Shown: piece after piece, positions 1-64,000 of the stretch
Layout: every line of letters starts with the position of its first letter
How positions within the stretch are numbered: position 1 is the stretch's first letter
Sequence record: OP557970.1
Source of the DNA: Escherichia phage ph0021
DNA length: 64,000 nt
Direction: 5' to 3' (one strand)
The notes under the pieces: model-generated
The model's database searches: none
Seen by the model: the letters and a program-made list of their open reading frames with translations, nothing else
Told to the model about the DNA's origin: nothing
Program-made: the position numbers and the translations under genes

Positions 1-1
1 T

Positions 2-310
2 GATAGAGTAGCTAAATTAACTCCAACCGGTGAAATTGAGTATGATTCAGTAACAGGCGAAGCAATTTATGAACCTGGCCCAATGGCTGGTGTAAAATAT
101 CCTCTTCCTGATGACTATAATGCTGAAAATAATAATTCAATATTTCAAGGTCAATTGCCATCTGAACGACGTAAATTAATGAGTCCTCTATTTGATGCAT
201 CTGGAACAACATTTGCACAATTTAGGGATTTAGTTAATAAACGTCTAAAAGATAATATAGGAAATCCAAGAGACCCTGAAAATCCAACACAGGTTAAAAT
301 AGATGAATGA
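2..310 (+). CDS. 7: baseplate wedge protein gp7, C-terminal fragment (5' end lies upstream of the window)
   Basis: Frame is open from window position 2 with no stop; sits directly upstream of gp8 in T4 order 7-8-9-10. Confidence 0.6.
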   Translation, partial: DRVAKLTPTGEIEYDSVTGEAIYEPGPMAGVKYPLPDDYNAENNNSIFQGQLPSERRKLMSPLFDASGTTFAQFRDLVNKRLKDNIGNPRDPENPTQVKIDE

Positions 311-1307
311 TTCAAGTGTTATCTATCGTGCGATAGTTACTTCAAAATTTAGAACAGAAAAAATGTTGAATTTTTATAATTCAATTGGAAGTGGTCCGGA
401 TAAAAACACTATCTTTATTACATTTGGAAGATCAGAACCATGGTCATCAAACGAAAATGAGGTGGGATTTGCCCCACCTTATCCCACCGATTCTGTGTTA
501 GGTGTAACTGACATGTGGACGCATATGATGGGAACAGTAAAGGTTCTTCCATCAATGCTTGATGCAGTTATTCCTCGTCGAGATTGGGGAGATACTAGAT
601 ATCCGGATCCGTATACATTTAGAATTAACGATATTGTAGTGTGTAACTCAGCTCCTTACAACGCTACTGAATCAGGCGCAGGCTGGTTAGTATATCGTTG
701 TTTAGATGTTCCTGATACCGGAATGTGTTCAATCGCATCTTTAACTGATAAGGATGAATGCCTTAAATTAGGCGGAAAATGGACACCTTCTGTTAGGTCA
801 ATGACTCCTCCTGAAGGTCGAGGAGATGCTGAAGGAACAATTGAACCTGGGGACGGGTATGTATGGGAATATCTTTTTGAGATTCCACCCGATGTATCTA
901 TAAATAGATGCACGAATGAATATATCGTGGTTCCTTGGCCTGAGGAATTAAAAGAAGACCCGACTAGATGGGGATATGAAGATAATCTCACTTGGCAGCA
1001 AGATGATTTTGGATTAATTTACCGGGTTAAGGCAAATACTATCCGTTTTAAAGCATATTTAGATTCAGTTTACTTTCCTGATGCTGCATTGCCAGGAAAT
1101 AAAGGATTTAGACAAATATCAATAATTACGAATCCTCTTGAAGCTAAAGCTCATCCAAATGACCCAAACGTTAAAGCTGAAAAGGATTATTATGATCCAG
1201 AAGATTTAATGAGGCATTCGGGCGAAATGATTTATATGGAAAATAGGCCACCTATTATCATGGCAATGGATCAAACAGAAGAAATCAATATTCTGTTTAC
1301 ATTTTAA
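303..1307 (+). CDS. 8: baseplate wedge protein gp8
   Basis: 334-aa ORF; length and position match T4 gp8; followed by a terminator hairpin. Confidence 0.85.
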   Translation: MNDSSVIYRAIVTSKFRTEKMLNFYNSIGSGPDKNTIFITFGRSEPWSSNENEVGFAPPYPTDSVLGVTDMWTHMMGTVKVLPSMLDAVIPRRDWGDTRYPDPYTFRINDIVVCNSAPYNATESGAGWLVYRCLDVPDTGMCSIASLTDKDECLKLGGKWTPSVRSMTPPEGRGDAEGTIEPGDGYVWEYLFEIPPDVSINRCTNEYIVVPWPEELKEDPTRWGYEDNLTWQQDDFGLIYRVKANTIRFKAYLDSVYFPDAALPGNKGFRQISIITNPLEAKAHPNDPNVKAEKDYYDPEDLMRHSGEMIYMENRPPIIMAMDQTEEINILFTF

Positions 1308-1312
1308 ATTAA

Positions 1313-1336
1313 GGGAGCCCATGGGCTCCCTTTTTC
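1313..1336 (+). terminator. intrinsic terminator after gene 8
   Basis: Perfect palindrome GGGAGCCCA/TGGGCTCCC followed by TTTTT. Confidence 0.7.
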
Positions 1337-1338
1337 TT

Positions 1339-1346
1339 TATAAATA
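1339..1346 (+). promoter_or_regulatory. late promoter (TATAAATA) for gene 9
   Basis: Exact TATAAATA about 25 bp upstream of the gp9 ATG. Confidence 0.7.
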
Positions 1347-1370
1347 CTATAAACTCATAAGGAAACCGCT

Positions 1371-2237
1371 ATGTTCATTCAAGAACCAAAGAAATTGATT
1401 GATACCGGCGAAATTGGTAACGCTTCTACTGGTGATATCTTATTCGACGGTGGTAATAAAATTAATAGTGATTTTAACGCAATTTATAATGCGTTTGGCG
1501 ATCAGCGTAAAATGGCAGTAGCAAATGGCACTGGAGCAGATGGTCAAATTATCCATGCTACTGGGTATTATCAAAAACACTCTATTACAGAGTACGCAAC
1601 TCCAGTGAAAGTTGGCACTAGACATGATATTGATACCTCTACTGTAGGTGTTAAAGTTATTATTGAAAGAGGCGAACTCGGCGATTGTGTTGAATTCATT
1701 AACTCTAATGGATCAATATCAGTTACTAATCCTTTAACAATTCAAGCTATTGATTCAATTAAAGGTGTTTCAGGTAATTTAGTAGTAACTAGCCCATATA
1801 GTAAAGTAACTTTACGCTGTATTTCATCTGATAATTCTACATCGGTTTGGAATTATTCTATTGAAAGTATGTTTGGACAAAAGGAATCACCAGCTGAAGG
1901 TACATGGAATATTTCTACATCCGGATCAGTTGATATTCCACTATTTCATCGCACTGAATACAATATGGCTAAATTGTTAGTTACGTGCCAATCGGTAGAT
2001 GGAAGAAAAATTAAAACGGCAGAAATAAATATTCTTGTAGATGCTGTTAATTCAGAAGTCATTTCTTCTGAATATGCTGTCATGCGGGTTGGAAATGAAA
2101 CAGAAGAAGACGAAATCGCTAATATTGCATTTAGTATTAAAGAAAATTATGTAACGGCAACTATAAGTTCTTCAACTGTCGGTATGAGAGCAGCAGTTAA
2201 AGTTATCGCTACGCAGAAAATCGGGGTGGCTCAATAA
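1371..2237 (+). CDS. 9: baseplate wedge / long tail fiber attachment protein gp9
   Basis: 288-aa ORF starting MFIQEPKKLIDTGEIGNASTGDILFDGGNK, recognised as T4 gp9; late promoter upstream. Confidence 0.92.
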   Translation: MFIQEPKKLIDTGEIGNASTGDILFDGGNKINSDFNAIYNAFGDQRKMAVANGTGADGQIIHATGYYQKHSITEYATPVKVGTRHDIDTSTVGVKVIIERGELGDCVEFINSNGSISVTNPLTIQAIDSIKGVSGNLVVTSPYSKVTLRCISSDNSTSVWNYSIESMFGQKESPAEGTWNISTSGSVDIPLFHRTEYNMAKLLVTCQSVDGRKIKTAEINILVDAVNSEVISSEYAVMRVGNETEEDEIANIAFSIKENYVTATISSSTVGMRAAVKVIATQKIGVAQ

Positions 2238-4042
2238 TGAAACAAAATATTAATATCGGTAATGTTGTAGATGATGGTACCGGTGACTACCTGCGTAAAG
2301 GTGGTATAAAAATAAATGAAAACTTTGATGAGCTTTATTATGAACTTGGTGACGGTGATGTTCCATATTCAGCTGGTGCCTGGAAAACTTATAATGCTTC
2401 ATCAGGACAAACACTAACAGCAGAATGGGGAAAATCATACGCTATTAATACTTCGTCTGGAAGAGTAACACTGCAACTTCCTAAAGGAACTGTTAATGAT
2501 TATAATAAAGTAATTAGAGCTAGGGATGTATTTGCAACATGGAATGTTAATCCAGTTACTTTAGTAGCCGCTTCTGGTGATACTATCAAAGGATCATCGT
2601 CATCGGTTGAAATTAACGTTCAATTTAGTGATTTAGAGCTAGTTTATTGCGCTCCGGGCCGTTGGGAATATGTCAAAAATAAACAAATTGACAAAATTAT
2701 TAGTTCAGACATTAGCAATGTAGCTCGTAAAGAATTTTTAGTCGAAGTTCAAGGACAAACAGACTTTTTAGATATTTTCCGTGGAACTAGTTATAATGTT
2801 AATAACATCCGAGTAAAACATCGTGGTAACGAATTGTATTACGGTGATGTATTTAGCGAAAACAGTGACTTTGGCTCTCCGGGCGAAAATGAAGGCGAAT
2901 TAGTTCCTCTTGATGGATTTAATATTCGATTAAGACAGCCTTGTAATATTGGTGACACCGTTCAAATTGAAACATTTATGGATGGTGTATCGCAATGGAG
3001 AAGTTCATATACAAGACGCCAAATAAAAGTACTGGATTCAAAACTAACATCAAAGACTTCTTTAGAAGGAAGCATTTATGTTACTGATTTATCGGCGATG
3101 AAATCAATTCCATTTTCTGCATTTGGATTAATTCCTGGTGAACCCATTAATCCTAACTCTCTTGAGGTTCGTTTTAATGGAATTTTACAGCAGCAGGCTG
3201 GAACAGCTGGATATCCTCTGTTTTTGTGTGAAGGCGCTAATTCAGATACGCAAGAAGGATGTATATCTCTTGGCGGCGAATGGAAAGAATCAAACACCGA
3301 TTATTCTATAGAATATGAAGACGGAAAACCTATCAGTCTTTTATTTGATAGAAAATTTGAATCCGGTGACATTATCGTTATAACATGGTTCAATAATGAT
3401 TTAGGAACTCTTTTAGAAAAAGATGACATTATTGAATTAACGGATGACCGTTATGTTAGCAAAGGATCATCTACCGAAGTTACTGGTGATGTAGCCTTAA
3501 CGGATTTTGATAAAATCGGTTGGCCAAATGTTGAAAAAGTTGATTCTTATACTAGAACGTATAATTCAATATCATCTATTTTCGATAGCATTTATCCTGT
3601 AGGTTCAATTTATGAAAATGCTATAAATCCAAATAATCCGGCGACTTATATGGGATTTGGTTCATGGAAATTATTTGGTAAAGGACAGGTTTTAGTAGGA
3701 TGGAATGATGATGTTACGGATCCAAACTTTGCTTTAAACAATAATGATTTAGATTCTAGCGGAAATCCTTCACATACTGCCGGTGGAACAGTTGGAACAA
3801 CAACAGTGACACTTGAGAATGCAAATCTTCCTGCAACTAAAACCGACGAAAGAGTTTTAATTGAAGACGAAAACGGATCAGTTATTATTGGAGGTTGCCA
3901 ATATGACCCAGATGAAACTGGTCCTATATATACAAAATATCGTGAAGACTACGCAACAACAAACTCTTCACATACTCCTCCTGCTAATATTAGTAATATT
4001 CAACCGTCTATTACTGTATACCGTTGGATAAGGATTGCATAA
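2237..4042 (+). CDS. 10: baseplate wedge protein gp10
   Basis: 601-aa ORF, length and position match T4 gp10 (602 aa); start overlaps gp9 stop. Confidence 0.9.
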
Positions 4043-4701
4043 TGAGTTTACTTAATAATAAAGCGGGAGTTATTTCCCGCTTAGCAGATTTTCTTGGTTT
4101 TAGAACTAAGAAAAATGATATTTCGGTTATGAATAATCAGCCAGTAGGCGCTGTAACAATTTCACAAATAGCAAAAGGTTTTTATGACCCAAATGTAGAA
4201 TCTGCTATCAATGATGTTAGAAATATGGCAGAGCAACAGGTTGGAGCTGTATTAGTTAATATAAGCGGCGTATCTCCTACTGGCGTGCAACAAACAGACT
4301 ATTGGTCATTTGAAGGAACCGTTACTGATACTTCAGCCAAACCAGGTGATCCAGTTATTGTTAACATGTTTGGTATTCCAGTTAAAGCTACTAATGGAAT
4401 GACTTCAATTGAATTTACTAGTGCTGTTAGAACAGCTCTACAGGAAATGGTTGTAAAATTTATTGCAATTGATTCATTTGAAGACCATCCTACTATAGGG
4501 AATAAAATACAAGTTAAGTATTTAGATAACCAAGAACATATCTTAGAGCAATACTCCGATAAAGGAATTACTTTCAAACAAGAAATAATTTCTCCTTCTA
4601 AACCCGGGTATGGAACTTGGCAATTATTAGGTGCGCAAACTGTTACGCTAGATAGTCACACACAACCTACAGTATTTTATTATTTTGAGAGAATAGCATG
4701 A
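4042..4701 (+). CDS. 11: baseplate wedge protein gp11 (short tail fiber attachment)
   Basis: 219 aa from the MSLLNNKAG start; TAATG overlap with gp10 stop; ORF track shows a longer in-frame upstream start at 4024. Confidence 0.88.
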
Positions 4702-6248
4702 GTAACAATACATATCAGCACGTATCAAATGAATCAAAATATGTTAAATTCGATCCCACTGGATCGAATTTTCCTGGCACTGTTACGACAGTACAGTCTG
4801 CATTATCAAAAATAAGTAATATCGGCGTAAATGGTATTCCTGATGCAACTATGGAAGTTAAAGGAATAGCAATGATTGCATCAGAGCAAGAGGTTTTAGA
4901 TGGAACAAATAATTCTAAAATCGTTACACCAGCTACATTAGCAACAAGATTATTGTATCCAAATGCTACTGAAACTAAATATGGTTTAACGCGCTATTCA
5001 ACAAATGAAGAAACATTAGAAGGCTCAGATAATAATTCATCAATAACGCCGCAAAAACTGAAATACCATACTGATGATGTGTTCCAAAATAGATATTCGT
5101 CTGAGTCATCAAACGGGGTTATTAAAATATCATCTACGCCTGCGGCTTTGGCTGGTGTTGATGATACTACGGCGATGACTCCGCTAAAAACCCAAAAACT
5201 CGCAATAAAATTAATTTCACAAATAGCTCCTTCCGAAGATACTGCATCAGAATCTGTGAGAGGTGTGGTTCAATTATCAACTGTTGCGCAAACTCGTCAA
5301 GGAACTCTCCGCGAAGGATATGCAATTTCTCCGTATACCTTTATGAATTCTGTTGCAACACAAGAATATAAGGGTGTTATACGTTTAGGAACACAATCGG
5401 AAATTAACAGTAATTTAGGAGATGTTGCAGTAACAGGTGAAACACTAAATGGTCGAGGAGCTACTGGTTCTATGCGTGGAGTAGTTAAATTAACGACGCA
5501 AGCCGGTATTGCCCCTGAAGGTGATAGTTCTGGAGCATTAGCGTGGAACGCAGATGTAATTAATACGCGTGGTGGACAAACTATTAATGGTTCTTTAAAT
5601 TTAGACCATCTTACAGCAAATGGAATTTGGTCACGCGGTGGAATGTGGAAAAATGGCGATCAACCTGTTGCCACTGAAAGATATGCGTCCGAACGAGTTC
5701 CGGTTGGAACTATTATGATGTTTGCGGGTGATTCAGCACCTCCAGGTTGGATTATGTGTCATGGTGGAACCGTGTCAGGTGACCAATTTCCTGATTATAG
5801 AAACGTAGTTGGAACAAGATTTGGTGGCGATTGGAATAATCCTGGCGTTCCTGATATGCGGGGTCTTTTCGTCAGAGGAGCTGGCACAGGCGGTCATATT
5901 TTAAATCAACGAGGACAAGATGGTTATGGAAAGGATAGACTTGGCGTAGGATGTGACGGAATGCATGTTGGTGGTGTTCAAGCACAACAAATGTCATACC
6001 ATAAACACGCCGGTGGTTGGGGGGAATATAACAGAAGTGAAGGCCCATTTGGCGCGTCTGTTTATCAAGGATATCTTGGAACTAGAAAATATGCCGACTG
6101 GGATAATGCTTCATACTTCACTAATGATGGATTTGAATTAGGCGGACCGAGAGATGCCCTTGGTACACTTAATCGTGAAGGATTAATTGGTTATGAAACT
6201 AGACCATGGAATATATCATTAAACTATATTATTAAAGTTCATTACTAA
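4698..6248 (+). CDS. 12: short tail fiber protein gp12
   Basis: 516-aa ORF starting [13 protein letters not shown], Gly/Thr/Ser-rich fibre sequence; position after gp11. Confidence 0.9.
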
Positions 6249-6257
6249 GGATTACAA

Positions 6258-7715
6258 ATGATTGAATTAAAAGATTTACCTTTTGTTGATAGCGTTCCTG
6301 ATGAAGGTCAGGAACGTATTTCATGGATTAAAAATGGTGAAGAAATACTAGGAGCTAGCACTAAGTATGGAAACGATGGATCAATGAATAGACCAATTGT
6401 TTCCGTGTTTAAAAATGTTGAGGTTCTTGACGAAAATATAGGAATTCTTAAAACTGCCATTGAAACATCGCAGAAAGATATTAAAACAATTCAAGGAGTT
6501 TTAGATGTATCAGGAGATATAGAAGCACTATCGCAGATCAGTGTTAATAAAAATGACATATCAAATTTAAAGACACTTACTAATGAACACACTGATATAT
6601 TAACTGGAACTAATAATACAGTTGACAAAATTATTGCTGATATAGGTCCATTTAATGATGAAGAAAACTCTGTTTATAGAACAATTAGAAATGATTTATT
6701 GTGGATTAAACAAGAACTAGGGCAATATTCTGGCCAAGACATTAACGGTCTTCCTGTTGTTGGTAATGCTAGCACAGGAATGAAACATAGAATAATAACA
6801 AATAGTACATTATTATCTTCACAAGGCATTCGTTTAAGTGAATTAGAAAATAAATTTACTGAATCTGACGTAGGATCATTGACGGTTGAAGTTGGTAAAT
6901 TACGCGATGAACTTGGTAATAAACCAGTAGATTTTGGACCAAATATTTATAATAGATTAAACACTATAGATGATAAACAAACTTTAATAAATTCTGATAT
7001 AGCAGAAATTAAATCTTCTATTGGATACCCAGAAAATGTTTCTATAATAACAGAAATTAATAATAACAAAAGTAGCATTGAATCTATTAATAATGAATTA
7101 AATCAGAGTGAAGGTGTTAAACAGCGCTTAACGGCTATTGAAACTTCTATAGGTTCAGATGATATTCCTTCTAGTATTAAAGGAAAAATTAAAAATCACA
7201 CAACTTCTATTGAGTCTTTAAACGGAATTGTTGGTGAAAACACTTCGTCTGGTTTAAGAGCGAATGTTTCGTGGTTAAATCAAATTGTTGGAACTGACTC
7301 CAGCGGAGGACAACCGTCTCCTTCTGGATCTCTATTAAATAAAGTTTCAGTGCTTGAAGGAGAAGTTTCAGTTTTAAACAATAATGTTCAAAATATACAA
7401 GTTGAAATAGGAAATAATAGAACAGGAATTAAAGGTCAAGTTATTGAACTTACTTCACTTATAAATGGAAATAATCCTGACGGATCAACTGTTGAAGAAC
7501 GAGGATTAACTAATTCTATAAAAACGAATGAAACTAACATTGCGGCAGTCACGCATGAAGTAAATACAGCTAAAGACAATATATCCTCTTTACAGAGCAG
7601 CGTTCAAGCTCTACAAGAAGCGGGTTATATTCCTGAAGCTCCAAAAGATGGCCAAGCTTACGTTCGTAAAGACGGCGAATGGGTACTACTTTCTACCTTT
7701 TTATCACCAGCATAA
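6258..7715 (+). CDS. wac: fibritin (whisker/neck fibre) Wac
   Basis: 485-aa ORF with long heptad-like coiled-coil repeats and C-terminal [27 protein letters not shown] foldon-type motif. Confidence 0.92.
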
Positions 7716-7718
7716 CAT

Positions 7719-7734
7719 GGGGCCGCAAGGCCCC
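7719..7734 (+). terminator. GC-rich tetraloop hairpin after wac
   Basis: GGGGCC-GCAA-GGCCCC immediately after the wac stop; no clear U-tract. Confidence 0.4.
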
Positions 7735-7746
7735 AAAGGATTTTAA

Positions 7747-9448
<1,702 letters not shown>

Positions 9449-9489
9449 TAAATATTATAAACTAATTAAAGCCCAGATTAGGAGAAATC

Positions 9490-12630
<3,141 letters not shown>

Positions 12631-12658
12631 TATTAAAGCATATTAAAGAGGATTAAAA

Positions 12659-14638
12659 ATGACTTTATTATCTCCGGGCATTGAGCTCAAAGAAACCACG
12701 GTTCAAAGCACCGTGGTTAATAACTCTACTGGTACAGCAGCTTTGGCCGGTAAATTCCAGTGGGGTCCTGCTTTTCAGATTAAACAGGTTACAAACGAAG
12801 TAGATTTAGTTAATACTTTTGGTCAACCTACAGCTGAAACTGCTGACTATTTTATGTCTGCGATGAATTTCTTGCAGTACGGAAATGACTTACGAGCAGT
12901 TCGTGCTGTTGATAGAGATACCGCTAAAAACTCATCGCCAATTGCTGGTAATATTGAATACACAATTTCTACCCCAGGTAGTAACTACGCGGTTGGAGAT
13001 AAAATCACGGTCAAATATGTTTCAGATGATATTGAAACTGAAGGTAAAATTACTGAAGTAGACGCAGATGGAAAAATTAAGAAAATTAATATTCCTACTG
13101 CAAAAATTATCGCTAAAGCGAAAGAAGTCGGTGAATATCCGGAATTAGGTTCTAACTGGACTGCGGAAATTTCTTCGTCTTCCTCTGGTTTAGCTGCAGT
13201 AATAACTCTTGGAAAAATTATTACTGATTCTGGTATTTTATTAGCTGAAATTGAAAATGCTGAAGCTGCTATGACAGCGGTTGACTTTCAAGCAAATCTT
13301 AAAAAATACGGAATTCCAGGAGTAGTAGCGCTTTATCCAGGCGAATTGGGCGATAAAATTGAAATTGAAATCGTATCTAAAGCTGACTATGCAAAAGGAG
13401 CTTCTGCATTACTCCCAATTTATCCGGGCGGTGGTACTCGCGCATCTACTGCTAAAGCAGTGTTTGGATATGGACCACAAACTGATTCACAGTACGCTAT
13501 TATAGTTCGTCGCAATGATGCTATTGTTCAAAGCGTTGTTCTTTCAACTAAGCGTGGTGAAAAAGATATTTACGATAGTAACATCTATATCGATGACTTT
13601 TTCGCAAAAGGCGGCTCAGAATATATTTTTGCAACTGCGCAAAACTGGCCAGAAGGCTTCTCTGGAATTTTAACTCTGTCTGGTGGATTATCATCAAATG
13701 CTGAAGTAACAGCAGGAGATTTGATGGAAGCTTGGGACTTCTTTGCTGACCGTGAATCCGTTGATGTTCAGCTGTTTATTGCGGGTTCTTGTGCCGGTGA
13801 ATCTTTAGAAACAGCATCTACTGTCCAAAAACACGTCGTTTCAATTGGGGATGCTCGCCAAGATTGCTTAGTATTGTGCTCTCCTCCGCGTGAAACTGTA
13901 GTTGGAATTCCTGTAACTCGTGCTGTTGACAACTTAGTCAACTGGAGAACCGCAACAGGTTCATACACTGATAATAACTTTAATATCAGTTCAACCTATG
14001 CAGCAATCGACGGCAACTACAAATATCAGTATGACAAATATAATGATGTGAATCGTTGGGTTCCATTAGCAGCTGATATTGCCGGTTTATGCGCAAGAAC
14101 TGATAACGTATCTCAGACTTGGATGTCTCCAGCTGGTTATAATCGTGGTCAGATTCTTAACGTTATTAAACTTGCTATTGAAACCCGCCAGGCTCAGCGC
14201 GACCGTTTATACCAAGAAGCTATCAACCCAGTAACTGGTACAGGTGGCGATGGTTACGTATTGTATGGTGATAAAACAGCTACTTCTGTTCCTTCTCCGT
14301 TTGATCGTATTAACGTTCGTCGTCTGTTTAATATGTTAAAAACGAATATCGGACGTAGTTCAAAATATCGTTTGTTCGAATTAAACAACGCGTTTACTCG
14401 TTCATCATTCCGCACAGAAACTGCCCAATACTTGCAGGGAATTAAAGCTCTCGGTGGAATTTATGAATATCGTGTAGTTTGCGATACAACAAATAATACT
14501 CCGTCAGTAATTGATAGAAATGAGTTTGTTGCAACATTCTACATTCAACCGGCTCGTAGTATAAATTATATCCAACTTAATTTCGTCGCAACTGCTACTG
14601 GTGCAGATTTTGATGAGTTAACTGGTCTTGCAGGTTAA
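12659..14638 (+). CDS. 18: contractile tail sheath protein gp18
   Basis: 659-aa ORF, T4 gp18 length; late promoter TATAAATA 30 bp upstream. Confidence 0.93.
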   Translation: MTLLSPGIELKETTVQSTVVNNSTGTAALAGKFQWGPAFQIKQVTNEVDLVNTFGQPTAETADYFMSAMNFLQYGNDLRAVRAVDRDTAKNSSPIAGNIEYTISTPGSNYAVGDKITVKYVSDDIETEGKITEVDADGKIKKINIPTAKIIAKAKEVGEYPELGSNWTAEISSSSSGLAAVITLGKIITDSGILLAEIENAEAAMTAVDFQANLKKYGIPGVVALYPGELGDKIEIEIVSKADYAKGASALLPIYPGGGTRASTAKAVFGYGPQTDSQYAIIVRRNDAIVQSVVLSTKRGEKDIYDSNIYIDDFFAKGGSEYIFATAQNWPEGFSGILTLSGGLSSNAEVTAGDLMEAWDFFADRESVDVQLFIAGSCAGESLETASTVQKHVVSIGDARQDCLVLCSPPRETVVGIPVTRAVDNLVNWRTATGSYTDNNFNISSTYAAIDGNYKYQYDKYNDVNRWVPLAADIAGLCARTDNVSQTWMSPAGYNRGQILNVIKLAIETRQAQRDRLYQEAINPVTGTGGDGYVLYGDKTATSVPSPFDRINVRRLFNMLKTNIGRSSKYRLFELNNAFTRSSFRTETAQYLQGIKALGGIYEYRVVCDTTNNTPSVIDRNEFVATFYIQPARSINYIQLNFVATATGADFDELTGLAG

Positions 14639-14644
14639 TTGATT

Positions 14645-15283
14645 ATGGGGCTTCGGCCCCTATTCTCGAGGAAACAAGTGATTATTTCTAAGTTTGTTAC
14701 AATAAAACCAAGAAATCATTCAAAAATGTGGTCGACAATTCTGGGATATAAAGTATCATATCATGATACAGTATCTGTTCCAATAGAATTAATGCCAAAG
14801 AATAGTAATAAAATAGTTGACGCTAAATGTGATTTGTGTGGTACTAAATTTAGTAGAAGCATTCAACTTTTAAATAGAACACCCACACATGCATGTAGAA
14901 AATGTAGCATTAAACAAGTTGCTATTAAAAATTCTGAAGTTCAATCTGGAATAAGCAGACCATGGCAAAGAGGTGATAAACATCCTCGATGGACTGGTAA
15001 AAGAAAAGAGTTTGCATTATATGCTAGTAGAGTTCATTCTATAACTAAGTCAGCTAAAATAAGAAAAATCTGGTCAAAATGGCCGAATGCTGATAAAATA
15101 GGAGTGTGTGGCGTAGAAGGTGCTTACCAACTCGATCATAAAGTATCTATCAAATATGGATTTGATAATTTAATTCCGCCGGAAATTATAGCAAGCGTAA
15201 AAAATTTAGAAATAATCACTTGGGAATCTAACCGAGAAAAGTCAAAAAGAAATAGCGTAGATCTTTGGGATTTACTAGAATGA
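14645..15283 (+). CDS. free-standing HNH-family homing endonuclease-like protein inserted between genes 18 and 19
   Basis: Cys-rich zinc-ribbon segment (CDLCGTKFS...CRKCS) followed by an HNH-like core (QLDHKVSIKYGFDNL...NLEIITWESNREK). Start is ambiguous: ORF track opens at 14639 (TTG), first ATG at 14645, alternative ATG at 14726. Confidence 0.7.
   Translation: MGLRPLFSRKQVIISKFVTIKPRNHSKMWSTILGYKVSYHDTVSVPIELMPKNSNKIVDAKCDLCGTKFSRSIQLLNRTPTHACRKCSIKQVAIKNSEVQSGISRPWQRGDKHPRWTGKRKEFALYASRVHSITKSAKIRKIWSKWPNADKIGVCGVEGAYQLDHKVSIKYGFDNLIPPEIIASVKNLEIITWESNREKSKRNSVDLWDLLE
14647..14660 (+). terminator. hairpin after gene 18 (upstream flank of the HNH insert)
   Basis: GGGGC-TTCG-GCCCC tetraloop hairpin 9 nt after the gp18 stop. 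Confidence 0.4.
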
Positions 15284-15290
15284 TTCTAAA

Positions 15291-15317
15291 GGCCTGTTTC
15301 GGCAGGCCATATAAATA
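15291..15317 (+). promoter_or_regulatory. hairpin plus late promoter after the HNH gene
   Basis: GGCCTG...CAGGCC stem-loop followed directly by TATAAATA at 15310-15317. Confidence 0.5.
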
Positions 15318-15368
15318 CACTATATCCTTAATTCTTTAATTCTATATGCCCTAGGTTAAACATAGGGA

Positions 15369-15376
15369 TATAAATA
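15369..15376 (+). promoter_or_regulatory. late promoter for gene 19
   Basis: TATAAATA 15 bp upstream of the gp19 ATG. Confidence 0.65.
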
Positions 15377-15390
15377 CTACAGAGGCTAAT

Positions 15391-15882
15391 ATGTTTGTAG
15401 ATGATGTAACACGAGCGTTTGAATCTGGTGATTTTGCTCGACCTAACTTATTCCAAGTAGAAATTTCTTATCTTGGACAAAATTTTACGTTTCAATGTAA
15501 AGCCACTGCTTTACCTGCTGGTATTGTAGAAAAAATTCCAGTCGGATTTATGAACCGTAAAATTAACGTAGCAGGCGATCGTACATTCGATGACTGGACT
15601 GTTACAGTAATGAACGATGAAGCTCATGATGCTCGCCAGAAGTTCGTTGATTGGCAAAGCATTGCTGCGGGGCAAGGAAACGAAATTACTGGTGGAAAAC
15701 CTGCAGAGTATAAAAAGAGCGCTATCGTTCGTCAATATGCTCGTGACGCTAAAACAGTAACAAAAGAAATTGAAATTAAAGGTCTGTGGCCTACTAACGT
15801 GGGTGAACTTCAGTTAGATTGGGATTCAAACAATGAAATCCAAACATTTGAAGTAACTCTTGCTCTCGATTATTGGGAATAA
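15391..15882 (+). CDS. 19: tail tube protein gp19
   Basis: 163-aa ORF, T4 gp19 length; TATAAATA late promoter upstream. Confidence 0.92.
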   Translation: MFVDDVTRAFESGDFARPNLFQVEISYLGQNFTFQCKATALPAGIVEKIPVGFMNRKINVAGDRTFDDWTVTVMNDEAHDARQKFVDWQSIAAGQGNEITGGKPAEYKKSAIVRQYARDAKTVTKEIEIKGLWPTNVGELQLDWDSNNEIQTFEVTLALDYWE

Positions 15883-15887
15883 AATGA

Positions 15888-17539
<1,652 letters not shown>

Positions 17540-17540
<1 letters not shown>

Positions 17541-17773
17541 TGGAAGGTTTAATTGAAGCTATTAAATCAAACGACCTCGTAGCCGCTCGTAAATTATTTG
17601 CTGAAGCCATGGCTGCAAGAACGATTGATTTAATTAAAGAAGAAAAAATCGCTATCGCTCGTAATTTCTTAATCGAAGGTGAAGAACCTGAAGACGAGGA
17701 TGATGACGAAGATGGTGATGATAAAGACGACAAAAAAGACAAAGACTCTGACGAAGACGAGGATGATGAATAA
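17540..17773 (+). CDS. 67: prohead core protein gp67 (acidic C-terminal tail)
   Basis: 77-aa ORF with a poly-Asp/Glu C-terminus; position between 20 and 68. Confidence 0.8.
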
Positions 17774-18198
17774 TGCTTCTGATCCCTGAAACTCATGAAT
17801 TAGTTCTCGAGAATGTCGAAGCACTTATTCCTGAAGCACAGAGTCGCTTTGACGAATTGTCTTCTGCTTTAAATAAAGACGATATAAATACAATTGTCGA
17901 GAATATGCTTGATGATGAAACTGATTTAGCGGTTGCATTAGCTTCTATTAATGAAAATATGCCGTTAAATGAATTTATCGTTAAACATGTTTCCGCCCGT
18001 GGTGAAATTACTCGCACTAAAGACCGCAAAACGCGTGAACGTAATGCATTTCAAACCACTGGGCTGTCTAAAGCAAAACGTAGACAAATTGCTCGTAAAG
18101 CTACCAAAACGAAGATTGCCAATCCAGCAGGTCAATCTCGTGCTCAGCGTAAGCGTAAAAAAGCTCTTAAACGCCGTAAAGCATTAGGATTAAGCTAA
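17773..18198 (+). CDS. 68: prohead core protein gp68
   Basis: 141-aa ORF, T4 gp68 length, basic C-terminus. Confidence 0.85.
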
Positions 18199-18836
18199 TG
18201 AATGAACCCCAATTACTAATTGAAACTTGGGGTCAACCTGGCGAAATTATTGATGGCGTACCAATGCTTGAATCTCATGATGGAAAAGACTTAGGTTTAA
18301 AACCGGGTTTATACATCGAAGGAATATTCATGCAAGCGGAAGTCGTCAATAGAAATAAACGTCTTTATCCAAAACGTATATTAGAAAAAGCGGTAAAAGA
18401 CTATATTAATGAGCAAGTTTTAACTAAACAAGCTCTCGGAGAATTAAATCATCCTCCACGCGCTAATGTTGACCCGATGCAAGCCGCTATCATTATAGAA
18501 GATATGTGGTGGAAAGGAAATGACGTATACGGACGAGCTCGTGTTATTGAAGGTGACCATGGTCCTGGAGATAAATTAGCAGCTAATATTCGTGCCGGAT
18601 GGATTCCAGGAGTTTCTTCTCGTGGATTAGGTTCATTGACTGACACGAATAAAGGTTATCGTATCGTAAACGAAGGATTCAAATTAACTGTAGGTGTTGA
18701 TGCAGTATGGGGTCCAAGTGCTCCAGATGCATGGGTAACTCCTAAGGAAATTACCGAATCACAGACGGCGGAAGCCGATACAAGTGCCGATGACGCCTAT
18801 ATGGCTCTCGCAGAGGCCATGAAAAAAGCGTTATAA
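18198..18836 (+). CDS. 21: prohead core scaffold protein and maturation protease gp21
   Basis: 212-aa ORF, T4 gp21 length and position. Confidence 0.9.
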   Translation: MNEPQLLIETWGQPGEIIDGVPMLESHDGKDLGLKPGLYIEGIFMQAEVVNRNKRLYPKRILEKAVKDYINEQVLTKQALGELNHPPRANVDPMQAAIIIEDMWWKGNDVYGRARVIEGDHGPGDKLAANIRAGWIPGVSSRGLGSLTDTNKGYRIVNEGFKLTVGVDAVWGPSAPDAWVTPKEITESQTAEADTSADDAYMALAEAMKKAL

Positions 18837-18839
18837 ATA
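18832..18839 (+). promoter_or_regulatory. late promoter for gene 22
   Basis: TATAAATA overlapping the gp21 stop codon, 28 bp upstream of the gp22 ATG. Confidence 0.65.
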
Positions 18840-18866
18840 TTATTATCTAAACAACAGGACTACAAA

Positions 18867-19676
18867 ATGCTTAAAGAACAACTGATTGCCGAAGCGCAGA
18901 AAATTGATGCTTCCGTTGCTCTTGATAGTATTTTCGAATCAGTTAATATTTCTCCGGAAGCAAAAGAAACTTTCGGCACTGTATTCGAAGCTACCGTCAA
19001 GCAGCACGCCGTTAAATTAGCTGAATCTCATATCGCTAAAATTGCTGAAAAAGCAGAAGAAGAAGTAGAAAAAAATAAAGAAGAAGCAGAAGAAAAAGCT
19101 GAGAAGAAAATCGCTGAGCAAGCTTCTAAATTCCTTGACCATCTTGCAAAAGAATGGCTCACTGAAAATAAATTAGCAGTTGATAAAGGCATCAAAGCCG
19201 AACTGTTTGAATCCATGCTTGGTGGATTAAAAGAGCTCTTTGTTGAACACAACGTTGTTGTTCCAGAAGAATCAGTTGATGTTGTAGCTGAAATGGAAGA
19301 AGAGCTGCAAGAACATAAAGAAGAATCAGCTCGTCTGTTCGAAGAACTCAATATGCGCGACGCATATATCAATTATGTGCAGCGTGAAGTGGCATTGAGC
19401 GAAAGTACTAAAGATCTGACTGAGTCTCAAAAAGAAAAAGTCTCTGCTCTGGTCGAAGGTATGGATTATTCAGATGAATTCTCAAATAAATTGAGTGCCA
19501 TCGTAGAAATGGTGAAGAAGTCTAATAAAGATGAAAGCACTATTACTGAGGGTATAAATACTCCTGATACTGAAGCAGCCGGACTGAATTTCGTCACTGA
19601 AGCTGTAGAAGATAAATCTGCACAAGGTGCAGAAGATATTGTAAGTGTATATGCGAAAGTCGCATCTCGTTTCTAA
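18867..19676 (+). CDS. 22: major prohead scaffolding core protein gp22
   Basis: 269-aa, highly charged, Glu/Lys-rich helical protein; late promoter upstream. Confidence 0.9.
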   Translation: MLKEQLIAEAQKIDASVALDSIFESVNISPEAKETFGTVFEATVKQHAVKLAESHIAKIAEKAEEEVEKNKEEAEEKAEKKIAEQASKFLDHLAKEWLTENKLAVDKGIKAELFESMLGGLKELFVEHNVVVPEESVDVVAEMEEELQEHKEESARLFEELNMRDAYINYVQREVALSESTKDLTESQKEKVSALVEGMDYSDEFSNKLSAIVEMVKKSNKDESTITEGINTPDTEAAGLNFVTEAVEDKSAQGAEDIVSVYAKVASRF

Positions 19677-19694
19677 TTTTAAAGGTTAACACAA

Positions 19695-21260
19695 ATGACT
19701 ATCAAAACTAAAGCTGAACTTTTGAACAAATGGAAGCCATTACTGGAAGGTGAAGGTTTACCGGAAATTGCTAATAGCAAACAAGCGATTATCGCTAAAA
19801 TCTTTGAAAACCAGGAAAAAGATTTCCAGACAGCTCCGGAATATAAAGACGAAAAAATTGCTCAGGCATTCGGTTCTTTCTTAACAGAAGCTGAAATCGG
19901 TGGTGACCACAGTTACAATGCTACCAACATCGCTGCAGGTCAGACTTCTGGAGCAGTAACTCAGATTGGCCCAGCTGTTATGGGTATGGTACGTCGTGCT
20001 ATTCCTAACCTGATTGCTTTCGATATTTGTGGTGTTCAGCCAATGAACAGCCCGACTGGCCAGGTATTTGCTCTCCGTGCAGTATATGGTAAAGACCCTA
20101 TCGCTGCTGGCGCTAAAGAAGCTTTCCATCCAATGTATGCCCCAGACGCGATGTTCTCTGGACAGGGTGCTGCTAAGAAATTCCCAGCTCTGGCTGCTGA
20201 CACTACTACTGTTGTAGGTGATATCTATACTCACTTCTTCCAAGAAACTGGTACTGTATATCTGCAAGCTTCTGCTATCGTAACACTTGATTCTAGTGCA
20301 ACTGATGCAGCTAAATTAGATGCAGAAGTTAAGAAACAAATGGAAGCTGGTGCACTGGTAGAAATCGCTGAAGGTATGGCTACTTCTATCGCTGAACTCC
20401 AGGAAGGTTTCAACGGTTCTACCGATAACCCATGGAATGAAATGGGCTTCCGTATCGATAAACAAGTTATCGAAGCTAAATCTCGCCAACTGAAAGCTGC
20501 TTACTCTATCGAATTAGCACAAGACCTCCGTGCTGTTCACGGTATGGATGCTGATGCTGAACTGTCTGGTATTCTGGCTACAGAAATCATGCTGGAAATC
20601 AACCGTGAAGTTGTTGATTGGATTAACTACTCAGCTCAGGTTGGTAAATCTGGTATGACCCTGACTCCGGGTTCTAAAGCTGGCGTATTTGACTTCCAGG
20701 ACCCAATCGATATTCGTGGTGCTCGCTGGGCAGGTGAATCCTTTAAAGCTCTGTTGTTCCAGATTGACAAAGAAGCAGTTGAAATTGCTCGTCAGACCGG
20801 TCGTGGTGAAGGTAACTTCATTATCGCTTCCCGTAACGTAGTTAACGTTCTGGCTTCAGTTGATACCGGCATTTCTTATGCTGCACAGGGTCTGGCTACC
20901 GGCTTTAACACTGATACTACCAAGTCAGTATTTGCTGGTGTTCTGGGTGGTAAATACCGTGTATATATCGACCAGTATGCTAAACAGGATTATTTCACTG
21001 TAGGTTATAAAGGTCCGAACGAAATGGATGCTGGTATTTACTACGCTCCATATGTAGCTCTGACTCCGCTGCGTGGTTCCGATCCGAAGAACTTCCAACC
21101 GGTAATGGGATTCAAAACTCGTTACGGTATCGGTATCAACCCATTTGCAGAATCCGCTGCTCAGGCTCCGGCTTCTCGCATCCAGAGCGGTATGCCTTCT
21201 ATTCTGAATAGCCTTGGTAAAAACGCTTACTTCCGCCGTGTATATGTTAAAGGTATCTAA
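19695..21260 (+). CDS. 23: major capsid protein gp23
   Basis: 521-aa ORF starting MTIKTKAELLNKWKPLLEGEGLPEIANSKQAIIAKIF, recognised as T-even gp23. Confidence 0.97.
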   Translation: MTIKTKAELLNKWKPLLEGEGLPEIANSKQAIIAKIFENQEKDFQTAPEYKDEKIAQAFGSFLTEAEIGGDHSYNATNIAAGQTSGAVTQIGPAVMGMVRRAIPNLIAFDICGVQPMNSPTGQVFALRAVYGKDPIAAGAKEAFHPMYAPDAMFSGQGAAKKFPALAADTTTVVGDIYTHFFQETGTVYLQASAIVTLDSSATDAAKLDAEVKKQMEAGALVEIAEGMATSIAELQEGFNGSTDNPWNEMGFRIDKQVIEAKSRQLKAAYSIELAQDLRAVHGMDADAELSGILATEIMLEINREVVDWINYSAQVGKSGMTLTPGSKAGVFDFQDPIDIRGARWAGESFKALLFQIDKEAVEIARQTGRGEGNFIIASRNVVNVLASVDTGISYAAQGLATGFNTDTTKSVFAGVLGGKYRVYIDQYAKQDYFTVGYKGPNEMDAGIYYAPYVALTPLRGSDPKNFQPVMGFKTRYGIGINPFAESAAQAPASRIQSGMPSILNSLGKNAYFRRVYVKGI

Positions 21261-21275
21261 TCTTTGACGATTTAA

Positions 21276-21300
21276 GGGACCTTCGGGTCCCTTTAGTTGT
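21276..21300 (+). terminator. intrinsic terminator after gene 23
   Basis: GGGACC-TTCG-GGTCCC hairpin followed by a T-rich tract. Confidence 0.65.
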
Positions 21301-21308
21301 TTTTATGG

Positions 21309-21316
21309 TATAAATA
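21309..21316 (+). promoter_or_regulatory. late promoter for gene 24
   Basis: TATAAATA about 28 bp upstream of the gp24 ATG. Confidence 0.65.
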
Positions 21317-21343
21317 AATCATATAAACCAAAAGGAAAGCGCA

Positions 21344-22627
21344 ATGGCTAAAATCAACGAACTTCTGCGCGAATCAACCACAACGAATAGCAACTCAATC
21401 GGTCGCCCAAATCTCGTTGCTTTGACTCGCGCTACCACTAAATTAATATATTCTGACATTGTAGCAACGCAAAGAACTAATCAACCTGTTGCTGCTTTTT
21501 ATGGTATCAAATACCTTAACCCAGACAACGAATTTACATTTAAAACTGGTGCTACTTATGCTGGCGAAGCTGGATATGTAGACCGAGAACAAATCACAGA
21601 ATTAACAGAAGAGTCTAAATTAACTCTCAATAAAGGCGATTTATTCAAATATAATAATATCGTTTATAAAGTATTAGAAGATACACCATTTGCTGATATT
21701 GAAGAAAGCGATTTAGAATTAGCTCTTCAGATTGCAATCGTTCTTTTAAAGGTTCGTCTATTTTCTGATGCAGCGTCAACAAGCAAATTTGAAAGCTCTG
21801 ATAGCGAAATTGCTGATGCTAGATTCCAGATTAATAAATGGCAAACCGCAGTTAAATCTCGTAAACTTAAAACTGGTATCACAGTTGAATTAGCACAAGA
21901 TTTAGAAGCAAACGGATTCGATGCTCCTAATTTCTTGGAAGATTTGCTTGCAACCGAAATGGCAGATGAAATCAATAAAGATATTCTGCAGTCTTTGATT
22001 ACAGTATCAAAACGTTATAAAGTTACAGGAATTACTGATACTGGATTCATTGATTTGAGTTATGCATCTGCACCTGAAGCTGGTCGTTCATTATACCGAA
22101 TGGTGTGTGAAATGGTTTCACATATCCAGAAAGAATCAACTTATACTGCAACGTTCTGTGTTGCTTCAGCTCGTGCTGCTGCGATTCTTGCTGCATCAGG
22201 TTGGTTAAAACATAAACCAGAAGATGATAAATATCTTTCACAAAATGCCTACGGGTTCTTAGCTAATGGTTTACCGCTTTATTGCGATACTAACAGCCCA
22301 TTAGATTATGTAATCGTTGGTGTGGTAGAAAATATTGGCGAAAAAGAAATTGTTGGGTCAATTTTCTATGCTCCGTATACAGAAGGTCTTGACTTAGATG
22401 ACCCTGAACATGTAGGTGCATTTAAAGTTGTAGTTGATCCAGAAAGTTTGCAGCCATCTATCGGTTTATTAGTTAGATATGCTTTATCTGCAAATCCTTA
22501 TACTGTAGCAAAAGATGAAAAAGAAGCAAGAGTAATTGATGGTGGAGACATGGATAAAATGGCGGGTCGTTCAGATTTGTCTGTTTTATTAGGCGTTAAG
22601 CTACCAAAAATTATTGTTGATGAATAA
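21344..22627 (+). CDS. 24: capsid vertex protein gp24
   Basis: 427-aa ORF, T4 gp24 length; terminator and late promoter in the 84-bp gap after gene 23. Confidence 0.93.
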   Translation: MAKINELLRESTTTNSNSIGRPNLVALTRATTKLIYSDIVATQRTNQPVAAFYGIKYLNPDNEFTFKTGATYAGEAGYVDREQITELTEESKLTLNKGDLFKYNNIVYKVLEDTPFADIEESDLELALQIAIVLLKVRLFSDAASTSKFESSDSEIADARFQINKWQTAVKSRKLKTGITVELAQDLEANGFDAPNFLEDLLATEMADEINKDILQSLITVSKRYKVTGITDTGFIDLSYASAPEAGRSLYRMVCEMVSHIQKESTYTATFCVASARAAAILAASGWLKHKPEDDKYLSQNAYGFLANGLPLYCDTNSPLDYVIVGVVENIGEKEIVGSIFYAPYTEGLDLDDPEHVGAFKVVVDPESLQPSIGLLVRYALSANPYTVAKDEKEARVIDGGDMDKMAGRSDLSVLLGVKLPKIIVDE

Positions 22628-22633
22628 AACAAA

Positions 22634-22655
22634 GGGACCGAAAGGTCCCTTTTTA
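22634..22655. terminator. bidirectional terminator between convergent genes 24 and rnlB
   Basis: GGGACC-GAAA-GGTCCC hairpin flanked by A-run and T-run. Confidence 0.7.
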
Positions 22656-22656
22656 T

Positions 22657-23661
22657 TTAGCTCACCAACTCAATCCAAGCTGGACGAAGTACATCTTGTA
22701 CCATTTTAACTAATTCCTTTTTAATCAAAGAAGGATTATCTGCTTGAGTTAGAGTAATACCTTCACGAGAAGTTTCTTCCAAAATATCTTGAACAGTTAA
22801 TCCCATCACCTTTCCAAAATCTTTTGGACCAATTTCACCAATTTTAGAAATAACGTTATTTACTCGGTTCAGTGTAACGTAGCAAGCTAAAATTCCCAGC
22901 AATTTATTATCAGCTTCTGACAGCTCAACTTTAGCTTTAATAGGCTTATCAGACTTTTTCTTTTCACTAAATTTGGAATTCTTGCATTTAATAGCTACAC
23001 GATTGCCATTAGGCATCCAAGAAGGATAACAAGGTTTCAATACATATCCTTCAGCGGTAAATACTTCGCCTTTTGCTTCGGCATTCCAAACGCATTTATT
23101 TGCATCAACTAATCCAGCATGGTCTACTGTAAAATTATAATCTTGGACGACAGAATCTAAATCATTTGGCAATTTAATAAGCTCTTCAAATTTACCGCGA
23201 CCTAAAAGTGGAGCCATTTTAAATTTAAATGTATTGCAGAATGATTCCATCATATAATCGTCGACATAAGTCACATCACCACTTTCTGTAGTGACAATAA
23301 TGTCAAATACATAAAAATCTTTATCGCCATAATCAACATTCTTCTGAATGCCAGGTCCAGCGAATTCGCCAAAGACTTGATAAGATACAACAGCTGAGGT
23401 TTCCATAATATCTTGTACTGCTTTAATGGAATCAGCGTAATTCTTTAGAATAATTTCATACCCAAAGAAATCTTCAGCAGGAAGAATCGGTCCAGTACGT
23501 TTAGCGCAAGTTACTTTATCACGCTCAATAATCAATGAGAAATTTGTACCATGAATCTTTTCACGAGCTACCCACTCGCCGCCAGTCAATCCCAAGCTAT
23601 AAAGTTTTTCAATAAATTTAGAGTTGTAATGATTTTCAAGACTGCTATACTTTTTAAACAT
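22657..23661 (-). CDS. rnlB: RNA ligase 2 (RnlB)
   Basis: 334-aa ORF with nucleotidyltransferase motif I KxHGxN (EKIHGTNFS); position after gene 24. Confidence 0.88.
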
Positions 23662-23670
23662 AATTAATCC

Positions 23671-23949
23671 TCAAAATGTAATTTCTAACCAATCACCATC
23701 ACGCTGATCACTATTGACTTTAAAGCTAAATCCTTCTTTTCTCAGCCAATCACCAATTTCTTCAGTAATCAATTTATCGCGAGCAGTACAATAATAATTA
23801 AAATGTGTTTTACCTTGTTCAGCTGCTTTATTAGCAAGTTCCGAAAAATCTTTAATAAAACACTCTAGCTTAAACTGTTTACTTTTGAATGCTTTTTCTC
23901 GTAATTGATTAGCAAAAGATTCATTTTCATAAAGATCATACTGTTCCAT
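23671..23949 (-). CDS. hypothetical protein (T4 24.2 position)
   Basis: 92-aa ORF between rnlB and hoc. Confidence 0.55.
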   Translation of the reverse strand: MEQYDLYENESFANQLREKAFKSKQFKLECFIKDFSELANKAAEQGKTHFNYYCTARDKLITEEIGDWLRKEGFSFKVNSDQRDGDWLEITF

Positions 23950-23952
23950 TTT

Positions 23953-24150
23953 TCACCTTTTATTAATATGTCTTTTTCTATAGACAACTTTTTCTCGAGT
24001 TTCAAATTTATTCTTAGCAGTCATAGCTCGAGCCCATAATACAGCCACTTCTTTTGCCTGTAAGTTTAATTCACGAGCAATTTCAATGAATGACTTTCCA
24101 GACTCATGAAGAGTAAACACCACAACCTCAGTTCTCATAATCAATCTCAT
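23953..24150 (-). CDS. hypothetical protein (T4 24.3 position)
   Basis: 65-aa basic ORF between rnlB and hoc. Confidence 0.5.
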   Translation of the reverse strand: MRLIMRTEVVVFTLHESGKSFIEIARELNLQAKEVAVLWARAMTAKNKFETREKVVYRKRHINKR

Positions 24151-24219
24151 GTTATCGAGTTGATGCCATTATATACATCATTTTCTGATTGTGTTTTGTG
24201 TGCTTTCAAAATGAAGAAA

Positions 24220-24233
24220 GGGGCCGAAGCCCC
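24220..24233 (-). terminator. terminator hairpin downstream of hoc
   Basis: GGGGC-CGAA-GCCCC followed on the - strand by a T-rich tract. Confidence 0.55.
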
Positions 24234-24239
24234 TTATGA

Positions 24240-25373
24240 TTATGGATAGGTATAGATGATACCAGTTTCTAAAGCAGTTTTGTGAATGATGTATCCATTA
24301 CGCGATTCTTGGACATCAACTTCTGGATAGTCTTTCATCATCTTCTGAAGAGTGTAACGATGCAGGTAGTATTTACTATCTGGATCTTCAGTTTTCCAAT
24401 CTTTACCTTCTTCGGTCATTTTTTGGATTTCATCCATAACCCACCAACCGCACCAAATGTAAGCTGAAGTACGATGTGGAAGAGGATGAACATAAGGTAG
24501 TTCACCTTCTGGTTCTGGAGCAACTTTATCAGTCACTTGAACTTGACCTTCTGCTGTAATAGTTTTGCTATCGTAATCAGTTGCAGTAATAGTTGCAGTA
24601 ACTTCAATAGTTTGACTTCCAATAGATGAGGTATCAACGGTATATACATTAGTTGACCCTTCTACAGGAAAAGAATCTTTCTTCCATGAATACGCAATTT
24701 GCGCTTCTTCTGGAGCATCAGTGACATTAGCAGTAAATGTAGCCGAAGCATCTTGTTGAACGTTAATAGAAGGAGGAGTCAATGTAACCTGTGGATTCAT
24801 TGTCTTCTTATTAACTGTTAATGATACTTCATTCGAAGTAACTTCCTTTTCATTGTAATTTTCAGCAGTTACTTGGGCTACGCATTTAATTCTTTTTACT
24901 CCACTTGTAGTTGGAGTATATCTAAATGTAGAGTTAGTTTCTCCACCAACTTGTGAATCATCTACATACCACTGATACGTAGCAGATGCTCCATCAGGTT
25001 GAGAAGCCAAAGCAGCAGTAAATTCAACAGCTGTTCCAATCACTCCAGCCGCAGGACTAGCAGGAGTTACGGCTAAGGTAGTTGTCTGTGTCTTATTTTG
25101 AACTGTGATAGTTGTAGTAGCTTCTGCTGTTTCAGCATCAGTATCTGGGACTGGGTTTGTTGCAACTACTTTAATAGTCTTTTGACCGGCAGGTCCTTTT
25201 AATACATAACTAAAAGTTGCTTCAGCTCCATCTTGTGGAACATCATCTACAGTCCAAGCATAGGTAATAGTTCCGTCTCCAGTTTGACCACTGGGTGTAG
25301 CAGTAAACTGCTTAGTTTCATCAATAACCCCCCCTGTCGGTGTTTTAGGAGTTATATCAACTGTAAAAGCCAT
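24240..25373 (-). CDS. hoc: highly immunogenic outer capsid protein Hoc (Ig-like domains)
   Basis: 377-aa ORF, Thr/Val-rich beta-sandwich repeats; T4 Hoc length and position. Confidence 0.88.
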   Translation of the reverse strand: MAFTVDITPKTPTGGVIDETKQFTATPSGQTGDGTITYAWTVDDVPQDGAEATFSYVLKGPAGQKTIKVVATNPVPDTDAETAEATTTITVQNKTQTTTLAVTPASPAAGVIGTAVEFTAALASQPDGASATYQWYVDDSQVGGETNSTFRYTPTTSGVKRIKCVAQVTAENYNEKEVTSNEVSLTVNKKTMNPQVTLTPPSINVQQDASATFTANVTDAPEEAQIAYSWKKDSFPVEGSTNVYTVDTSSIGSQTIEVTATITATDYDSKTITAEGQVQVTDKVAPEPEGELPYVHPLPHRTSAYIWCGWWVMDEIQKMTEEGKDWKTEDPDSKYYLHRYTLQKMMKDYPEVDVQESRNGYIIHKTALETGIIYTYP

Positions 25374-25382
25374 AAGTTATCC

Positions 25383-26063
25383 TTATTTTAATGTTACGAA
25401 AGAAGAATTGCGTGTTTCACGAATTAAAACTGATCCGTCACGGTTAATGTAATAAATTAAGCTAAATAAAGTTTGGTGTGCTGATGCATGCTCAAAACTA
25501 GTTGGGTGAGATTTCCAATCCGGAGTTTCAGCAATCCATTGATAAATCCACCAAGGAACAGTGCAGAATCCTGGATTTTTTCCAATCAGCTGAAGATTTG
25601 GGCTAAAGTTTTCCGGAAGAGTAAATACAGACGGCTTTTCAGATTCAATAATCTCAGCTATAGCCTGTTCAAATTTTTCTTCAACAAAAGGAGTATCTTC
25701 AATCAAAACTGAGGTATTTTCAGGAATTTTATCCGTTTCTACTACTTCAATTTTAATGTCAGATTTAACCGGAGAATCAATCAGAAGTGCTGCTTCTGGA
25801 TTGACTTCTTCATCGTCATATTTTAACCCCTCTGCAGCATCAGCAGCATCAATTAAGTCTTTAATAGATAACCCATCAGTCTCCGGCATAGGTTCACTAG
25901 CGAGCTTCTGGAGGGCTTCTTCAATATCAACAACGATATTATCAAAAGATTTATTCTTTTTGACCTTTATACCAAACTGTTCAGCATATTCAGCTAATTT
26001 AGCTTTAGCTTCTTTGTTATCATCAAGAGCCTTCAGCTCTGCAATATAATCTTTATCTATCAT
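25383..26063 (-). CDS. inh: prohead protease inhibitor Inh
   Basis: 226-aa ORF adjacent to hoc, T4 Inh length. Confidence 0.8.
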   Translation of the reverse strand: MIDKDYIAELKALDDNKEAKAKLAEYAEQFGIKVKKNKSFDNIVVDIEEALQKLASEPMPETDGLSIKDLIDAADAAEGLKYDDEEVNPEAALLIDSPVKSDIKIEVVETDKIPENTSVLIEDTPFVEEKFEQAIAEIIESEKPSVFTLPENFSPNLQLIGKNPGFCTVPWWIYQWIAETPDWKSHPTSFEHASAHQTLFSLIYYINRDGSVLIRETRNSSFVTLK

Positions 26064-26076
26064 AATATTTCCTCAG

Positions 26077-26084
26077 TATAAATA
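26077..26084 (+). promoter_or_regulatory. late promoter for uvsW
   Basis: TATAAATA about 30 bp upstream of the uvsW ATG. Confidence 0.6.
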
Positions 26085-26113
26085 TAGATATATTTATTAC
26101 ATGGTATTTAGAC

Positions 26114-27625
26114 ATGACTGACATTAAAGTACATTTTTATGATTTTAGTCACGTGAGAATTGATTGTGAAGAAAGTACATTTCATGAACTCCGTGATTTC
26201 TTTAGCTTTGAAGCTGATGGGTATCGTTTTAATCCGAAGTACAGATATGGCCACTGGGATGGACGAATCCGTCTGTTAGATTATAATCGTCTTCTTCCAT
26301 TCGGCTTAGTCGGGCAAATTAAAAAGTTCTGTGATAACTTTGGCTATAAAGCCTGGATTGACCCACAAATTAACGAAAAAGAAGAATTATCAAGAAAAGA
26401 TTTTGATGAATGGCTTTCTAAATTAGAAATCTATTCAGGAAATAAAAGAATTGAACCCCACTGGTATCAAAAAGATGCAGTGTTCGAAGGATTAGTTAAT
26501 CGTCGTAGAATTCTTAATCTTCCAACTTCGGCTGGTAAATCTTTAATTCAAGCTTTGCTTGCGCGATATTATTTTGAAAATTATGAAGGTAAAATTCTTA
26601 TCATTGTTCCAACAACTGCTCTGACAACTCAGATGGCTGATGACTTCGTCGACTATCGTCTATTCAGTCATGCAATGATAAAGAAAATTGGTGGCGGAGC
26701 ATCAAAAGATGATAAATATAAAAATGATGCGCCAGTCGTTGTTGGTACATGGCAAACTGTAGTAAAACAACCAAAAGAATGGTTCTCACAGTTTGGAATG
26801 ATGATGAATGATGAATGCCATCTTGCTACAGGAAAAAGTATTTCATCTATCATATCAGGATTAAATAACTGTATGTTTAAATTTGGTCTATCTGGTTCAT
26901 TACGTGATGGCAAAGCCAATATCATGCAGTATGTTGGAATGTTCGGTGAAATATTTAAGCCAGTAACGACTTCTAAGTTAATGGAAGATGGACAAGTAAC
27001 TGAGCTAAAAATTAATAGTATTTTTCTTCGTTATCCTGATGAGTTCACTACTAAATTAAAGGGAAAAACTTATCAAGAAGAAATAAAAATTATTACGGGG
27101 CTTAGTAAAAGAAATAAATGGATCGCTAAATTAGCTATTAAGCTTGCGCAGAAAGATGAAAACGCTTTTGTCATGTTTAAACATGTATCGCATGGTAAAG
27201 CTATTTTCGATTTAATTAAAAATGAATACGATAAAGTTTATTACGTATCAGGGGAAGTTGATACCGAAACCCGCAATATAATGAAAACCTTAGCTGAAAA
27301 TGGTAAAGGAATAATTATAGTAGCTAGTTATGGTGTATTTTCTACTGGTATTTCAGTTAAAAATCTGCATCATGTTGTTTTAGCGCACGGTGTTAAATCA
27401 AAAATCATTGTATTACAAACAATCGGTCGTGTATTACGTAAGCATGGTTCTAAAACAATTGCAACAGTCTGGGACCTCATAGATGACGCAGGCGTCAAGC
27501 CAAAATCTGCTAATACGAAAAAGAAATATGTTCATTTGAACTATCTTTTAAAACACGGCATTGATCGTATTCAGCGCTACGCAGATGAAAAATTTAATTA
27601 CGTAATGAAAACAGTTAATTTATAA
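26114..27625 (+). CDS. uvsW: UvsW DNA/RNA helicase (SF2)
   Basis: 503-aa ORF with Walker A (TSAGKS) and DECH box; T4 UvsW length. Confidence 0.92.
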   Translation: MTDIKVHFYDFSHVRIDCEESTFHELRDFFSFEADGYRFNPKYRYGHWDGRIRLLDYNRLLPFGLVGQIKKFCDNFGYKAWIDPQINEKEELSRKDFDEWLSKLEIYSGNKRIEPHWYQKDAVFEGLVNRRRILNLPTSAGKSLIQALLARYYFENYEGKILIIVPTTALTTQMADDFVDYRLFSHAMIKKIGGGASKDDKYKNDAPVVVGTWQTVVKQPKEWFSQFGMMMNDECHLATGKSISSIISGLNNCMFKFGLSGSLRDGKANIMQYVGMFGEIFKPVTTSKLMEDGQVTELKINSIFLRYPDEFTTKLKGKTYQEEIKIITGLSKRNKWIAKLAIKLAQKDENAFVMFKHVSHGKAIFDLIKNEYDKVYYVSGEVDTETRNIMKTLAENGKGIIIVASYGVFSTGISVKNLHHVVLAHGVKSKIIVLQTIGRVLRKHGSKTIATVWDLIDDAGVKPKSANTKKKYVHLNYLLKHGIDRIQRYADEKFNYVMKTVNL

Positions 27626-27637
27626 GGGCTTCGGCCC
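27626..27637 (+). terminator. hairpin between uvsW and uvsW.1
   Basis: GGGC-TTCG-GCCC immediately after the uvsW stop, followed by TTT and a GGAG ribosome-binding site. Confidence 0.4.
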
Positions 27638-27650
27638 TTTGGAGAAAAAG

Positions 27651-27881
27651 ATGTTACTAGAATTTAAACAATTTCTTTATGAAGCTTCTATTGATGAATT
27701 TATGGGTAAAATTGCCTCTTGTCAAACATTAGAAGGTTTAGAAGAACTTGAAGCTTATTATAAGAAAAGAGTTAAAGAAACAGAACTCAAAGATACTGAT
27801 GATATCTCAGTCAGAGATGCTTTGGCAGGAAAAAGAGCTGAATTAGAAGATTCAGACGATGAAGTAGAAGAAAGCTTTTAA
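27651..27881 (+). CDS. uvsW.1: UvsW.1 small acidic protein
   Basis: 76-aa ORF from ATG at 27651 with GGAG ribosome-binding site; ORF track opens at a TTG at 27639. Confidence 0.7.
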   Translation: MLLEFKQFLYEASIDEFMGKIASCQTLEGLEELEAYYKKRVKETELKDTDDISVRDALAGKRAELEDSDDEVEESF

Positions 27882-27937
27882 ATTAAAAAAGGCCCAACCA
27901 AAAAAGGAAGGGCCAAAACTATAGACTAAAGGTCACA

Positions 27938-28105
27938 CTATAGCAAAAGTTGTGTTTCATTTAATTGTTCTTCCGAACTTTCTGAAACTGGTAGTTCTTT
28001 AATGTAATTATAGCAAGGCCCAGGATGTACAGGACCTTTGTCTGTTTCAACAACCAATGCAGAATCGATTGGAGTTTTACAGACAACACAAATCTTATCT
28101 GACAT
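27938..28105 (-). CDS. small Cys-rich protein (T4 uvsY.-2 position), 55 aa
   Basis: Hand-translated: MSDKICVVCKTPIDS...HPGPCYNY...; GAGGAGA ribosome-binding site and TATAAATA late promoter directly upstream. Below the ORF-track size cutoff. Confidence 0.55.
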   Translation of the reverse strand: MSDKICVVCKTPIDSALVVETDKGPVHPGPCYNYIKELPVSESSEEQLNETQLLL

Positions 28106-28130
28106 GATTGTCTCCTCTGAATTATATATC

Positions 28131-28138
28131 TATTTATA
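28131..28138 (-). promoter_or_regulatory. late promoter for the small Cys-rich ORF
   Basis: Minus-strand TATAAATA about 25 bp upstream of ATG at 28105. Confidence 0.55.
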
Positions 28139-28358
28139 CAACTCTCATATGCATATCAATGCCCATATCTTTAGAATAAAAATATTCATCAAGATATCCG
28201 GCAAATTTTCCTTTAATATAAAGGACATCTTCACCACACGGGTGATCGGCCAGGATACGAATATCCTGACGCTTGAGATTATACTTTTTCATTAAGAATT
28301 GAATTTCCGTTTCAAATTCTTCTTCATAATTAAAAGCATCATCAATGCTATATCTCAT
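28134..28358 (-). CDS. hypothetical protein (T4 uvsY.-1 position)
   Basis: 74-aa ORF; its start overlaps the uvsY stop. Confidence 0.6.
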   Translation of the reverse strand: MRYSIDDAFNYEEEFETEIQFLMKKYNLKRQDIRILADHPCGEDVLYIKGKFAGYLDEYFYSKDMGIDMHMRVV

Positions 28359-28771
28359 TATTTTCCAGCCTCAAATGCCCGCATGTCTTGAATATGCTTA
28401 ATAGCAAATCCACGTGATTTAATAGCATCAAGAGCTCCGCTACAGAAATCCAATAAAATCCCCCAATACTGTAACGAGGTATCAACCTTTAAAACATCCT
28501 TATCAGCTGATAAAACTGTCTTCATTTCTGATTTCTCATAGCGGTCCATACTAAATTCATCACCATCTCCTCGTCCCGAGTAATAGTCTAATTTAGCTTT
28601 AAGAGCAACTTTTTTCTGTGCATCAATTCTAAGCATTTCCTTTTTAATACTTGAATGCTTATTGAGCCATTTACTATATAACATCACATTATTAGCTGCT
28701 TCATACTGTAATTTAGACGAATCTATAAACACATCTTTCTTCAATTCTTCTTGAAGATCTTCTAATCTCAT
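28358..28771 (-). CDS. uvsY: recombination mediator UvsY
   Basis: 137-aa ORF, T4 UvsY length and position. Confidence 0.88.
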   Translation of the reverse strand: MRLEDLQEELKKDVFIDSSKLQYEAANNVMLYSKWLNKHSSIKKEMLRIDAQKKVALKAKLDYYSGRGDGDEFSMDRYEKSEMKTVLSADKDVLKVDTSLQYWGILLDFCSGALDAIKSRGFAIKHIQDMRAFEAGK

Positions 28772-28837
28772 ATTGTTCTCTATTCAATTGTTATTGGATG
28801 GACTTAGATTCATTATACCACGTTTATACGTGAAGCA

Positions 28838-29236
28838 TTATACTCTATTACTGGAAGCCAGTTGCAGTTTTATCTGCTCAATATCATCAGGGTTATCGAT
28901 GACCGAAAAGCGTATTTCTACTATCAGAGTATAATCATCATAAACTGGTATTACATTAACTGCTAATTTATCAATACGTGGCTCGTAGTTTCTTACTGCG
29001 CTTTCGATATTGCGCTCAACCGTGTCAGCAGTAAGAGGAGTCATATTCTCAAAAAGTTGGTCAGATAAATCGCATCCAAATTCTGGGTCAAATGGCCTTG
29101 ACCCTTTCCTGGTTGTAATAATTCCCAAAAGGCTATTTTTAATTGACCTTAATCCAAGAGATCTAGAAACGTCTTTGTCCCAATCCATTTTCATCTCTGG
29201 GTCAATATCAGAATAAAGCTTATTAATATTTGCCAT
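28838..29236 (-). CDS. 25: baseplate wedge protein gp25
   Basis: 132-aa ORF, T4 gp25 length. Confidence 0.88.
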   Translation of the reverse strand: MANINKLYSDIDPEMKMDWDKDVSRSLGLRSIKNSLLGIITTRKGSRPFDPEFGCDLSDQLFENMTPLTADTVERNIESAVRNYEPRIDKLAVNVIPVYDDYTLIVEIRFSVIDNPDDIEQIKLQLASSNRV

Positions 29237-29862
29237 TACAATAGCTCAAAGAATTCTTTGAGTCCTCTTATTACATGAGCGTGAGTTTTTCCACACTCTG
29301 GACATTTAATTGGAACAGCCAAATAAACAGTAGGCTTTAAAAGCATATCTTTTATAGCTACAATATCTGACTCTGTGATGATAGAATATAAATCTTCCAG
29401 TTCTTTTTCATTTAAGTCTTCAACTGGAATGCTTTCACCGTTAGCGTGAATCGTTTCTATACATGATACTATCATGTGGGCTATATTTTTATCATCAAAA
29501 ATTTTAGGGTAATGGAATTTAATTTTAATGTCACCCAGTGTATACCAGAGGTCTTCTGGTGCATCTATTTGTGTATGTAATAGATTTATATGGGTTGGTA
29601 TTTCAGTTCCGCAGGTGCACTTCCAGGAGTTTTCGTGATTAACTTCGCCAAGAGAATGTGCCCATAAATGAATCAACAATAGTTCTGATTCTTGACGATT
29701 TAAATCTTTTGCATTTGTGCAGTCTTTGATTAGCTTTTTAACAATTACTTCTACGGAACCATTATTTTTGGCAGTAATAAGTTCTAGATATTCTTTAAGC
29801 GTGAATGCGCGACAGTTGATTATTTTAGAACCAACTCTCACATCAAATTTGTATTCATACAT
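29236..29862 (-). CDS. 26: baseplate hub protein gp26
   Basis: 208-aa ORF, T4 gp26 length; divergent late promoter upstream. Confidence 0.85.
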
Positions 29863-29883
29863 ATTTAGCTCCTTTATTTATCA

Positions 29884-29895
29884 TATTTATAAATA
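29884..29895. promoter_or_regulatory. overlapping divergent late promoters for genes 26 (-) and 51 (+)
   Basis: Palindromic TATTTATAAATA gives TATAAATA on both strands between divergent starts at 29862 and 29913. Confidence 0.6.
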
Positions 29896-29912
29896 GAATA
29901 AAAGGAGCATCT

Positions 29913-30665
29913 ATGGCAAACATTATTCGTTGTAAATTACCAGATGGTGTTCATCGTTTTAAACCATTTACGGTAGAAGATTATCGAGATTTTTTGTTAG
30001 TTCGAAACGATATAGAACATCGGTCACCACAAGAACAAAAAGAAGTAATTGCTGATTTAATTGCTGATTATTTTGGAGACTATCCAAAGACTTGGCAACC
30101 ATTTATATTTTTGCAGGTATTTGTAGGTTCAATAGGTAAAACTAAAGTACCAGTCACATTTGTATGTCCAAAATGTAAAAAAGAAAAGACAGTTCCATTT
30201 GAAATATATCAAAAAGAATTAAAGGAACCTATTTTTGATGTAGCTAATGTTAAAATTAAATTAAATTTTCCTTCTGAGTTTTATGAAAATAAAGCAAAGA
30301 TGATTACTGAAAATATTCATTCTGTTCAAGTAGATGAAATGTGGTATGATTGGAAGGAAATTAGTGAATCAAGTCAAATAGAACTTGTTGACGCCATCGA
30401 GATAGAAACATTAGAAAAAATTCTCGATGCAATGAATCCTATTAATTTAACATTGCACATGTCGTGTTGCGATAAGTACATTAAAAAATACACTGATATA
30501 GTAGATGTGTTTAAGCTATTAGTTAATCCAGATGAGATATTTACTTTTTATCAAATCAATCACACACTCGTAAAAAGTAATTATAGCTTAAATTCAATAA
30601 TGAAAATGATTCCTGCCGAGCGCGGATTCGTATTAAAACTGATTGAGAAGGATAAACATCAATGA
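29913..30665 (+). CDS. 51: baseplate hub assembly catalyst gp51
   Basis: 250-aa ORF divergent from gene 26, with CPKC/CCDK cysteine motifs. Confidence 0.85.
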
Positions 30666-31834
30666 GTATGTTACAACGTCCTGGATATCCAAATCTCAGC
30701 GTTAAATTATTTGAGAGTTATGACGCTTGGAGTAATAATAGATTTGTTGAATTAGCTGCTACTATTACCACATTAACTATGCGTGACTCTCTTTATGGTC
30801 GAAATGAAGGAATGCTGCAGTTTTATGATTCTAAAAACATCCATACAAAAATGGATGGAAATGAAATAATTCAGATTTCTGTAGCTAATGCAAACGATAT
30901 TAATAATGTTAAAACACGAATTTATGGATGCAAGCATTTTTCCGTGTCAGTAGATTCAAAAGGCGATAACATCATTGCTATTGAATTGGGAACTATTCAT
31001 TCTATAGAAAATCTTAAATTTGGTAGACCATTTTTCCCTGATGCCGGTGAATCTATAAAGGAAATGCTTGGCGTAATTTATCAAGATCGTACATTATTAA
31101 CTCCAGCGATAAATGCTATTAATGCTTATGTTCCTGATATTCCATGGACTAGCACATTTGAAAACTATTTGTCATATGTAAGAGAAGTTGCTCTAGCGGT
31201 AGGAAGCGATAAGTTCGTATTTGTATGGCAAGACATCATGGGAGTTAACATGATGGACTATGATATGATGATAAATCAAGAACCATATCCAATGATTGTC
31301 GGTGAGCCAACTTTAATAGGTCAATTCGTCCAAGAATTGAAATATCCATTAGCATATGATTTTGTTTGGTTGACTAAATCAAATCCGCATAAACGCGATC
31401 CAATGAAAAATGCTACTATCTATGCTCATTCATTTTTAGATTCTTCATTACCAATGATTACTACAGGAAAGGGTGAAAACTCTATTGTAGTGTCAAGGTC
31501 AGGTGCTTATTCTGAAATGACTTATAGAAATGGATATGAAGAAGCTATTCGTCTTCAGACTATGGCGCAGTATGATGGTTACGCTAAATGTTCTACTGTC
31601 GGTAATTTTAACTTGACTCCTGGCGTTAAAATTATTTTTAATGATAGTAAAAACCAATTTAAAACAGAATTTTACGTTGATGAAGTTATTCACGAATTAT
31701 CAAATAATAATTCCGTAACTCATCTTTATATGTTCACTAATGCAACGAAACTGGAAACAATCGACCCAGTTAAGGTTAAAAATGAATTTAAAACTGATAC
31801 TACCACTGAAGAAAGTAGTTCTTCCGATAAGTAA
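30662..31834 (+). CDS. 27: baseplate hub protein gp27
   Basis: 390-aa ORF, T4 gp27 length. Confidence 0.9.
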
Positions 31835-32315
31835 TAAAGAAGTTTCTATTCCTAAGATGGGTCTTAAACATTATAACATTTTAAAAGATGTTAAAGGTCC
31901 TGATGAAAATTTAAAGCTTCTTATTGATTCTATTTGTCCAAATTTATCACCGGCAGAAGTTGATTTCGTTTCTATTCATTTGCTAGAATTTAATGGAAAG
32001 ATTAAATCTCGTAAAGAAATAGATGGTTATACTTATGATATTAATGACGTTTATGTATGCCAAAGATTGGAATTTCAATACCAAGGAAATACATTTTATT
32101 TTAGACCTCCTGGAAAATTTGAACAATTTTTAACTGTAAGCGATATGTTATCCAAATGCTTGCTTAAGGTCAATGATGAAGTTAAAGAAATTAATTTTCT
32201 TGAGATGCCAGCATTTGTTTTAAAATGGGCAAATGATATTTCTACAACTTTAGCAATTCCTGGCCCTAATGGTCCAATAACCGGAATTGGCAATATTATT
32301 GGATTATTTGAATGA
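31782..32315 (+). CDS. 28: baseplate hub distal protein gp28
   Basis: ORF track opens at 31740; an internal ATG at 31782 gives 177 aa. Start uncertain; overlaps the gp27 3' end. Confidence 0.7.
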
Positions 32316-34084
32316 AAAAGCCACAAGAAATGCAAACGATGCGTAGAAAAGTTATTTCAGATAATAAACCAACACAGGAAGCGGCTAAATCCGCTTCTAA
32401 CACTTTATCTGGACTTAATGACATATCTACGAAATTGGATGATGCTCAAGCTGCCTCTGAATTAATAGCTCAAACTGTCGAAGAAAAATCGAATGAAATA
32501 GTTGGAGCAATTGATAACGTTGAAAGCGCAGTAAGTGATACTACTGCCGGTTCTGAGTTAATTGCTGAAACTGTTGAAATTGGCAACAATATTAATAAAG
32601 AAATCGGTGAATCGCTCGGAAGCAAATTAGATAAATTAACAAGTTTACTGGAACAAAAAATTCAGACAGCTGGAATTCAGCAAACTGGAACGAGTTTAGC
32701 AGTAGTCGAAAATGCTATTCCTGTTAAAGTCGTCGAGGATGATACAGCTGAATCTGTGGGTCCTTTATTACCGGCTCCTGAAGCAGTTAATAATGATCCT
32801 GATGCTGATTTTTTCCCTACTCCTCAGCCAATTGAACCAAAACAAGAGTCTCCAGAAGAGAAGCAAAAAAGAGATGCATTTAACTTAAAATTATCTCAAG
32901 CTTTAGATAAATTAACAAAGACAGTTGATTTCGGATTTAAGAAATCTATTTCAATTACTGATAAAATATCTAGCATGCTATTTAAGTATACCGTCAGTGC
33001 TGCTATTGAAGCTGCTAAAATGGTTGCATTGATAATGGCTGTTGTTATTGGAATAGACCTGCTGATGGTTCATTTTAAATACTGGTCAGATAAATTTTCA
33101 AAAGCCTGGGATTTATTTAGCACTGATTTTAAAACTTTCTCAAGCGAAACAGGAACTTGGGGCCCTTTATTACAAAGCATCTTTGAATCTATTGATGAAA
33201 TTAAAAAGTTCTGGGAAGCTGGAGATTGGGGCGGATTAACAGTAGCTATTGTTGAAGGGCTTGGAAGTGTTCTTTATAATTTAGGAGAGCTTATTCAATT
33301 AGGTATGGCTAAATTATCTGCAGCAATTCTTCGAGTCATTCCTGGCATGAAGGATACTGCTGATGAAGTAGAAGGAAGAGCATTAGAAAATTTCCAAAAT
33401 TCTACTGGAGCATCTCTTAATAAAGAAGACCAAGAAAAAGTAGCAAATTATCAAGATAAACGAATGAATGATGATCTTGGCCCAATAGCAAAAGGATTAG
33501 ACAAAATTGCGAACTGGAAAACTCGTGCATCTAACTGGATTCGTGGTGTAGATAATAAAGAAGCATTGACTACTGACGAAGAACGTGCAGCAGAAGAAGA
33601 AAAATTAAAACAACTTTCACCGGAAGAAAGAAAAAATGCTTTAATGAAAGCTAATGAAGCTCGTGCTGCGATGATTCGTTTTGAAAAATATGCTGATTCA
33701 GCTGATATGAGCAAAGACTCGACAGTTAAATCAATTGAAGCTGCTCATGAAGACCTTAAAAAACGAATGAATGATCCGGATTTAAATAATTCACCAGCAG
33801 TTAAAAAAGAACTTGCTTCTAGATTTGCTAAAATTGATGCCACTTATCAAGAGCTCAAGAAAAATCAACCTGAAGCAAAACCTGAAACTTCTGCTAAATC
33901 ACCAGAAGCAAAACAGGTCCAGGTGATTGAAAAGAACAAAGCACAACAAGCTCCTGTTCAACAAGCATCTCCTTCAATCAATAATACTAATAATGTTATT
34001 AAGAAAAATACTGTCGTTCATAATATGACACCTGTAACGAGCACGACTGCTCCTGGTGTATTTGGTGCGACGGGAGTTAATTAA
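32312..34084 (+). CDS. 29: baseplate hub / tail length determinator (tape measure) gp29
   Basis: 590-aa ORF, T4 gp29 length; central hydrophobic segment and coiled-coil regions. Confidence 0.9.
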   Translation: MKKPQEMQTMRRKVISDNKPTQEAAKSASNTLSGLNDISTKLDDAQAASELIAQTVEEKSNEIVGAIDNVESAVSDTTAGSELIAETVEIGNNINKEIGESLGSKLDKLTSLLEQKIQTAGIQQTGTSLAVVENAIPVKVVEDDTAESVGPLLPAPEAVNNDPDADFFPTPQPIEPKQESPEEKQKRDAFNLKLSQALDKLTKTVDFGFKKSISITDKISSMLFKYTVSAAIEAAKMVALIMAVVIGIDLLMVHFKYWSDKFSKAWDLFSTDFKTFSSETGTWGPLLQSIFESIDEIKKFWEAGDWGGLTVAIVEGLGSVLYNLGELIQLGMAKLSAAILRVIPGMKDTADEVEGRALENFQNSTGASLNKEDQEKVANYQDKRMNDDLGPIAKGLDKIANWKTRASNWIRGVDNKEALTTDEERAAEEEKLKQLSPEERKNALMKANEARAAMIRFEKYADSADMSKDSTVKSIEAAHEDLKKRMNDPDLNNSPAVKKELASRFAKIDATYQELKKNQPEAKPETSAKSPEAKQVQVIEKNKAQQAPVQQASPSINNTNNVIKKNTVVHNMTPVTSTTAPGVFGATGVN

Positions 34085-34092
34085 GGAATAAT

Positions 34093-35187
34093 ATGGCAAT
34101 TGTTAAAGAAATAACTGCTGATTTAATTAAAAAGTCCGGTGAAACAATTTCAGCCGGACAGAGTACTAAATCAGAAGTAGGAACTAAAACATACACAGCC
34201 CAGTTTCCAACTGGGCGTGCTAGTGGTAATGACACTACAGGGGACTTCCAGGTAACAGATCTATATAAGAATGGATTATTATTTACTGCATACAATATGT
34301 CATCTAGGGATTCTGGAAGTCTTAGAACGATGAGATCTAACTACTCTTCTTCATCTTCGAGTATTTTACGTACAGCCAGAAACACTATCAGTAATACAGT
34401 ATCAAAACTATCAAATGGACTAATATCAGATAATAATTCAGGAACAATAAGTAAAGTTCCTGTTGCAAATATTCTTTTACCTAGATCTAAATCTGACGTC
34501 GATACGTCATCACATAGATTTAATGATGTTCAAGATAGTCTTATTACAAAAGGTGGAGGTACTGCTACTGGTGTGCTAAGCAATATGGCTTCAACCGCAG
34601 TATTTGGAGCGCTGGAAAGTATAACACAAGGTATAATGGCTGATAATAATGAACAGATTTATACGACAGCCAGAAGCATGTACGGCGGTGCTGAAAATAG
34701 AACTAAAGTGTTCACTTGGGATTTGACTCCGCGCTCAACAGAAGATTTAATGGCTATTATTAATATCTATCAGTATTTTAACTATTTTTCTTACGGTGAA
34801 ACTGGTAAATCTCAATATGCTGCTGAAATAAAAGGATATCTAGATGAGTGGTACCGTTCTACTTTTATTGAGCCGTTAACTCCAGAAGATGCAGTTAAAA
34901 ATAAGACGTTATTTGAGAAAATGACATCGAGTTTAACTAACGTTCTTGTAGTTTCAAACCCGACAATTTGGATGGTGAAAAACTTTGGTGCAACATCTAA
35001 GTTTGATGGAAAAACGGAAATATTCGGTCCATGTCAAATCCAGAGTATCAGATTTGATAAAACACCTAATGGTAACTTTAACGGATTAGCTATTGCTCCA
35101 AATCTCCCTAGTACATTTACTCTCGAGATTACTATGAGAGAAATTATCACGTTAAACCGTGCTTCTTTATATGCGGGGACTTTTTAA
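34093..35187 (+). CDS. 48: baseplate tail tube cap gp48
   Basis: 364-aa ORF, T4 gp48 length. Confidence 0.88.
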   Translation: MAIVKEITADLIKKSGETISAGQSTKSEVGTKTYTAQFPTGRASGNDTTGDFQVTDLYKNGLLFTAYNMSSRDSGSLRTMRSNYSSSSSSILRTARNTISNTVSKLSNGLISDNNSGTISKVPVANILLPRSKSDVDTSSHRFNDVQDSLITKGGGTATGVLSNMASTAVFGALESITQGIMADNNEQIYTTARSMYGGAENRTKVFTWDLTPRSTEDLMAIINIYQYFNYFSYGETGKSQYAAEIKGYLDEWYRSTFIEPLTPEDAVKNKTLFEKMTSSLTNVLVVSNPTIWMVKNFGATSKFDGKTEIFGPCQIQSIRFDKTPNGNFNGLAIAPNLPSTFTLEITMREIITLNRASLYAGTF

Positions 35188-36152
35188 TGTATTCTTTAGA
35201 GGAATTTAATAATCAAGCAATAAACGCAGATTTCCAACGTAATAATATGTTTAGCTGCGTTTTTGCAACAACTCCATCAACTAAAAGCTCTTCGTTGATA
35301 AGTTCAATTAGCAACTTTTCTTATAATAACTTGGGCCTAAATTCAGATTGGTTAGGATTAACTCAAGGCGATATTAATCAGGGAATTACTACGCTAATTA
35401 CAGCTGGCACACAAAAACTGATAAGAAAATCAGGGGTTAGTAAATATCTTATTGGTGCCATGAGTCAACGTACAGTTCAAAGTTTATTAGGCTCATTTAC
35501 AGTTGGTACATATTTAATTGACTTCTTTAACGTGGCATATAACTCATCTGGATTGATGATATACTCTGTAAAAATGCCAGAGAATAGATTATCCTATGAA
35601 ACTGACTGGAACTATAATTCTCCTAATATTCGTATAACTGGGAGAGAATTAGACCCTTTGGTTATTTCATTCAGAATGGATTCAGAAGCTTGTAACTATC
35701 GTGCAATGCAAGACTGGGTTAACGCTGTTCAAGACCCAGTAACTGGATTGCGTGCTTTGCCGCAAGATGTCGAGGCAGATATTCAGGTTAATCTTCATTC
35801 TCGCAATGGATTACCACATACTGCGGTGATGTTCACTGGATGCATTCCAGTGTCCGTAAGCGCTCCTGAGTTATCATATGATGGAGATAACCAAATAACT
35901 ACATTTGATGTTACTTTTGCGTATAGAGTGATGCAGGCTGGAGCAGTTGATAGACAAGCTGCCCTTGAATGGCTTGAATCTGCTACTATAAATGGTATTC
36001 AAAGCGTTCTCGGAAATAGTGGAGGTGTTACTGGACTATCTAATTCGCTTTCACGACTTAGTAGATTAGGGGGAACTGCAGGAAGCATTTCAAATATTAA
36101 TACTATGACAGGAATTGTCAATTCGCAGAGTAAAATATTAGGAGCAATATAA
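35187..36152 (+). CDS. 54: baseplate tail tube initiator gp54
   Basis: 321-aa ORF, T4 gp54 length; followed by a bidirectional terminator. Confidence 0.88.
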   Translation: MYSLEEFNNQAINADFQRNNMFSCVFATTPSTKSSSLISSISNFSYNNLGLNSDWLGLTQGDINQGITTLITAGTQKLIRKSGVSKYLIGAMSQRTVQSLLGSFTVGTYLIDFFNVAYNSSGLMIYSVKMPENRLSYETDWNYNSPNIRITGRELDPLVISFRMDSEACNYRAMQDWVNAVQDPVTGLRALPQDVEADIQVNLHSRNGLPHTAVMFTGCIPVSVSAPELSYDGDNQITTFDVTFAYRVMQAGAVDRQAALEWLESATINGIQSVLGNSGGVTGLSNSLSRLSRLGGTAGSISNINTMTGIVNSQSKILGAI

Positions 36153-36156
36153 CAAT

Positions 36157-36174
36157 GGGGACCGAAAGGTCCCC
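36157..36174. terminator. bidirectional terminator between convergent gene 54 and the alt-region transcript
   Basis: GGGGACC-GAAA-GGTCCCC hairpin flanked by T-rich sequence. Confidence 0.65.
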
Positions 36175-36180
36175 ATATTT

Positions 36181-36471
36181 TTATTTACGGAATGAAATGA
36201 AAGCAGAAACTGAAGCAACTAAACTGTCTTCAATATAAACTTCAATTTTTACCGGAGCTTCTGACTCAAATTTACCTGTTACTACACCTTGGAAAATACT
36301 TTCAGTCTGTTCTGGCTTTGAAAAATTTTCAGAAGGAAAAATTCCGAACTTTTTATCTGTTCCAAAAATTTTGATAAATTCATCGTAAACTGCTTCATTA
36401 AAAGCATTATCAGCAGGAATAACTCCTTCAACTACAAGTTCTTGACCTAAAAAGCGCAAAGAAGATTTCAT
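36181..36471 (-). CDS. hypothetical protein downstream of the alt genes
   Basis: 96-aa ORF with its own early promoter (GTTTAC-N17-TTATAGT) and ribosome-binding site. Confidence 0.6.
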   Translation of the reverse strand: MKSSLRFLGQELVVEGVIPADNAFNEAVYDEFIKIFGTDKKFGIFPSENFSKPEQTESIFQGVVTGKFESEAPVKIEVYIEDSLVASVSAFISFRK

Positions 36472-36502
36472 TTTGTGTTCCTCATGTTATGTCAGTAAGA
36501 CT

Positions 36503-36532
36503 ACTATAACACAACACGAGGGACTTGTAAAC
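36503..36532 (-). promoter_or_regulatory. early promoter (GTTTAC-N17-TTATAGT)
   Basis: Minus-strand -35 GTTTAC and -10 TATAGT upstream of the 96-aa ORF; near-identical to the alc promoter. Confidence 0.6.
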
Positions 36533-38589
36533 TACATTTTGAACTTTTTAGACATTCCGTTGATGTTAACCAAAGAAGTCAAGATTTGAGAAACTTCATT
36601 TTCCTCTTCTTTTGATTCTTCTACAAGGAATTGATTAAATCCAGCCATTGGACGAACTTCACCAGTTTCCATTAGATGGTCTCCATCATATACTGATTCT
36701 TCTAATTGTTCAGAAGGAGGAACGATTGTACCTTCGATTAGATACTTGTTATAAGCAGTTTCTTTCATAAAGTACGTACTTACTTTATTAATCTTCAGTA
36801 AAATTCCACGTGGTAGAATAACTTCAGCTTCTGACGGAAATCCTGATAAATGACCTGGAACGATAACTTTGATTCGCTCAGCTCCTTTAATTACCATACC
36901 CACGCTAGTTTCTGCATCTTCATTAGCATATGTAGAATGACTACCCATATGCATCAAATCTTCTGCATCAACGGAACCTTCTCCTTCACCAGAAAATACT
37001 GCGCCGGAATCATCTAGAGCCATATAGTTTTTACCATGCTCACCGAAGATATTTGGTTTAAGCGATGTGGATACGAAGTTCTTGAAATAGAACATTTTAT
37101 TTTCAATGTTATGACGCAAAGTTTTAAAGGTAACTTCTTGCCCACGGTAAAGTGTAGTTCCTGGAGGAAGAACTGATCCTTTGGCAAAGGCAGAATCTAA
37201 CGTCTCGATGTGCTTAATAGCTCGTTCCATGTATTCTTCACGGGTAGAATCTGGTTTACCCAAAAGGAACGAGTTCATTTCAACATATGAATCTGCACAA
37301 TAATCTTCAATTACATCAGATTCAGCCTGAGTCAGTCCTTTTGGAGCTACTTCGGTGCTTGCGTATTCATATGCCTGGGCAGCAGATTCATTAATCAATT
37401 TATAAATGCCATTCATGACAAATTGAATAATAGCTGTCTTTTCATCTGGTGTGGTTTTAGAACCTTTAACTAAATCATTAATAATTTTCTTAATAACATC
37501 AAAGCTATTAGAAATATTAATGTCAGCAAGATCGCTTAAAATTTTATCAGTTTTATAATCAAAGAATTCTTTATTCTTTAAATATTCTTGAGAACCTTGA
37601 TATGTTATATCGCTCTGCAACTTGATAGATGGATCACGTAAACGTGCATGGGCTAATGCAATATGATTTCGGAAACTTTCTAGTTCATAATCGTTAGATT
37701 TAAAACGAAAAGCACTTCTCATACCACCGATAGCTCCTTTGCTGAAGTTTGAACCAATCTGAATAACGCCAGAGTTCATTGGTCCTTCTGCTTTATATAC
37801 CGGAACTTTAGATTCAAATTCTTGATATTTCTTAGCAGCGAAGCTATCACCCTGAAGTGAAGCATCAACAGTAGAATATTGAGCTTGTGCTGCTAATCGA
37901 CGACTAATTTTAGTTTTCTGAATAACAGCTTGATCCGTGCGCTTATCATTTTCTAAAGCAATAGAAGCAGCAACAGCAACAGCTTTAGGAACAGCATTAC
38001 CTGTTTTAACGTCTACATAAACATCACCAACCTTTGATTCAACTTTTGTGAATAACTCGGTTGAAATAGGAGGTACACCTGGAATGTCTTCTAAATTGGC
38101 ATTTTTACGGTAAACCATAATATATGCGTACTTTTTATCATAATCCCAGATTTCCTTTAAAAGAACATATCGACCTGCTCCTTTAGTACGTACTAAACGG
38201 TCAGCAATAACTTGCATTTGACGAGCTGCGCCATTTGTTTTACTTTTTAGTACGCGGAATAGGCATGCATCAATTTTATACTGCTTCATTGTTTGAAGAG
38301 CAGTATCAAAAACAGCATTAATGACGCCAATTGGATTTCCACCCAAGTTTTTAAGCTTAACTAATGATAGTTTCTCATTAACACCTATCATTACGATATG
38401 CATCATTTTGTCGCCTGGCTTAACGTTTTTATTCGTATCACCGCCAGAGGTGTATGTACAAAATCTAAATCCAGGAAGCACGCTTTCTTCACCTGCTTGA
38501 ATAGCAAAAATTTGAGGTATTTTATGCTTAGGATTTAAGTTAACAACCGGCGCCGAAGCGCCGTCAAATAATTCTGTAATAAGTTCCAT
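36532..38589 (-). CDS. Alt-like ADP-ribosyltransferase paralog (second copy)
   Basis: 685-aa ORF; N-terminus MELITELFD... parallels Alt; retains candidate R-S-E class motifs (LYRGQ, FVSTSL, SEAEVILPRG). Confidence 0.8.
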   Translation of the reverse strand: MELITELFDGASAPVVNLNPKHKIPQIFAIQAGEESVLPGFRFCTYTSGGDTNKNVKPGDKMMHIVMIGVNEKLSLVKLKNLGGNPIGVINAVFDTALQTMKQYKIDACLFRVLKSKTNGAARQMQVIADRLVRTKGAGRYVLLKEIWDYDKKYAYIMVYRKNANLEDIPGVPPISTELFTKVESKVGDVYVDVKTGNAVPKAVAVAASIALENDKRTDQAVIQKTKISRRLAAQAQYSTVDASLQGDSFAAKKYQEFESKVPVYKAEGPMNSGVIQIGSNFSKGAIGGMRSAFRFKSNDYELESFRNHIALAHARLRDPSIKLQSDITYQGSQEYLKNKEFFDYKTDKILSDLADINISNSFDVIKKIINDLVKGSKTTPDEKTAIIQFVMNGIYKLINESAAQAYEYASTEVAPKGLTQAESDVIEDYCADSYVEMNSFLLGKPDSTREEYMERAIKHIETLDSAFAKGSVLPPGTTLYRGQEVTFKTLRHNIENKMFYFKNFVSTSLKPNIFGEHGKNYMALDDSGAVFSGEGEGSVDAEDLMHMGSHSTYANEDAETSVGMVIKGAERIKVIVPGHLSGFPSEAEVILPRGILLKINKVSTYFMKETAYNKYLIEGTIVPPSEQLEESVYDGDHLMETGEVRPMAGFNQFLVEESKEEENEVSQILTSLVNINGMSKKFKM

Positions 38590-38592
38590 GAT

Positions 38593-40686
38593 TTATCCTT
38601 GAACGAACTTGTAAGGCATGTTTGTAATATCTATGCAAGACGCAATAATTCCAAGAGATGATTCTACTTTCTGTTTAATATTTGATGAAACAAATGATGC
38701 AAAGTCAACTCTGTCTTCTATTTCAATATCACCTGTCATTGCAACCAATTCACCAGTTTCCATTAAATGGTCTCCATCATAGATTACCGATTCGGTGAGC
38801 TCTTCCGTGGTCATAACTTCAGCTTGAATGAGTTTTGTATTATTAGATGTTGTTCCGTCATTATTAGAAGCATCGGTTATTTTATTAACTTTGACCATCA
38901 ATCCACGCGGTAGAATAACTTCAGCTTCTGTTGCTATTCCGAGACTTCCTGGATATACAACATTAACTTTATGAGCTCCATCAATTGCCCATCCTATTTG
39001 AACTTTAACATATTCAGGATTTTCTTTATACGCTCTTATTTCGTTTGGATTAATAGTTATTCCTTCTTCATTTTTATCAACTGTTAATTCATTGCGAGCT
39101 TCTGGTTCTAAAAGACCAATACCAGCATGTGTGATTCCAAAACGTCCAAAAATGATAGGAGTTAAAGAAGTAGATACAAAATTTCTGAAGTAGAACACTT
39201 TATTTTTAACTAACGCTTCATATATAGGAGCAGTCATACTTTGAGCACGATAAACTGTAATGCCTTCTGGTATACGGTCACCATTTTCAAAAGCTGAATC
39301 TAAGTTATTTATAGCAGATTCAATTTCTTTTTCACTCATTACATCGTATCGTTCTGGATTGTAACGACCTAAAAGAAGATTATTGATGTCAGTATATCCT
39401 GAACCGCAATATTCTCTAATGCCACGCTTTTGTGATGGAGTATATTTAGAACCATCGCGGGCAATAGTAATATCAATCATTGGACCAGCACCAATTCCAG
39501 AAAAACTGTAAATCATTCGTTTGAGGAATTTAGTTTTTGCTGCGTTCCAGGAATTTTTAGTTATTTCTTCCCAGACTTCATCTGGTTGTCCTTTACGATT
39601 TTTATTATGATTAGCAAGCCATTTATCTTTATAATCTTCAAAGAATTGATTTACAGCTGCTGCGTATTTCTCTAAACATTTTATTGAAGTAGTTGGTTCA
39701 TTTTTAATTGCATTAAAAATTACTTCTTTAATTTTTTCTGAAACTTCACCGACTTGACTCATTGGAAAGAATTTATAATCATAGTGAAGTTCATCTGCCG
39801 TTCCTTCAGCAATAATTTTTGCTGCCTTTGTTTTAGAAGCTAATGAATTAATTCCAATTTTCATTTCTTCTGCTTCGGGAATTAAAGGTGCAGTAGCTGG
39901 TTTATTAAAATTGGCTGCTGTAGATTCATACTTCTGGAATAATTCACTTTCAAATCTAGAAGATTCCAATGACTGACTTTGTGCAATTGCTCTACGGGAA
40001 ATTTTAACTTTAACGATTACAGCTTGGTCAGAACGTTTATCATTTTCTTGTGCAATAGATGCTGCAATTGCTTCATTTTTAGTTACTTGAGCTCCAGTAT
40101 CTTTATTGATATAAACATCACCGACCTTCGATTCAACTTTAGTAAAGAGTTCAGTGCTAATTTCTGGAACTCCTGGAATGTCTTCTAATGATACATTTTT
40201 GCGATGTATAAGAATATATGCATACTTTTTATCGTAATCCCAGAGTTCCTTAAGAAGGACGTATCTGCCACCTGAACGACTACGGATAAGTCTATCAGCA
40301 ATAACTTGAATTTGTCGAGCTTGGCCAGCAGTTTTAGACTTAAGAATACGAAGCATGCAGGCATCAATTTTATATTGACGCATCGTTTGCATTGCAACAG
40401 TAAAAACTGAATTGATATAATTAATTGGGCTTGGACCAAGACCTTTTAATTTAGCAATTGAGCCTTTAGCAGTTAATGTAAAAGGAACAATATGCATCAT
40501 TTTATCGCCCATCTTTAAATCGCGATTAGTATCACCTCCAGATGTATAGGTACATAAACGAAAGCCTGGTTGTTCAATTGCATCATCAACATGAACTGAA
40601 AAAATTTGTGGTATTTTCTTCTTTGGATTTAAGTTTGTAATCGGAAGAGTAGTATCTTCGTCAAATAATTCTGTAATAAGTTCCAT
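38593..40686 (-). CDS. alt: Alt, head-packaged mono-ADP-ribosyltransferase
   Basis: 697-aa ORF starting MELITELFDEDTTLPITNLNPKKKIPQIF; motifs VYRAQ, FVSTSL, TEAEVILPRG; late promoter upstream. Confidence 0.9.
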   Translation of the reverse strand: MELITELFDEDTTLPITNLNPKKKIPQIFSVHVDDAIEQPGFRLCTYTSGGDTNRDLKMGDKMMHIVPFTLTAKGSIAKLKGLGPSPINYINSVFTVAMQTMRQYKIDACMLRILKSKTAGQARQIQVIADRLIRSRSGGRYVLLKELWDYDKKYAYILIHRKNVSLEDIPGVPEISTELFTKVESKVGDVYINKDTGAQVTKNEAIAASIAQENDKRSDQAVIVKVKISRRAIAQSQSLESSRFESELFQKYESTAANFNKPATAPLIPEAEEMKIGINSLASKTKAAKIIAEGTADELHYDYKFFPMSQVGEVSEKIKEVIFNAIKNEPTTSIKCLEKYAAAVNQFFEDYKDKWLANHNKNRKGQPDEVWEEITKNSWNAAKTKFLKRMIYSFSGIGAGPMIDITIARDGSKYTPSQKRGIREYCGSGYTDINNLLLGRYNPERYDVMSEKEIESAINNLDSAFENGDRIPEGITVYRAQSMTAPIYEALVKNKVFYFRNFVSTSLTPIIFGRFGITHAGIGLLEPEARNELTVDKNEEGITINPNEIRAYKENPEYVKVQIGWAIDGAHKVNVVYPGSLGIATEAEVILPRGLMVKVNKITDASNNDGTTSNNTKLIQAEVMTTEELTESVIYDGDHLMETGELVAMTGDIEIEDRVDFASFVSSNIKQKVESSLGIIASCIDITNMPYKFVQG

Positions 40687-40709
40687 GTTATCCTCTCTAG
40701 TGTTTATTC

Positions 40710-40740
40710 TATTTATAAAATTAAAGGCCCGAAGGCCTTT
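40710..40740 (-). promoter_or_regulatory. terminator hairpin plus late promoter upstream of alt
   Basis: AAAGGCC-CGAA-GGCCTTT hairpin (40723-40740), then minus-strand TATAAATA (40710-40717) and GAGAGG ribosome-binding site before the alt ATG. Confidence 0.6.
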
Positions 40741-40742
40741 AA

Positions 40743-40928
40743 TTAATAGAGAGCTAAAAGAGTACGATATACTTCAAACTTTGGACCTTTTTCATATGGA
40801 TCAAATCTTTCCGTGAATTCATCATATGCTAGTTTATCTGGGAATTCAAGAATAACCTGCGATACCGCAGTGGAAACATCTCCACCTTCTTTTTGAGCCA
40901 CGACAATTGTTTCTAAGTAAGCTTTCAT
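40743..40928 (-). CDS. hypothetical protein between gene 30 and alt
   Basis: 61-aa ORF; its start overlaps the ligase stop. Confidence 0.5.
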   Translation of the reverse strand: MKAYLETIVVAQKEGGDVSTAVSQVILEFPDKLAYDEFTERFDPYEKGPKFEVYRTLLALY

Positions 40929-42388
40929 AAACCAGTTACCTCATGAAAATCGCCAAATACATCTTCGAACGTATTAGCTTTAGTTTTATCTTCACGTAAA
41001 CGAATTGCAATTGGAAGAAATAGCTTAACGTAATCAGTACGTCCATCTAATTTTACCCAGCCGTTGCATTCGCACTCTAGAATTTTTCCAATATAATAAT
41101 TTTGGTTTTCCATAATGCGAGTACGATCAAGTTCATGCGATTTTATACCGGCTTTATCTTTTAAGCCTGAACCAGCATTTACTTTAATTTTTCCACACTC
41201 TGATTCAAGAATGAAACCACCTGCTTTAGTAGGGTCTTTACGGTGAGGATAAATTCCTACAATTTTTAAATCAACATCAATTACTTCTTTAAATTTATAA
41301 AGATTTTTTGAACGAGCATTTTCCCATAATCCATCGATATTTTTAAGAATAATACCTTCAAGACCTTGGTCAATATACTTTTTATAAATTACCTTAGCTT
41401 CATCTAGGTTATTTACTACTTGGTTTTCAATTAAAATTACTTTATCATAGCCTGATGTCATTTGTTCTAGTTTAGAAAAACGTACATCATATTTTAAACG
41501 AAATGCTGGAAGACCATATATTTCTACTAATGGAACATAGTCCCAGACCTGAAACTTCATGCATTGTGCTTCTTTTTCAGAAATGGTTCCCTTTAAAGAT
41601 TTATTAGCGATTCCATTAGAAGTAGTACGTGATTCAGCTACTTCGGCGAATTCTTTAGCTTTACTAATTTCAGGATAAGCATCAAAAAGAAAATCTAGGC
41701 CTTCTGGTTCCTTTTTAACTTGCTCATGGTATACCAATTCGCCATCAATTAACACACCTTCTGGATGAATCTGGCGAGCTTCTGCAGTCATTTTGATTAA
41801 CTCTTCCTTGAGAAGATCTAATCCTAGATATTCATTACCAGCTCGTGATAAAAGACGAACATCATCTAATTCATCACCTCTGACTTCAGCAAAACAGCGA
41901 GCTCCATCAGCTTTTAGCTGTGCAAAGGCTGGAAATTTGATATTCTTATTAATGCCTTTTTCGTCATAAGAACTTGCTAGCATTTGAGGTTGTTCAGGAA
42001 TTAAACCTGGCCAAACTTTGTTTGCAATAGATACTGATGCACCGCATTCAAGGTCTCGCATCATCACCCGACGCAAAACTTCAACATCATCTTTTTTACC
42101 GTCAGTAATATATCCAGTTAATTCCTCAATTGCCGCATTTCCAGTCAATTTCCGAGTAGCTAACGTGAATTCAATGAAGTCAAGCATATCGGTAAGAGTC
42201 AACATTCCAAAACTCTGGGTAGTAATACCCGGTTTAGGCCATTTCTTGATATAATACTGTAACCCACGAGAATAAGTCAGACGATATACTCGTTTAAGCA
42301 ATTCATTATCTTTATTCTTTTCAAGAATTGCTTGCTTCTGCTTAGTTGAACCAATAGATGCTATTTCGTTCAGAATTTTAAGAATCAT
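40925..42388 (-). CDS. 30: ATP-dependent DNA ligase gp30
   Basis: 487-aa ORF starting MILKILNEIASIGSTKQKQAILEKNKDNELLKRVYRLTY; adenylation motif KADGARC. Confidence 0.95.
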   Translation of the reverse strand: MILKILNEIASIGSTKQKQAILEKNKDNELLKRVYRLTYSRGLQYYIKKWPKPGITTQSFGMLTLTDMLDFIEFTLATRKLTGNAAIEELTGYITDGKKDDVEVLRRVMMRDLECGASVSIANKVWPGLIPEQPQMLASSYDEKGINKNIKFPAFAQLKADGARCFAEVRGDELDDVRLLSRAGNEYLGLDLLKEELIKMTAEARQIHPEGVLIDGELVYHEQVKKEPEGLDFLFDAYPEISKAKEFAEVAESRTTSNGIANKSLKGTISEKEAQCMKFQVWDYVPLVEIYGLPAFRLKYDVRFSKLEQMTSGYDKVILIENQVVNNLDEAKVIYKKYIDQGLEGIILKNIDGLWENARSKNLYKFKEVIDVDLKIVGIYPHRKDPTKAGGFILESECGKIKVNAGSGLKDKAGIKSHELDRTRIMENQNYYIGKILECECNGWVKLDGRTDYVKLFLPIAIRLREDKTKANTFEDVFGDFHEVTGL

Positions 42389-42654
42389 TGTTCATCCTTT
42401 AGAGTTTGGTTTACAGCTCTATTATAAATCAATTCATCATTAAGCTCAGTCAAAGACCTGTGATACGTGGTTCTAACTTTATTTCCTTGCATCCAGTGCT
42501 TGACATAAATGAAACCTTGCTCTACACATTTTTTAAAAATTCGTTCGTCTTTTTGAGCTCGGAATTCTGGATTGCATCTAAAAAATTGATTTACGTGACC
42601 GTAATCACGTGTAGTATTACCTTCATTTTCATAAATAGTGTGAACGACAAACAT
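42385..42654 (-). CDS. hypothetical protein (T4 30.1 position)
   Basis: 89-aa ORF overlapping the ligase start. Confidence 0.6.
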   Translation of the reverse strand: MFVVHTIYENEGNTTRDYGHVNQFFRCNPEFRAQKDERIFKKCVEQGFIYVKHWMQGNKVRTTYHRSLTELNDELIYNRAVNQTLKDEQ

Positions 42655-43490
42655 TAGAATGCTCCTTGGAAAATATTATCACCACTAGTAGGTCTATTAT
42701 ACAAATACTCTATGCCACCGGGTTTAATATAGTTCCATGTCTGAAACGGATGCGTCTGATATGGATGATATAGATTATAAGGATTAAATCCAGGAGTTCT
42801 CCAGGTAGTGTTCCAAGGAAAAGAATCGTTTTTAATCATCTTTTCAATTACATCTTTTATAGCTTTTTCACTATCAAAACTTTCTTTATTTTCATTCGAT
42901 GGAAAAAGCTTATTCTCTACATCATTCCATGTATAAACTCGCTGTGCAGTTTTTGGAATATTGTCACGCTCTCCTCGAGCCATCCAATAAACAGGAACAT
43001 TTAATATTTCACTCGCATGATCGCAGTGGTGAGCGAGATCGTCAATATAACAAATTACGTTATATTTCTCTTTTGCCTTTTTGAACAACTCTTCTTTTGA
43101 AGAATCATGACCACACATCAATACTTCTGAGAAGGCACCAGGAAAAAGAGCATTCAAATTAAATTGACGATTCAGCAGAGCGTCAATAGAATCACCCAGT
43201 GCTGTAACAGCTACAAAATTATAATCTTCTTTTAATTTGTTAATTACACACAGGGCATCTTTATATGGAGACAAATAGCGAATAAAATCTGAACGATTAT
43301 ACTTTTCGATTAATTTAACACCAAGTTCTTCATCGCAATTAAAGAGCTTACCAGGAGAAATAAATTTTTCGTCCTGAATCATTTTTAAAATATGTTCCAA
43401 CGGAAGATTATATTTTTGGGCAAAATAAGGAAGGCCTGATTGCCAGCTTAAACATACACCATCAATATCAGTCAAAATAGTAGGCTTCAT
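42654..43490 (-). CDS. HAD-superfamily phosphatase-like protein (T4 30.2 position)
   Basis: 278-aa ORF with N-terminal DxDG motif (LTDIDGVCL) typical of HAD hydrolases. Confidence 0.7.
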   Translation of the reverse strand: MKPTILTDIDGVCLSWQSGLPYFAQKYNLPLEHILKMIQDEKFISPGKLFNCDEELGVKLIEKYNRSDFIRYLSPYKDALCVINKLKEDYNFVAVTALGDSIDALLNRQFNLNALFPGAFSEVLMCGHDSSKEELFKKAKEKYNVICYIDDLAHHCDHASEILNVPVYWMARGERDNIPKTAQRVYTWNDVENKLFPSNENKESFDSEKAIKDVIEKMIKNDSFPWNTTWRTPGFNPYNLYHPYQTHPFQTWNYIKPGGIEYLYNRPTSGDNIFQGAF

Positions 43491-43951
43491 AGAGAGTCTC
43501 TTAATAGGTTTAACACATCAATAAATTCAACTTCGGTTAGTATTGTATCATCTTTTGTTAGACCACTAGCCATGCTATGCTTCAAAATTTTTCCTTTTGA
43601 GGCTTGTAAGGCATCACGAAACCCCTTGTTTTGGATCGCTGCTTCAAAATATGCATTTGTATACAATTCTTTCCACGCTGGGGAGTATCTTGAAAATGGA
43701 ACTCCGAGCCAGAAGAGGGTCCCACGGTCCGCAGCTCTTGCATAAGACCTTCCAGCTTGTTGGGCGGCAAGCCCGGATAACCCAAATATACGTCTTTGCT
43801 GCTCAACATTTTTCACCTTGCATCCTTGGAGGAATCCTTCAAGACCTCCGAATTGAATACCATCCATGACGAAAGGCCATTGGGCGAAATTACTTAATGC
43901 GCATGATGGCCATCTAAAATTGCTTCTAATCTCTAACTCAGACATTTTCAA
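43487..43951 (-). CDS. NADAR / YbiA-like (DUF1768) domain protein (T4 30.3 position)
   Basis: 154-aa ORF; LSNFAQWPFVMDGIQFGGLEGFLQGCK resembles the YbiA/NADAR signature (SNF...PF...DG...E.FQ..K). Confidence 0.6.
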   Translation of the reverse strand: MKMSELEIRSNFRWPSCALSNFAQWPFVMDGIQFGGLEGFLQGCKVKNVEQQRRIFGLSGLAAQQAGRSYARAADRGTLFWLGVPFSRYSPAWKELYTNAYFEAAIQNKGFRDALQASKGKILKHSMASGLTKDDTILTEVEFIDVLNLLRDSL

Positions 43952-44144
43952 TACTTATAATTTCAACATCAGCCCAATGACCATAGCAAGGAAGACGAAA
44001 TTCAACTGGCCAGTTAGGGTCCTTTTCTAATATAATAGACTTAACTTGTGGTTCTTCATGTTCATCAGTATATGGATTTTTATCTGTTACTTTATATGTG
44101 ACCTTAATGTATTGAATTCCAAAAATCTTATTAATTATATTCAT
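43938..44144 (-). CDS. hypothetical protein
   Basis: 68-aa ORF in the 30.x early cluster. Confidence 0.5.
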   Translation of the reverse strand: MNIINKIFGIQYIKVTYKVTDKNPYTDEHEEPQVKSIILEKDPNWPVEFRLPCYGHWADVEIISIENV

Positions 44145-44338
44145 ACTAATTCCTTTAATCCGTAAATAGGAGACAATTCATCACCCATACGAAGGTCTTC
44201 ATTTCCATCTACCCAGGAAACAATATAAGCCTCTTTTATTTGAACACCACTCCATTTAAATGGAGGTAGAACCTTAGAAATTAATCCAGGTATACCAACT
44301 CCCTTTAATTCAACAGTTTGACCTAAAAAGAATTTCAT
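44141..44338 (-). CDS. hypothetical protein
   Basis: 65-aa ORF in the 30.x early cluster. Confidence 0.5.
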   Translation of the reverse strand: MKFFLGQTVELKGVGIPGLISKVLPPFKWSGVQIKEAYIVSWVDGNEDLRMGDELSPIYGLKELV

Positions 44339-44625
44339 TAGAACCTCATCTGAAAACCATGCGATTTAACATTACCGCCGCCAATATCAGAAATATTAAT
44401 TTCACGCGCAATCGAAGGATCGATGTCAATTTCACGATTAAGTTTAGCGATAGCTAAAGTATCACGCCCATTTACAGTACGGAACTCTAAAGGACAAACC
44501 ACATCAACGTAATTTTTAATCGATTCACTGGTAGGTTGCAAATGAGCAGGAAGGTCTTTGGGCGCCTTTGAGAAAACCACTTCACAGAAATTTTTACGGG
44601 TATCAAAATAAGTAGTCATAAACAT
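44338..44625 (-). CDS. hypothetical protein
   Basis: 95-aa ORF with GAGGA ribosome-binding site. Confidence 0.55.
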   Translation of the reverse strand: MFMTTYFDTRKNFCEVVFSKAPKDLPAHLQPTSESIKNYVDVVCPLEFRTVNGRDTLAIAKLNREIDIDPSIAREINISDIGGGNVKSHGFQMRF

Positions 44626-44640
44626 AGTATTTTCCTCAGT

Positions 44641-44656
44641 AAGGGGCCGAAGCCCC
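44641..44656. other. GC-rich tetraloop hairpin (GGGGC-CGAA-GCCCC)
   Basis: Followed by a T-tract on the + strand, opposite to the local gene orientation. Confidence 0.35.
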
Positions 44657-44666
44657 TCATTTTATT

Positions 44667-45044
44667 TTAAATATCAAATTCATTAAGAACTACATCAAAG
44701 ATTGCTTCAAGATGCTCAGGTTTAGCTCTGTTACTCAGAATATGACGAATCCAAGTTTTAACCAAAAGCTTGCGATTATCACCATTCCAGCAAGGATGAG
44801 TCCCTAAATCGCGTTGACGAAAATCATCATCCAGAGCGATTTTAAAGTTGGAACCTTCCATTGTGATTGAAACCGTGATGCCATTTTCAAATCGCATATA
44901 AACGTAATTAGGAGTCATATACTGTTCAATTTCGCATACTGATCCATTTTGATGTTTCCAAAGGCAAATAGTATCAATAGAACCTGCAATACCATTAGAA
45001 ACATATTTACGTTCAAAGTTGATGTAGTTCATTTTATTCTCCAA
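44667..45044 (-). CDS. hypothetical protein
   Basis: 125-aa ORF in the 30.x early cluster. Confidence 0.55.
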   Translation of the reverse strand: MENKMNYINFERKYVSNGIAGSIDTICLWKHQNGSVCEIEQYMTPNYVYMRFENGITVSITMEGSNFKIALDDDFRQRDLGTHPCWNGDNRKLLVKTWIRHILSNRAKPEHLEAIFDVVLNEFDI

Positions 45045-45099
45045 GATGTTTAATTGCGGTACAGGTATATAATATCATATCCTGTACCAAAGTAAACAA

Positions 45100-45432
45100 T
45101 TATTTTACTACTTTCCAGTGTTGCATGTCAAGTTTACCGACTTTTTTCATCTTCTCAATTAAGCGTTCGGCGCGTTGGCGAGCTGTAACATAATGCCATT
45201 CGCCTAATTCATTTTGTTCAATTTTTCCAACGATTACTGTATTCAATTCATAAATCCAACCAGTAAAGAAATTATGAACTTGAATTGTAAAGGTGAAATC
45301 TGTTCCCATACCTTCTGTTGTTTCTACTTCAATAATATCACCTTCAACTGCCATTAAGAACCACATAGTTTCGTTATATTCACCATTGAAGCATTTAGCT
45401 TTAACTGCAGCGTTCAGATTAATCGTTTTCAT
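45100..45432 (-). CDS. hypothetical protein
   Basis: 110-aa ORF with early promoter and AAGGAG ribosome-binding site upstream. Confidence 0.6.
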   Translation of the reverse strand: MKTINLNAAVKAKCFNGEYNETMWFLMAVEGDIIEVETTEGMGTDFTFTIQVHNFFTGWIYELNTVIVGKIEQNELGEWHYVTARQRAERLIEKMKKVGKLDMQHWKVVK

Positions 45433-45459
45433 TTTATTCTCCTTTGTTTGTGTAAGATA

Positions 45460-45489
45460 ATACTATCACAAAGGAACCATACTGTAAAC
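45460..45489 (-). promoter_or_regulatory. early promoter (GTTTAC-N18-TAGTAT)
   Basis: Minus-strand -35/-10 hexamers upstream of the 110-aa ORF. Confidence 0.5.
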
Positions 45490-45519
45490 AACTTTATGCA
45501 ATCTTTGGAAAATAAAAAA

Positions 45520-45537
45520 GGACTCCCGAAGGAGTCC
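45520..45537 (-). terminator. intrinsic terminator downstream of the small basic protein gene
   Basis: GGACTCC-CGAA-GGAGTCC hairpin followed on the - strand by a T-run. Confidence 0.65.
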
Positions 45538-45542
45538 TCAAC

Positions 45543-45761
45543 TTATGCTTTCTGCTTACCAAAACGAGAAGCATCATCTCGAAGAACCGCACGTGCTCGG
45601 CGCATGATCTTCTCAACAGTTTGATTGATACGAGAGTTCGACCCACGCTTGTAGCCAGCGCGTTTAGAATCACCAACTTTCTTTTCAACTGCTTTCTTTG
45701 CTTTAGCTTGTTTTGCCATTATAAATTCTCTTTTAAATGAAAATGCAGGACTTATTGGCAT
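45543..45761 (-). CDS. small basic (Lys/Arg-rich) protein
   Basis: 72-aa ORF; a likelier start at the internal MAKQAKAKK (45719) gives 58 aa; terminator hairpin downstream. Confidence 0.5.
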   Translation of the reverse strand: MPISPAFSFKREFIMAKQAKAKKAVEKKVGDSKRAGYKRGSNSRINQTVEKIMRRARAVLRDDASRFGKQKA

Positions 45762-45964
45762 TGCCTGCGCAAGCCCTCAAGGGGAACATAGGTTTTTGGG
45801 TATTTAACGACCAGGATAACCATAAACCCGTCATCATTCACATTCAAGAGGTACACCATAAAACTGCCGGGGTCTTAAAACTATAATGATTCGCAAATCA
45901 TTAATCAGACAGTTCGATGGCTCCTCGATTTTAGCTCACACTAAGGCAGTGAATCTCCAATAAA

Positions 45965-46213
45965 TTACTTCAATGTTACCACAAAGTGACGAACTGCTTT
46001 TCGTGCAGCAGAAGCCAGAGGCTTAGCATACTTAAGTTCATCTTTTTCCTGAAGCTCAGCAGCTAATGCAGTTTGAGCAGGATTTAGATGTTTGAAATAA
46101 CGCAGGATTTCAAGAGCTTCGGCTTCAACATCAATAGATGCGCCATAGTTTTCGTGACCATTATTCCATGCGTTTCGTTGCAGTTCAAGAGCGTGTTGTA
46201 ATTGTTTAATCAT
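45965..46213 (-). CDS. rIII: lysis inhibition accessory protein rIII
   Basis: 82-aa ORF, T4 rIII length, immediately downstream of gene 31; late promoter upstream. Confidence 0.8.
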   Translation of the reverse strand: MIKQLQHALELQRNAWNNGHENYGASIDVEAEALEILRYFKHLNPAQTALAAELQEKDELKYAKPLASAARKAVRHFVVTLK

Positions 46214-46352
46214 TTAAAAATTCTCGTTAGAGATTAAAACTCGGTAGTCACGTTCTTCTGAATTTCATCTTCTTTCGACAGATCTCTCAGTTGTAGACTA
46301 CCACATAGAATTGTTCGGTTAACTTATTATTCCGACACCCAATTCATATTAT

Positions 46353-46360
46353 TATTTATA
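46353..46360 (-). promoter_or_regulatory. late promoter upstream of rIII
   Basis: Minus-strand TATAAATA in the 31-rIII intergenic region. Confidence 0.5.
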
Positions 46361-46696
46361 TCACTTATAAAGACATGGAATAGCTTTATAGTGGCAAGTG
46401 ACGAATTTTTGTTTAATTTCTTTTGGCTGCTTAAGACCCAGAGCTACAAAAGGATGCGGAACATTTCGAATTTGACCAACTGGAAGAGAAGTCAAATCAC
46501 CAACTTCGCAGAAACCTTCAGGAACATCAGGACCAACAGAGTGAACTACACACAGTTCAGGAACTTCACCTTGAACACGTTTACCGATAATAAGTCCTGA
46601 TTCTGTAACTTCTTCATCACCAGCTTGTGCAGGTTCAGAAACTAAAATAACATATTCACCGACAGCACGAATTGGTAGCTGTTGTACTTCAGACAT
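46361..46696 (-). CDS. 31: co-chaperonin gp31 (GroES analogue)
   Basis: 111-aa ORF, T4 gp31 length and position. Confidence 0.85.
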
Positions 46697-46752
46697 CGTT
46701 TTTCCTTTTTGTTAACAGATGAATTAATAATAACAAATAATTCTTAAAGCAT

Positions 46753-47061
46753 TTATTTACCAATAAATTGAAGCAAATGCTCAACTTTCATACCATTAAC
46801 AGAAATCAATTTGCCAATAGAAAAACCTCGCCATGCGCCAAGTTCAACATCAAATACTGGAATCATGTCAGTAGATTCTTTCCGAGTAGATTCAGTCAAT
46901 TTACCAGTTTGCATGGTTGGCATAAAGTCTGCATCACGAGTACCTTTCATAGTACGAATAGTACCATCAGACTTTTCAAAAACTACGTTTGAAACACCCA
47001 TGGACAATTTGGTTTTCAAAATTTCGCGAATTGCTACTTTCTGCTCAGTTGTCAGTTTCAT
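46753..47061 (-). CDS. hypothetical protein (T4 31.1 position)
   Basis: 102-aa ORF. Confidence 0.6.
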   Translation of the reverse strand: MKLTTEQKVAIREILKTKLSMGVSNVVFEKSDGTIRTMKGTRDADFMPTMQTGKLTESTRKESTDMIPVFDVELGAWRGFSIGKLISVNGMKVEHLLQFIGK

Positions 47062-47298
47062 TTATTTACCTATTACAGTTTTAATATGAGTTGTTCCACG
47101 TTCTTTAAGGGTGGAAAGTAATTTTTGGCATTTTTCTAAATCAGATTTCCAACTATATGGTCTATCAATACTAGTCCAATCAGTTTTATAATACTGTTTC
47201 CATTTAGAGAAAAAATATTTCTTATACTCTACAGCAAACGAGATGTTCTCGTTAGAATAAGAACTAATTGCTGTAAGCTTTACCAAACGAAATTTCAT
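47062..47298 (-). CDS. hypothetical protein (T4 31.2 position)
   Basis: 78-aa ORF. Confidence 0.55.
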   Translation of the reverse strand: MKFRLVKLTAISSYSNENISFAVEYKKYFFSKWKQYYKTDWTSIDRPYSWKSDLEKCQKLLSTLKERGTTHIKTVIGK

Positions 47299-47879
47299 TA
47301 TTCACCACAGAATTCGTTGATATTTTCCCAGTTTAACTTATTCAAGTTTTTCTTAGGAACATTAAACACTTCAATACCTGCATTTCGCAGAATATCATCC
47401 CAGCCAGGTTTATTTTTATCGTATGTTTCACAATAAACCAACTTTTTAATTCCAGATTGAGCTATTGCTTTTGCACAATCTGGGCAAGGAGAAAGTGTTA
47501 CATACATAGTAGCACCTTCAATTGAAGAACCATTTCGTGCAGCAAACAAAATCGCATTTAGTTCAGCATGAATTTCATTTTTAGACGACCATTCAGAGTG
47601 AGCGCTACGATGTTCTTTCGCCAAGACAAAACGATCAGTTGAACCAAATGATACACATTCGGGTTTATGACCTTGGATAATAGTATGTTTAGGTTTATTC
47701 AGCAACCAACCTTGCTCGGCAGCATAATCACAGCAGTTCACACCACCAGCAGGTGAACCATTATATCCGGTAGAAATAATACGTCCATTCTTTTCAATTA
47801 CTGCTCCTACCTTCCAGGAGCAACATTTTGATTCTTGTGATACTAAATATGCAATTTGAAGTACTGTACTCGCTTTCAT
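47298..47879 (-). CDS. cd: dCMP deaminase
   Basis: 193-aa ORF with cytidine/dCMP deaminase zinc motifs HAELNAI and SPCPDCAKAI. Confidence 0.92.
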   Translation of the reverse strand: MKASTVLQIAYLVSQESKCCSWKVGAVIEKNGRIISTGYNGSPAGGVNCCDYAAEQGWLLNKPKHTIIQGHKPECVSFGSTDRFVLAKEHRSAHSEWSSKNEIHAELNAILFAARNGSSIEGATMYVTLSPCPDCAKAIAQSGIKKLVYCETYDKNKPGWDDILRNAGIEVFNVPKKNLNKLNWENINEFCGE

Positions 47880-48214
47880 TTCATAATCACCAGATAAGCA
47901 GATTTAGCAGTTTCAACACGATAAATTTCATGACGAAGTTTAGTTATACTTTTAATAACAGAACTAATTATATTCTGCCCATCTTTAAAGCGGTTTTTCT
48001 TATCAATAAAAATTGCACCAGTCATCTTTTTGTGAAGCTCAACTGGATACTTCGTCACAATAATAGCATCATACACAGAAGGATGAATACTATTCACCAG
48101 AGTATCATTCATTAAAGTTATTCTAATGAACTTTGCTGTTTCAGAGTCAAGCGCTCTATGATCGCCAGTATCATTTTCAAGACAATTATCAATTATATCA
48201 GTTAAATTCATCAT
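47876..48214 (-). CDS. hypothetical protein (cd.x cluster)
   Basis: 112-aa ORF. Confidence 0.55.
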   Translation of the reverse strand: MMNLTDIIDNCLENDTGDHRALDSETAKFIRITLMNDTLVNSIHPSVYDAIIVTKYPVELHKKMTGAIFIDKKNRFKDGQNIISSVIKSITKLRHEIYRVETAKSAYLVIMK

Positions 48215-48447
48215 AGTACGCCATACACCCTTTGTGCTTCAACTAATCCATCAAAATCCAATTTAAGATGCGATATTTGATCGCCATCACCTGGATTCAC
48301 AATTACTAATACTGAACGAGGAGTTTCGGTAATAACACGAACCGATGTTTCAGGAAATCGTTCAGAAACCTTATTTACTAATTCCTGCGCAAATAGTTTA
48401 ACTTTTTCTTGAAATTCTTTAACAGTAATTGGTTTTTCACTTAGCAT
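48211..48447 (-). CDS. hypothetical protein (cd.x cluster)
   Basis: 78-aa ORF. Confidence 0.5.
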   Translation of the reverse strand: MLSEKPITVKEFQEKVKLFAQELVNKVSERFPETSVRVITETPRSVLVIVNPGDGDQISHLKLDFDGLVEAQRVYGVL

Positions 48448-48983
48448 GTTGATCCCAGCTCCTTACTTTCAACGTTTTTAACTAATTTGACAGAAACTAA
48501 TTCAGCATCTTGGGTAATCATTACTGGACCTTCTTCATACTCTTCAAGATATTCTAGAGCTTTCTTTTTAGCTTCTTCCTTCGTATCAGTTTGAGCATAG
48601 ATATAAAACATACAACCAGTAATACCTACTACTTTCCATTTAATTTCTTTATCAGTTTTAATTTCAAATTTACTGACAGAATCATCTTTTTGAACTTCTT
48701 CGAAAAAATAATATTCTGACATATAAGTAATTGAAAACAACGGGCTATCTTTATAGCATTCGCCCATTACATCAACAGCTTTATACCAGTAATCGTCAAT
48801 TTCGCGTTTAATGCTAATAACATTCTTCGCAGGATCAATTTTTACTTTAAATGAATTTTCATCAATAAACTGGGCAATTCGTTTATTAGCCCCACAGGTT
48901 TCATTAAAAATATCTTTATATCCAGCTTTAAAGCGATAAACCTTATCTTCTTCAAACCATTCGCTCATTTTCAATTTCCTCAT
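48441..48983 (-). CDS. hypothetical protein (cd.x cluster)
   Basis: 180-aa ORF with early promoter upstream. Confidence 0.6.
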   Translation of the reverse strand: MRKLKMSEWFEEDKVYRFKAGYKDIFNETCGANKRIAQFIDENSFKVKIDPAKNVISIKREIDDYWYKAVDVMGECYKDSPLFSITYMSEYYFFEEVQKDDSVSKFEIKTDKEIKWKVVGITGCMFYIYAQTDTKEEAKKKALEYLEEYEEGPVMITQDAELVSVKLVKNVESKELGSTC

Positions 48984-48998
48984 TTGTTTGGTAGAGCT

Positions 48999-49028
48999 AT
49001 AATATCACAACTCTACCGTAAAGTAAAC
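48999..49028 (-). promoter_or_regulatory. early promoter (GTTTAC-N18-TATTAT)
   Basis: Minus-strand -35/-10 hexamers upstream of the 180-aa ORF. Confidence 0.5.
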
Positions 49029-49030
49029 TA

Positions 49031-49306
49031 TTAAATTGCTTTGAATTCTGATGTCTGTGATTCAAAGCGAATGTCGCCTTTGATGACTAGCTCAGCATCA
49101 AGACCGAATACGACAATGATATGCGCGGAACCTGGATACAGCGTAATTGCAATAGAATCCACTTGGTCTGGAAGCAAAGCGTTCAATACATGAGTCACTT
49201 GAGCATGGATTCGAAGTTCAGCTGCGTTATCAAGCTTTTCAAACATATTATTAGCGATAATTTGACTAAACACTACTTCTACGATTTTAGAATAAGTCGG
49301 AAACAT
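49031..49306 (-). CDS. hypothetical protein (cd.x cluster)
   Basis: 91-aa ORF. Confidence 0.5.
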   Translation of the reverse strand: MFPTYSKIVEVVFSQIIANNMFEKLDNAAELRIHAQVTHVLNALLPDQVDSIAITLYPGSAHIIVVFGLDAELVIKGDIRFESQTSEFKAI

Positions 49307-49308
49307 AT

Positions 49309-49509
49309 TTACCTCACATAATTTTCTTCAAGCCAATCAATAACATCCAACGCATTATCAAAAGTTGAACCATCTACTTTGTCTTCTGTTTCATAATCAA
49401 GAACATCTAAACCTACTCTTCCATTAACAATAGGCCATAAACAAAACAGGTATTTCTTTTCTTTTTCAATTTTATCGCAAAGATGATAAATTTTTTCTAT
49501 GTTATTCAT
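49309..49509 (-). CDS. hypothetical protein (cd.x cluster)
   Basis: 66-aa ORF. Confidence 0.5.
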   Translation of the reverse strand: MNNIEKIYHLCDKIEKEKKYLFCLWPIVNGRVGLDVLDYETEDKVDGSTFDNALDVIDWLEENYVR

Positions 49510-49698
49510 AAGTTTTCCATGGTAAAGGCAGTTTAGTTTTCTTTACTGTTAGTTCAACATCAGGATTCTTTTCTCTTAATTTAAGGCATTCCTCCCAAGC
49601 TCTGATTTCACTAGTGAATACACAAAATTGCCCATTACTAGTACCGACTAAACCACTATTTACAATAATAATAGCCCAAGTTTCATGATGCCACGCCA

Positions 49699-49699
<1 letters not shown>
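49502..49699 (-). CDS. hypothetical protein (cd.x cluster)
   Basis: 65-aa ORF. Confidence 0.5.
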
Positions 49700-50792
<1,093 letters not shown>

Positions 50793-50888
50793 TTAATACT
50801 ACCCCACGGTCCAAATCCATATATACTGCACCATTGCATGCATCAATGTAACGGTCTGAACATTCAATATAACGTTCTAACAGAGCTT

Positions 50889-51119
50889 TCATTTATTTTT
50901 CTCAACTAATGATTGAATATAATCATGCAGATCTTTAGACGCCTTAGCCCAATTATTTTGATATTCATTTTTAAGATTAGCACGTGATTGAGCTAATAAA
51001 ACATCATTAGTTGGAGGTAAAGATTCTAACCGCTGAATCTGGCGTCCGTAAATCATTGCAGCCATCTCGGATTCATAAATCAATCCTTTGAGATGTTCAA
51101 ATTGATGCCATGAAATCAT
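50889..51119 (-). CDS. hypothetical protein
   Basis: 76-aa ORF downstream of the spanin pair. Confidence 0.5.
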   Translation of the reverse strand: MISWHQFEHLKGLIYESEMAAMIYGRQIQRLESLPPTNDVLLAQSRANLKNEYQNNWAKASKDLHDYIQSLVEKNK

Positions 51120-51415
51120 TTACATTTATCCTCTTTTAACTCTTGACGATAATAACATATCATAGTTTTTTGATCATGTACATATCGTTTTACATCATTA
51201 AGCCAAATACGAAATTCCTGGGAATCTTCAAATGGCATACCGACCCAAGCTTTACCATCAATAACTTTAACTTGCCAAGATAGTTTAGCTTCGTCATATG
51301 ACTTTATTTGTACAGGCCAATTAGGATGAACTGTTTCTTTCTTTACTTCTAGAGGCTTTGTCGAACAACCAACTAGAAGACCAATAGATAATATTACTGC
51401 TGATAGTTTAATCAT
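51116..51415 (-). CDS. outer-membrane spanin lipoprotein (Rz1-like, T4 pseT.2 position)
   Basis: 99-aa ORF with signal peptide and lipobox LLVGCS. Confidence 0.75.
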   Translation of the reverse strand: MIKLSAVILSIGLLVGCSTKPLEVKKETVHPNWPVQIKSYDEAKLSWQVKVIDGKAWVGMPFEDSQEFRIWLNDVKRYVHDQKTMICYYRQELKEDKCK

Positions 51416-51765
51416 TTAGAAAGGTCCTGGATGTCTTCTGCGAACTTGTTGAAGGAGTTGTTGATTTGTTTTTCAACCAATCCTGGCTTACGAGCCACCA
51501 CATCCGCCTTCTTTGCGTCTTTGCGCAGTTTTTCATTTTCACGCTCAATAGCAGCAATCGCCTCACGATTTTTATTATTCATCGCATCAATATAATTATA
51601 TTGATTTTTTAAATCATTTAATGCTAAAGCGTTTTCATTGGCCGTTTTTGTAATTTCTACAACAGACGTTTCTAATCCTTCAATTTTATTTTTTAAAATT
51701 AAAGAAGTTCCGCCTAATGCAATTACAATTAATAGCAAACCTGCTGTCGTATTACTTAATTGCAT
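51412..51765 (-). CDS. inner-membrane spanin (Rz-like, T4 pseT.3 position)
   Basis: 117-aa ORF with N-terminal transmembrane helix and coiled-coil periplasmic region; directly upstream of the lipoprotein gene. Confidence 0.7.
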   Translation of the reverse strand: MQLSNTTAGLLLIVIALGGTSLILKNKIEGLETSVVEITKTANENALALNDLKNQYNYIDAMNNKNREAIAAIERENEKLRKDAKKADVVARKPGLVEKQINNSFNKFAEDIQDLSK

Positions 51766-52259
51766 AAAGTTTTAATAACCTCTATAATATCGTCTTGAGA
51801 AAGACCGTTAATTAAAATATGATGTTCAGCTGGAGATTTAGAAATTTTAAAGCATGCCTCAACATCTTCTGCCATATCCGATGCACTACGATTTGGATTA
51901 CTAACCCCAAGGCGGTGTTTTCCCGTCAAAGGATTAACGATGATATAGCATTTGCAGCTATTGATATGAACATTGGGTTGAGTCTGATTAATGAACACTT
52001 CACAATCATACTTAGCGAGTTGATTTTCTAAAAAGACTTTCATCTCCTCAACCGCATCAGGAAGCATATCACGGGCTTGCTCAAGACGACGATTTCGATA
52101 TTCTTTAATGGTCGTTTTCCGCTTGACTTGCTTAGCTAAATCTTTCTTAAGATCGGTGATATATCCAACTCGACGATTTCCTTTGAATACAGAAATCCCA
52201 TCTGTAGTATCACCGTATGCTTCAACGACCATTTCAGTAGTAATAAGCTGCAAATCCAT
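51756..52259 (-). CDS. alc: Alc, inhibitor of host transcription on cytosine-containing DNA
   Basis: 167 aa from the second Met; T4 Alc length and position between pseT and rnlA; early promoter upstream. Confidence 0.8.
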   Translation of the reverse strand: MDLQLITTEMVVEAYGDTTDGISVFKGNRRVGYITDLKKDLAKQVKRKTTIKEYRNRRLEQARDMLPDAVEEMKVFLENQLAKYDCEVFINQTQPNVHINSCKCYIIVNPLTGKHRLGVSNPNRSASDMAEDVEACFKISKSPAEHHILINGLSQDDIIEVIKTLCN

Positions 52260-52290
52260 CATAAAGTCCTCATGTTATGTCAGTAAGACT

Positions 52291-52320
52291 ACTATAACAC
52301 AACATAAGGAACGTGTAAAC
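52291..52320 (-). promoter_or_regulatory. early promoter upstream of alc
   Basis: Minus-strand GTTTAC -35 and TATAGT -10; core and 5' UTR nearly identical to the promoter at 36503-36532. Confidence 0.6.
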
Positions 52321-52323
52321 AGC

Positions 52324-53911
<1,588 letters not shown>

Positions 53912-53919
53912 AATAAAAT

Positions 53920-53933
53920 GGGCCTTGCGGCCC
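53920..53933 (-). other. GC-rich hairpin between nrdB and denA
   Basis: GGGCC-TTGC-GGCCC in the short nrdB-denA junction. Confidence 0.4.
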
Positions 53934-53938
53934 ACTCC

Positions 53939-55117
53939 TTAAAAGTATTTTTTAAAACTCATCATAACTTTATCATCAACATCATTATCAATCTGTGCAA
54001 CAAGGTAAGATGACAATTCTACTTCTTGTGGCGCAGATTGAACATTATCAGAATTAAGATATTCACGAATCCAAGGATATGGATGTTTAACCGGAGCATC
54101 GGTAATTGGGCATGGAAGACCACACTGTTTCATACGAGATACAGTTAAGTAATCAATAAAGCTCCACATGCTATTTGTATTTAATCCAGGAACATCGCCA
54201 TCTTTAAATAAATGAACTGCCCAGTCTTTTTCCTGGCGGTTAACTTCCATGAAAATATCAACTGCTTCTTGTTCACACTCTTGAGCAATTTTAACCCATT
54301 CATCGCCATCAGTACCGGATTGAAGCTGACGAATAATATATTGGGTGCCTTTAAGGTGAAGCTGCTCATCACGTGCAATGAACTTCATAATCTTGGCATT
54401 ACCTTCCATGATTTCCATGTTCTTATGGAAGTTAAAGGTACATGCAAAAGATACATAAAAACGAATAGCTTCCAATGCGTTGATTACATGCAAACAGAGG
54501 TAAAGAGATTTCATTAGCTCACGCTTCCAATATGTCTCATGCTCAATAGCATCTTCAATAACGTCTTCGTCTGCATTAATTTCTTTTTGGTATTCGATAT
54601 CAGCTTTAGCGTTTTCCCAATAACGAGTTTTAGTCAGAACATCATCATAATAACGTCCAATGGATTCAGCACGTTTCATAATAGCTTCATCTAATACAAT
54701 CTCATCAAATACCTTTGACGGATCAGTATAAAGATTTCGCATGATATGGGTATATGAACGGCTGTGAATAGTTTCACTAAAAGTCCATGTAGCAACCCAT
54801 GTATCAAGACTTGGGTCTGAAATTAACGACATAAGTACAGCAGACGGTGCACGACCTTGAATGCTATCTAGAAGTGATTGATACTTCAGGTTATTAGTAA
54901 AAATATCTTGCTGATATTGAGGAAGCTTGTTAAATTGCGCAGCATCCATCATTAAGTTTACTTCTTCAGGACGCCAGAAAAATGACAACTGCTTTTCGGT
55001 TAAATCTTCAAAAACTTTATGACGTTGAATATCGTAACGCGCAATACCAAGACCTGAACCGAAGAACATAGGTTCTTTTAAAACATCAACTGGATTTGTA
55101 TTAAAAACTGTAGACAT
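53939..55117 (-). CDS. nrdB: ribonucleotide reductase small subunit NrdB, uninterrupted (no intron)
   Basis: 392 aa from MSTVFNTNPVD; continuous reading frame; TAATG overlap with the mobE stop. Confidence 0.93.
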   Translation of the reverse strand: MSTVFNTNPVDVLKEPMFFGSGLGIARYDIQRHKVFEDLTEKQLSFFWRPEEVNLMMDAAQFNKLPQYQQDIFTNNLKYQSLLDSIQGRAPSAVLMSLISDPSLDTWVATWTFSETIHSRSYTHIMRNLYTDPSKVFDEIVLDEAIMKRAESIGRYYDDVLTKTRYWENAKADIEYQKEINADEDVIEDAIEHETYWKRELMKSLYLCLHVINALEAIRFYVSFACTFNFHKNMEIMEGNAKIMKFIARDEQLHLKGTQYIIRQLQSGTDGDEWVKIAQECEQEAVDIFMEVNRQEKDWAVHLFKDGDVPGLNTNSMWSFIDYLTVSRMKQCGLPCPITDAPVKHPYPWIREYLNSDNVQSAPQEVELSSYLVAQIDNDVDDKVMMSFKKYF

Positions 55118-55848
55118 TAATTTTTCCTCTTTAAAATTCTGCCGCGTTTCCAACCTGGCGGTATAATATCATCTTTACCTATAAGCGTGCATTCACTTCC
55201 ATTATTAATCCATTTCTTACCGCGGATTCCTTTATAATCTCTTGGCTGTATTTTGTCAAACTTTGCGTCAAGCTGATATGCCCATCGAAATCCATAGGCA
55301 TATTGAAATTTACCCTCAGCACAATATTTGATATTTGACCCGTTTCCATTAACTGACCTGGACGCTGCGGCAATAGAGTGAAAGGTTTCTATGAAATCCC
55401 CATCTAATGAGAATTTATGTATTTCGATAGATGGGCATGCATACCTATTCACATTTGATACATGTTGTTTAGTTTCGTTTTTATGATGCTTGCCTAACAT
55501 TCCTCTAGGATGAGGATTATTTTTCCAATATTTCTTAAAGAAATCAGAATTAGCTTTAGCAAATAATTTTCTGTGCAAGCTATACAATCTGTTATTAATT
55601 CTATTACCAGCTTTATCTGTTGCCATTAACGTTAACGCAGAGGCAAGACCAAAATGGCCTTCATTTATCTTGCATAGTAATAGATGCGCTATAAAATGTT
55701 CTCTAGCTGTTAATTCAACTAAATTTTCTTTATCATCAGAACCTCCCATGCATTTAGGGACTATATGATGTGTCTCTTTATATTCGGATAAAGGTTCCCG
55801 AGCCTGAGCTCGGGAAATTAGGTCATTATAGATTTTTTGATAATTCAT
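55117..55848 (-). CDS. mobE: MobE-like HNH homing endonuclease between nrdA and nrdB
   Basis: 243-aa ORF with classical HNH motif ETHHIVPKCMGGSDDKENLVELTAREHFIAH. Confidence 0.85.
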   Translation of the reverse strand: MNYQKIYNDLISRAQAREPLSEYKETHHIVPKCMGGSDDKENLVELTAREHFIAHLLLCKINEGHFGLASALTLMATDKAGNRINNRLYSLHRKLFAKANSDFFKKYWKNNPHPRGMLGKHHKNETKQHVSNVNRYACPSIEIHKFSLDGDFIETFHSIAAASRSVNGNGSNIKYCAEGKFQYAYGFRWAYQLDAKFDKIQPRDYKGIRGKKWINNGSECTLIGKDDIIPPGWKRGRILKRKN

Positions 55849-58112
55849 TACAATTTACACGCTGCACAATCGTCGGCTTTAGGAGTTTCTATTTCATAAT
55901 CATCAGTACCAGAACCATCACGGGTATTATGATAATAGAAATTTTTAATGCCATAATACCATCCGTATAGCATGTCATCAATCATTATTGACATTGGAAC
56001 CTTTCCTTTTGGAAAAATCTGCGGGTCATAATATGTATTCGCTGAAGCTGATTGACATACCCATTTCAGCATAATAGCTACCTGCGTAAGATAAGGTTTA
56101 TTACCTTTCTTAGCTAATTTCCATGTATAATCATAGAGGTCTATGTTATGCTCAATATTGGGCACGACTTGATTAAAGGAACCCTCTTTTGATTCTTTAA
56201 CAGAGACTGGTCCACGTGGAGGCTCGATACCGTTTGTACTGTTAGAAACTTGGGAAGATGACTCACATGGCATAAGTGCTGATAATGTGCTATTACGGAT
56301 GCCAAAGAGCTTAAGGTCTTCCCGCAGCGCCGACCAGTCACAAACGTATTTTGGAGCTGCGATTTGGTCAATCTTTTTATTGTACCAGTCGATAGGTAAT
56401 TCGCCTCGAGACCAACGAGTGTCTGAATAATATTCGCAAGGTCCTTTTTCTTTGGCGAGCTTAATGGATGCTTTAATGAGTCCATACTGTAATCTCTCAA
56501 ATAGTTCATGTGTTAAATCGTTAGCATCTTCATAAGAAGCAAAGTTACTTGCCAGCCAAGCTGCATAGTTAGTAACACCTACACCGAGGTTACGACGCTT
56601 TTTAGCTTTTTCTGCTTCAGGAACTGGATATCCTTGGTAATCCAAAAGATTATCAAGAGCACGAACTTGGACTTCTGCCAATTCATTAATTTTATCTTGG
56701 TCTTGCCAGTCAAAATTATCCAGTACGAATGCAGAGAGAGTACACAATCCAATTTCAGCATCAGGACTATTCACATCATTTGTTGGAATAGCAATTTCAC
56801 AACACAAGTTACTCTGACGAATAGGTGCCTTTTCACGAATAAACGGAGTATAATTATTCGTATTATCGATGAACTGCACATAAATCCTTGCTGTTCCTGA
56901 GCGTTCAGTCATGAGCAATTCAAATAGTTCACGGGCTTTAATGCGCTTTTTACGAATATTAGGGTCTTTTTCTGCTGCTTCGTATAATTCGCGGAAACGG
57001 TCTTGGTCTTTAAAATAAGAATAATAAAGCTCGCCACCCATTTCATGCGGACTGAACAAAGTAATGTAGTCGTTCTTTCCAAAACGTTCCATCATCAAAT
57101 CATTCAGCTGGACGCCATAATCCATATGACGGATACGGTTTTCTTCTACACCTTTGTTATTTTTCAAAACGAGAAGATTTTCAACTTCCAAATGCCAAAT
57201 AGGATAATAAGCAGTAGCAGCGCCGCCACGAATTCCACCCTGTGAGCATGATTTAACAGCAGTCTGAAAATGTTTCCAAAAAGGAATAACACCAGTATGG
57301 CGTACTTCACCCATGCCAATCTTGGAACCTTCGGCACGAATCATACCAACGTTAATACCAATTCCAGCACGTTTGGAGATATATTCAACAATTGAAGCGG
57401 AAGCCTTATTGATAGACTTTAATGAATCACCTGCCTCAATAACAACACATGAACTAAACTGTCGAGTCGGAGTACGACAACCAGCCATAATAGGAGTTGG
57501 TAATGAAATCTGTCGAGTAGATACTGCTTCATAAAAATGAATAACATGTTTTAATCTATCAACAGGTTCATCTTGATGCAATGCCATTCCAATAGTCATA
57601 AATGCAAACTGTGGAGTTTCATAAATTTGACCAGTGGTTTTATCTTTAACTAGATATTTTTCTTTTAATTGCATCGCCCCGGAATAAGTAAATTCCATAT
57701 CCCGCTCATGCTTAATTTTTGATTCTAAAAATGTAATTTCTTCTGCTGAATATTTTGACAATAATTCAGGGTCATATTTACCTTCATTTACACAGTAAGA
57801 AATATGGTCAATAAATGAACATGGTTCATACTGTCCGTACACATGTTTACGAAGAGCGAACATTAGACAACGTGCAGCTACATATTGATAATCAGGCTCT
57901 TCAACCGAAATAGAATTCGCAGCGGCCTTAATGACAATAGTCTGAATATCATCAGTTGTCATTCCATCACGGAGATAAGATTTAATATTTTCATATAATT
58001 CATAAGGATCGACTGATGTTCCTTCAGCTGCCCAAGATAAAACTTTAATAATTTTTTGTGGGTCAAAGCTCTGAGAAACACCACTACTTTTGATAACATT
58101 AATTAATTGCAT
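55848..58112 (-). CDS. nrdA: ribonucleotide reductase large subunit NrdA
   Basis: 754-aa ORF, T4 NrdA length; conserved class Ia features and C-terminal CxxC. Confidence 0.95.
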   Translation of the reverse strand: MQLINVIKSSGVSQSFDPQKIIKVLSWAAEGTSVDPYELYENIKSYLRDGMTTDDIQTIVIKAAANSISVEEPDYQYVAARCLMFALRKHVYGQYEPCSFIDHISYCVNEGKYDPELLSKYSAEEITFLESKIKHERDMEFTYSGAMQLKEKYLVKDKTTGQIYETPQFAFMTIGMALHQDEPVDRLKHVIHFYEAVSTRQISLPTPIMAGCRTPTRQFSSCVVIEAGDSLKSINKASASIVEYISKRAGIGINVGMIRAEGSKIGMGEVRHTGVIPFWKHFQTAVKSCSQGGIRGGAATAYYPIWHLEVENLLVLKNNKGVEENRIRHMDYGVQLNDLMMERFGKNDYITLFSPHEMGGELYYSYFKDQDRFRELYEAAEKDPNIRKKRIKARELFELLMTERSGTARIYVQFIDNTNNYTPFIREKAPIRQSNLCCEIAIPTNDVNSPDAEIGLCTLSAFVLDNFDWQDQDKINELAEVQVRALDNLLDYQGYPVPEAEKAKKRRNLGVGVTNYAAWLASNFASYEDANDLTHELFERLQYGLIKASIKLAKEKGPCEYYSDTRWSRGELPIDWYNKKIDQIAAPKYVCDWSALREDLKLFGIRNSTLSALMPCESSSQVSNSTNGIEPPRGPVSVKESKEGSFNQVVPNIEHNIDLYDYTWKLAKKGNKPYLTQVAIMLKWVCQSASANTYYDPQIFPKGKVPMSIMIDDMLYGWYYGIKNFYYHNTRDGSGTDDYEIETPKADDCAACKL

Positions 58113-58429
58113 AAGTCCTCAACTTGAAAATCGTCTTTAAACAATCGGTTAACTATATGAGCTATTATATCACCATGACACGGCTTTGGTTTACATGTGC
58201 ATCCTAGCCTCATTCCACGTAAAGGCTCTAAATGTGCTTTAGTTATTTCTCCGGATTTAATTCGACGTATAAAATCTTTTTTGAATAATTCAATGGCAGC
58301 CTCCCGGCTGCCAGCATCTTTACCGACGTAATTTCCCCAAAATGTACCACGGTGAATATTAACATCAAAGTCGGATTTATATTTATTCACTACTCGGCAT
58401 ATACGGCCTGCGCGGTTGTAGGTGTTCAT
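58103..58429 (-). CDS. hypothetical protein (nrdA.1 position)
   Basis: 108-aa ORF overlapping the nrdA start. Confidence 0.6.
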
Positions 58430-58646
58430 ATTGTTCTTCCGTTAAAACAGTAATATCGTAGTAACAGTCAGAAGAAGTTTTAACTGTGGAAATTTTATTA
58501 TCAAAATACTCACGGGTCATTTTATGAGTATAATATTTTTTGCCATAAATGATAATAGGCTGATTTGGTCCTGGAACTTCTAACTCGCTTGGGTTAGGAA
58601 GTGTAAAAAGAACTACACCAGAAGTATCTTTAAATCGTAAAATCAT
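58383..58646 (-). CDS. hypothetical protein (nrdA.2 position)
   Basis: 87-aa ORF. Confidence 0.55.
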
Positions 58647-58669
58647 AAATCCTCACAATTAAATTAAAA

Positions 58670-58981
58670 TTACACCGCCATTTTTCCTTTCAAGACGCCG
58701 TGGGACTGATAATCTTTGAGAACGAAATCTTTAGGCCTGAGTTTAAGAATGTATTCCAATTGTTCTTTAGTAGAAAGATAGCGGAATTTATAAGGCAATC
58801 CGCCTATTATCAGTTCACAAAGCTCTTTAGGTTCACGACGCAAAATTTCTTTACATTGTTCTACGTGATTCATATAGATATGAGTATTACCGCCAGAAAA
58901 TATCAAATCTCCAGGAATAAGATTACACATCTTAGCTACAATATGAACTAACGCAGCATATGATGCAATATTAAATGGAAG
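58670..58981 (-). pseudogene. td: thymidylate synthase td, exon 2 only (exon 1 absent)
   Basis: Encodes LPFNIASYAALVHIVAKMCNLIPGDLIFSGGNTHIYMNHVEQ...KGKMAV, the conserved ThyA C-terminal region; no N-terminal ThyA coding sequence anywhere upstream. Confidence 0.85.
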
Positions 58982-59128
58982 CATTATGTTCAGATAAGGT
59001 CGTTAATCTTACCCCGGAATTATATCCAGCTGCATGTCACCATGCAGATCAGACTATATCTCCAACTTGTTAAAGCAAGTTGTCTATCGTTTCGAGTCAC
59101 TTGACCCTACTCCCCAAAGGGATAGTCG
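58982..59128 (-). mobile_element. 3' portion of the td group I intron (catalytic core up to the 3' splice site)
   Basis: Minus-strand sequence ...GGGTCAAGTGACTCGAAACGATAGACAACTTGCTTTAACAAGTTGGAGATATAGTCTG...GGGGTAAGATTAACGACCTTATCTGAACATAATG, recognised as the T4 td intron 3' end, abutting exon 2. Confidence 0.8.
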
Positions 59129-59380
59129 TTAGGCATTTATGTAGAACCAATTCCATTTATCAGATTTTACACGATAAGTAACTAATCCAGACGAAATTTT
59201 AAAATGTCTAGCTGCATCTGCTGCACAATCAAAAATAACCCCATCACATTCATCTTCCCATCCCATATCACGTAAAAGATGTTCAGCTTTTTCAACGAGT
59301 TCAGAATCTTTACCAATGATATTAAAATACCATTTACCTCTAACTTCTGAATCTTTGATGCTCTGACGTTGTAATCTCAT
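59129..59380 (-). CDS. chimeric ORF: unknown 44-aa N-terminus fused to the C-terminal DNA-binding segment of I-TevI
   Basis: C-terminus CDGVIFDCAADAARHFKISSGLVTYRVKSDKWNWFYINA matches the I-TevI C-terminal HTH region; the GIY-YIG catalytic domain is absent; early promoter and AAGGAG ribosome-binding site upstream. Confidence 0.75.
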   Translation of the reverse strand: MRLQRQSIKDSEVRGKWYFNIIGKDSELVEKAEHLLRDMGWEDECDGVIFDCAADAARHFKISSGLVTYRVKSDKWNWFYINA

Positions 59381-59405
59381 TTTATTCTCCTTAGTTGATA
59401 GGGTA

Positions 59406-59435
59406 ATAGTATCACACTACTACCCTTCCGTAAAC
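59406..59435 (-). promoter_or_regulatory. early promoter driving the I-TevI-tail chimeric ORF
   Basis: Minus-strand GTTTAC-N18-TACTAT followed by AAGGAGAATAAA-ATG. Confidence 0.5.
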
Positions 59436-59800
59436 TACTTTTTGAAAGTTTTTCGCAAAAGTTCAATGATTTCATCTACATTGTTTTCGTCTACAATGCA
59501 GTGAATTTTTGTTACGCCAGAAATCTTGTCTTCGACTTCATCTTCTTCAAAAGTCGATTCTTTATACTCACGAAAACAATGAAATTCATCTTCACAGACG
59601 TTGAAGTAAAAATGCTTTCCATTTGCGCATTTAATGTGTTTTATTACTCTAAATCCATCAGCAGAGAAAGCTTCTTTAACTTCAAACCATCCGCCATTAT
59701 CTCGAATAATTTTAACTATTGATGAATTAGAACGTGGGCGATAATTAATAAATGTATCAATAAGTCTTGGAACAAGCTCATACTTTTTGCCAATATACAT
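59435..59800 (-). CDS. hypothetical protein (frd.x position)
   Basis: 121-aa ORF with GAGGA ribosome-binding site. Confidence 0.55.
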   Translation of the reverse strand: MYIGKKYELVPRLIDTFINYRPRSNSSIVKIIRDNGGWFEVKEAFSADGFRVIKHIKCANGKHFYFNVCEDEFHCFREYKESTFEEDEVEDKISGVTKIHCIVDENNVDEIIELLRKTFKK

Positions 59801-59820
59801 TACGTTTTCCTCATTTTAAT

Positions 59821-59838
59821 AGGGGCTTTATAGCCCCT
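59821..59838. other. stem-loop AGGGGCT-TTAT-AGCCCCT
   Basis: 7-bp GC-rich stem between two small ORFs. Confidence 0.35.
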
Positions 59839-59844
59839 TAATAA

Positions 59845-60096
59845 TTATTGTTCAATCAGTCCCATGTAAAATTCTGCGTCTTCAGAATCCATGCCATCAC
59901 AATATTCATTAGCCATAAAGCGGGTGAGGTCTTCAAGAGGACCTTCAATGACAATAGAAAAATTGCAATAATTGGGATCATCATGAATACTTGTGATACT
60001 AAGTTCAGGATAACGATTACGAATAATTTCTTCAATATATTCAAAATCAACGATGTCAATATCAACTTTAGCCATATTATTTTCCTCTTTAATCAT
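59845..60096 (-). CDS. hypothetical acidic protein (frd.x position)
   Basis: 83-aa ORF downstream of the gene 32 terminator, with a candidate early promoter. Confidence 0.55.
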
Positions 60097-60118
60097 CAGC
60101 AGTATTGCCGATAGTTGT

Positions 60119-60148
60119 ATAGTACCATAAAGCTTTATGCTTGTAAAC
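60119..60148 (-). promoter_or_regulatory. candidate early promoter downstream of the gene 32 terminator
   Basis: Minus-strand GTTTAC-N18-TACTAT upstream of the 83-aa ORF. Confidence 0.4.
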
Positions 60149-60178
60149 CGTTTTGTGAAAAAATTTTGAAATAAAAAA

Positions 60179-60197
60179 GGGGACCTCTAGGGTCCCC
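60179..60197 (-). terminator. intrinsic terminator of gene 32
   Basis: GGGGACC-TCTAG-GGTCCCC hairpin followed on the - strand by a TTTTTT run, 23 nt after the gp32 stop. Confidence 0.7.
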
Positions 60198-60219
60198 AAT
60201 TAATTAGTAATATAATCTA

Positions 60220-61128
60220 TTAAAGGTCATTCAAAAGGTCATCCAGGTCCGTGTCATCAGCACTAGATGAACTGCCAGAGCTTGAGCTCATAAAATCATC
60301 TTCAGTTTTTGTTTTGAAGTCATCAACATTGAATGCATCCAAATCATCAGCAACTTTATCAGCTTTCTTAGCGGCAGTTGCTGCGGCACCACCCATAGCA
60401 GCAGTTCCCATAACTTGACTGAACTTAGTGCTCAGTTCTTCAAACGATTTGAATTTATCTTTAGAAGTCATTTCAGAAAGGTCAACCATTTGTTCGAACA
60501 GTTCTTTCTGGAAAGATTCATCATCAATGTTTGGAATCGCAGATTGATTCAGGAATTTAGATTCGTCGTAGTTACTAAAACCAGAAACTTGTTTAACTTT
60601 CAGTACAAAGTTAGCACCTTCCCACGGACAAGTTACATCAACCGGAGTTTCACCCATTTCAACATCAACTGCAATCATTGCATTGATTTTATCCCAGATT
60701 TTCTTACCGAAACGGTATTTAAATACTTTGCCTTCATTTTCTGGAGCAGCTGGGTCTTTTACTACAAGAATGTTAGCCCAGTAAGAAGTTTTACGTTTAA
60801 CAAGACCGTACTCTTTATTGTCAGTATTATACAAATCATTTTTACTGATGTACTGACATACTGGACAAGAATCGTAATCACCGTAGGTAGATGAGCATGT
60901 TTCGATATACCATTTACCATTTTTCTTGAAACCGTGATTTACAAGAAGTGCAAATGGTGCTTGTTCATCATTTTTAGACGGAAGAAAACGAATTACTGCT
61001 TGACCGTTACCCGCATTATCGAGTTTCAGTTTCCACTCGCCTTTATCTTCAGAAGAAAAACCACCTTTATTTCCAGCCAGTTTAGCCATTTGTGCAGCGA
61101 GTTCAGCAGTAGATTTACGTTTAAACAT
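60220..61128 (-). CDS. 32: single-stranded DNA-binding protein gp32
   Basis: 302-aa ORF starting [50 protein letters not shown]; acidic Ser/Asp-rich C-terminus. Confidence 0.95.
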
Positions 61129-61178
61129 TTTTATTTCCTTTTTAATTTAATTAACAGTTGGTGCTATGACACTTTACC

Positions 61179-61811
61179 TCATAGCTGGCATAATTCACAA
61201 TACTCTGGGTCTTCGAGAGGTATCCAACCTGAGTTGAAATACTTTACCATCGATTTAGCAGTTGTATCAGTTATATTTATATTACCCTTAACTCTTCGCC
61301 ATCCAGGAGTTTTACCGTACAGATTAGAGGATAATAATAACACATAATTCTCGTAAGCAATATGAGATAATTTCCAAGACTCTATATTAGCTCGTGATGT
61401 TTTCCAAGGTCTAAAATCGTCACGGTTCATATAATTAGCCAATCTCATATGCTCTCTAACTTCCGGGTCTTTGGCTGGATGAGTTTCACCACTCACACCA
61501 AATCCGCCGCCAGCATATACCAGATTAAAATAGTCTGGATTATCTCTGGCATTTACTTCAAGTTGGTATTTTCGCTCTGCTTCAATAACATCCAAATCAT
61601 CATCAATTTGAATTATTTTAACGCTCGGTTTTTGAAGCATTACCGCATTTAAAAATCTTTTTTGTTTACATGAGCTCCAGTATTCCTTTCCGGAAGAGTC
61701 ATATATTATTCCATTCTCAAATGAGCAATTTAATTTACTACCGATATAGTAGTACGGCGGAGTCTTATTTTTGACACGGTCTTCAAATGTAAACCAATAT
61801 ACTATATTCAT
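61179..61811 (-). CDS. segG: GIY-YIG homing endonuclease (SegG-like) between genes 59 and 32
   Basis: 210-aa ORF with GIY-YIG-type N-terminus (IVYWFTF...PPYYYIGSK); occupies the position of T4 segG. Confidence 0.7.
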   Translation of the reverse strand: MNIVYWFTFEDRVKNKTPPYYYIGSKLNCSFENGIIYDSSGKEYWSSCKQKRFLNAVMLQKPSVKIIQIDDDLDVIEAERKYQLEVNARDNPDYFNLVYAGGGFGVSGETHPAKDPEVREHMRLANYMNRDDFRPWKTSRANIESWKLSHIAYENYVLLLSSNLYGKTPGWRRVKGNINITDTTAKSMVKYFNSGWIPLEDPEYCELCQL

Positions 61812-61812
61812 A

Positions 61813-62466
61813 TTAATACTTACAGGATTTCACAGTTTCAATGAAAACACTTTTGGCTTTCTGTGAATCAATATTTAAAATTTTTCTATAAGCTTTTAAC
61901 TTTATAGAATAATTATTCCAGACTAAATTATCAGTCTGTTCATCATGTTTATCAATTATATTTAAAAACGAATCAAGCAAGATAAACGTCTCAAACGAAA
62001 TTATATTCGATTGAAGTAGTTTAAAAATATAACTTGATTGAACTTTTGGATTATACTCAAAGATTTCTTTAAAAGCAGAAACTTCAACTTTTTTACTAAA
62101 ATAATAAATGTTGCGAATATCTTCTTCAAACTTAAATTTAATTTGCTTTAAGCGTCCGATATATTCACGATAAAACACAAGTGCATCAGCGTCAGAGATG
62201 TCACCAATCCAAGCATCTTGGTTAGCAACCAGATTGCTTATAAAGATTAAAGCAAGTTCCTTTAATTTATATTTTTCTGATAACTTCTGGAAAAAATACT
62301 TATCCCTTCGCTTTTGATAAGCGGCATCAGACACCCGCATGCACCAATTATACTTAATTACATCATACTTTCCATTCATATGTTGTTTTATCATTAAGTA
62401 TAATTTATAAACTGATTTACCATCAATATATCTTTCACCACCAGCAGGCATGCGGAGTTTAATCAT
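61813..62466 (-). CDS. 59: helicase loader gp59
   Basis: 217-aa ORF, T4 gp59 length and position. Confidence 0.85.
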   Translation of the reverse strand: MIKLRMPAGGERYIDGKSVYKLYLMIKQHMNGKYDVIKYNWCMRVSDAAYQKRRDKYFFQKLSEKYKLKELALIFISNLVANQDAWIGDISDADALVFYREYIGRLKQIKFKFEEDIRNIYYFSKKVEVSAFKEIFEYNPKVQSSYIFKLLQSNIISFETFILLDSFLNIIDKHDEQTDNLVWNNYSIKLKAYRKILNIDSQKAKSVFIETVKSCKY

Positions 62467-62810
62467 AGTAGAAAATCTAATGTATTAGTTTTTTCACAAC
62501 GAACAACAGAAGGACGTAAAAGATTTTCGTCAATAGCTTCTGACTGAATTTTTTCAATTATACCCGAAGGAATAAATTTAGCAAATTGAGTTTCAGGAAT
62601 AGAATTTTCTTCTAAAAATGCTGTTGTAGCTTCAAGATAACTCATTCCAAACTCTTCTACCATTTTTTCAATAATAAATCCATTTTCTTGACGATCAAGA
62701 AGCTTTGCTATTTCATCCTTTTCTTTCTTAATTGAAAGTTCTTTTTCTGAAAGACCGGTCTCATCGACCGGACGAATATCATTTAGAGAAAACTGTGTCA
62801 TAAAGTTCAA
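62463..62810 (-). CDS. 33: late transcription co-activator gp33
   Basis: 115-aa ORF between dsbA and 59. Confidence 0.8.
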   Translation of the reverse strand: MNFMTQFSLNDIRPVDETGLSEKELSIKKEKDEIAKLLDRQENGFIIEKMVEEFGMSYLEATTAFLEENSIPETQFAKFIPSGIIEKIQSEAIDENLLRPSVVRCEKTNTLDFLL

Positions 62811-63048
62811 CTACCTCTTCGGTTTCAGCTTCAAACACATCACGGTTATCTTTATGATACAAAGCTAATAGACGATTAAACATCTTACCATCAACGCCAA
62901 GTTCATCTTTGGCACGAATTCGAATATCTTTAATCAGTTCATTATAACCGGAAATTTTCAGTTTATGATCAGATGCTTCTTTGATAAATTTAGCCAAGTC
63001 TTCGCCGTGGATAGCTTCATCAAATTCAACCATTTCTTTTTTAGCCAT
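62779..63048 (-). CDS. dsbA: double-stranded DNA-binding protein DsbA
   Basis: 89-aa ORF, T4 DsbA length and position. Confidence 0.8.
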   Translation of the reverse strand: MAKKEMVEFDEAIHGEDLAKFIKEASDHKLKISGYNELIKDIRIRAKDELGVDGKMFNRLLALYHKDNRDVFEAETEEVVELYDTVFSK

Positions 63049-63056
63049 TATTCACC

Positions 63057-63989
63057 TCAAAATTCATTAATGCTATTAGTTAATTTAGAAAGACCCGCTT
63101 TTACAAAATATGAATAAATTTTGCCACGCGGTGGTAATTTATATGAATTATAGTAATTCACAATGTTTGAAGCAATATTATCAGGAATATAATCAAAATC
63201 AATTAGAACTAAATTTTCTTTATATCGATTATATTCAGATTCAGTGAGAAGCACCTTAGCTTGCTCACGGTCATTAGCAATAGCTTCAACAATAGAGGTT
63301 TTCATTGAAGGAGTTCGTTCACCTTCAACTCTGGTAAACCAAAAGTCAGATCGTACTTTAACTGAAGCAACGTTATCCTTTTTGTCGCCTTTAAGGATTT
63401 TAGTCATACAGTCAATTTCAGCAGAACCACTTTTAATTTTAACCCATTTCTTGTGCATCGGTGACCATTGCTTAACATTTGGGTATTTATGAAGTTGAGT
63501 AAAGTCACCATCTGATGAAATGATTAAAATCTTATGTCCTTCTAAAGAGAACTTTTTAACAAGAACAGCAATGTGGTCATCTGCTTCATACTTATCAATA
63601 TCCATAACAATGTATGGCATATAAGCTTTCAATTCATCTATAACTTTATGACTGGATTCAAAATAACCTTCCCAGTCCCAAGTAGATTCTTCTCGTGCTT
63701 TTCCACGGTTTTTCTTGTAATAGTAAGCGAAATCACGACGCCAGTATCCAGATTTCGCGTTATCAATACACAGCACAATTTTAGTGTATCCAAGCGTTTT
63801 TGCTTTTTTGACATTAAACTTAATTGAGTTCAATATCAAATGACGAACCATTGATAAATTAATTTTTTCTTTATTTGGGAAGTTTACAAGAGCAGTTGAA
63901 AGTGCAATTTGACTAAAATCAATAAAGCAAATTCCTTCTTTATAATCTTCATCCAGCATCATTTCTAAATCCATATGAACCTCGTTCAA
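63057..63989 (-). CDS. rnh: RNase H (5'-3' exonuclease / flap endonuclease)
   Basis: 310-aa ORF with FEN-family acidic motifs (YEADDHIAVL, ISSDGDFTQL). Confidence 0.9.
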   Translation of the reverse strand: MNEVHMDLEMMLDEDYKEGICFIDFSQIALSTALVNFPNKEKINLSMVRHLILNSIKFNVKKAKTLGYTKIVLCIDNAKSGYWRRDFAYYYKKNRGKAREESTWDWEGYFESSHKVIDELKAYMPYIVMDIDKYEADDHIAVLVKKFSLEGHKILIISSDGDFTQLHKYPNVKQWSPMHKKWVKIKSGSAEIDCMTKILKGDKKDNVASVKVRSDFWFTRVEGERTPSMKTSIVEAIANDREQAKVLLTESEYNRYKENLVLIDFDYIPDNIASNIVNYYNSYKLPPRGKIYSYFVKAGLSKLTNSINEF

Positions 63990-64000
63990 TTAGTGAGATT

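Follow-up and report, generated by a model that had tools for sequence, protein, structure and literature searches.

The interval between the tail sheath gene (gene 18) and the tail tube gene (gene 19) is 116 bp long in phage T4 but 752 bp long in Escherichia phage ph0021 (OP557970.1), which raises the question of what occupies the additional DNA and how it came to be there. The window analyzed, a stretch of 64,000 nucleotides, is a segment of a Tequatrovirus genome; its region 14000-16000 matches the record "Pseudomonas phage PsgM02F" at 100% identity and phage T6 at 98.3%. A preliminary description of this DNA had proposed that the interval holds a free-standing homing endonuclease gene. The core of that proposal stands, in that an HNH-like gene is inserted at a site for which empty alleles exist, but no HNH profile matches the protein, and no duplication footprint marks the insertion. 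[quoted passage not shown]

An open reading frame does fill the interval, as had been described, but its start and length required correction. The 214-codon version starts at TTG 14639, which was rejected as merely the first in-frame start past the gene 18 stop codon. The 201-codon frame starting with GTG (Table 1) was adopted because of the N-termini of homologues, the spacing of the GAGG motif, and the T6 annotations. Specifically, M/V-I-I-S-K forms the N-terminus in all 38 aligned homologues, the GAGG is kept in all nine of the other T6-type and RB3-type loci, and the GTG at 14678 is annotated as the start in both T6 records; GTG also serves as the start codon in 7 of 10 divergent phages. 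The frame is intact at 201 aa in all nine T6-type loci, and two T6-type alleles differ at 2 non-synonymous versus 8 synonymous positions, so that ORF19.1 is, by this measure, under purifying selection and kept functional. These differences, together with >6,000 detectable relatives, exclude a chance ORF. The apparently truncated copies in WL-3 and S16 proved to be mis-annotations arising from the GTG start, as both ORFs are intact; no degenerate copy of ORF19.1 was confirmed among the loci read, which is unusual for a purely selfish element. An intact frame under purifying selection and a conserved GTG start would also suit a resident accessory nuclease, that is, an old gene passed on vertically at the 18-19 junction since early in the history of the Straboviridae and lost in many lineages, including T4. 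Such a nuclease would be retained for an advantage, for example, degrading or excluding the DNA of competitor phages, without copying itself. We regard this explanation as unlikely, and for T-even endonucleases exclusion and homing are not mutually exclusive.

Table 1. Features of the gene 17 to gene 19 region and of the ORF19.1 protein, in window coordinates
Feature	Position	Strand	Basis or remark
Gene 17 (large terminase)	end at 12627		
Gene 18 (tail sheath)	12659-14638		
Polymorphism hot spot, gene 18 3' end	14539..14590	+	50-100 bp upstream of insertion point; mostly synonymous
Inserted segment	14639..15282	.	644 bp replacing 8 bp TACGGTGC of T4 spacer; base-by-base comparison
Insert-borne hairpin GGGGC-UUCG-GCCCC	14647..14660	+	Fold; just 3' of gene 18 stop codon
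Shine-Dalgarno GAGG	14668..14671	+	6 nt 5' of GTG; read from sequence
ORF19.1 CDS	14678..15283	+	GTG start, 201 codons, TGA stop; homologue alignment, T6 annotations
N-terminal module, residues 1-89	14678..14944	+	Presumed DNA-binding; Cys4 zinc ribbon or treble clef
C-terminal HNH-like (beta-beta-alpha-metal) nuclease domain, residues 105-201	14990..15280	+	
Catalytic core	15125-15241	+	D153-H154 15134-15139; N176 15203-15205; N185 15230-15232; K188
Native UUCG hairpin GGCCUGU-UUCG-GCAGGCC	15291..15308	+	Identical in T4; -12.8 kcal/mol, z -3.2
Two native late-promoter boxes TATAAATA	15310-15317 and 15369-15376	+	Pattern search; upstream of gene 19, outside insert
Gene 19 (tail tube)	15391-15882		Gene 20 (portal) next

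Comparison of the 18-19 junction across T-even genomes, which the preliminary description had suggested, defines the boundaries of the insert, 644 bp in place of 8 bp. On the left, the insert is bounded by the gene 18 stop codon, with an ambiguity of 1 nt because a T is common to both sides; on the right, the boundary falls at the final base of the ORF19.1 stop codon, which is also the first base of the shared right flank. The insert sits exactly between the gene 18 stop codon and the native hairpin, and its G+C content is 33%, versus 39-40% in the flanks. Both GC-rich hairpins that had been described as bracketing the gene fold as UUCG-loop stems; however, only the 5' one belongs to the insert. 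The insert-borne hairpin is conserved in the T6-type and RB3-type alleles and occupies the position that the native hairpin has in the empty allele, while the native hairpin, outside the insert, now lies directly downstream of ORF19.1. Some GC hairpin follows gene 18 in every Straboviridae locus examined. Neither hairpin is followed by a T-run, and for that reason the terminator scan calls neither an intrinsic terminator. The two TATAAATA boxes noted previously were found by pattern search at 15310 and 15369, and two promoters are annotated at the 18-19 junction in an insert-free phage record. The stretch 15283-15491, which covers the 3' hairpin and both boxes, is identical to that of insert-free T4. 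Thus, the suggestion that a promoter and a terminator had been duplicated at the insertion has to be withdrawn, because the empty site already holds one hairpin and two late-promoter boxes.

Between the gene 18 promoter at 12623 and the box at 15310, the pattern search found no other TATAAATA, and upstream of ORF19.1 neither a convincing sigma-70-type promoter nor a terminator was found. Given that no promoter separates gene 18 from ORF19.1, the latter is probably expressed late in infection, on transcripts that start at the gene 18 late promoter and continue into it, with probably weak translation from its conserved GTG.

The insert is absent from most close relatives. A 2-kb query matched 708 records, in 116 of which the insert was covered. 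A synthetic empty-junction query matched 538 records end to end (∼385 at Tequatrovirus-level identity) and another 112 in two separated pieces. In all, about 115 phage records carry an insert at the 18-19 site, versus ∼385 close relatives in which the site is empty; the insert-free alleles that the preliminary description had anticipated are thereby found, with clean boundaries, in T4, T2, and ∼385 other Tequatrovirus records. At the protein level, tblastn detected the family in 240 phage records, 69 at ≥95% identity (the T6 type) and most others at <60%. The locus therefore displays presence/absence polymorphism at a single site with precise boundaries, as is characteristic of free-standing homing endonuclease genes. 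The same empty site recurs in all 10 insert-free loci read (T4, T2, and eight others), with one substitution (TACAGTGC) in G28. This uniformity argues against a resident nuclease that was lost repeatedly, as independent deletions would not regenerate an identical empty site.

The encoded protein is modular. The N-terminal module contains the CxxC...CxxC zinc-ribbon segment previously noted, consisting of C51, C54, C73, and C76 (201-aa numbering; codons 14828-14905), which are nearly invariant across the family. In the predicted model, this module has a pLDDT of 92-95; it matches a PHROG annotated "homing endonuclease" (E = 1.4e-4), and 15 of 39 family members give weak matches to DUF4379, "treble clef zinc finger." The C-terminal domain includes the HNH-like core QLDHKVSIKYGF...NLEIITWESNREK, which was confirmed and forms part of a conserved pattern, Y150-Q-L-D-H...N176-L...W-x-x-N185-R-x-K188. 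Alignments of 39, 49, and 51 relatives, with identities as low as ∼25%, show no variation at D153-H154, N176(-L177), or N185, and across 49-51 diverse relatives, D153, H154, N176, and N185 are the only invariant residues. The conserved structural Asn is N176, in "KNLEII," and not the Asn of "DNL." These residues follow the pattern of the HNH superfamily, in which the first strand closes with a catalytic His, mostly after an Asp, the second strand holds a structural Asn, and the helix supplies a His or Asn as metal ligand; in alignment, they represent its H-N-N form, with Asn rather than His at the last position. Judging from position, the general base would be H154 (with D153), the hairpin would be held by N176, and the metal ligand would be N185.

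Curated models do not recognize this domain. The preliminary description had named the lack of an HNH-family profile match as a result that would speak against its reading, and formally that is the result obtained: no HNH model in Pfam or NCBIfam matched the ORF19.1 protein, even at E ≤ 10. The full-length match is to PHROG 5104, of unknown function (E = 4e-82); a match to PHROG 14913, "HNH endonuclease" (E = 0.009), was discounted, as it covers the zinc-finger segment and not the catalytic core. A PDB sequence search with the protein and two family profiles returned no HNH chain, yielding C2H2 zinc-finger noise and leucine-rich-repeat matches, which are spurious because "P-EIG-L-NL--I-W--N" mimics the repeat consensus. 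A Foldseek comparison of the full-length model with the PDB gave nothing meaningful, the two-domain model with its pTM of 0.49 making this search uninformative. The C-terminal domain was then re-modelled alone, and the resulting model has a predicted beta-beta-alpha fold resembling solved HNH nucleases, with nickases as the best structural matches. Among the C-terminal domains of 51 relatives, sub-threshold matches to HNH_4 (four), PF01844 (two; best E = 1.4e-3), and GH-E (one) were obtained; two relatives bear the JGI name McrA, and one contains NUMOD3. With relatives counted as clusters at 50% identity, an exhaustive profile search at E ≤ 0.001 collected 6,200 cluster representatives, of which 1,676 remained at E ≤ 1e-10. 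From the structure, the invariant residues, and the sub-threshold matches of the relatives, we conclude that the ORF19.1 protein belongs to the HNH superfamily, in a branch without a curated model.

The failure of curated HNH models to match and the Asn that replaces His at the last motif position could instead point to a DNA-binding protein that has lost catalysis, such as a regulator built on a degenerate HNH scaffold. We consider this highly unlikely, given that D153, H154, N176, and N185 remain invariant at 25-35% identity, the pattern expected for an active site, and that H-N-N variants such as I-HmuI are active. A further alternative is suggested by the location of the gene within the 17-18-19-20 block. 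HNH proteins of HK97-like and GVE2 phages cooperate with the terminase and portal in packaging, and ORF19.1 might likewise encode a packaging-associated partner of the large terminase (gene 17) and the portal (gene 20) that is not mobile. However, T4 and most Tequatrovirus phages package their DNA without ORF19.1, and no HNH requirement is known for T4-type headful packaging. Furthermore, the extra, sequence-variable zinc-finger module fits site recognition rather than a conserved terminase partner, and relatives of the protein occur in unrelated contexts. A packaging role is thus extremely unlikely.

The relationships of ORF19.1 to its neighbors contrast with those expected of a resident nuclease. 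For example, the source phage and RB3 have 100% identical gp19 proteins, whereas their ORF19.1 products are only 57% identical: the former clusters with its counterparts in Dhakavirus, Karamvirus, and Gaprivervirus (59-66%), and the latter with those in Klebsiella and Salmonella phages (63-64%). In these comparisons, the tree of ORF19.1 does not agree with those of gp18 and gp19, contrary to what purely vertical descent would produce. Within one genus, moreover, the T6-type and RB3-type alleles share the same junctions and leader and are nearly identical from 15057 to the end (catalytic domain), but are unrelated over ∼14696-15056, which encodes the DNA-binding module and linker. By this alignment, the two alleles differ by a swapped DNA-binding module on a shared catalytic domain, which again does not fit a resident nuclease.

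The surroundings of the insert are informative in the same respect. Among eight T6-type carriers, nucleotide diversity is 0.003-0.01 within ∼250 bp of the insert and 0.03-0.05 in the body of gene 18, the latter being the same among non-carriers. The low diversity near the insert in otherwise diverse gene 18 backgrounds, at odds with a resident gene, indicates that the element and short flanks have entered different backgrounds. A second, independent instance of presence versus absence was found in another lineage, where a family member of 33% identity precedes gene 19 directly in one phage (L013), and the close relatives L012 and L014 lack the gene and have a 210-bp spacer in its place; L013 is 89% identical to these relatives on the gene 18 side and 94-95% identical on the gene 19 side. 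Together, the identity comparisons, the mosaic alleles, and the low diversity near the insert show, in a small sample (10 genera-level loci and eight carriers), horizontal spread of the kind expected of a homing endonuclease gene.

The nuclease module is also found in other settings. In relatives, it is fused to varied DNA-binding domains, as is seen in homing endonucleases, namely, HTH_23, HTH_7, sigma-70 region 4, CapR, DUF7487, and NUMOD3. In Acinetobacter phage 133, a 273-aa relative (nuclease domain E = 1.5e-24) lies inside rnlA and divides it into rnlA-A and rnlA-B immediately ahead of the KxDGS motif of the ligase; in GenBank, the gene for this relative carries the note "some similarity to ORF19.1 of T6." The presence of the module elsewhere, splitting a gene, is a further argument against a nuclease that simply resides at the 18-19 junction. 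Conversely, all 10 full-length family members whose context was read lie directly after the tail sheath gene. They come from T6, RB3, Dhakavirus, Gaprivervirus, Karamvirus, a Klebsiella phage, Gelderlandvirus S16, Serratia 4S, Acinetobacter AbTZA1, and Sinorhizobium phiM7, that is, from nine genera or groups, including an Emdodecavirus (phiM7). This constant position fits a homing lineage tied to a conserved target, and the gp18 C-terminal coding sequence LNFVATATGADFDEL is conserved across the Straboviridae loci examined. The same constancy could also reflect old vertical inheritance with repeated loss, and it is for this reason that vertical descent is kept as the main rival to homing.

If ORF19.1 is a homing endonuclease, its mode of action can be outlined as follows. 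The protein would consist of the Cys4 zinc-finger DNA-binding module, a flexible linker, and the C-terminal catalytic domain. During mixed infection, the enzyme would nick or cut the insert-free 18-19 region of a co-infecting relative, and T4-type recombination-dependent repair would then copy the gene, along with a few hundred base pairs of flank, into the empty site. Of the two, a nick is more probable, as the protein has a single HNH site and nickases are its best structural matches. Catalysis and homing, like the choice of a nick over a double-strand break, are what we infer from the sequence data.

As to the putative target, the enzyme may, most simply, recognize a sequence that extends across the empty junction and is destroyed by the insertion. 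The preliminary description had placed the probable target in gene 18 or 19 of relatives without the insert; here, the polymorphism hot spot near the 3' end of gene 18 (Table 1) is a second, speculative candidate for the region recognized or cleaved. The 40-bp bin 14539-14578 contains 15 segregating sites, versus no more than 8 in any other gene 18 or gene 19 bin, and at least five haplotypes occur in the hot spot among insert-free phages, in comparison to a single one common to all nine T6-type carriers. This link between haplotype and insert is not exclusive, because insert-free G28 has the haplotype of the T6-type carriers, and the patch was accordingly dismissed as an exclusive marker of the insert. 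SNP 14611 (T versus C) was similarly rejected as carrier-specific, as the T6-type carriers N2 and WL-3 have C. Apart from the insert itself, no polymorphism separating carriers from non-carriers was found in the loci compared.

A broader and, in our view, doubtful proposal is that ORF19.1 represents a large, uncurated HNH-like clade, one branch of which has specialized on the conserved 3' ends of sheath genes, in the Straboviridae and beyond, and is engaged in an arms race with its targets. Under this proposal, the mostly synonymous polymorphism at the end of gene 18, which among non-carriers varies more than any other part of the region, would represent target escape, and the endonuclease would respond by swapping its zinc-finger module, giving rise to the T6-type and RB3-type alleles with their identical junctions.

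Although elements of this kind are commonplace in T-even phages, the family to which ORF19.1 belongs is uncharacterized. Most GenBank records label ORF19.1 as hypothetical; others read HNH endonuclease or homing endonuclease, and a few carry contradictory names, namely, type II restriction endonuclease, holin, and head morphogenesis protein. No element at genes 18/19 appears in a 2010 review devoted to the mobile DNA of T4-related phages, and the homing endonuclease table of a 2010 genome review lists no "other HNH" for RB3 or Acj61, both of which carry family members. If active, the protein would add another branch to the HNH enzymes and make the sheath-tube junction a new homing site, and could help to explain marker exclusion and mosaicism near the tail genes in crosses of T6 with T4 or T2. 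Activity would also provide grounds for building a profile of the nuclease domain, which occurs in thousands of phage and metagenome proteins. Furthermore, the natural swap of a DNA-binding module on a constant catalytic domain would, again if the enzyme is active, offer a ready-made test of how specificity changes. The general picture is unchanged, as such elements are expected in T-even genomes.

The closest comparison is with the free-standing homing endonucleases of the T-even phages, which are the reference system for such genes. The HNH enzymes considered here are MobA-E of T4, the related I-HmuI of SPO1, and I-TevIII of RB3. Like the Mob/I-HmuI type, ORF19.1 is intergenic between conserved essential genes and patchily distributed among close relatives, and its product combines a DNA-binding module with an HNH-type beta-beta-alpha-metal core, here H-N-N, probably that of a nickase. 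The order of the domains is reversed, however, since the catalytic domain is N-terminal in I-HmuI and Mob but C-terminal in ORF19.1. The DNA-binding module also differs, being a Cys4 zinc finger; the profile search gave no match to HNH_3 or NUMOD in the ORF19.1 protein, which matches no Pfam HNH family. The N-terminal HNH and C-terminal NUMOD/HTH arrangement that defines the Mob/I-HmuI group is therefore lacking. Nor is there BLAST similarity to Mob, judging by the 246 records obtained by tblastn with the catalytic domain (E ≤ 0.1), all family members among the matches listed, against the 538 empty-junction records; the empty-site T-even records presumably encode mob genes.

Among small HNH nicking enzymes of phages and prophages, the Geobacter Gme HNH (PDB 4h9d) and phage GVE2 HNH (PDB 5h0o) proteins resemble ORF19.1 in having a single HNH site. 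They share only 11-21% identity with it, give no sequence-level match, do not have the N-terminal zinc-finger module, and are not known as mobile genes. F-CphI and the DHHRN enzymes, which have the Endo VII motif, represent a homing endonuclease type of T4-like phages, with a C-terminal catalytic domain of the beta-beta-alpha-metal type and CxxC pairs. The hallmark of the DHHRN group is a catalytic domain with a central DHDH between CX2-4C and CX2C, together with conserved Arg and Asn (PMC6083498). In ORF19.1, by contrast, the Cys4 motif lies ∼75 residues upstream in a separate domain, and membership was rejected because residues 105-201 contain no Cys pairs and the core reads LDHKVS. Hef and the "Hef-like" proteins (phage U5; Acj133p179 of phage 133) are similar to ORF19.1 in being unclassified free-standing homing endonucleases of T4-related phages. 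Membership in this group was rejected as well: in a comparison made via the phage 133 protein only, Acj133p179 did not match the ORF19.1 profiles (E > 10) and weakly resembles Vsr, and in the annotation of phage 133 the ORF19.1-like gene is listed apart from the Hef-like one. The IPA-HNH family was set aside on account of its architecture, N-terminal HNH plus AP2.

Finally, the rnlA gene of phage 133 has a parallel in nrdA of Aeromonas phage Aeh1, which is split by mobE and exemplifies a gene left in pieces by the insertion of a homing endonuclease. Like mobE, the ORF19.1-family gene of phage 133 splits a gene, in this case beside an active-site motif, whereas the ORF19.1 insertion in the source phage is intergenic and splits nothing.

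At the 18-19 junction, the T6-type insert has an allelic counterpart. The alternative, RB3-type allele, found in RB3, RB5, RB6, pSs-1, HY03, and others, encodes an N-terminal DNA-binding module unrelated to that of the window ORF (divergence from about window 14696 to 15056), whereas the catalytic ends of the two are near-identical. A second presence/absence polymorphism involves three closely related IMG/VR phages (L012, L013, and L014) that differ in the presence of a divergent ORF19.1-family member. The flanks of L013 step from 89% identity to L012 and L014 upstream to 94 to 95% downstream, as would result from import of the gene 18 side together with the element.

The 3' end of gene 18 (window 14539-14590) is the strongest polymorphism hot spot in the gene 18/19 region, with 15 segregating sites in 40 bp; most of the changes are synonymous, and one codon varies between Q and T. 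At least five haplotypes of this segment occur among the non-carriers, and a single one is common to the T6-type carriers (9/9). The pattern could stem from target escape, from repeated co-conversion, or from a recombination hot spot. The carrier haplotype contains TATAAATT (window 14560-14567), which agrees with the late-promoter box at 7 of 8 positions and lies about 110 nt 5' of the ORF19.1 start; this octamer is missing from the T4 haplotype and present in insert-free G28 and TB004.

Coordinates of ORF19.1 relatives, alleles, and additional genes in the compared phages
Feature	Locus	Coordinates	Strand	Context
RB3-type allele	L020 (RB3)	1501-2118, vs window 14678-15283		Same junctions as T6-type allele
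Second presence/absence polymorphism	L013 vs L012, L014	2101-3000 vs 2787-3000		Divergent ORF19.1-family member
ORF19.1-relative locus	L040 (Acinetobacter phage 133, HM114315)	32227-34304	minus	Gene Acj133p227 within rnlA
"Putative Hef-like homing endonuclease"	L040 (phage 133)	2793-4310	minus	Between genes 23 and 24
Additional ORF, 582 nt	L028 (Enterobacter phage EnA02)	3747-4328		Between genes 19 and 20

Elsewhere in the genome, phage 133 carries a relative of the nuclease domain. The 273-aa Acj133p227 shares the C-terminal nuclease domain of ORF19.1 (E = 1.5e-24) and interrupts rnlA immediately ahead of the KxDGS ligase motif, leaving rnlA-A and rnlA-B as separate pieces, a genes-in-pieces layout typical for homing endonuclease insertion. 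The Hef-like protein of the same phage matches Vsr (PF03852) weakly and showed no relationship to ORF19.1. The additional ORF of EnA02, not present in the other loci read, may be another inserted gene.

Several GenBank records give the ORF19.1-family gene as a fragment (107, 59, or 185 aa) or under an unrelated name because of its GTG start; the ORF is nevertheless intact in S16 (L022, 2501-3121), WL-3 (L033, 989-1594), PP01 (L034), and N2 (L037). Some records (OR584013, PV654520, and MG010123) probably name the wrong host or are contaminated: one entered as "Pseudomonas phage PsgM02F" matches window 14000-16000 at 100% identity, and T4-like 18-19 sequence also lies in an entry for a Pseudomonas aeruginosa phage and in the 32-kb "Staphylococcus phage SAJK-IND."

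In other genera, represented by UP19 (L025), DK-13 (L026), EnA02, and Roth77 (L021), a TAnAAT-like -10 element and a perfect hairpin (for example, GCGCGTAT...ATACGCGC) precede the ORF, 60 to 70 nt 5' of its start. Unlike the T6-type leader, which has only a UUCG hairpin, this arrangement is reminiscent of the promoter-stem-loop cassettes known from T4-type phages.

Follow-up and report, generated by a model that had tools for sequence, protein, structure and literature searches.

The alt locus of Escherichia phage ph0021 (OP557970.1), within the 64,000-nt stretch that we analysed (the window), is best read as a late operon of two genes whose products, AltA and AltB, are paralogous mono-ADP-ribosyltransferases packaged in the head, and we put the probability of this reading at roughly three in four. 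A gp55-type late promoter (TATAAATA, 40710-40717) would drive altA, and altB would be read from the same transcript. By analogy with T4 Alt, both proteins would become part of the prohead, have their two ends removed by gp21 and be ejected with the DNA, and would then ADP-ribosylate arginines of host proteins prior to the expression of any phage gene.

The two genes are neighbours on the minus strand and, as the initial annotation had listed, encode proteins of 697 and 685 aa, whose translations both start with MELITELFD. The gene order, with gene 30/alt.1 on one side of the alt genes and alt.-3/gene 54 on the other, is the same as in T4, T2 and T6. The genes and their signals are located as follows:

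40723..40740, minus strand: terminator-like hairpin (AAAGGCC-TTCG-GGCCTTT plus T-run), read from the sequence, directly after the alt.1 stop codon
40710..40717, minus strand: T4-type late promoter core, TATAAATA, 23 nt upstream of the AltA ATG
40691..40697, minus strand: Shine-Dalgarno sequence GAGAGGA for AltA, read from the sequence, between TATAAATA and the AltA ATG
38593..40686, minus strand: altA, ortholog of T4 alt; 697 aa, 77.9 kDa; Pfam PF03496, 9.6e-38
38596..38600, minus strand: Shine-Dalgarno sequence AAGGA for AltB, within the last altA codons
36532..38589, minus strand: altB ('Alt2'); 685 aa, 76.0 kDa; PF03496, 4.2e-20
36155..36176, no strand assigned: bidirectional terminator hairpin in the alt.-3/gene 54 intergenic region, from the terminator scan

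The late promoter that had been proposed ahead of the first gene is present, and its core sequence has 20 occurrences in the window, where 9.1 would be expected, with an offset ahead of alt that is unchanged in T2, T6, AugustSocin and T4. The hairpin at 40723..40740, which is absent from the output of the consensus terminator scan and is known from direct reading of the sequence, sets the alt late unit apart from the early/middle transcription unit that lies upstream; Nolan et al. (2006) describe a conserved terminator ahead of alt in five of six T4-like genomes. The late transcript initiated at 40717 probably ends at the hairpin at 36155..36176. Between the two genes, the AltA TAA stop codon (38595-38593), the triplet ATC and the AltB ATG at 38589 stand in direct succession, which bears out the 3-nt gap reported earlier. 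Because it starts 3 nt after altA and has its own Shine-Dalgarno sequence, altB probably shares the altA transcript and is coupled to altA in translation. Specifically, the gap suggests coupling and points to expression of AltB from the promoter at 40710-40717, while the sole basis for the probable co-transcription is that terminator and promoter signals are absent between the genes. A second copy of TATAAATA lies within altA (39306-39313) and could give altB a transcript of its own, but it overlaps conserved codons.

Both proteins can be assigned to the ADP-ribosyltransferase family. AltA and AltB score 129.9 and 72.3 bits with PF03496 (ADPrib_exo_Tox), for which the curated cut-off is 23.4 bits, and both match PHROG 802, the T4 Alt family, from end to end (7.6e-273 and 3e-255, respectively). 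The motifs named in the initial annotation are present in both proteins, with YRAQ at 479 in AltA, YRGQ at 481 in AltB, and FVSTSL and EAEVILPRG in each. In an alignment of 23 family sequences, the catalytic arginine (Y-R), Ser-x-Ser and Glu-x-Glu are invariant, as are the glutamates of two gp21 cleavage motifs; in AltB numbering, the invariant residues are R482, S507, S509, E587, E589, E6 and E631. The catalytic residues of AltA are R480, S505/S507 and E587/E589. Mutation of the Glu-x-Glu motif in T4 Alt (E577A) abolishes catalysis (PMC11404850). In AltA and AltB alike, the ARTT loop carries E587-A-E589.

An ARTT-loop motif of the Glu-x-Glu form is a mark of arginine specificity, with Vis and iota toxin as examples. 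The motif takes this form in both proteins, and AltA and AltB look like working arginine-specific ADP-ribosyltransferases and are probably active. The AlphaFold model of AltB predicts an ART fold with good confidence, and AltA aligns with CdtA and iota toxin at the YR position, its Glu-x-Glu matching E-Y-E of CdtA. The catalytic fold and the Arg/Ser-Thr-Ser/Glu-x-Glu signature are those of the R-S-E clade, which includes Vis, C3 exoenzymes, iota toxin Ia, CDTa, VIP2 and Certhrax, although identity to these toxins is only 14-25%, and a search of PDB sequences with AltB returned no direct match. In addition, the R-S-E toxins are secreted or are delivered by B-components or secretion systems, whereas the Alt proteins have a Tevenvirinae-specific N-terminal domain and capsid-packaging propeptides. 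Our literature searches found no published ADP-ribosyl transfer assay for the AltA allele of the window, and for AltB they turned up neither virion proteomics nor enzymology.

AltA and AltB share a four-part build, composed of a putative 6-residue propeptide ending in I-T-E, an alpha/beta N-terminal domain, a helical central domain, and a C3/VIP2/Vis-like ART domain with a predicted disordered C-terminal propeptide after an L-x-E motif. The parts map to the genes as follows:

39970..40668, minus strand: AltA N-terminal alpha/beta domain, aa 7-239, modelled; the Tevenvirinae_ADPRT module, common to AltB
38800..39969, minus strand: AltA central helical and ART domain, aa 240-629; an allelic segment, of which the window type is ~46% identical to the T4 type
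37876..38571, minus strand: AltB N-terminal alpha/beta domain, aa 7-238; its first ~116 codons survive as T4 alt.-1/alt.-2
37360..37875, minus strand: AltB central helical domain, aa 239-410; AltB and AltA diverge most here (17% identity)
36706..37359, minus strand: AltB ART catalytic domain, aa 411-628, R-S-E class
36535..36696, minus strand: AltB C-terminal tail, aa 632-685; aligned with LTE-619 of T4; pLDDT <50 from residue 629

The N-terminal domain of AltA is 99.6% identical to that of T4 Alt and 67% identical to that of AltB, and precomputed Pfam annotation places PF26846 (Tevenvirinae_ADPRT N-terminal domain) on close homologs. We infer that this domain is a prohead-core packaging module, which would dock both proteins into the scaffolding core. 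T4 Alt has been described as a component of the prohead core (PMC9026906, PMC11404850); it resides in the virion head and is ejected with the DNA (PMC9026906, PMC5694885, PMC2988021).

Processing by gp21 has been found experimentally for T4 Alt, at ITE-6 and LTE-619 (PMC5694885). As to motif presence, ITE (4-6) occurs in both AltA and AltB, LTE (630-632) in AltA and LEE (629-631) in AltB. Cleavage after E6 and E632 would yield a mature AltA of ~70.1 kDa, and cleavage after E6 and E631 a mature AltB of ~69.2 kDa. The AltB tail (aa 632-685), which contains a family-invariant YDGD..E.GE motif, would thus be a propeptide cut off by gp21 after L-E-E631. The AlphaFold model of AltB has low confidence at aa 1-11 and 629-685, so that its low-confidence C-terminal segment begins at the putative cut site; in the AltA model, confidence is low at aa 1-8 and from residue 652, ~20 residues past the putative cut.

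AltA and AltB can be aligned end to end with 41% identity, far beyond chance (E = 2e-158). Their likeness is unevenly spread: the copies agree at 67% of positions in aa 7-238, at 17% in aa 239-410, at 34% in the ART domain (aa 411-628) and at 44% in the C-terminal tail. The initial annotation had the proteins sharing their N-terminal two-thirds, a claim that has to be narrowed to the N-terminal third. The helical central domains are essentially unrelated in sequence, and the segment from Ser-Thr-Ser to Glu-x-Glu is 25% identical. The divergence of the central domain and of the Ser-Thr-Ser/Glu-x-Glu loops suggests that AltA and AltB prefer different targets. The central domain of AltB, which is modelled as all helical (pLDDT 80-92), is a candidate target-recognition module.

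AltA is the positional ortholog of T4 Alt (NP_049811.1, NAD+--arginine ADP-ribosyltransferase), lying between alt.1/gene 30 and alt.-3/gene 54, and is 71% identical to it. The two proteins have the same late promoter, R-S-E motifs, and ITE-6 and LTE cleavage motifs, differ at one position in the first 246 residues, and are nearly identical over the last ~100, but their central/ART regions (aa 247-600) are different alleles, ~46% identical. AltB has the whole architecture and all invariant residues in common with T4 Alt, but is only 41% identical to it overall and 11.5% identical in the central domain. Activity, targets and packaging have been shown experimentally for T4 Alt; we infer them for AltA and AltB.

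Alignment also answers a question that the initial annotation had left, whether T4 carries the second copy intact or as fragments. T4 alt.-1 (NP_049810.1) corresponds to AltB residues 1-54, and T4 alt.-2 (NP_049809.1) corresponds to AltB residues 62-116; for the PHROG families of the two fragments, AltB is a much better match (2e-40 and 3e-38) than AltA. T4 altB is broken by a frameshift of 1 nt close to codon 55 and by the loss of 1,699 bp between two 9-bp repeats, both of which are present in the window:

38242..38250, plus strand: ACTTTTTAG, a 9-bp direct repeat, in its upper copy, at which the 1,699-bp T4 deletion has one of its ends
36543..36551, plus strand: lower copy of ACTTTTTAG, the other end of the T4 deletion

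As aligned here, alt.-1 and alt.-2 are decayed AltB, and their sequence marks the loss as one by frameshift and microhomology-mediated deletion. In the T4 annotation, alt.-1/alt.-2 are described as an ancient duplicate of the beginning of alt, whereas comparison with altB of the window makes them the stump of a once full-length paralog.

Outside T4, the second gene is widespread. AltB-specific residues 240-630 are found with at least 95% identity in ~400 phage records, including T2 and T6, and are missing from T4 and ~90 other records, so AltB is dispensable at least on laboratory hosts. T2 and T6 carry the same pair, of 697 and 685 aa, and the AltB orthologs of AugustSocin (QXV76243.1), T2 (YP_010073850.1) and T6 (YP_010067344.1) are 685 aa long, occupy the same position and are at least 95% identical to AltB. 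The altA-altB pair is the common state in Tequatrovirus and probably the ancestral one. It is already known, being annotated across hundreds of genomes as "Alt2" or "Alt-like"; nothing substantial distinguishes AltB from the 'Alt2' or 'Alt-like RNA polymerase ADP-ribosyltransferase' of Tequatrovirus, and the window is a further instance. Papers of 2006 and 2026 discuss alt paralogs (PMC1524935, PMC13600099), the latter with the pair in phages 6phi13 and SHFML-11 (PMC13600099). Tandem paralogs also occur downstream of alt in 44RR (ORF187c/188c) and RB49 (ORF183c) (Nolan 2006) and in Dhakavirus KIT01, which has three alt copies, compared with two in the window and one plus a stump in T4. Gene 203 of KIT01 is an AltB ortholog, with about 45-62% identity in every region, the central domain being at 44%, which extends the AltB lineage to Dhakavirus. 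Some assemblies contain hybrid AltA::AltB genes, and some metagenomic contigs contain a single hybrid gene.

The initial annotation's view of two intact Alt-family ADP-ribosyltransferases is upheld by PF03496, the catalytic and cleavage motifs, and dN/dS. Specifically, dN/dS is 0.066-0.075 for AltA and 0.036-0.054 (~0.04) for AltB, in which the ART domain is the most constrained region (0.011-0.030); both proteins are under strong purifying selection. Neither missing catalytic residues nor a frameshift in the second ORF is found in the window; such defects belong to T4 alt.-1/alt.-2. We give practically no credence to the idea that the second ORF is a pseudogene in decay or results from misassembly of a repeated gene, even though the homologous T4 DNA truly is a pseudogene and AltA::AltB hybrids exist in some assemblies. 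The selection on altB, its full length without a frameshift and its equal length in T2, T6 and AugustSocin refute that reading, and assembly collapse or artificial duplication is excluded because the copies, even where they are most alike, share only ~69% DNA identity. It is also very improbable that AltB is a catalytically inactive paralog with a structural role in the prohead core: the packaging-type N-terminal domain is indeed the best conserved part between the paralogs and T4 Alt is known as a core component (PMC9026906, PMC11404850), but every catalytic residue of AltB is invariant, its ART fold is confidently predicted, and its ART domain shows the strongest constraint.

T4 Alt ADP-ribosylates Arg265 of RNA polymerase alpha (PMC2988021) and is promiscuous by itself (PMC2988021), and distinct targeting is hence not needed to explain two copies. 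AltB might be a redundant second dose that acts on the AltA targets, namely RNA polymerase alpha Arg265 and the broad Alt set, and is kept to raise the injected activity. This agrees with the identical catalytic core motifs, the like architecture and processing motifs, the broad specificity of T4 Alt, and the viability of T4 and ~90 other records after AltB loss. However, homogenisation or loss would be the expected fate of a plain dosage duplicate, whereas AltB is a diverged lineage kept at a dN/dS of 0.04, at least 95% conserved over ~400 records and separately represented in Dhakavirus, with merely 17% identity in the central domain and 25% between Ser-Thr-Ser and Glu-x-Glu. We consider the redundant dose rather unlikely. 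Somewhat less doubtful, and offered tentatively, is the possibility that AltB is an injected effector with a target set distinct from that of Alt, e.g. a host defence or translation component instead of RNA polymerase alpha.

For a locus read as a pair of late, head-packaged ADP-ribosyltransferases, the value as a discovery is small, the pair having been annotated in hundreds of genomes and noted in print. The reference phage T4 is atypical here: T2, T6 and most other relatives keep a second conserved, strongly constrained and presumably injected ADP-ribosyltransferase. Extrapolation from T4 Alt to therapeutic or environmental T4-like phages should reckon with AltB and with two very different AltA alleles. 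If AltB does have distinct targets, T4, on which all Alt biology is based, would be a natural AltB-null mutant, and some of the ways in which T4 departs from T2, T6 or wild Tequatrovirus phages, be it in taking over the host or in sensitivity to defence systems, would trace to the lost AltB.

The window is a segment of a Tequatrovirus (T4-like) genome in which four minus-strand genes, in the order alt.1, AltA, AltB and alt.-3, lie between gene 54 and DNA ligase gene 30.

Genes of the alt region
35187-36152, + strand: gene 54, one flank of the alt region
36181-36471, - strand: alt.-3, 96 aa, DUF5498, directly 3′ of AltB
36532-38589, - strand: AltB, 685-aa ORF
38593-40686, - strand: AltA, 697-aa ORF
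40743-40928, - strand: alt.1, 61 aa, Pfam PF24647 Phage_blade
40925-42388, - strand: DNA ligase gene 30, other flank of the alt region

AltA is preceded, in order, by a hairpin with a T-run, the T4-type late promoter core TATAAATA at 40710-40717, and a GAGAGGA Shine-Dalgarno sequence. The AltA TAA stop is followed by 3 bases (ATC) and then the AltB ATG, and the AltB Shine-Dalgarno sequence, AAGGA, lies within the last codons of AltA. The initial annotation had described the two ORFs, the 3-nt gap and the promoter correctly. No terminator-like site was seen between AltA and AltB, and the next clear terminator after AltA is a bidirectional hairpin at 36155-36176, past alt.-3.

Other promoter-like sequences are present at the locus. 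A second TATAAATA lies within altA (39306-39313, - strand), 717 nt upstream of the AltB ATG; it is kept in T2, T6 and AugustSocin and missing from the T4 allele. Since this match overlaps codons of the conserved AINNLDSAF motif, its conservation is no proof of promoter function, and a single chance match per 2 kb is not unusual; it may or may not act as a separate altB promoter. In the 60-nt gap between the AltB stop and alt.-3 there is a strong match to a sigma-70/early-type promoter (TTTACA-17-TATAGT plus a TG extension, 10/12 positions, 36503-36531, - strand), so alt.-3 may be expressed early besides late read-through. T4 mutants with a C-terminally extended Alt.-3 evade the CmdTAC defence system (PMC11618068). 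The T6 RefSeq record calls alt.1 (5998-6186 of L003, the T6 sequence) a "siderophore-interacting protein", which looks like a propagated misannotation.

Aligned end to end, AltA and AltB are 41% identical (E = 2e-158), with highly uneven similarity along their length.

AltA versus AltB identity by region (AltB numbering)
aa 7-238: N-terminal domain, 67%
aa 239-410: central domain, 17%
aa 411-628: ADP-ribosyltransferase (ART) domain, 34%
aa 629-685: C-terminal tail, 44%

The N-terminal two-thirds had initially been taken as shared; only the N-terminal third is common, and divergence peaks in the central third. In their AlphaFold models (mean pLDDT 74.3 and 74.6) the two proteins are built alike: the N-terminal domain is alpha/beta and the central domain helical, an ART domain follows, and confidence is low at the termini. 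A sequence search of the PDB with AltB returned no match, so its fold is established from the predicted model, and NCBIfam contains no model for AltA or AltB. An exhaustive phmmer search with the AltB central domain (aa 239-412, 37354-37875) against 1.84 billion representatives returned 0 hits, its own orthologs included. As AltB orthologs are abundant in a second protein database, this result is no sign of uniqueness and probably reflects a library gap or a filtering effect.

Both proteins match the ART family Pfam PF03496, with scores of 129.9 bits (AltA) and 72.3 bits (AltB) against a cut-off of 23.4. In a 23-sequence alignment of AltA, AltB, T4 Alt, two of the three alt paralogs of Dhakavirus KIT01 and database homologs, the catalytic Arg R482, S507/S509 and E587/E589 (AltB numbering) are invariant, bearing out the catalytic motifs first noticed in both copies. 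Consistent with this assignment, a PDB sequence search aligns the YR and ExE of CdtA and iota toxin with those of AltA. Glu-to-Ala substitution in the Glu-x-Glu motif of T4 Alt (E577A, authors' numbering) kills activity (PMC11404850). In the NC_000866 translation of T4 Alt (5455-7503 of L001, the T4 sequence), the Glu-x-Glu pair falls at E574 and E576, with Val at position 577; the published number was probably shifted by the construct or tag that the authors used. Computed against T2, T6 and AugustSocin, dN/dS is 0.066-0.075 for AltA and 0.036-0.054 for AltB, with 0.011-0.030 in the AltB ART domain, indicating strong purifying selection on both genes. The initial annotation had named loss of the catalytic residues or a frameshifted pseudogene as grounds for rejection; in the window, the residues are kept and AltB is under the constraint just described. 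The evidence argues that AltA and AltB are both catalytically competent, and purifying selection, invariant catalytic residues and Pfam scores together mark AltB as a maintained enzyme-coding gene and no pseudogene.

T4 Alt is a prohead-core protein, present at ~40 copies and ejected with the DNA (PMC9026906, PMC2988021). Mass spectrometry showed that the prohead protease gp21 cuts it after ITE-6 and LTE-619, giving a mature form of 68.2 kDa (PMC5694885). AltA and AltB both start with MELITE, and in the same aligned C-terminal column AltA has LTE (630-632) and AltB has LEE (629-631); every aligned family member keeps the gp21-site glutamate at both termini. The AltB model drops below 50 in confidence at residues 1-11 and from residue 629 on, the latter stretch beginning at the inferred C-terminal cut. 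The predicted mature masses are 70.1 kDa (AltA) and 69.2 kDa (AltB). Because these features are conserved with T4 Alt, we infer that both proteins are packaged, trimmed and injected. A conserved L-M-E in YDGDHLMETGE was also considered as the C-terminal gp21 site and was dropped, as the published T4 site, LTE-619, lies upstream (PMC5694885).

The initial annotation had left open whether T4 holds the second copy intact or as fragments; alignment to AltB shows that it holds fragments. In T4 (NC_000866), two short ORFs, alt.-1 (61 aa) and alt.-2 (67 aa), come after alt (682 aa); the record labels them an old duplication of that gene's first part. Translated alt.-1 corresponds to AltB residues 1-54, followed by a frame shift, while alt.-2 corresponds to residues 62-116 and then runs out of frame into the final few codons of AltB. 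At the DNA level, T4 lacks 1,699 bp, a deletion bounded by two 9-bp direct repeats, ACTTTTTAG, that lie at 36543-36551 and 38242-38250 of the window, and the PHROG families based on alt.-1 and alt.-2 match AltB much better than AltA. Together, these comparisons identify alt.-1/alt.-2 as the stump of a formerly full-length AltB, rather than a partial duplication of alt.

Of 50,697 phage records, 400 carry AltB-specific residues 240-630 at 95% identity or higher, and the tier below, at ~49% identity, is Dhakavirus. The two-gene locus is at least 80% covered at the DNA level in 356 records, and the T4-type deletion junction is complete in 91. T2 and T6 carry the same 697 + 685 aa pair. The survey of public assemblies gave a protein cluster at 99% identity with 772 members. 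Dhakavirus KIT01 (L005, 1-5356) has three tandem alt paralogs, each 3 nt apart, the third of which is an AltB ortholog (45-62% identity across all regions), placing the duplication before the genus split. Between alt.1 and alt.-3, some assemblies (5001-7055 of L007, a Logan SRR24155011 contig; 5001-7061 of L006; proteins P0003, P0005 and P0006) carry a single hybrid gene, in which an AltA N-terminus (~55 to 225 residues) is joined to an AltB body. Such a gene would be expected if the tandem N-terminal domains underwent unequal recombination or gene conversion with each other, and an assembly chimera from a mixed sample could also give rise to it. With one hybrid gene in some assemblies and three genes in KIT01, the Tevenvirinae locus spans 1 to 3 genes.

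AltA aa 247-600 (38887-39948, - strand) occurs in Tequatrovirus as two sharply distinct alleles, ~46% identical, with near-identical flanks. At an identity of at least 95%, 308 records, T2, T6 and RB3 among them, have the window-type allele and 159 have the T4-type allele, whereas AltB is essentially monomorphic. The AltA alleles look like cassette exchange, or balancing selection restricted to the first enzyme. Over 36532-40686, the window matches AugustSocin at every nucleotide of altA and differs at ~86 sites in altB, a pattern that suggests recent recombination with its breakpoint at the altA/altB boundary or close to it.

The tandem alt pair is already known. Nolan et al. (2006) reported alt paralogs in RB49, 44RR and T4, the 44RR duplicate being full-length (PMC1524935); the record of BASEL phage AugustSocin names the genes 'Alt' and 'Alt2', and RefSeq calls both 'Alt-like RNA polymerase ADP-ribosyltransferase'. 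[quoted passage not shown] A literature search ('Alt2', 'Alt-like RNA polymerase ADP-ribosyltransferase', virion proteomics) found no functional, proteomic or experimental study of the second copy.

Our preferred reading, to which we assign a probability of about 0.75, is that one late operon would yield AltA and AltB, two arginine-specific mono-ADP-ribosyltransferases that would be capsid-packaged, gp21-processed and injected. They would have a common packaging module and differ in central and ARTT-region determinants, making different preferred host targets probable. Apart from the extent of the shared N-terminus, the original interpretation is supported. The main competing explanation, plain redundancy or dosage, draws on the viability of T4 after AltB loss and on the known promiscuity of Alt, but AltB has long been retained as a lineage of its own under high constraint, which makes this explanation unlikely. 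It is highly improbable that AltB, with its catalytic residues kept, is a pseudoenzyme or purely structural, and a pseudogene or assembly artefact, least probable of all, is ruled out by the intact ORF, the same pair in T2 and T6, and purifying selection.

More tentatively, AltB may have a distinct target set, possibly tied to host defence, although we regard this as possible rather than likely. If AltB targets are distinct, T4 would be a natural AltB null mutant.

Follow-up and report, generated by a model that had tools for sequence, protein, structure and literature searches.

Our analysis of a 64,000-nucleotide stretch of DNA from Escherichia phage ph0021 (record OP557970.1; hereafter the window) indicates that its gene 30.3 very probably encodes an intact AdfN, the known anti-DarTG1 factor, and that gp30.2, the HAD phosphatase encoded by the overlapping gene 30.2, stands outside the AdfN mechanism and is tied to the DNA ligase block. 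An initial annotation, made from the sequence alone, had described the two genes as a NADAR/YbiA-like protein and a HAD-type phosphatase that could process ADP-ribose adducts as a pair. The following sections weigh the identity of each protein, the evidence for and against their partnership, and other readings of their functions.

Genomic context and gene boundaries

The DNA of the region is 100% or 99.9% identical to Tequatrovirus genomes; judged by its sequence, the window is that of a Tequatrovirus (a T4-like phage) and the two ORFs are the T4 genes 30.3 and 30.2 (Table 1). As first described, ORFs of 154 and 278 aa are present on the minus strand (43487-43951 and 42654-43490) and overlap by four nucleotides, ATGA. 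The length of 154 aa holds for the upstream ORF counted from a TTG, but gene 30.3 almost certainly begins at the ATG at 43945; the resulting 152 aa agree with T4 gene 30.3 in length and with the numbering of E36 and K43 in the literature. The ORFs are not chance ones, given their profile matches (E=2.5e-68 to PF08010 for gp30.3, E=4.3e-93 to phrog_420 for gp30.2) and homologues in 1510 and 1439 phage records, respectively.

The genes are transcribed toward lower coordinates, in the order 30.4, 30.3, 30.2, 30.1 and 30 (ligase), with an overlap at every junction (the stop of 30.4 and the start of 30.3 share 8 nt). The two genes under study therefore lie upstream of the ligase gene, and not downstream of it as the initial annotation stated. 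A promoter and terminator scan gave no enrichment, and no promoter-like site at the 30.4-30.3 or the 30.3-30.2 junction. In T-even phages, 30.3 and 30.2 share a transcript and are coupled in translation. Two Alt ADP-ribosyltransferase genes, also recognized at the outset, are 41% identical to each other and lie 3-7 kb from gene 30.3. Whereas a DarT gene is adjacent in the DarTG toxin-antitoxin system, none was found next to 30.3, whose neighbours are 30.4, 30.2, 30.1 and the ligase gene; in line with the literature, 30.3 is an antitoxin-like orphan.

Table 1 Features of the 30.4-30 region and the Alt genes in the window.
Feature	Position	Strand	Remarks
Gene 30.4	43938..44144	-	68 aa, directly upstream of 30.3; phrog_2042 (function unknown); T4 annotation
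Gene 30.3 (adfN)	43487..43945	-	152 aa; ORF as called by program reaches TTG 43951
NADAR active-site motif, residues 16-43 (ALSNF..PF..DG......EGFLQGCK)	43817..43900	-	Aligned to YbiA 2b3w by the family profile
E36 codon	43838..43840	-	
K43 codon	43817..43819	-	
H123 codon	43577..43579	-	His where other NADAR subfamilies have Glu/Asp; marks the gp30.3 clade
ATGA overlap, 30.3 stop/30.2 start	43487..43490	-	4 nt, read off the sequence; translational coupling
Gene 30.2, predicted HAD phosphatase domain with C1 helical cap	42906..43490	-	Residues 1-195; cap at about residues 16-75
HAD motif I, D8-I-D10-G11 (DIDG, residues 8-11)	43458..43469	-	Nucleophile and general acid/base
Gene 30.2, C-terminal tail	42654..42905	-	Residues 196-278 and stop codon
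Gene 30.1 (DUF3045)	42385..42654	-	Between 30.2 and ligase; PF11243, E=2.9e-64
Gene 30, ATP-dependent DNA ligase	40925..42388	-	ORF; ligase annotation in matching phages
Alt gene	38593..40686		
Alt gene	36541..38589		

NADAR fold and active site of gp30.3

The gp30.3 of the window is 97% identical to that of T4 (148 of 152 residues, gap-free), and the four substitutions relative to T4 (A72Q, I120V, M124I and V138A) are conservative. The profile search proposed in the initial annotation succeeded through PF08010 (Phage_30_3), to which gp30.3 has a full-length match (1-138/138) at 228.6 bits (cut-off 36 bits), but neither through the NADAR family PF08719, which window gp30.3 did not match directly at E<=1, nor through a Pfam HAD family for gp30.2. 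PF08719 was matched by 11 of 33 gp30.3 homologues (best E 1.5e-7), and because the direct match is missing, the NADAR placement of gp30.3 rests on transitive homology and predicted structure. Single-sequence PDB searches with gp30.3 and gp30.2 returned noise only; the gp30.3 family profile reached YbiA (2b3w, E=0.0076) over the catalytic motif. The AF2 model of gp30.3 (pLDDT 93, pTM 0.88) found its closest PDB folds in the NADAR structures 2b3w (YbiA; 1.2e-4, TM 0.69), 8bau (PnNADAR) and 8bat (Geobacter NADAR), and no PDB fold beyond these three entries had a probability above 0.1. The comparison of the predicted structure with YbiA thus bore out the NADAR assignment, and the catalytic E36 and K43 align to the E and K of YbiA.

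The active-site pattern, originally written as SNF...PF..DG...E.FQ..K, was close to the exact form, SNF-x3-PF-x2-DG-x6-E-x-F-x-Q-x2-K. Across an alignment of 33 homologues, A16, L17, S18, N19, F20, F25, E36, G37, F38, Q40 and H123 are invariant and K43 is kept in at least 90%. The DarG1 NADAR of Geobacter lovleyi (8bat) and YbiA (2b3w), for both of which guanine-ADPr glycohydrolase chemistry is reported in the literature, have the same alpha+beta NADAR fold and the SNF...E.F.Q..K motif, though the identity of gp30.3 to NADAR PDB structures is only 15-17%. DarG1 also carries an N-terminal extension that gp30.3 lacks, and the residue in the last strand is His in gp30.3, Asp in DarG1 and Glu in YbiA; a His at this position distinguishes phage NADARs (PMC11125620). 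Nothing that would set function apart was found between window gp30.3 and T4 AdfN (PF08010), which has the same length of 152 aa, the same site between 30.4 and 30.2, E36/K43, the clade-specific H123 and an intact C-terminal helix. In the window protein this helix (residues 138-151) is modelled with confidence, and there is no C-terminal truncation of the RB69 type.

Activity of AdfN against DarTG1

Experiments have shown that T4 AdfN defeats DarTG1 defence (Nat Commun 2025; Toxins 2024). Deletion of adfN makes T4 and T2 sensitive to DarTG1, RB69 is rescued by ectopic AdfN, and AdfN removes ADP-ribose from DNA in vitro, with E36A and K43A impairing the T4 protein (PMC11825919). T4 NADAR hydrolyses guanine-ADPr and, among the substrates assayed, NADARs removed guanine-linked and not thymidine-linked ADP-ribose (PMC11125620). 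Insertions in 30.3 are likewise lost on a DarTG1 host (log2FC -7.25; published T4 HIDEN-SEQ). The knockout plating on DarT-type hosts and the in vitro hydrolase assay that the initial annotation proposed have thus already been carried out in T4 (PMC11825919, PMC11125620), and the anti-DarT role it suggested is proven for a protein 97% identical to the one studied here.

For the T4 protein, experiments thus show how AdfN works: during infection it cleaves the N-glycosidic bond that joins ADP-ribose to guanine in phage DNA modified by the host toxin DarT1, so that replication can go ahead on DarTG1-carrying hosts. Since window gp30.3 is full-length, holds all catalytic residues and is 97% identical to the T4 protein, we infer that it is active.

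Predicted fold and family of gp30.2

The HAD protein gp30.2 is identical to its T4 counterpart at 271 of 278 residues. The window protein matched nothing in Pfam and NCBIfam, including PF00702 and PF13419 at curated thresholds and PF06941 (NT5C; gathering score 24.8 bits), and because of this its family placement draws on transitive homology and predicted structure. Members of its family have weak Hydrolase, NT5C and HAD_2 matches: PF00702 was matched by 10 of 34 homologues (best E 3.5e-4) and PF06941 by 6 of 34 (best E 1.2e-4), with 21.6 bits for the homologue at locus L074 and a passing score (32.6 bits) only for the HAD of contig L168, which has another gene order.

Residues 1-195 are confidently predicted to form a HAD phosphatase fold with a C1 cap: AF2 gave pLDDT >90 over this span, and the model shows the Rossmannoid HAD fold, in which a helical cap follows motif I as an insertion. 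All four HAD motifs (DxD, S/T, K, DD) are present. In both close and distant sets of homologues, D8, D10 and K132 are invariant and T96 and D150/D151 are kept in at least 90%; G11, W16, R108 and N111 are also conserved in the family. The earlier description of a HAD-type phosphatase with a DxDG motif was right as to both fold and motifs. The tail (residues 196-278) is variable, aromatic/Pro-rich and mostly modelled with low confidence (pLDDT 43-55 over most of residues 221-278), and it is missing or different in many homologues, though it contains a conserved GIEY..N.PT motif.

The nearest family is that of the NT5C 5'(3')-deoxyribonucleotidases. The best Foldseek and PDB-profile match was cdN (2jao, E=0.011 with the family profile), in which DvDGvlvkWqSgl is aligned to MDGVLADFESGL, motif I aligning with DMDGV of mouse cdN. 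NT5C proteins are expected to have nucleotidase activity and an aromatic, base-stacking residue four positions past DxDG; in gp30.2, W16, at least 90% conserved, aligns with the corresponding Phe of cdN. Like gp30.2, NT5C proteins (cdN/mdN, PF06941; HAD subfamily I) have a Rossmannoid core with a helical C1 cap, an aromatic residue after motif I (DIDGVCLSW in gp30.2, DMDGVLADF in cdN), a motif III Lys and a motif IV DD. However, identity is 14-20%, the window protein falls below the Pfam threshold, and gp30.2 departs from NT5C in an extra helix between motifs III and IV, the family-specific invariant R108/N111 and the C-terminal tail of 83 residues. We describe gp30.2 as a predicted Mg2+-dependent HAD-superfamily phosphomonoesterase that bears a C1 cap and whose active-site entry, 'DxDGVxxxW', resembles that of NT5C; its substrate would be a small phosphorylated nucleotide-type metabolite.

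Other sources offered few clues to a partner or role. A literature search found nothing on gp30.2 or a characterized T4 30.2, and 30.2 is unmentioned in a paper on m6-dAMP-sensing PUA-Cal-HAD defence. Among relatives with domain fusions, the extra domains of P0225, P0280, P0177 and P0216 had no Pfam match. Searching bacterial genomes for gp30.2 relatives yielded one match, on a contig that, at 178 kb, is as long as a T4-like phage genome and may be phage DNA within a bacterial assembly.

Association of gp30.2 with the DNA ligase

Our comparison of loci indicates that the stable genomic partner of gp30.2 is the ATP-dependent DNA ligase block and not NADAR. The ligase gene is adjacent (within about 1.5 kb) in 75 of 80 gp30.2 loci, flipped-order loci included; in seven divergent loci the ligase gene comes first, the reverse of the usual order, yet remains adjacent. 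At L074 the order is ligase, a 107-aa ORF and HAD, with 4-nt overlaps.

A broad interpretation of this arrangement, which we consider unlikely on balance, is that HAD (NT5C-type), NADAR and ATP-dependent ligase constitute an ancestral module of T4-like phages that deals with nucleotides or DNA ends damaged by ADP-ribosylation or other modification. One possible version has gp30.2 dephosphorylating modified dNMPs from attacked or host DNA and so barring their re-incorporation; another, equally conjectural, has it healing phosphate-blocked ends for the ligase. Either role, it is proposed, would go unseen in Tn-seq because it is redundant under laboratory conditions.

That gp30.2 might be a DNA-end-healing 3'-phosphatase, readying nicks for the neighbouring ligase like the phosphatase domain of PNKP, appears improbable, even with the adjacency, its survival of order reversal, the arrangement at L074 and a weak match of residues 74-176 to phrog_415 'polynucleotide kinase' (E=0.0029) in its favour. 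Within the HAD superfamily a C1 cap goes with small-molecule substrates, whereas PNKP, T4 PseT and other phosphatases that act on macromolecules have no cap. In the gp30.2 model the C1 helical cap is complete, T4 is already equipped with a 3'-phosphatase in PseT, marine T4-like relatives have the HAD with no ligase called within about 4 kb, and the ligase is essential while 30.2 is non-essential (insertions at 72/72 TA sites; published T4 Tn-seq); inherited synteny may, moreover, account for most of the adjacency. The T4 PseT and PNKP 3'-phosphatase domains do share with gp30.2 the HAD DxDG chemistry and a genomic tie to nucleic-acid ligation enzymes, but they are kinase-fused and gp30.2 stands alone, and the sole link between them is the marginal PHROG match.

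Relationship of gp30.2 and gene 30.4 to AdfN

The initial annotation treated 30.3 and 30.2 as a functional pair, in effect a two-step ADP-ribose module in which the NADAR would free ADP-ribose or an ADP-ribosylated nucleotide and the HAD would process the product. We regard such a module as quite improbable. The genes have the same orientation and a 4-nt overlap, each family occurs in nearly all Straboviridae and their genus counts almost coincide, and 36 of 80 gp30.2 loci have a NADAR at most 4 kb upstream. Proximity also recurs despite gene orders unlike that of T4: on the divergent phage contig L168 a genuine NT5C gene sits directly beside a gp30.3-like NADAR, and on another divergent contig, L121, 0.7 kb separates a gp30.2-like HAD from the NADAR downstream of it. 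However, such a HAD was present within 4 kb at only 18 of 80 gp30.3-like loci and absent from 62, at least ten T4-like genomes have 53-69 kb between the two genes, and marine relatives have the HAD with no gp30.3-like gene called within about 4 kb. By established chemistry, NADARs restore an undamaged base and release free ADP-ribose, a reaction that needs no phosphatase to complete it.

Genetic data weigh against the pair as well. In contrast to the loss of 30.3 insertions, those in 30.2 were neutral on DarTG1 (log2FC -0.12, p=0.61), on DarTG2 (0.00) and in M9 medium (-0.10), in a published T4 HIDEN-SEQ screen of one host and few conditions from which a redundant or condition-specific role of gp30.2 in ADP-ribose handling could escape. 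We place gp30.2 outside the mechanism by which AdfN counters DarTG1.

T4 AdfN did not rescue DarT1 toxicity in uninfected cells, and full AdfN activity was inferred to need a further T-even factor (PMC11825919), a point that could favour a paired gene. Given the neutrality of 30.2 in all three HIDEN-SEQ conditions, we reject gp30.2 as this missing potentiator. The only gene besides 30.3 with a significant effect on DarTG1 was 30.4 (log2FC -1.79, padj 0.014; T4 Tn-seq), which may be a helper of adfN or merely translationally coupled to it; for the T-even factor, the Tn-seq data point weakly toward 30.4 and away from 30.2. A jackhmmer search placed 30.4 upstream of gp30.3-like NADARs in 13 of 80 loci, all in the close T-even group, a distribution that neither backs nor excludes a helper role.

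Other substrates for gp30.3

Alt modifies proteins. It is highly improbable that, in place of acting on DNA, gp30.3 takes soluble ribosyl intermediates as its substrates, in the riboflavin pathway or elsewhere, as YbiA does, or undoes the ADP-ribosylation of proteins by Alt: E. coli YbiA is its best structural match, two Alt genes lie nearby, and surveys by the Aravind group proposed soluble ADP-ribose derivatives for phage NADARs and noted NADAR co-expression with ARTs in T4-like phages, but this reading is largely refuted already by published biochemistry and genetics on the 97%-identical T4 protein, which show DNA guanine-ADPr hydrolysis and DarTG1 counter-defence, and the gp30.3 clade has His where YbiA has Glu. 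Insertions in alt were neutral on DarTG1 (published T4 HIDEN-SEQ), and the tie to the phage's own Alt enzymes raised in the initial annotation found no support; in the published assays, NADARs acted on guanine-linked and not on thymidine-linked ADP-ribose.

Implications

The NADAR identity and anti-DarT role of gp30.3 are already published, and their novelty here is low. The phosphatase gp30.2 has its catalytic residues intact and is conserved across some 1400 sequenced T4-like phages and, at 50% identity, over 1400 clusters, and despite this wide conservation the gene has shown no phenotype in any condition tested. With its AdfN intact, the phage is predicted to resist hosts that carry DarTG1.

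Genomic setting of the 30.2 and 30.3 genes

Both ORFs of the pair proposed in the initial annotation are real: they match T4 genes 30.3 (adfN) and 30.2, lie within the minus-strand early-gene block of a Tequatrovirus, and overlap. Gene names and transcription order were assigned from the T4 reference annotation, and every junction from 30.4 through the ligase gene is overlapping (8, 4, 1, and 4 nt, in order). By transcription direction the pair is upstream of DNA ligase, rather than downstream of it as originally described, and the length of 154 aa given for the first ORF came from a TTG start in a mechanical ORF list only; the ATG at 43945 gives 152 aa, as in T4.

Features of the 30.4–alt region, listed in order of transcription
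Feature	Coordinates	Strand	Remarks
30.4	43938-44144	-	T4 annotation
30.3 (adfN)	43487-43945	-	T4 annotation
30.3'	43582-43809	-	75-aa out-of-frame ORF inside adfN; in T4, 'internal translation in a different reading frame'
30.2	42654-43490	-	T4 annotation
gp30.2 tail	42657-42905	-	residues 196-278
30.1 (DUF3045)	42385-42654	-	T4 annotation
Gene 30 (DNA ligase)	40925-42388	-	T4 annotation
alt.1			T4 annotation; between gene 30 and the two Alt paralogues
Alt paralogue 1	38593-40686	-	41% identical to paralogue 2
Alt paralogue 2	36541-38589	-	41% identical to paralogue 1

The two Alt-type ADP-ribosyltransferase paralogues are full-length and stand in tandem, whereas T4 has a single alt plus the short duplication remnants alt.-1 and alt.-2. 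The DNA at 42300-44200 matches 720 phage records, nearly all T4-like, and is 99.9% identical to Escherichia phage AugustSocin. Its sole 100% match is 'Pseudomonas phage PsgM02F' (OR584013.1, host Pseudomonas coronafaciens), whose sequence is that of a typical E. coli-type Tequatrovirus, so the host label may be an oddity.

Gene 30.3 and AdfN

The gp30.3 protein matched Pfam family PF08010 (Phage_30_3, E=2.5e-68) but in the same profile search had no match of its own to PF08719 (NADAR). Its place among NADAR proteins is nevertheless solid, since PF08719 was also matched by 11 of 33 diverse homologues (best E 1.5e-7), the catalytic stretch of the family profile aligned to E. coli YbiA (E=0.0076), and the AlphaFold model (pLDDT 93, pTM 0.88) found credible PDB matches only in the PDB's three NADAR structures, YbiA (2b3w), a Phytophthora NADAR (8bau), and a Geobacter DarT-associated NADAR (8bat). 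Across the 33-homologue alignment, E36, G37, F38, Q40, and H123 were invariant and K43 nearly so. The NADAR motif first read from the sequence is present, though its spacing is SNF-x3-PF-x2-DG-x6-E-x-F-x-Q-x2-K. With 148 of 152 residues identical to T4 gp30.3 and an intact C-terminus, the gene is, judged by its sequence, adfN, and the NADAR claim stands.

Many gp30.3 database entries (P0104-P0120, P0145, and P0165) are short fragments of 83-126 aa or match a second, unrelated Pfam family beside PF08010. Like the known frameshift of RB69, such entries hint that natural T-even genomes frequently have a broken or mis-called adfN.

The function proposed for this ORF, removal of ADP-ribose from guanine as a counter to DarT, is already published for the T4 protein, as are the experiments suggested for it, so that the feature is known from the T4 literature. 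Renamed AdfN (Nat Commun 2025, PMC11825919), purified T4 gp30.3 strips ADP-ribose from DarT1-modified DNA and is impaired by E36A/K43A; its authors inferred an additional T-even factor.PMC11825919 In vitro, the T4 NADAR removes ADP-ribose specifically from guanine (Toxins 2024, PMC11125620), and H123 is the histidine that marks the phage subfamily, where YbiA has Glu and DarG1, the NADAR-bearing antitoxin, has Asp.PMC11125620 In the HIDEN-SEQ preprint (T4 transposon-insertion sequencing), 30.3 insertions were wholly lost on hosts with the DarTG1 defence system.

Gene 30.2 encodes a HAD phosphatase

Compared directly with Pfam, NCBIfam, and PDB sequences, the 278-aa gp30.2 had no match; it hit only phrog_420 ('function unknown'). 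The HAD assignment was borne out at the level of fold, on which the structure searches agree. All four HAD motifs are kept among 34 homologues (D8-x-D10-G11 and K132, both invariant, T96, and D150-D151), W16, R108, and N111 are conserved as well, and all of these residues are retained in 56 far more distant relatives. Residues 1-195 were modelled confidently by AlphaFold (pLDDT above 90) as a Rossmannoid core that is interrupted right after strand 1 by a helical segment (16-72), a C1 cap. Foldseek returned 119 PDB matches at E<=1e-3. Each of the best 50 is either a HAD-superfamily structure or an enzyme engineered on a HAD scaffold; the top ones are mouse cytosolic 5'(3')-deoxyribonucleotidase (cdN, 1.8e-8), YfnB of B. 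subtilis, and a deoxyribonucleotidase-like protein from a staphylococcus. cdN was again best when the family profile was compared with PDB sequences (E=0.011); DvDGvlvkWqSgl aligned with MDGVLADFESGL, which places W16 at the position of the base-stacking Phe of cdN. Matches of homologues to PF00702, PF06941, and PF13419 were weak and mostly under threshold.

In the HAD superfamily, capped enzymes act on small molecules and capless ones on macromolecules. We predict that gp30.2 is a Mg2+-dependent phosphomonoesterase acting on a small, probably nucleotide-like molecule, a substrate class suggested by the C1 cap and a weak affinity to the NT5C family.

The mostly low-confidence tail of gp30.2 is aromatic- and proline-rich. 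It bears a GIEY-x2-N-x-PT motif, conserved in enterobacterial T4-like phages and missing from many shorter (~200 aa) homologues, and the tail could be a protein-interaction peptide. Two homologues, P0225 (591 aa) and P0280 (660 aa), fuse the HAD domain to large N-terminal regions without a Pfam match; a GDLD-type motif in that of P0225 recalls minimal nucleotidyltransferases.

The family comprises 1486 clusters (50% identity, E<=1e-3), and the contexts inspected were T4-like phage genomes or phage-like contigs; bacterial assemblies gave a single match, on a 178-kb contig that is as long as a T4-like phage genome. In 75 of 80 viral loci, 30.2 has an ATP-dependent DNA ligase gene no farther than ~1.5 kb away, an association that is only suggestive because much of it is inherited T4 synteny. 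Among these, ligase/HAD order is inverted in seven divergent loci (35-40% identity; L070, L074, L076-L080), with PF01068 confirming the ligases; in L070 the ligase directly abuts the HAD gene, and in L074 ligase, a 107-aa ORF, and HAD follow with overlapping junctions. Marine T4-like relatives had no ligase among called genes within ~4 kb of the HAD gene, whose neighbours there include DNA polymerase B, clamp loader, and phosphoribosyltransferase; the general theme is a DNA and nucleotide-metabolism neighbourhood. That gp30.2 is a DNA 3'-phosphatase serving ligase is a live but minor alternative; the C1 cap counts against it, as does the fact that T4 has PseT.

Do gp30.2 and AdfN act together?

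The proposal that the two proteins jointly process ADP-ribose adducts is not supported. In its favour, the genes overlap, the families have a similar spread (1439 phage records for gp30.2 versus 1510 for gp30.3, with matching genus counts), and HAD is a short way upstream of NADAR in two divergent contigs, L121 and L168 (in the latter a bona fide NT5C protein, 32.6 bits, then a gp30.3-like NADAR and an ATP-dependent ligase). The evidence against a link is stronger. In the T4 HIDEN-SEQ supplementary tables (control versus DarTG1), insertions were depleted in 30.3 (log2FC -7.25, padj 0) and neutral in 30.2 (-0.12, p=0.61), as in 30.1 (-0.01, not significant). On DarTG2 (0.00) and in M9 compared with LB (-0.10), gene 30.2 was likewise neutral; it is non-essential, with insertions at 72/72 TA sites. 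A gp30.3-like gene occurs within 4 kb in only 36 of 80 gp30.2 viral loci (always upstream), the reciprocal figure is only 18 of 80, and the two genes are 53-69 kb apart in at least 10 genomes common to both locus sets. The known mechanism does not call for a phosphatase, because NADAR hydrolysis restores guanine to its intact form and releases ADP-ribose. Tn-seq neutrality, locus counts, distances, and this chemistry together indicate that the additional T-even factor is not gp30.2, or that gp30.2 is at any rate dispensable in that role.

Gene 30.4 and residual interest

Besides 30.3, the T4 HIDEN-SEQ supplementary data show just one gene, 30.4, as significantly conditionally essential on DarTG1 (log2FC -1.79, padj 0.014). 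The end of 30.4 and the adfN start overlap by 8 nt, and no obvious Shine-Dalgarno sequence precedes adfN; the signal is therefore most simply explained by polarity or by the translational coupling of 30.4 to adfN, but 30.4 could be the T-even helper of AdfN. A search for 30.4 homologues detected them solely among close T-even relatives, beside AdfN alleles at least 83% identical.

With AdfN known from T4, the residual interest of this region lies in the Tn-seq hint that 30.4 might exceed a polar effect, and in gp30.2 as a very widespread phage HAD phosphatase that is catalytically intact by its motifs and phenotypically silent.

Follow-up and report, generated by a model that had tools for sequence, protein, structure and literature searches.

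A T4-type PseT.3/PseT.2 spanin gene pair in a predicted early gene string of Escherichia phage ph0021, and a nearby accessory gene apparently inactivated by a 32-nt deletion

The genes described here lie in a 64,000-nt stretch of the Escherichia phage ph0021 sequence (record OP557970.1), referred to below as the window, and all of the ORFs at the locus are on the minus strand, tightly packed across 49.7-53.5 kb. In the direction of transcription, the string begins with rnlA (52324-53484), which matches the Pfam T4 RNA ligase family and does not overlap the next gene, alc (51756-52262), encoding the inhibitor of host transcription (Pfam PF17527, ALC, E = 1.8e-91; phrog_1253). The end of alc overlaps by 10 nt the start of pseT.3 (51412-51765), which encodes a 117-aa i-spanin. 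Successive ATGA overlaps then join pseT.3 to pseT.2 (51116-51415), encoding the 99-aa precursor of an o-spanin lipoprotein, pseT.2 to pseT.1 (50889-51119; 76 aa), and pseT.1 to a 47-codon ORF (50749-50892) that represents the 5' remnant of an accessory gene. The 3' remnant, a frame of 62 codons when read from its first ATG (50604-50792), overlaps the 47-codon ORF, and its stop overlaps, again as ATGA, the start of pseT (49699-50607). The product of pseT, a polynucleotide 5'-kinase/3'-phosphatase, matches the Pfam families HAD_PNKP (4.6e-59) and AAA_33 (2.2e-23). The ORF at 50892 had been recorded in the initial annotation as having 46 codons; its ATGA coupling is as described there, although it contains 47 sense codons and falls almost wholly outside the interval 50889-51765 to which it had been assigned. 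At the other end of the string, a mechanical ORF call extends rnlA to a GTG start (386 aa), whereas GenBank, as for T4, annotates 374 aa from an internal ATG (MQELFNN...); the additional codons are probably no more than open frame upstream of the gene.

A search with the interval 50550-52350 matched 504 phage records, with identities of at least 90% in nearly all of them. The interval is 100% identical to OR584013 and approximately 97% identical to many Escherichia coli Tequatrovirus genomes. The encoded proteins are likewise close to those of T4, with identities of 88% for PseT.3, 99% for PseT.2, 96-97% for PseT.1, and 96.7% for PseT. The T4 gene order continues downstream of pseT, where cd (dCMP deaminase, 47301-47879, 99.5% identical to T4), gene 31 (co-chaperonin, 46364-46696, 100%), and rIII (lysis-inhibition accessory protein, 45968-46213, 100%), also on the minus strand, follow at an offset of approximately 84.3 kb from their T4 coordinates. 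In the direction of transcription, rIII lies approximately 5 kb downstream of the spanin genes. The small ORFs are not chance open frames, because three of them match PHROG families (8e-37, 3.5e-43, and 7e-42) and because 504 records match the region. A scan of 49000-54000 on both strands against Rfam, with E values up to 1, found no RNA family, and a repeat search of 50500-51900 returned short AT-rich chance matches only. From sequence comparison, the locus is almost certainly the T4-type early gene string rnlA-alc-pseT.3-pseT.2-pseT.1-(broken accessory ORF)-pseT of a Tequatrovirus, the functions of its genes being assigned from their T4 orthologues.

The initial annotation had described the 117-aa ORF as possessing an N-terminal membrane anchor and a coiled coil, and both are borne out. 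Residues 6-24 (TTAGLLLIVIALGGTSLIL) form the most hydrophobic 19-residue stretch of the protein (Kyte-Doolittle mean 2.11), giving a single N-terminal transmembrane helix of the type II, N-in/C-out kind, which is followed by lysines (KNK). From approximately residue 25 to 62 the sequence keeps one continuous heptad register in which, by a crude count, hydrophobic residues occupy 7 of 8 a/d positions, and residues 22-91 give weak matches to coiled-coil families in Pfam. A short linker between the periplasmic helices is formed by P94-G95; the protein has no cysteine, and its C-terminal residue is K117. It matches phrog_739, 'Rz-like spanin', with E = 8.2e-37. The T4 protein has the same length and differs from it at 14 positions, mostly in or beside the membrane anchor. 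By homology, the 117-aa ORF is the orthologue of T4 PseT.3, the i-spanin.

The product of the following gene begins MIKLSAVILSIGLLVG-C17-S18. The proposed lipobox, in the context LLVGCS, is present by pattern match as LVGC at residues 14-17, with Ser rather than Asp at position +2, and the predicted mature form is 83 aa. Cysteines occur at positions 17, 87, and 98, and a glutamate at position 92. The protein matches phrog_812, also 'Rz-like spanin', with E = 3.5e-43, has homologues in 1241 phage records, and is identical to the 99-aa T4 PseT.2 but for one residue, which is ambiguous in the T4 record. The 99-aa ORF is, by the same kind of comparison, the orthologue of PseT.2, the T4 o-spanin. 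The two genes show the 'separated' spanin architecture, in which the i-spanin gene comes first and the o-spanin is encoded by a separate gene on the same strand, here with a 4-nt ATGA overlap. A separate-gene spanin pair had been proposed for this position, and its assignment is confirmed by the membership of both products in PHROG spanin families and by their 88% and 99% identity to PseT.3 and PseT.2; none of the observations speaks against it.

The pair is an already known T4 system that has been characterised experimentally. Plasmid-borne T4 pseT.3 and pseT.2 alone complement a lambda Rz-am/Rz1-am lysogen (Kongari et al. 2018, PMC6139136). The T4 i-spanin has a helical periplasmic domain with coiled-coil propensity, the substitutions C87S and C98S in PseT.2 abolish lysis, and residues E92 (o-spanin) and K117 (i-spanin) covary (PMC6139136). 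The ph0021 and T4 pairs share their lengths, anchor, lipobox, Cys87 and Cys98, the Glu92-Lys117 pair, and the flanking genes alc and pseT.1. T4 spanin complexes build up across the peptidoglycan mesh, are freed by the endolysin, and then fuse the inner and outer membranes (PMC6139136). The sequence of events proposed here is taken from the T4 and lambda literature and is applied to ph0021 on the strength of the 88-99% identity. The N-terminal helix of PseT.3 would sit in the inner membrane, with its helical, partly coiled-coil domain reaching into the periplasm. There it would bind the periplasmic domain of PseT.2, bridging the envelope through the peptidoglycan mesh, and Cys87 and Cys98 of PseT.2 would form disulfides needed for function. 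[quoted passage not shown] From the experiments on the T4 orthologues we infer that this pair would disrupt the outer membrane and complement lambda Rz/Rz1. This copy, nearly identical to the textbook system of T4, matters little.

The lambda Rz/Rz1 pair performs the same job with the same topology, an inner-membrane helical subunit and an outer-membrane lipoprotein that together bridge the periplasm and fuse the membranes. The family scans revealed no sequence homology between the two pairs: no Pfam family rose above the cut-off, and the single related NCBIfam match was to LysB (TIGR03495, E = 0.017). The two systems differ in several respects. The genes described here are separate, whereas those of lambda are embedded; the o-spanin, at 83 aa in its mature form, is larger and is structured, whereas that of lambda is proline-rich and disordered; the i-spanin, unlike that of lambda, has no cysteines; and the pair, again unlike that of lambda, is expressed early, to judge from T4, and lies outside any lysis cassette.

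The initial annotation had also suggested that a lysis cassette at this locus may contain additional small components. The locus is not a lysis cassette. The neighbours of the spanin genes are alc, rnlA, pseT.1, and pseT rather than holin or endolysin genes, and T4 endolysin e and holin t gave no tblastn match anywhere in the 64-kb window. In T4 itself the spanin genes lie away from the holin and endolysin genes (PMC6139136). Nor does the locus appear to have the late expression of a lysis cassette. The minus strand from 46360 to 61274 contains no copy of the T4 late-promoter motif TATAAATA. The transcripts of the T4 orthologues pseT.1, pseT.2, alc, pseT.3, and pseT are classed as early, as are the PseT.1, PseT.2, and Alc proteins, with PseT.3 and PseT classed as middle proteins (PMC9697503 supplements). 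A consensus scan found, in the rnlA-alc gap, a sigma-70-like match on the minus strand at 52291-52319, TTTACA-17-TATAGT with a TG extension, which is a candidate early promoter for the alc-to-pseT string; the promoter and terminator scan as a whole returned sites no more numerous than in shuffled sequence. The coupling of adjacent genes does not indicate a shared function, because an ATGA also joins the 3' remnant of the accessory gene to pseT and because alc and pseT.3 overlap by 10 nt. The string thus appears to be an early unit of functionally unrelated genes, in which alc and pseT are context and not lysis genes. The proposal of additional lysis components finds no support: in addition to the missing e and t, PseT.1 lacks an export signal, the 47-codon ORF is a gene remnant, and the T4 spanin pair is sufficient by itself (PMC6139136).

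The 76-aa ORF, correctly described as overlapped by the lipoprotein gene (4 nt, ATGA), encodes an orthologue of T4 PseT.1 (NP_049835) that is 96% identical to it and occupies the same place downstream of pseT.2. Residues 2-74 align with positions 1-72 of the 72-position profile phrog_2347 (E = 7.1e-42), and homologues occur in 803 phage records, with identity falling to approximately 36% in Klebsiella and Erwinia phages. Conservation of the small ORFs in relatives, on which the initial annotation had made its proposal depend, is thus found for PseT.1; the truncated 47-codon form is found in OR584013 only. PseT.1 has no transmembrane helix or hydrophobic segment, no signal peptide, and no lipobox in its sequence. 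AlphaFold2 predicts a two-helix hairpin (residues 4-32 and 40-74) with a pLDDT of 94.9, the model resting on a shallow alignment in which a deep homology search contributed 11 close relatives only. Foldseek comparison of this model with the PDB and BFVD gave no match at E <= 0.001; the matches were to generic helical hairpins and uncharacterised phage proteins and therefore provide no functional lead. Searches of Pfam, NCBIfam, and PDB sequences returned nothing significant, and a literature search on pseT.1 found no paper. Homologues of PseT.1 bear a precomputed Pfam label, PF26888, which was not reproduced in the Pfam search run here.

The C-terminus of PseT.1 reads EKNK in ph0021 and EKK in T4, a difference of one base in a run of A residues that also gives rise to the ATGA overlap between pseT.1 and the following ORF. 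In the window and in phage FriedrichZschokke the run at the end of pseT.1 (50889-50900) contains five A's, so that the protein ends in EKNK and its TGA overlaps the following ATG. In UFV-AREG1 six A's give EKK, as in T4, and a TAA is followed directly by the ATG. The coupling between pseT.1 and the 47-codon ORF is therefore not conserved, because the length of the A-run varies.

The interval between pseT.2 and pseT differs in gene content among relatives and is therefore a variable slot. In RB43 it is empty, and pseT.2 leads straight into pseT. It holds PseT.1 alone in T4 and Klebsiella phage Roth21, PseT.1 and one further ORF in most Tequatrovirus genomes, and PseT.1 and two further ORFs in Mosigvirus LF82-35. 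In EcS1 and Erwinia phage FBB1, three unrelated genes precede a PseT.1 that abuts pseT. Ac42 has alc and then an unrelated 82-aa ORF in this interval, and Proteus phage PM2 has unrelated ORFs of 234 and 59 aa; PseT.1 shows no similarity to the 82-aa protein of Ac42, to the 59-aa protein that occupies the same slot in PM2, or to RIII.

Our best guess is that PseT.1 is a separate, conserved, early cytoplasmic protein, possibly a small protein-binding modulator, that acts apart from envelope disruption. It might instead be a cytoplasmic lysis accessory, either a regulator of the spanins or holin in the manner of RIII, a modulator of spanin stoichiometry or insertion, or a factor in lysis inhibition. 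Such a role would fit the overlap of its start with the pseT.2 stop, seen here, in T4, in the other Tequatrovirus genomes examined, and in Mosigvirus LF82-35, as well as the adjacency of the two genes in Roth21, where they are separated by a 10-nt gap and PseT.1 is approximately 38% identical. It would also fit the early co-expression of pseT.1 with pseT.2 in T4 (PMC9697503 supplements) and the predicted character of PseT.1 as a small, helical, cytoplasmic protein, as RIII is. However, PseT.3 and PseT.2 suffice for spanin function in lambda (PMC6139136); RB43, Ac42, and PM2 retain the spanin pair without a PseT.1 homologue; and EcS1 and Erwinia FBB1 have three unrelated genes between the spanins and PseT.1. 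Variable synteny and the sufficiency of the pair both argue against an obligatory link, and PseT.1 cannot meet the periplasmic domains of the spanins because it has no export signal. Furthermore, the resemblance to RIII does not extend to sequence, and ATGA overlaps also join unrelated genes in the string. We consider a lysis role very improbable. Somewhat less remote, and still distinctly unlikely, is that PseT.1 acts alongside the polynucleotide kinase PseT in RNA repair rather than with the spanins. Its gene abuts pseT in T4, Roth21, EcS1, and Erwinia FBB1, and in the last two it is parted from the spanin genes and not from pseT. Against this association, one or two unrelated ORFs lie between the two genes in most Tequatrovirus genomes and in the Mosigvirus; RB43, Ac42, and PM2 possess pseT and no PseT.1 homologue; and neither fold nor family evidence (Pfam, NCBIfam, Foldseek) points to RNA or kinase binding.

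Two observations were made during these comparisons. The gene order in Ac42, rnlA - i-spanin - pseT.2 - alc - 82-aa ORF - pseT (1406-3733 of the examined stretch), places alc downstream of the spanins, whereas it is upstream in T4, a local rearrangement. Additionally, a PseT.1 homologue with 79% identity is on deposit under Xanthomonas pisi DSM 18956, as a hypothetical protein from a 353-nt contig, and most likely represents contamination of that assembly by a T4-like phage.

The two short ORFs between pseT.1 and pseT match complementary parts of a single family. Codons 1-40 of the 47-codon ORF align with positions 1-40 of the 105-position profile phrog_2364 (E = 3.9e-15), its last 7 codons being out-of-frame read-through, and the frame at 50604-50792 aligns with positions 46-105 of the same profile (E = 2.2e-31). 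The uninterrupted frame of approximately 99-106 codons that is expected of PHROG 2364 is absent. When the locus is aligned with UFV-AREG1 and FriedrichZschokke, in which the gene is intact at 106 codons, a 32-nt gap in ph0021 falls exactly between two copies of the 10-nt sequence CCCTGCGAAA; these relatives carry the two copies 32 nt apart, and a single copy remains at the junction in ph0021 (50773-50782, minus strand). The accessory frame is shifted, as 32 is not divisible by 3. The gene is present intact in 708 phage records and bears the label RB32ORF217c in RB51; T4 has no copy, its pseT.1 lying directly against pseT. The ph0021 locus thus corresponds to that of the RB32ORF217c-like ORF of many Tevenvirinae (99-106 aa), with matching sequence to either side of the deletion; the gene is intact in approximately 700 other records and here is split in two. 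When 50,697 records were searched with a 71-nt query across the junction, an uninterrupted match was found in one, OR584013. In all 21 further records with coverage of most of the query, the match is broken into two pieces that span 99-103 nt.

Judged by these alignments, the 47-codon ORF and the next ORF are halves of one non-essential accessory gene and not separate genes. The 47-codon ORF does begin with ATG, shares an ATGA with the end of pseT.1, and is an annotated CDS in OR584013, all of which would be expected of a small gene that functions in its own right. That it is one is nonetheless scarcely credible, given that its family match is limited to its first 40 codons on a profile of 105 positions, that the truncated form is present in one of 50,697 records, that the gene is absent from T4, and that the ORF has neither a hydrophobic segment nor a lipobox. 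The deletion itself might be a sequencing or assembly artefact, the gene being intact in the real phage, since the deletion is found in one database record, identical to the window, and the surroundings are approximately 97% identical to relatives with the intact gene. Yet the exact loss of one copy of a 10-nt direct repeat together with the spacer is a signature of slippage or microhomology rather than of a homopolymer or base-calling error, and T4 does without the gene, which is clearly dispensable. We therefore regard an artefact as unlikely; the evidence favours a real microhomology-mediated or slippage deletion of 32 nt, apparently private to this genome, that would have inactivated the accessory gene. 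The accessory gene cannot be needed for lysis, because it is missing from T4 and broken here.

The intact 106-aa ORF is called a 'putative homing endonuclease' in the BASEL-collection phages FriedrichZschokke (1555-1875 of the examined stretch) and TadeuszReichstein. The Pfam, NCBIfam, and PDB sequence searches lend this label no support, having revealed no nuclease domain (GIY-YIG, HNH, LAGLIDADG, and the like); the intact UFV-AREG1 protein gave no Pfam match at E values up to 10, no NCBIfam match, and no significant PDB sequence match. For annotation, the two 47-aa 'hypothetical proteins' of OR584013, the second of which is annotated in GenBank from the ATG at 50747 within the 3' remnant, are best described as the halves of one frameshifted gene. 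The same record is entitled 'Pseudomonas phage PsgM02F', with Pseudomonas coronafaciens pv. garcae from coffee leaves as its stated host, and its 100% identity to ph0021 probably extends over the whole window. Because a phage at the T4 species level, with proteins 88-100% identical to those of T4, is unexpected on Pseudomonas, the host label of OR584013 is worth checking.

Follow-up and report, generated by a model that had tools for sequence, protein, structure and literature searches.

The junction between nrdA and nrdB in this phage holds a gene for a MobE-like endonuclease next to an nrdB without an intron, raising the question of how far its homing endonuclease content departs from that of T4 and whether such a departure marks a lineage. 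The DNA analysed here (the window) is 64,000 nt long and is matched at 100% identity by the published genome of the Tequatrovirus 'Pseudomonas phage PsgM02F' (OR584013.1). The nearest relatives besides PsgM02F are only ~96-97% identical to the window, so that the PsgM02F genotype is distinct. In a blastn comparison the window and T4 are identical or collinear overall, with discrete indels, and the window covers six endonuclease loci of T4 as well as one extra locus, between genes 18 and 19. A sequence-only reading of this DNA had compared it with a T4 map that is right at all five loci concerned: the T4 annotation names segD, segE, I-TevIII, mobE, I-TevI and segG, and Table 1 of PMC2988022 agrees with it. 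The differences from T4 claimed there (no segD, no segE and no nrdB intron) and all the junction observations hold, one gap length aside. However, the mosaic of presence and absence described in that reading stands only for these three absences, since mobE and segG are also T4 genes and neither makes a presence/absence difference, that at mobE being one of allele. Three points escaped that reading: the RB3 type of this mobE allele, the ORF between genes 18 and 19, and a deletion at td/I-TevI. The endonuclease gene set in the window is smaller than, and different from, that of T4. Very probably, the window is part of an ordinary Tequatrovirus genome whose endonuclease set differs through sporadic selfish insertions.

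The nrdB gene (53939-55117, minus strand; ORF list) is, as had been proposed, one uninterrupted ORF of 1179 nt and 392 codons, collinear with the intronless nrdB of T2 and equal to it in length. A MAFFT alignment of the window, T2, T4 and RB3 places the empty intron insertion site at 54441-54442 (minus strand), where exon 1, ending in ...TTTTGCAT, is followed by GTACC... of exon 2. Around this site the window and T2 agree at every position over 47 nt upstream and 60 nt downstream, and a 1,091-column gap in its nrdB lies opposite the introns of T4 and RB3; the T4 intron at the same position is roughly 600 nt long (T4 138458-139057). The group I intron expected after ...TTTTGC(G/A)T was not found in nrdB, where the ORF is continuous and Rfam gave no match, and across the window as a whole no Rfam family came up to its gathering score. 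The nrdB of T2, the natural recipient in I-TevIII homing and in MobE-driven trans-homing, is the same as that of the window both at the insertion site and over nt 91-160. In T2, which lacks mobE, the spacer between nrdA and nrdB is 51 nt long, whereas the window carries an RB3-type mobE there. Exon 1 of nrdB in the window resembles that of T2 (97%) more than that of RB3 (94%), and such a T2-like exon beside an RB3-like mobE indicates recombination within 100 nt. In published T4 x T2 crosses some of the progeny carried mobE but lacked the intron.

The mobE gene (55117-55848, minus strand) encodes 243 aa, which comprise an HNH module at the N-terminus, a basic tail at the C-terminus and a NUMOD1 domain. 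The MobE-like HNH gene that had been described between nrdA and nrdB, with a TAATG overlap onto nrdB, is borne out, and TAATG occurs at both of its ends: read directly, the mobE/nrdB overlap is AAAAATTAATGTCT and the overlap with nrdA (55848-58112, minus strand; ORF list) is TTGTAATGAATT, at 55846-55850. There the mobE start overlaps the nrdA stop (UAAUGA), as it does in T4 (PMC2988022). The protein matches PHROG 655 'homing endonuclease' (E=1e-57) and Pfam NUMOD1 (E=1.1e-5); its Pfam HNH match (E=1.3e-3, 19.3 bits) lies under the curated cut-off of 21.4 bits. MobE of RB3 (AIT72962.1), likewise of 243 aa, differs from it by one residue and has the same position and the same one-base TAATG overlaps, but in RB3 an nrdB intron with an intact I-TevIII lies downstream of mobE. 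The layout of the window, nrdA-mobE-uninterrupted nrdB, was seen in five of the six RB3-type carriers sampled.

With T4 MobE the window has in common the locus, the overlap of nrdA stop and mobE start, the HNH head, a hairpin near the 5' end and the changes at the 3' end of nrdA. In a four-way alignment, residues 1-60, the HNH head, are nearly those of T4-type MobE, the differences being at V30, K32, L56, L57 and C59. The C-terminal ~180 residues are unrelated to T4-type MobE, whose tail bears three NUMOD3 motifs and a zinc finger in place of the NUMOD1 domain and basic tail of the window. In NC_000866 the mobE of T4 is annotated as split (mobE and nrdB.1), whereas RB55 and ECO4 have a single ORF of 232 aa. 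Near its 5' end mobE contains a hairpin (55795-55816, minus strand; 9-bp stem, 4-nt loop; RNA fold -19.1 kcal/mol, z=-4.1), the counterpart of the weak hairpin terminator inside T4 mobE, about 27 nt past the AUG (PMC2790892). At its 3' end nrdA encodes …CAACKL followed by TAA in all mobE-bearing phages compared, the window included, whereas mobE-less T2 has …CSSCKL and TGA. Sandegren et al. reportedly made the first survey of mobE alleles in 2005.

At the segD and segE loci the window is empty. The gap between genes 23 and 24 (21261-21343, plus strand) lacks segD, as claimed, and is 83 nt long, not 84; it contains a terminator hairpin, a late promoter (TATAAATA) and a Shine-Dalgarno sequence. 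T4 has segD at 106561-107232, between 23 and 24, and T4 106521-107311 has no counterpart in the window by blastn. The inh-uvsW gap (26064-26113), read directly, has the 50 nt given for it earlier and no segE; in T4 segE lies at 112057-112674, between inh and uvsW, and T4 112044-112680 again has no blastn counterpart. No segD or segE ORF was found at the T4 positions, where the 83-nt and 50-nt gaps hold regulatory elements only. Amino-acid polymorphisms were seen at the N-terminus of uvsW. The SegG-like gene between genes 59 and 32 (61179-61811, minus strand) is, by identity, the T4 SegG ortholog: it has the same position and 209 of 210 aa identical (99.5%), with nothing notable differing in the window. 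It matches PHROG 7504 (E=2e-133), and as its GIY-YIG domain gave no Pfam or NCBIfam match, the family call comes from the identity to T4 and from PHROG 7504.

The extra locus is an ORF inserted between genes 18 and 19 (14645-15283, plus strand; 212 aa) and absent from T4 and T2. It probably encodes a free-standing HNH endonuclease with a four-cysteine zinc ribbon; across 29 homologues D164, H165, N187, N196, K199, C62 and C65 are invariant, and C84 and C87 nearly so. The ORF is sporadic, being present in 69 of 654 records, and always occupies a single defined point in the spacer between two conserved genes; its flanks are 98-100% identical to T4, which itself lacks it. T6ORF160, RB3_165 and PP01_171 (T6-like, between 18 and 19) have ~99% nucleotide identity to it and the same insertion point. 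The family is annotated just as 'hypothetical' (PHROG 5104, unknown function), the HNH assignment having been made in the present analysis, and it may, judging from these sequences, represent free-standing HNH homing endonucleases that had gone unrecognised. A sequence search of Pfam, NCBIfam and PDB gave nothing significant, only zinc-finger noise; a PDB profile search matched just the treble-clef region of trypanosome mS66; a profile-profile alignment with MobE gave nothing, and neither did Foldseek against PDB at E<=0.001. The 3' end of gene 18 differs from T4 by 15 substitutions in 43 nt, with one amino-acid change. This mostly synonymous hotspot was considered as a target-site signature of the ORF and rejected, not being cleanly tied to its carriage: RB3 has the ORF, yet its gene 18 haplotype is like that of T2, which has no ORF. 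The assignment gives a functional suggestion for a 'hypothetical' ORF that separates the tail sheath gene from the tail tube gene in about one in ten T4-like phages, T6 and RB3 among them.

The distribution of these elements among T4 relatives shows how ordinary each state is. Counts were taken from 50,697 phage records, with redundant and near-identical genomes included and a T4-like denominator that is approximate, at roughly 620-650. Among T4-like records segD is found in 55, segE in 159 and segG in 141; the nrdB intron is found in at most 191, nearly full length in 118, and the 3' part of the td intron in 271. RB3-type mobE is found in 54 records, and T4-type mobE in 21 in full and in ~50 in part. 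T4 itself is an outlier with 15 endonucleases (PMC2988022, a 2010 review), and therefore a smaller set is the usual one among its relatives. As homing endonuclease genes are sporadic selfish insertions that are gained and lost, a set unlike that of T4 is what would be expected, with homing and recombination during co-infection as the likely means of gain and loss. The empty segD, segE and nrdB intron/I-TevIII sites represent the majority state among T4 relatives, mobE is of the RB3 allele, and segG is essentially the gene of T4. The td intron with I-TevI was carried by an ancestor and later wrecked by a 2-kb microhomology deletion together with frd and td exon 1, and a probable HNH endonuclease gene of T6/RB3 type lies additionally between genes 18 and 19. 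The occupancy of each site, the types of the alleles, the junction sequences and the record counts are direct results of the present analysis.

At the td locus a loss can be read in the DNA. Only exon 2 of td is left (58670-58981, minus strand; T4 and T2 alignment), encoding the C-terminal 103 codons of thymidylate synthase, with Pfam Thymidylat_synt covering profile positions 176-266 only; exon 1 is deleted. Next to it lies a 268-nt remnant of the 3' part of the td group I intron (58982-59249, minus strand), which includes the last 40 I-TevI codons, aligns with T4 143547-143814 and is 100% identical to many td-intron phages; over 59030-59211 it matches Rfam Intron_gpI at 39.3 bits, under the gathering score of 50. 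About 2,051 bp are missing relative to T4 (143815-145864), comprising most of I-TevI, the 5' part of the intron, td exon 1, frd and the 3' end of frd.1. The GIY-YIG catalytic domain, the zinc finger and the 5' half of the T4 intron are gone along with td exon 1, and what is left of the intron can, on its sequence, neither splice nor home. The deletion junction (59241-59249) is CCATCACAT, aligning with CCATCGCAT in T4 frd.1, an 8-of-9 microhomology. Across it runs a chimeric ORF (59129-59380, minus strand; 83 aa) that joins, on comparison of the translations, Frd.1 residues 1-47 in frame to the C-terminal I-TevI helix-turn-helix (~206-245), with matches to Pfam DUF5417 (residues 1-47) and I-TevI_DNA-bd (residues 45-80, E=8e-24).

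Since the td remnant means that an ancestor once had the intron, one may ask whether the other empty sites likewise lost their elements secondarily, in descent from a T4-like ancestor rich in endonucleases, or were never invaded at all. The loss of a demonstrable intron and I-TevI by deletion agrees with such a history, as do the mobE-plus, intron-minus progeny of T4 x T2 recombination and the T2-like nrdB beside an RB3-like mobE. Nevertheless, the 23-24 and inh-uvsW gaps are clean, with functional-looking terminator and promoter elements and no remnant of segD or segE, and the empty segD/segE state is that of the majority. Precise loss and a site never invaded look alike in the present data, and we consider general secondary loss unlikely, although it is the strongest of the alternatives.

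A second alternative is that the td/frd deletion, and with it the chimera, arose in assembly or belongs to a minority deletion variant, in which case the genome of the phage stock would lack it. No other record among the 623 matching spans the junction, the deletion is unmentioned in the paper on PsgM02F, and the GenBank record has a 127-bp terminal overlap that is typical of an untrimmed circular short-read assembly. However, the junction is in frame and falls in an 8-of-9 microhomology, a signature of real illegitimate recombination rather than of a long-repeat mis-join, making an artefact improbable. The frd and td genes are dispensable in T4, and so a td/frd deletion mutant would be viable.

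The endonuclease pattern had also been taken to mark a distinct T-even lineage, which it does not, each state being common and patchy over the roughly 620-650 T4-like records. The PsgM02F genotype is distinct at ~96-97% from its nearest other relatives, and fFiEco06, fHoEco02, MLF4 and REP1 are collinear with the window over 12-37 kb and therefore, like it, carry the 18/19 ORF and have nothing at the segD and segE sites. Even so, a stable, vertically inherited signature is the least probable of the alternatives and hardly credible, given that every element is patchy in its own way (55 to 271 records), that RB3, which agrees with the window in its mobE allele, its 18/19 ORF and its empty 23-24 gap, has both the nrdB and the td intron, that in fFiEco06, collinear with the window in the late region, td/I-TevI is intact, that nrdB exon 1 and the adjacent mobE indicate recombination within 100 nt, that horizontal movement of these elements is shown in published work (including PMC2988022), and that partial data already point to the same combination in unrelated core-gene backgrounds. 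Sporadic insertion into an ordinary Tequatrovirus genome is thus the reading we retain, and no observation made here runs counter to it. Variable occupancy of endonuclease sites in T-even phages is already known, having been on record since 1987-1989 and reviewed in 2010, and the PsgM02F genome is already public. What is gained is a corrected and complete inventory of the endonuclease genes in this stretch of PsgM02F, together with a natural frd/td-deficient genotype.

Directional marker exclusion in crosses with T4, which had been predicted from the mosaic, fares differently from locus to locus. Exclusion by T4 is plausible in the mobE/nrdB region, where the nrdB of the window is that of T2 at both the T4 MobE nick site and the intron site, and, by analogy, at inh-uvsW (segE). 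Directional inheritance is not plausible for segD; SegD is reported not to initiate homing (Sokolov 2018). The segG gene is common to both phages, and at td the homing site is deleted in the window. Extending the published results on T4 and T2 to a mixed infection with this phage, one would predict that nrdB/mobE of the window, and probably inh-uvsW as well, become converted to the T4 type, and that the phage of the window could in turn pass its 18/19 gene to T4.

A further lead comes from the target of MobE. T4 MobE nicks the nrdB of T2 at nt 122-126 (PMC2790892, Wilson & Edgell 2009), corresponding to 54992-54996 (minus strand) in the window, and over nt 91-160 the window carries the T2, sensitive, allele. 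In a comparison of 15 mobE-carrying phages with mobE-less T2 as reference, carriers of T4-type and slur13-type mobE have 10-16 substitutions in nrdB nt 100-137, whereas the eight RB3-type carriers, the window among them, have 0-3. Among these 15 phages the substitution cluster at the nick site is found only beside MobE alleles with NUMOD3 and a zinc-finger tail. No polymorphism cluster specific to RB3-type MobE was found in the 3' end of nrdA or in nrdB nt 1-100. With another DNA-binding tail in RB3-type MobE, a different target site would be expected. One may therefore speculate, at a little under even chances, that RB3-type MobE is a natural domain swap, in which a T4-like HNH nicking head is joined to another DNA-binding tail and directed to another target.

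If this speculation is true, it is the DNA-binding tail, rather than the HNH head, that sets self-immunity at nt 100-137, a point of relevance to the bipartite recognition model that Wilson & Edgell proposed. In a co-infection of T4 and PsgM02F, T4 MobE should then nick nrdB and replace the adjoining rival mobE, a competition of endonuclease versus endonuclease at one locus. The nrdA-nrdB junction of this phage would thus offer a concrete, testable lead on what determines target choice and self-immunity in MobE.

The window is 100% identical over its full length to OR584013.1 ('Pseudomonas phage PsgM02F', a 165-kb Tequatrovirus published in 2024), and covers, oriented as in T4, the end of gene 7 through to rnh, or approximately 85.9-150.7 kb of T4. 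PsgM02F is labelled a Pseudomonas phage, though it is ~96-97% identical to many coliphages; according to its paper it plates on E. coli ATCC 25922 at an efficiency of only 0.11%, and shares the Tequatrovirus cluster with no other Pseudomonas virus. This host assignment deserves scrutiny. OR584013.1 carries the same 127 bp at both record ends, present as a single copy in the window (40361-40487), and the repeat looks like an untrimmed overlap of a circular assembly. The start/end of the GenBank record is crossed by the second of two full-length alt (ADP-ribosyltransferase) paralogues in tandem (36532-40686), which is annotated there merely as a misc_feature. T4 has one alt and the degenerate remnants alt.-1 and alt.-2.

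The sequence-only reading compared the homing endonuclease content of the window with a T4 map, and this map was right, agreeing with the NC_000866 annotation and with Table 1 of Edgell et al. 2010 (PMC2988022). As that reading had it, nrdB is one uninterrupted ORF of 1179 nt (53939-55117, minus strand), equal in length to and collinear with the intronless nrdB of T2. In T4 and RB3 the group I intron sits after ...TTTTGCGT, and at the same point the window reads ...TTTTGCAT followed by GTACC. At no point in the window does an Rfam family reach its gathering score. Codons ~140-205 of nrdB (54500-54700) show 79-84% identity to T2, T4 and RB3, and vary between phages by in-frame indels. The 23-24 gap (21261-21343) indeed lacks segD, which occupies this position in T4, but is 83 nt long and not the 84 first counted; it contains a GGGACC-TTCG-GGTCCC terminator, a TATAAATA late promoter and a Shine-Dalgarno sequence. 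The inh-uvsW gap is 50 nt (26064-26113), as noted from the sequence, without the segE that T4 has there. The adjoining uvsW (26114-27881) is annotated as two ORFs of 504 and 76 aa (UvsW and UvsW.1), and in T4 NC_000866 (112677-114440) as one 587-aa ORF with a sequence-discrepancy note; the UvsW N-terminus is MTDIKV in the window versus MDIKV in T4, with K41R, Y42F and H46N (window numbering) as further differences. Both endonuclease genes that had been recognised are in place: a 243-aa MobE-like ORF (55117-55848) fills the nrdA-nrdB space with a one-base TAATG overlap at each end, and a SegG-like gene of 210 aa (61179-61811), identical to T4 SegG at 209 of 210 residues, lies between 59 and 32.

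This mosaic had been taken to mark a distinct T-even lineage, a claim that is not supported, as its states are common among the roughly 620-650 T4-like records that match the flanking genes. Matches to segD were found in 55 of these records, to segE in 159, to the nrdB intron in 191 (118 nearly full length, and some outside the genus), to segG in 141 and to the 3' part of the td intron in 271. The RB3-type mobE, the allele of the window and RB3 that combines the HNH head of T4 MobE with another tail, was matched in 54, and the full-length T4-type mobE in 21. Most of the T4-like records therefore have empty segD, segE and nrdB-intron sites, and the endonuclease pattern of the window is not unusual. 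The 2010 review describes T4, with 15 endonucleases, as 'an oddity' that 'remains the outlier' (PMC2988022), and variable occurrence of the nrdB intron is on record since 1987. Crosses of T4 with T2 directly yield mobE-carrying progeny without the intron. Several phages are collinear with the window over 12-37 kb in a single alignment piece, and nrdB is also uninterrupted in five of six sampled carriers of the RB3-type mobE.

The MobE of the window differs from RB3 MobE by one residue, both proteins combining a NUMOD1 domain with a basic tail. Residues 1-60, the HNH module, are nearly identical to those of T4 MobE, and the hairpin terminator inside the 5' end of T4 mobE is kept, whereas from residue 61 on the two proteins are unrelated, the T4-type tail having three NUMOD3 motifs and a zinc finger. 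In another type, 'slur13' (213 aa), two NUMOD3 motifs accompany the zinc finger of the T4 type. Changes at the 3' end of nrdA relative to the mobE-less T2 are common to all three types. In NC_000866, T4 mobE (141 aa) and nrdB.1 (83 aa) are annotated as separate genes; RB55 and ECO4, 2 bp different here, have a single 232-aa mobE ORF with three NUMOD3 motifs and the zinc finger, and the split in the T4 reference probably reflects an error in the sequence or its annotation.

Wilson & Edgell (PMC2790892) mapped a T4-MobE-dependent nick to nt 122-126 of T2 nrdB, and proposed that polymorphisms at nt 114-131 shield mobE carriers. The window is identical to T2 over nt 91-160. With T2 as the reference for 15 sampled mobE carriers, the RB3-type carriers (n=8) show 0-3 differences over the 38 positions of nt 100-137, and the T4-type (n=3) and slur13-type (n=4) carriers show 10-16. 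The pattern suggests that RB3-type MobE is inactive at the T4-MobE nick site, and that T4 MobE would nick the nrdB of the window phage. With mobE and the nick site in tight linkage, co-inheritance alone could give this association, and the carrier sample is small. Exon 1 of nrdB in the window is 97% identical to T2 and 94% to RB3, and the adjoining mobE is 97-100% RB3-like, which places a recombination boundary at or close to the point where mobE meets nrdB.

Relative to T4 and T2, the window carries a 643-bp insertion (14640-15282) with a 212-aa ORF (14645-15283) between genes 18 (tail sheath) and 19 (tail tube). The ORF occurs in 69 of 654 matching records (~10% of T4-like records), including T6 (T6ORF160), RB3 and PP01, and is annotated as hypothetical in every case. 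The 52 homologues found contain no Pfam domains. In an alignment of 29 homologues, C62, C65, D164, H165, N187, N196 and K199 are invariant and C84 and C87 nearly so; judging from this conservation, they constitute an HNH-like D-H...N...N motif and a four-Cys ribbon. AlphaFold models the protein with confidence (mean pLDDT 88); Foldseek and Pfam were negative for it, as were PDB profile searches. The ORF is a probable free-standing HNH (homing) endonuclease gene. A 43-nt stretch at the 3' end of gene 18 (14545-14587) differs from T4 at 15 positions and yields only one amino-acid change; divergence over the gene as a whole is 3.8%. The resemblance of this mostly synonymous hotspot to an endonuclease target site is suggestive; the hotspot fails to separate carriers of the ORF from non-carriers because RB3 has both the ORF and the T2-like haplotype. 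Also inserted relative to T4 are 528 bp between cd.2 and cd.3 (48441-48983), coding for a 180-aa protein of PHROG 3710 (unknown function, no Pfam or NCBIfam match) that is also found in RB3 (RB3_214), and ~283 bp between pseT and pseT.1 (50604-50892) with two 47-codon ORFs, where RB3 has one 100-aa ORF.

At td and frd, ~2,051 bp of T4 (143815-145864) are absent from the window; codons 1-205 of I-TevI and the 5' part of the td intron are lost with them, as are td exon 1, frd and the 3' end of frd.1. In the td remnant (58670-59249), td exon 2 (58670-58981) is retained together with the last 268 nt of the intron, on which the Rfam Intron_gpI model scores 39.3 bits, under its gathering score. This remnant shows that an ancestor carried the td intron. 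At the junction (59241-59249) is an 8-of-9 microhomology, CCATC[A/G]CAT, where both parental sequences code for Cys-Asp-Gly. The in-frame fusion creates an 83-aa ORF (59129-59380) that joins Frd.1 residues 1-47 (DUF5417 in Pfam) to the helix-turn-helix of I-TevI (I-TevI_DNA-bd, residues 45-80 of the ORF, E=8e-24). That the deletion is an assembly artefact is unlikely, since the junction is in frame and in microhomology. Of the 623 matching records, none but this one spans the junction. From its sequence, the PsgM02F isolate is predicted to have neither thymidylate synthase nor dihydrofolate reductase of phage origin. T4 can do without either enzyme on wild-type hosts. The PsgM02F paper is silent on thymidylate synthase, homing endonucleases and the deletion.

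In established homing, the endonuclease cuts or nicks the endonuclease-less allele in a co-infecting genome, and double-strand-break repair then copies the endonuclease gene with its flanking markers, resulting in localised marker exclusion. The directional exclusion that had been predicted for crosses with T4 is reasonable only locus by locus. By analogy, T4 segE should be over-inherited, and so should the T4 mobE/nrdB-intron block, whose target sequences in the window are T2-identical. The 23/24 region should not be over-inherited; SegD is reported not to initiate homing (Sokolov 2018). segG would be neutral because it is present in both phages, the usual homing of the td intron is impossible with its homing site gone, and the ORF between genes 18 and 19 might move into T4.

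The phenomenon and the genome are both already known. Modest leads remain: mobE tail type is associated with the cluster at the nrdB nick site, a probable HNH gene separates the genes for tail sheath and tail tube, and a unique deletion from frd to td creates a Frd.1::I-TevI chimera.

Follow-up and report, generated by a model that had tools for sequence, protein, structure and literature searches.

The frd-td locus of a Tequatrovirus isolate has very probably been collapsed by a recent deletion between short repeats

Introduction

In the T-even phages in which the frd-td locus is intact (T4, RB3 and T4_ev151), the genes follow one order: nrdA - nrdA.1 - nrdA.2 - td - frd - frd.1 - frd.2 - frd.3 - 32. 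Deletions between short direct repeats are the classical route by which T4 loses DNA: the spontaneous rII deletions arose in this way, and laboratory deletions between genes 63 and 32 remove frd together with td. A homing endonuclease damaged by a deletion is also on record in T4, where the annotation of I-TevIII, encoded in the nrdB intron, reads 'defective ... deletion in proximal half'. Both frd and td belong to the quasi-core genes, which can be circumvented depending on the host (PMC2993671). The DNA-binding region of I-TevI, the endonuclease of the td intron, is tripartite, with a zinc finger and a minor-groove helix as well as a helix-turn-helix, and it contacts 20 bp centered on the intron insertion site (PMC2988022).

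Here, we describe a frd-td locus reduced to td exon 2, the td intron's 3' end and a C-terminal piece of I-TevI, the last fused in frame to the beginning of frd.1. As read from the assembled records, this is very probably a genuine, young deletion between short repeats in a Tequatrovirus isolate, with loss of dispensable genes.

Results

Genome context of the locus

The window, by which we mean the whole 64-kb stretch of DNA that was analyzed, was 100% identical to Pseudomonas phage PsgM02F (OR584013.1) as the reverse complement, running across the ends of that record. The PsgM02F record comprises 165,282 bp, and its first and last 127 bp are identical; thus, the assembly closes into a circle with 165,155 unique bp. 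The 127 bp that match both record ends lie at window positions 40361-40487 and indicate a circular sequence (k=127 overlap), though the paper states that circularization was impossible; the break in the record falls within a duplicated alt-like gene region. Around the locus, this Tequatrovirus has the gene order nrdB - HEG - nrdA - nrdA.1 - nrdA.2 - [collapsed locus] - frd.2 - frd.3 - 32 - segG - 59. The features of the locus and its neighbors, in window positions, are as follows:

58383..58646, - strand: nrdA.2, the intact left-hand neighbor (gene order)
58670..58981, - strand: td exon 2, the C-terminal third of thymidylate synthase, 103 codons (58981-58673) and stop (58672-58670) (PF00303 and alignment)
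58982..59128, - strand: 3' end of the td group I intron, 147 nt, reaching from the stop codon of I-TevI as far as the 3' splice site (RB3 and T4 alignment)
59129..59380, - strand: in-frame chimera Frd.1(1-47)::I-TevI(207-245), 83 codons, annotated as a hypothetical protein (WYA84158.1 / WAE77568.1)
59129..59249, - strand: I-TevI codons 207-245 and stop, the helix-turn-helix end of the DNA-binding domain (39/39 with T4 I-TevI)
59241..59249, - strand (read 59249-59241): deletion junction at the 9-bp repeat ATGTGATGG (RB3 and T4 alignments)
59241..59380, - strand: frd.1 codons 1-47 of 80 (47/47 with T4 Frd.1; DUF5417, PF17438)
59387..59435, - strand: native frd.1 signals, GTTTAC (59435-59430), a 17-nt spacer, TACTAT (59411-59406) preceded by TG, and AAGGAG (59392-59387)
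59435..59800, - strand: frd.2, the intact right-hand neighbor, 121 aa, a private allele (PF03197, E 1.6e-30)
59845..60075, - strand: frd.3, intact (PF05798, E 6e-38)

The Frd.2 protein was only 64% identical to that of T4. Just 3' of the gene 32 terminator, a 72-bp stretch (window 60110-60181) includes a promoter-like site, TTTACA-17-TACTAT with TG; the stretch is present again with 100% identity at PsgM02F 71422-71493 and, at about 78 to 89% identity, in at least four further copies (PsgM02F 128187-128259, 57060-57122, 97669-97725 and 124552-124615), and it appears from these matches to be a dispersed promoter-bearing repeat. Between nrdA and nrdB, a 243-aa ORF annotated as a homing endonuclease (window 55117-55848), with a weak match to the tail of TIGR01453, occupies the position that mobE and nrdB.1 take in T4. 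Both nrdB and nrdD are contiguous and free of introns in the PsgM02F genome, so the td intron stump would be the sole trace of a group I intron in this phage.

Junction and extent of the deletion

The preliminary description, made from the window alone, proposed that the frd-td locus had been collapsed by a deletion and called for an alignment to T-even frd-td regions for endpoints and microhomology. Alignment against RB3, T4, T4_ev151 and vB_EcoM_11B_SA_NWU resolved both breakpoints to the base and confirmed the collapse: measured against RB3, T4_ev151 and T4, the missing segment spans 3,005, 2,651 and 2,059 bp, respectively. Gone are the 3' portion of frd.1 and, varying with the relative, one to three small ORFs, as well as frd, td exon 1, the intron's 5' portion and I-TevI codons 1-206. 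The genome of about 165.2 kb, plus some 2.7 to 3.0 kb, would reach the 167 to 168 kb usual in relatives.

At the junction lies the 9-bp repeat ATGTGATGG, common to frd.1 (codons 45-47) and I-TevI (codons 207-209) and encoding Cys-Asp-Gly in both. The frd.1 side reads ...GAAGATGAATG(C/T)GATGG followed by ATG..., the I-TevI side reads ...TTTCATGTGATGG followed by GGTT..., and the window reads ...GAAGATGAATGTGATGGGGTT... across the junction. RB3 and T4 frd.1 carry ATGCGATGG at the position of the repeat, and the closest frd.1 allele in the database, that of vB_EcoM_11B_SA_NWU (98.5% identical over 200 nt), has exactly ATGTGATGG; thus, the parental repeat probably matched perfectly at 9 of 9 positions. 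A junction placed at random would show a match of 9 bp about once in 4^9, so we consider the deletion homology guided, and because the Cys-Asp-Gly codons are common to both genes, the in-frame fusion was forced.

The event would have been slippage during replication or illegitimate recombination between the ATGTGATGG copies in frd.1 and I-TevI; the repeat is the sole indicator of the mechanism, and either slippage or break repair may have been the route. The event would have removed the 3' part of frd.1, any neighboring small ORFs, frd and td exon 1, and also I-TevI codons 1-206 and the 5' intron part with the operator and promoters of I-TevI. Left behind are a 3' intron stump that is presumably dead, a td exon 2 that presumably cannot be translated and an in-frame chimera under frd.1 signals.

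td exon 2 and the intron stump

The - strand td exon 2 that had been proposed at 58670-58981 was recovered at exactly these positions, matching only profile positions 176-266 of the 266 in Pfam Thymidylat_synt (PF00303), with an E value of 1.2e-23. It scored below every NCBIfam thymidylate synthase cut-off (76 bits versus a cut-off of 108 for TIGR03284). The N-terminal catalytic 183 residues are missing, and with them the full-length fold and its catalytic cysteine. Compared with exon 2 of T4_ev151, 102 of 103 amino acids are identical, and a single nucleotide differs (58810, A versus G), which changes Val to Ile. An ATG at 58984-58982 makes the exon resemble a gene of 104 codons; it is the last 3 nt of the td intron and no gene start, and td exon 2 is presumably not translated as a gene.

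GenBank labels window 58670-58984 (WYA84159.1) 'thymidylate synthase', though it is an exon 2 fragment only. A second GenBank 'thymidylate synthase' of 246 aa (WYA84074.1, PsgM02F 98794-99534) lies between imm and a glucosyltransferase gene; it is the sole other ORF of the thymidylate synthase family in the genome, scores 48 bits versus a cut-off of 327, and from its position and synteny we take it to be the gene 42 dCMP hydroxymethylase paralogue. With these labels on an exon 2 fragment and on the gene 42 paralogue, the annotation makes the genome look td positive, although td is absent.

Upstream of exon 2, the roughly 150 nt described earlier as the 3' core of the td intron proved to be a stump of 147 nt that is 100% identical to RB3 and has one mismatch to T4. 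The covariance check proposed for it did yield a match to Rfam Intron_gpI (RF00028; 39.3 bits, E 6e-8), but this lies below the gathering score of 50 and in the same range as the intact td intron of T4_ev151, which scored just 42.5 bits as a control. The Rfam score cannot separate an intact from a truncated intron here because the I-TevI ORF splits the intron core, and a search of the whole window at gathering thresholds returned no Rfam match. Good pairing in the stump was confined to model positions of about 139 to 253, and positions 1-66 of the model aligned onto coding sequence with noncanonical pairs. Thus, the 3' core elements and the 3' splice site are present, as judged by identity to RB3 and by the well-paired part of the model. 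The 5' splice site with P1/P2 and the 5' strands of P3 to P6 are absent, frd.1 codon 47 being joined to I-TevI codon 207; the 5' intron segment of relatives had no match anywhere in the PsgM02F genome, and of the two exons that should flank the intron, exon 1 is missing genome-wide. Lacking the 5' splice site, the 5' core strands and exon 1, the stump should be unable to splice.

The chimeric reading frame and its expression signals

The ORF at 59129-59380 had been described as ending in about 40 residues of the I-TevI C terminus, and this was confirmed: residues 45-83 equal I-TevI 207-245 at 39 of 39 positions (tblastn E 1e-21). The tail matches positions 16-51 of 51 in PF20987 (E 8e-24), so that the last 36 of the 51 domain positions are kept, and it is identical to residues 76-116 of the chain in PDB 1i3j (E 4.5e-23). 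The first 44 residues had been called unrelated; they are indeed unrelated to I-TevI, but the first 47 residues of the ORF are identical to T4 Frd.1 at 47 of 47 positions (E 3e-28). In DUF5417 (PF17438), the N-terminal part covers positions 1-59 of 91 (E 1.2e-14), and the ORF falls short of the full-length Frd.1 of 80 aa.

As had also been proposed, the ORF is free of the nuclease: I-TevI residues 1-206 are deleted, and no Pfam match to the GIY-YIG catalytic domain was found in the chimeric ORF. The linker with the zinc finger and the minor-groove helix lies within the same deleted residues. The C-terminal helix-turn-helix module, whose boundary we take to be at about residue 204, is retained by sequence (PF20987 and 1i3j), and the chimera thus keeps only the helix-turn-helix end of the tripartite DNA-binding region. 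Of the homing site, the exon 2 half remains, with the exon 2 start CTTCCATTTAATATTG at 58981-58966 next to the stump; the I-TevI operator and the exon 1 half have been deleted from the genome. An AlphaFold2 model of the 83-aa chimera, computed from the single sequence without an alignment, had a pLDDT of 42.7, too low to be informative. Judged from these sequence features, specific and useful DNA binding by the chimera is unlikely.

Upstream of the ORF, an AAGGAG (59392-59387) sits 6 nt 5' of the ATG, and a GTTTAC-N17-TACTAT site with TG (59435-59406) matched 8 of 12 positions in a consensus scan, which did not list it because the threshold was 9 of 12. The stretch with these signals is nearly identical upstream of RB3 frd.1, with one mismatch, in the promoter spacer. 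The preliminary description credited the ORF with an early promoter and a ribosome-binding site of its own; both sites are present, but since the 5' part of the ORF is frd.1, they are native frd.1 signals, conserved at RB3 frd.1.

Genome-wide search for the lost enzymes

It had been proposed that no N-terminal half of ThyA and no DHFR-like ORF exist up to gene 32 and that the phage lacks its own thymidylate synthase and dihydrofolate reductase, a reading that an intact frd and td exon 1 elsewhere in the genome would have overturned. We searched the whole rebuilt PsgM02F record (165,282 bp), and both proposals held across the 165-kb genome. In tblastn searches of it, td exon 1 was not found (best E 2.2), and Frd/DHFR gave no homologous ORF (best E 0.003); a Frd-like match at PsgM02F 65644-65904 was rejected because it runs antisense to annotated genes and stop codons break its frame. 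All genome-wide matches to the ThyX motif (RHR-x7-S) lay in frames filled with stops, and none was open. When the deleted DNA of five relatives was compared with the genome, only short repeated promoter-like elements of about 60 to 85 bp matched.

The genome keeps cd, tk, gene 1, a gene 56-like gene, a gene 42-like gene and nrdAB. By its own enzymes, the phage should be unable to make dTMP from dUMP or to recycle dihydrofolate. With td and frd lost, it would depend on host ThyA and FolA, as established T4 biology suggests, and its DNA synthesis should be sensitive to thymine limitation or to antifolates acting on the host. Such dependence should be tolerable, td and frd being dispensable members of the quasi-core.

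Age, distribution and the two deposits

Over the 610-bp remnant, which extends from the deletion junction to nrdA.2, 609 positions are identical to the intact locus of T4_ev151, with no pseudogene decay. The sole difference, at 58810, is the one candidate for a change after the deletion. A single nucleotide difference in 610 indicates that the deletion is young.

Among 50,697 phage records, the two flanks are joined only in PsgM02F, and the 33-mer spanning the junction was absent from IMG/VR and JGI metagenome contigs. The chimeric protein forms a cluster of one among approximately 15 billion proteins, with WAE77568.1 of Escherichia phage ph0021 (165,155 bp) as its only recorded accession, and the exact 121-aa Frd.2 allele is otherwise found only in ph0021. 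One candidate for sharing the deletion, vB_EcoM_WL-3, named as the genome closest to ph0021, was rejected because in that genome nrdA.2 and gene 32 are still about 4.6 kb apart, with frd in between. Other relatives were compared by megablast, in which td exon 1 was found in 533 records and exon 2 in 473, counts too poorly comparable for a tally of other td-less relatives.

Phage ph0021 (vB_EcoM_Uniso21, OP557970) was isolated on E. coli from veterinary-hospital wastewater in December 2021 (PMC9692438), and the same laboratory afterward described PsgM02F as a 2022 isolate from coffee leaves, obtained on P. syringae pv. garcae IBSBF-158 (PMC10815195), a strain that ph0021 was reported not to lyse (PMC9692438). 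Thymidylate synthase and dihydrofolate reductase are mentioned in neither paper (PMC9692438, PMC10815195). The 165,155 bp of ph0021 equal the PsgM02F record minus its 127-bp end overlap. PsgM02F and ph0021 probably represent a single E. coli phage that was named twice because samples were mixed up or cross-contaminated; as two deposits from one laboratory, and maybe from one stock, they are not fully independent.

Discussion

We weighed the deletion against other ways in which such a record could have arisen. The preliminary description left room for a laboratory deletion strain, and frd-td deletions have long been isolated in T4. An engineered T4 or one with a classical deletion in the 63-32 region is nevertheless extremely unlikely here: the flanks are 84 to 93% identical to T4 compared with 96 to 99.8% to wild isolates, Frd.2 diverges from its T4 counterpart to the extent given above, the junction shows a natural repeat and no engineering scar, and the source is a Brazilian wastewater or coffee-leaf isolate of 2021-22 (PMC9692438, PMC10815195). 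It is also very improbable that the stock carries an intact frd-td locus that was collapsed by the assembler, or that a mixed stock yielded a minority variant. Both genomes are short-read assemblies, and the uniqueness of the junction among the 50,697 phage records would fit an artifact. However, a 9-bp repeat cannot mislead a de Bruijn graph at k=127, the junction lies inside a contig whose ends join through the 127-bp overlap and that was read polished, no leftover frd or td exon 1 sequence is present in the record, and the same chimera is encoded by the second deposit (165,155 bp), although that deposit may come from the same stock. That the deletion was positively selected, for example because it disposed of a homing endonuclease that was toxic or costly, evaded a host factor sensing Td or Frd, or was an adaptation to enrichment in rich broth, we regard as very unlikely. 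In the stock or stocks that were sequenced, the deletion seems to be fixed, and enrichment in rich medium offers ample host dTMP; against selection, there is no recurrence in roughly 500 to 700 related genomes that keep the locus, the remnant shows no signs of age at 609 of 610 identical positions, and T4 variants with derepressed I-TevI show no effect on viability (PMC2988022).

A further question is what the fusion does. It could be a functional new gene, producing early in infection a nuclease-free protein that binds td homing sites on the exon 2 side or binds I-TevI operators, such as those of coinfecting phages. The in-frame fusion, the native Shine-Dalgarno sequence and promoter-like site, the DNA-binding domain's intact helix-turn-helix end and the persistence of CTTCCATTTAATATTG beside the stump agree with such a role, and the I-TevI DNA-binding domain alone can repress (PMC2988022). 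However, only 36 of 51 Pfam positions are left, the 20-bp contact is no longer complete, the zinc finger and minor-groove helix having been lost, the operator and the exon 1 half of the homing site have been deleted from the genome, the fusion is confined to one lineage, and an open frame, which has a one in three chance of arising, was here imposed by the common codons; we consider this role very unlikely. Highly unlikely as well is the more specific idea that the chimera, expressed early from the frd.1 promoter, interferes with I-TevI binding or with expression of the td region in coinfecting intron-carrying phages, as an accidental antihoming or regulatory factor. If true, it would show the capture of homing endonuclease DNA-binding modules by host ORFs. 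Most likely, the chimera is a by-product without a selected function, where the absence of function is an assumption, as the translation signals are strong and the frame is intact.

The scientific weight of the locus is modest. It identifies a phage of the T4 genus, propagated and published as a therapeutic or biocontrol candidate, that does without its own thymidylate synthase and dihydrofolate reductase, and it gives a clean, base-resolved example of how a short-repeat deletion inactivates a mobile intron along with the homing endonuclease in it and the gene that hosts both. Additionally, it corrects database entries in which 'thymidylate synthase' stands on a nonfunctional fragment and on the presumed gene 42 paralogue, and it flags two differently named phages from one laboratory as probably the same virus.

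Set beside the described systems, this is an ordinary, recent and private deletion of dispensable genes and not a new system. Relative to the intact T-even locus, 2.1 to 3.0 kb are missing; the intron should no longer be able to splice, and the locus encodes no enzyme. In the sequences that were kept, namely td exon 2, the 3' end of the intron and the tail of I-TevI, identity to RB3 and T4_ev151 is 99.8 to 100%. I-TevIII of T4, the nearest analogue as a crippled intron endonuclease, is likewise an endonuclease crippled by an internal deletion, with its remnant within a T-even nucleotide metabolism gene; however, the T4 nrdB intron splices and nrdB is functional, whereas here the intron core and the host gene were also destroyed. 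Most descriptions of absent quasi-core genes concern distant relatives, for instance cyanophages (Petrov et al. 2010, PMC2993671), and here the absence occurs within the T4 genus. The classical T4 deletions have the same kind of short direct repeat junction, the same loss of dispensable genes and the same viability of the phage, but here the carrier is a recent environmental isolate that was not selected in the laboratory, and the deletion created an in-frame chimera.
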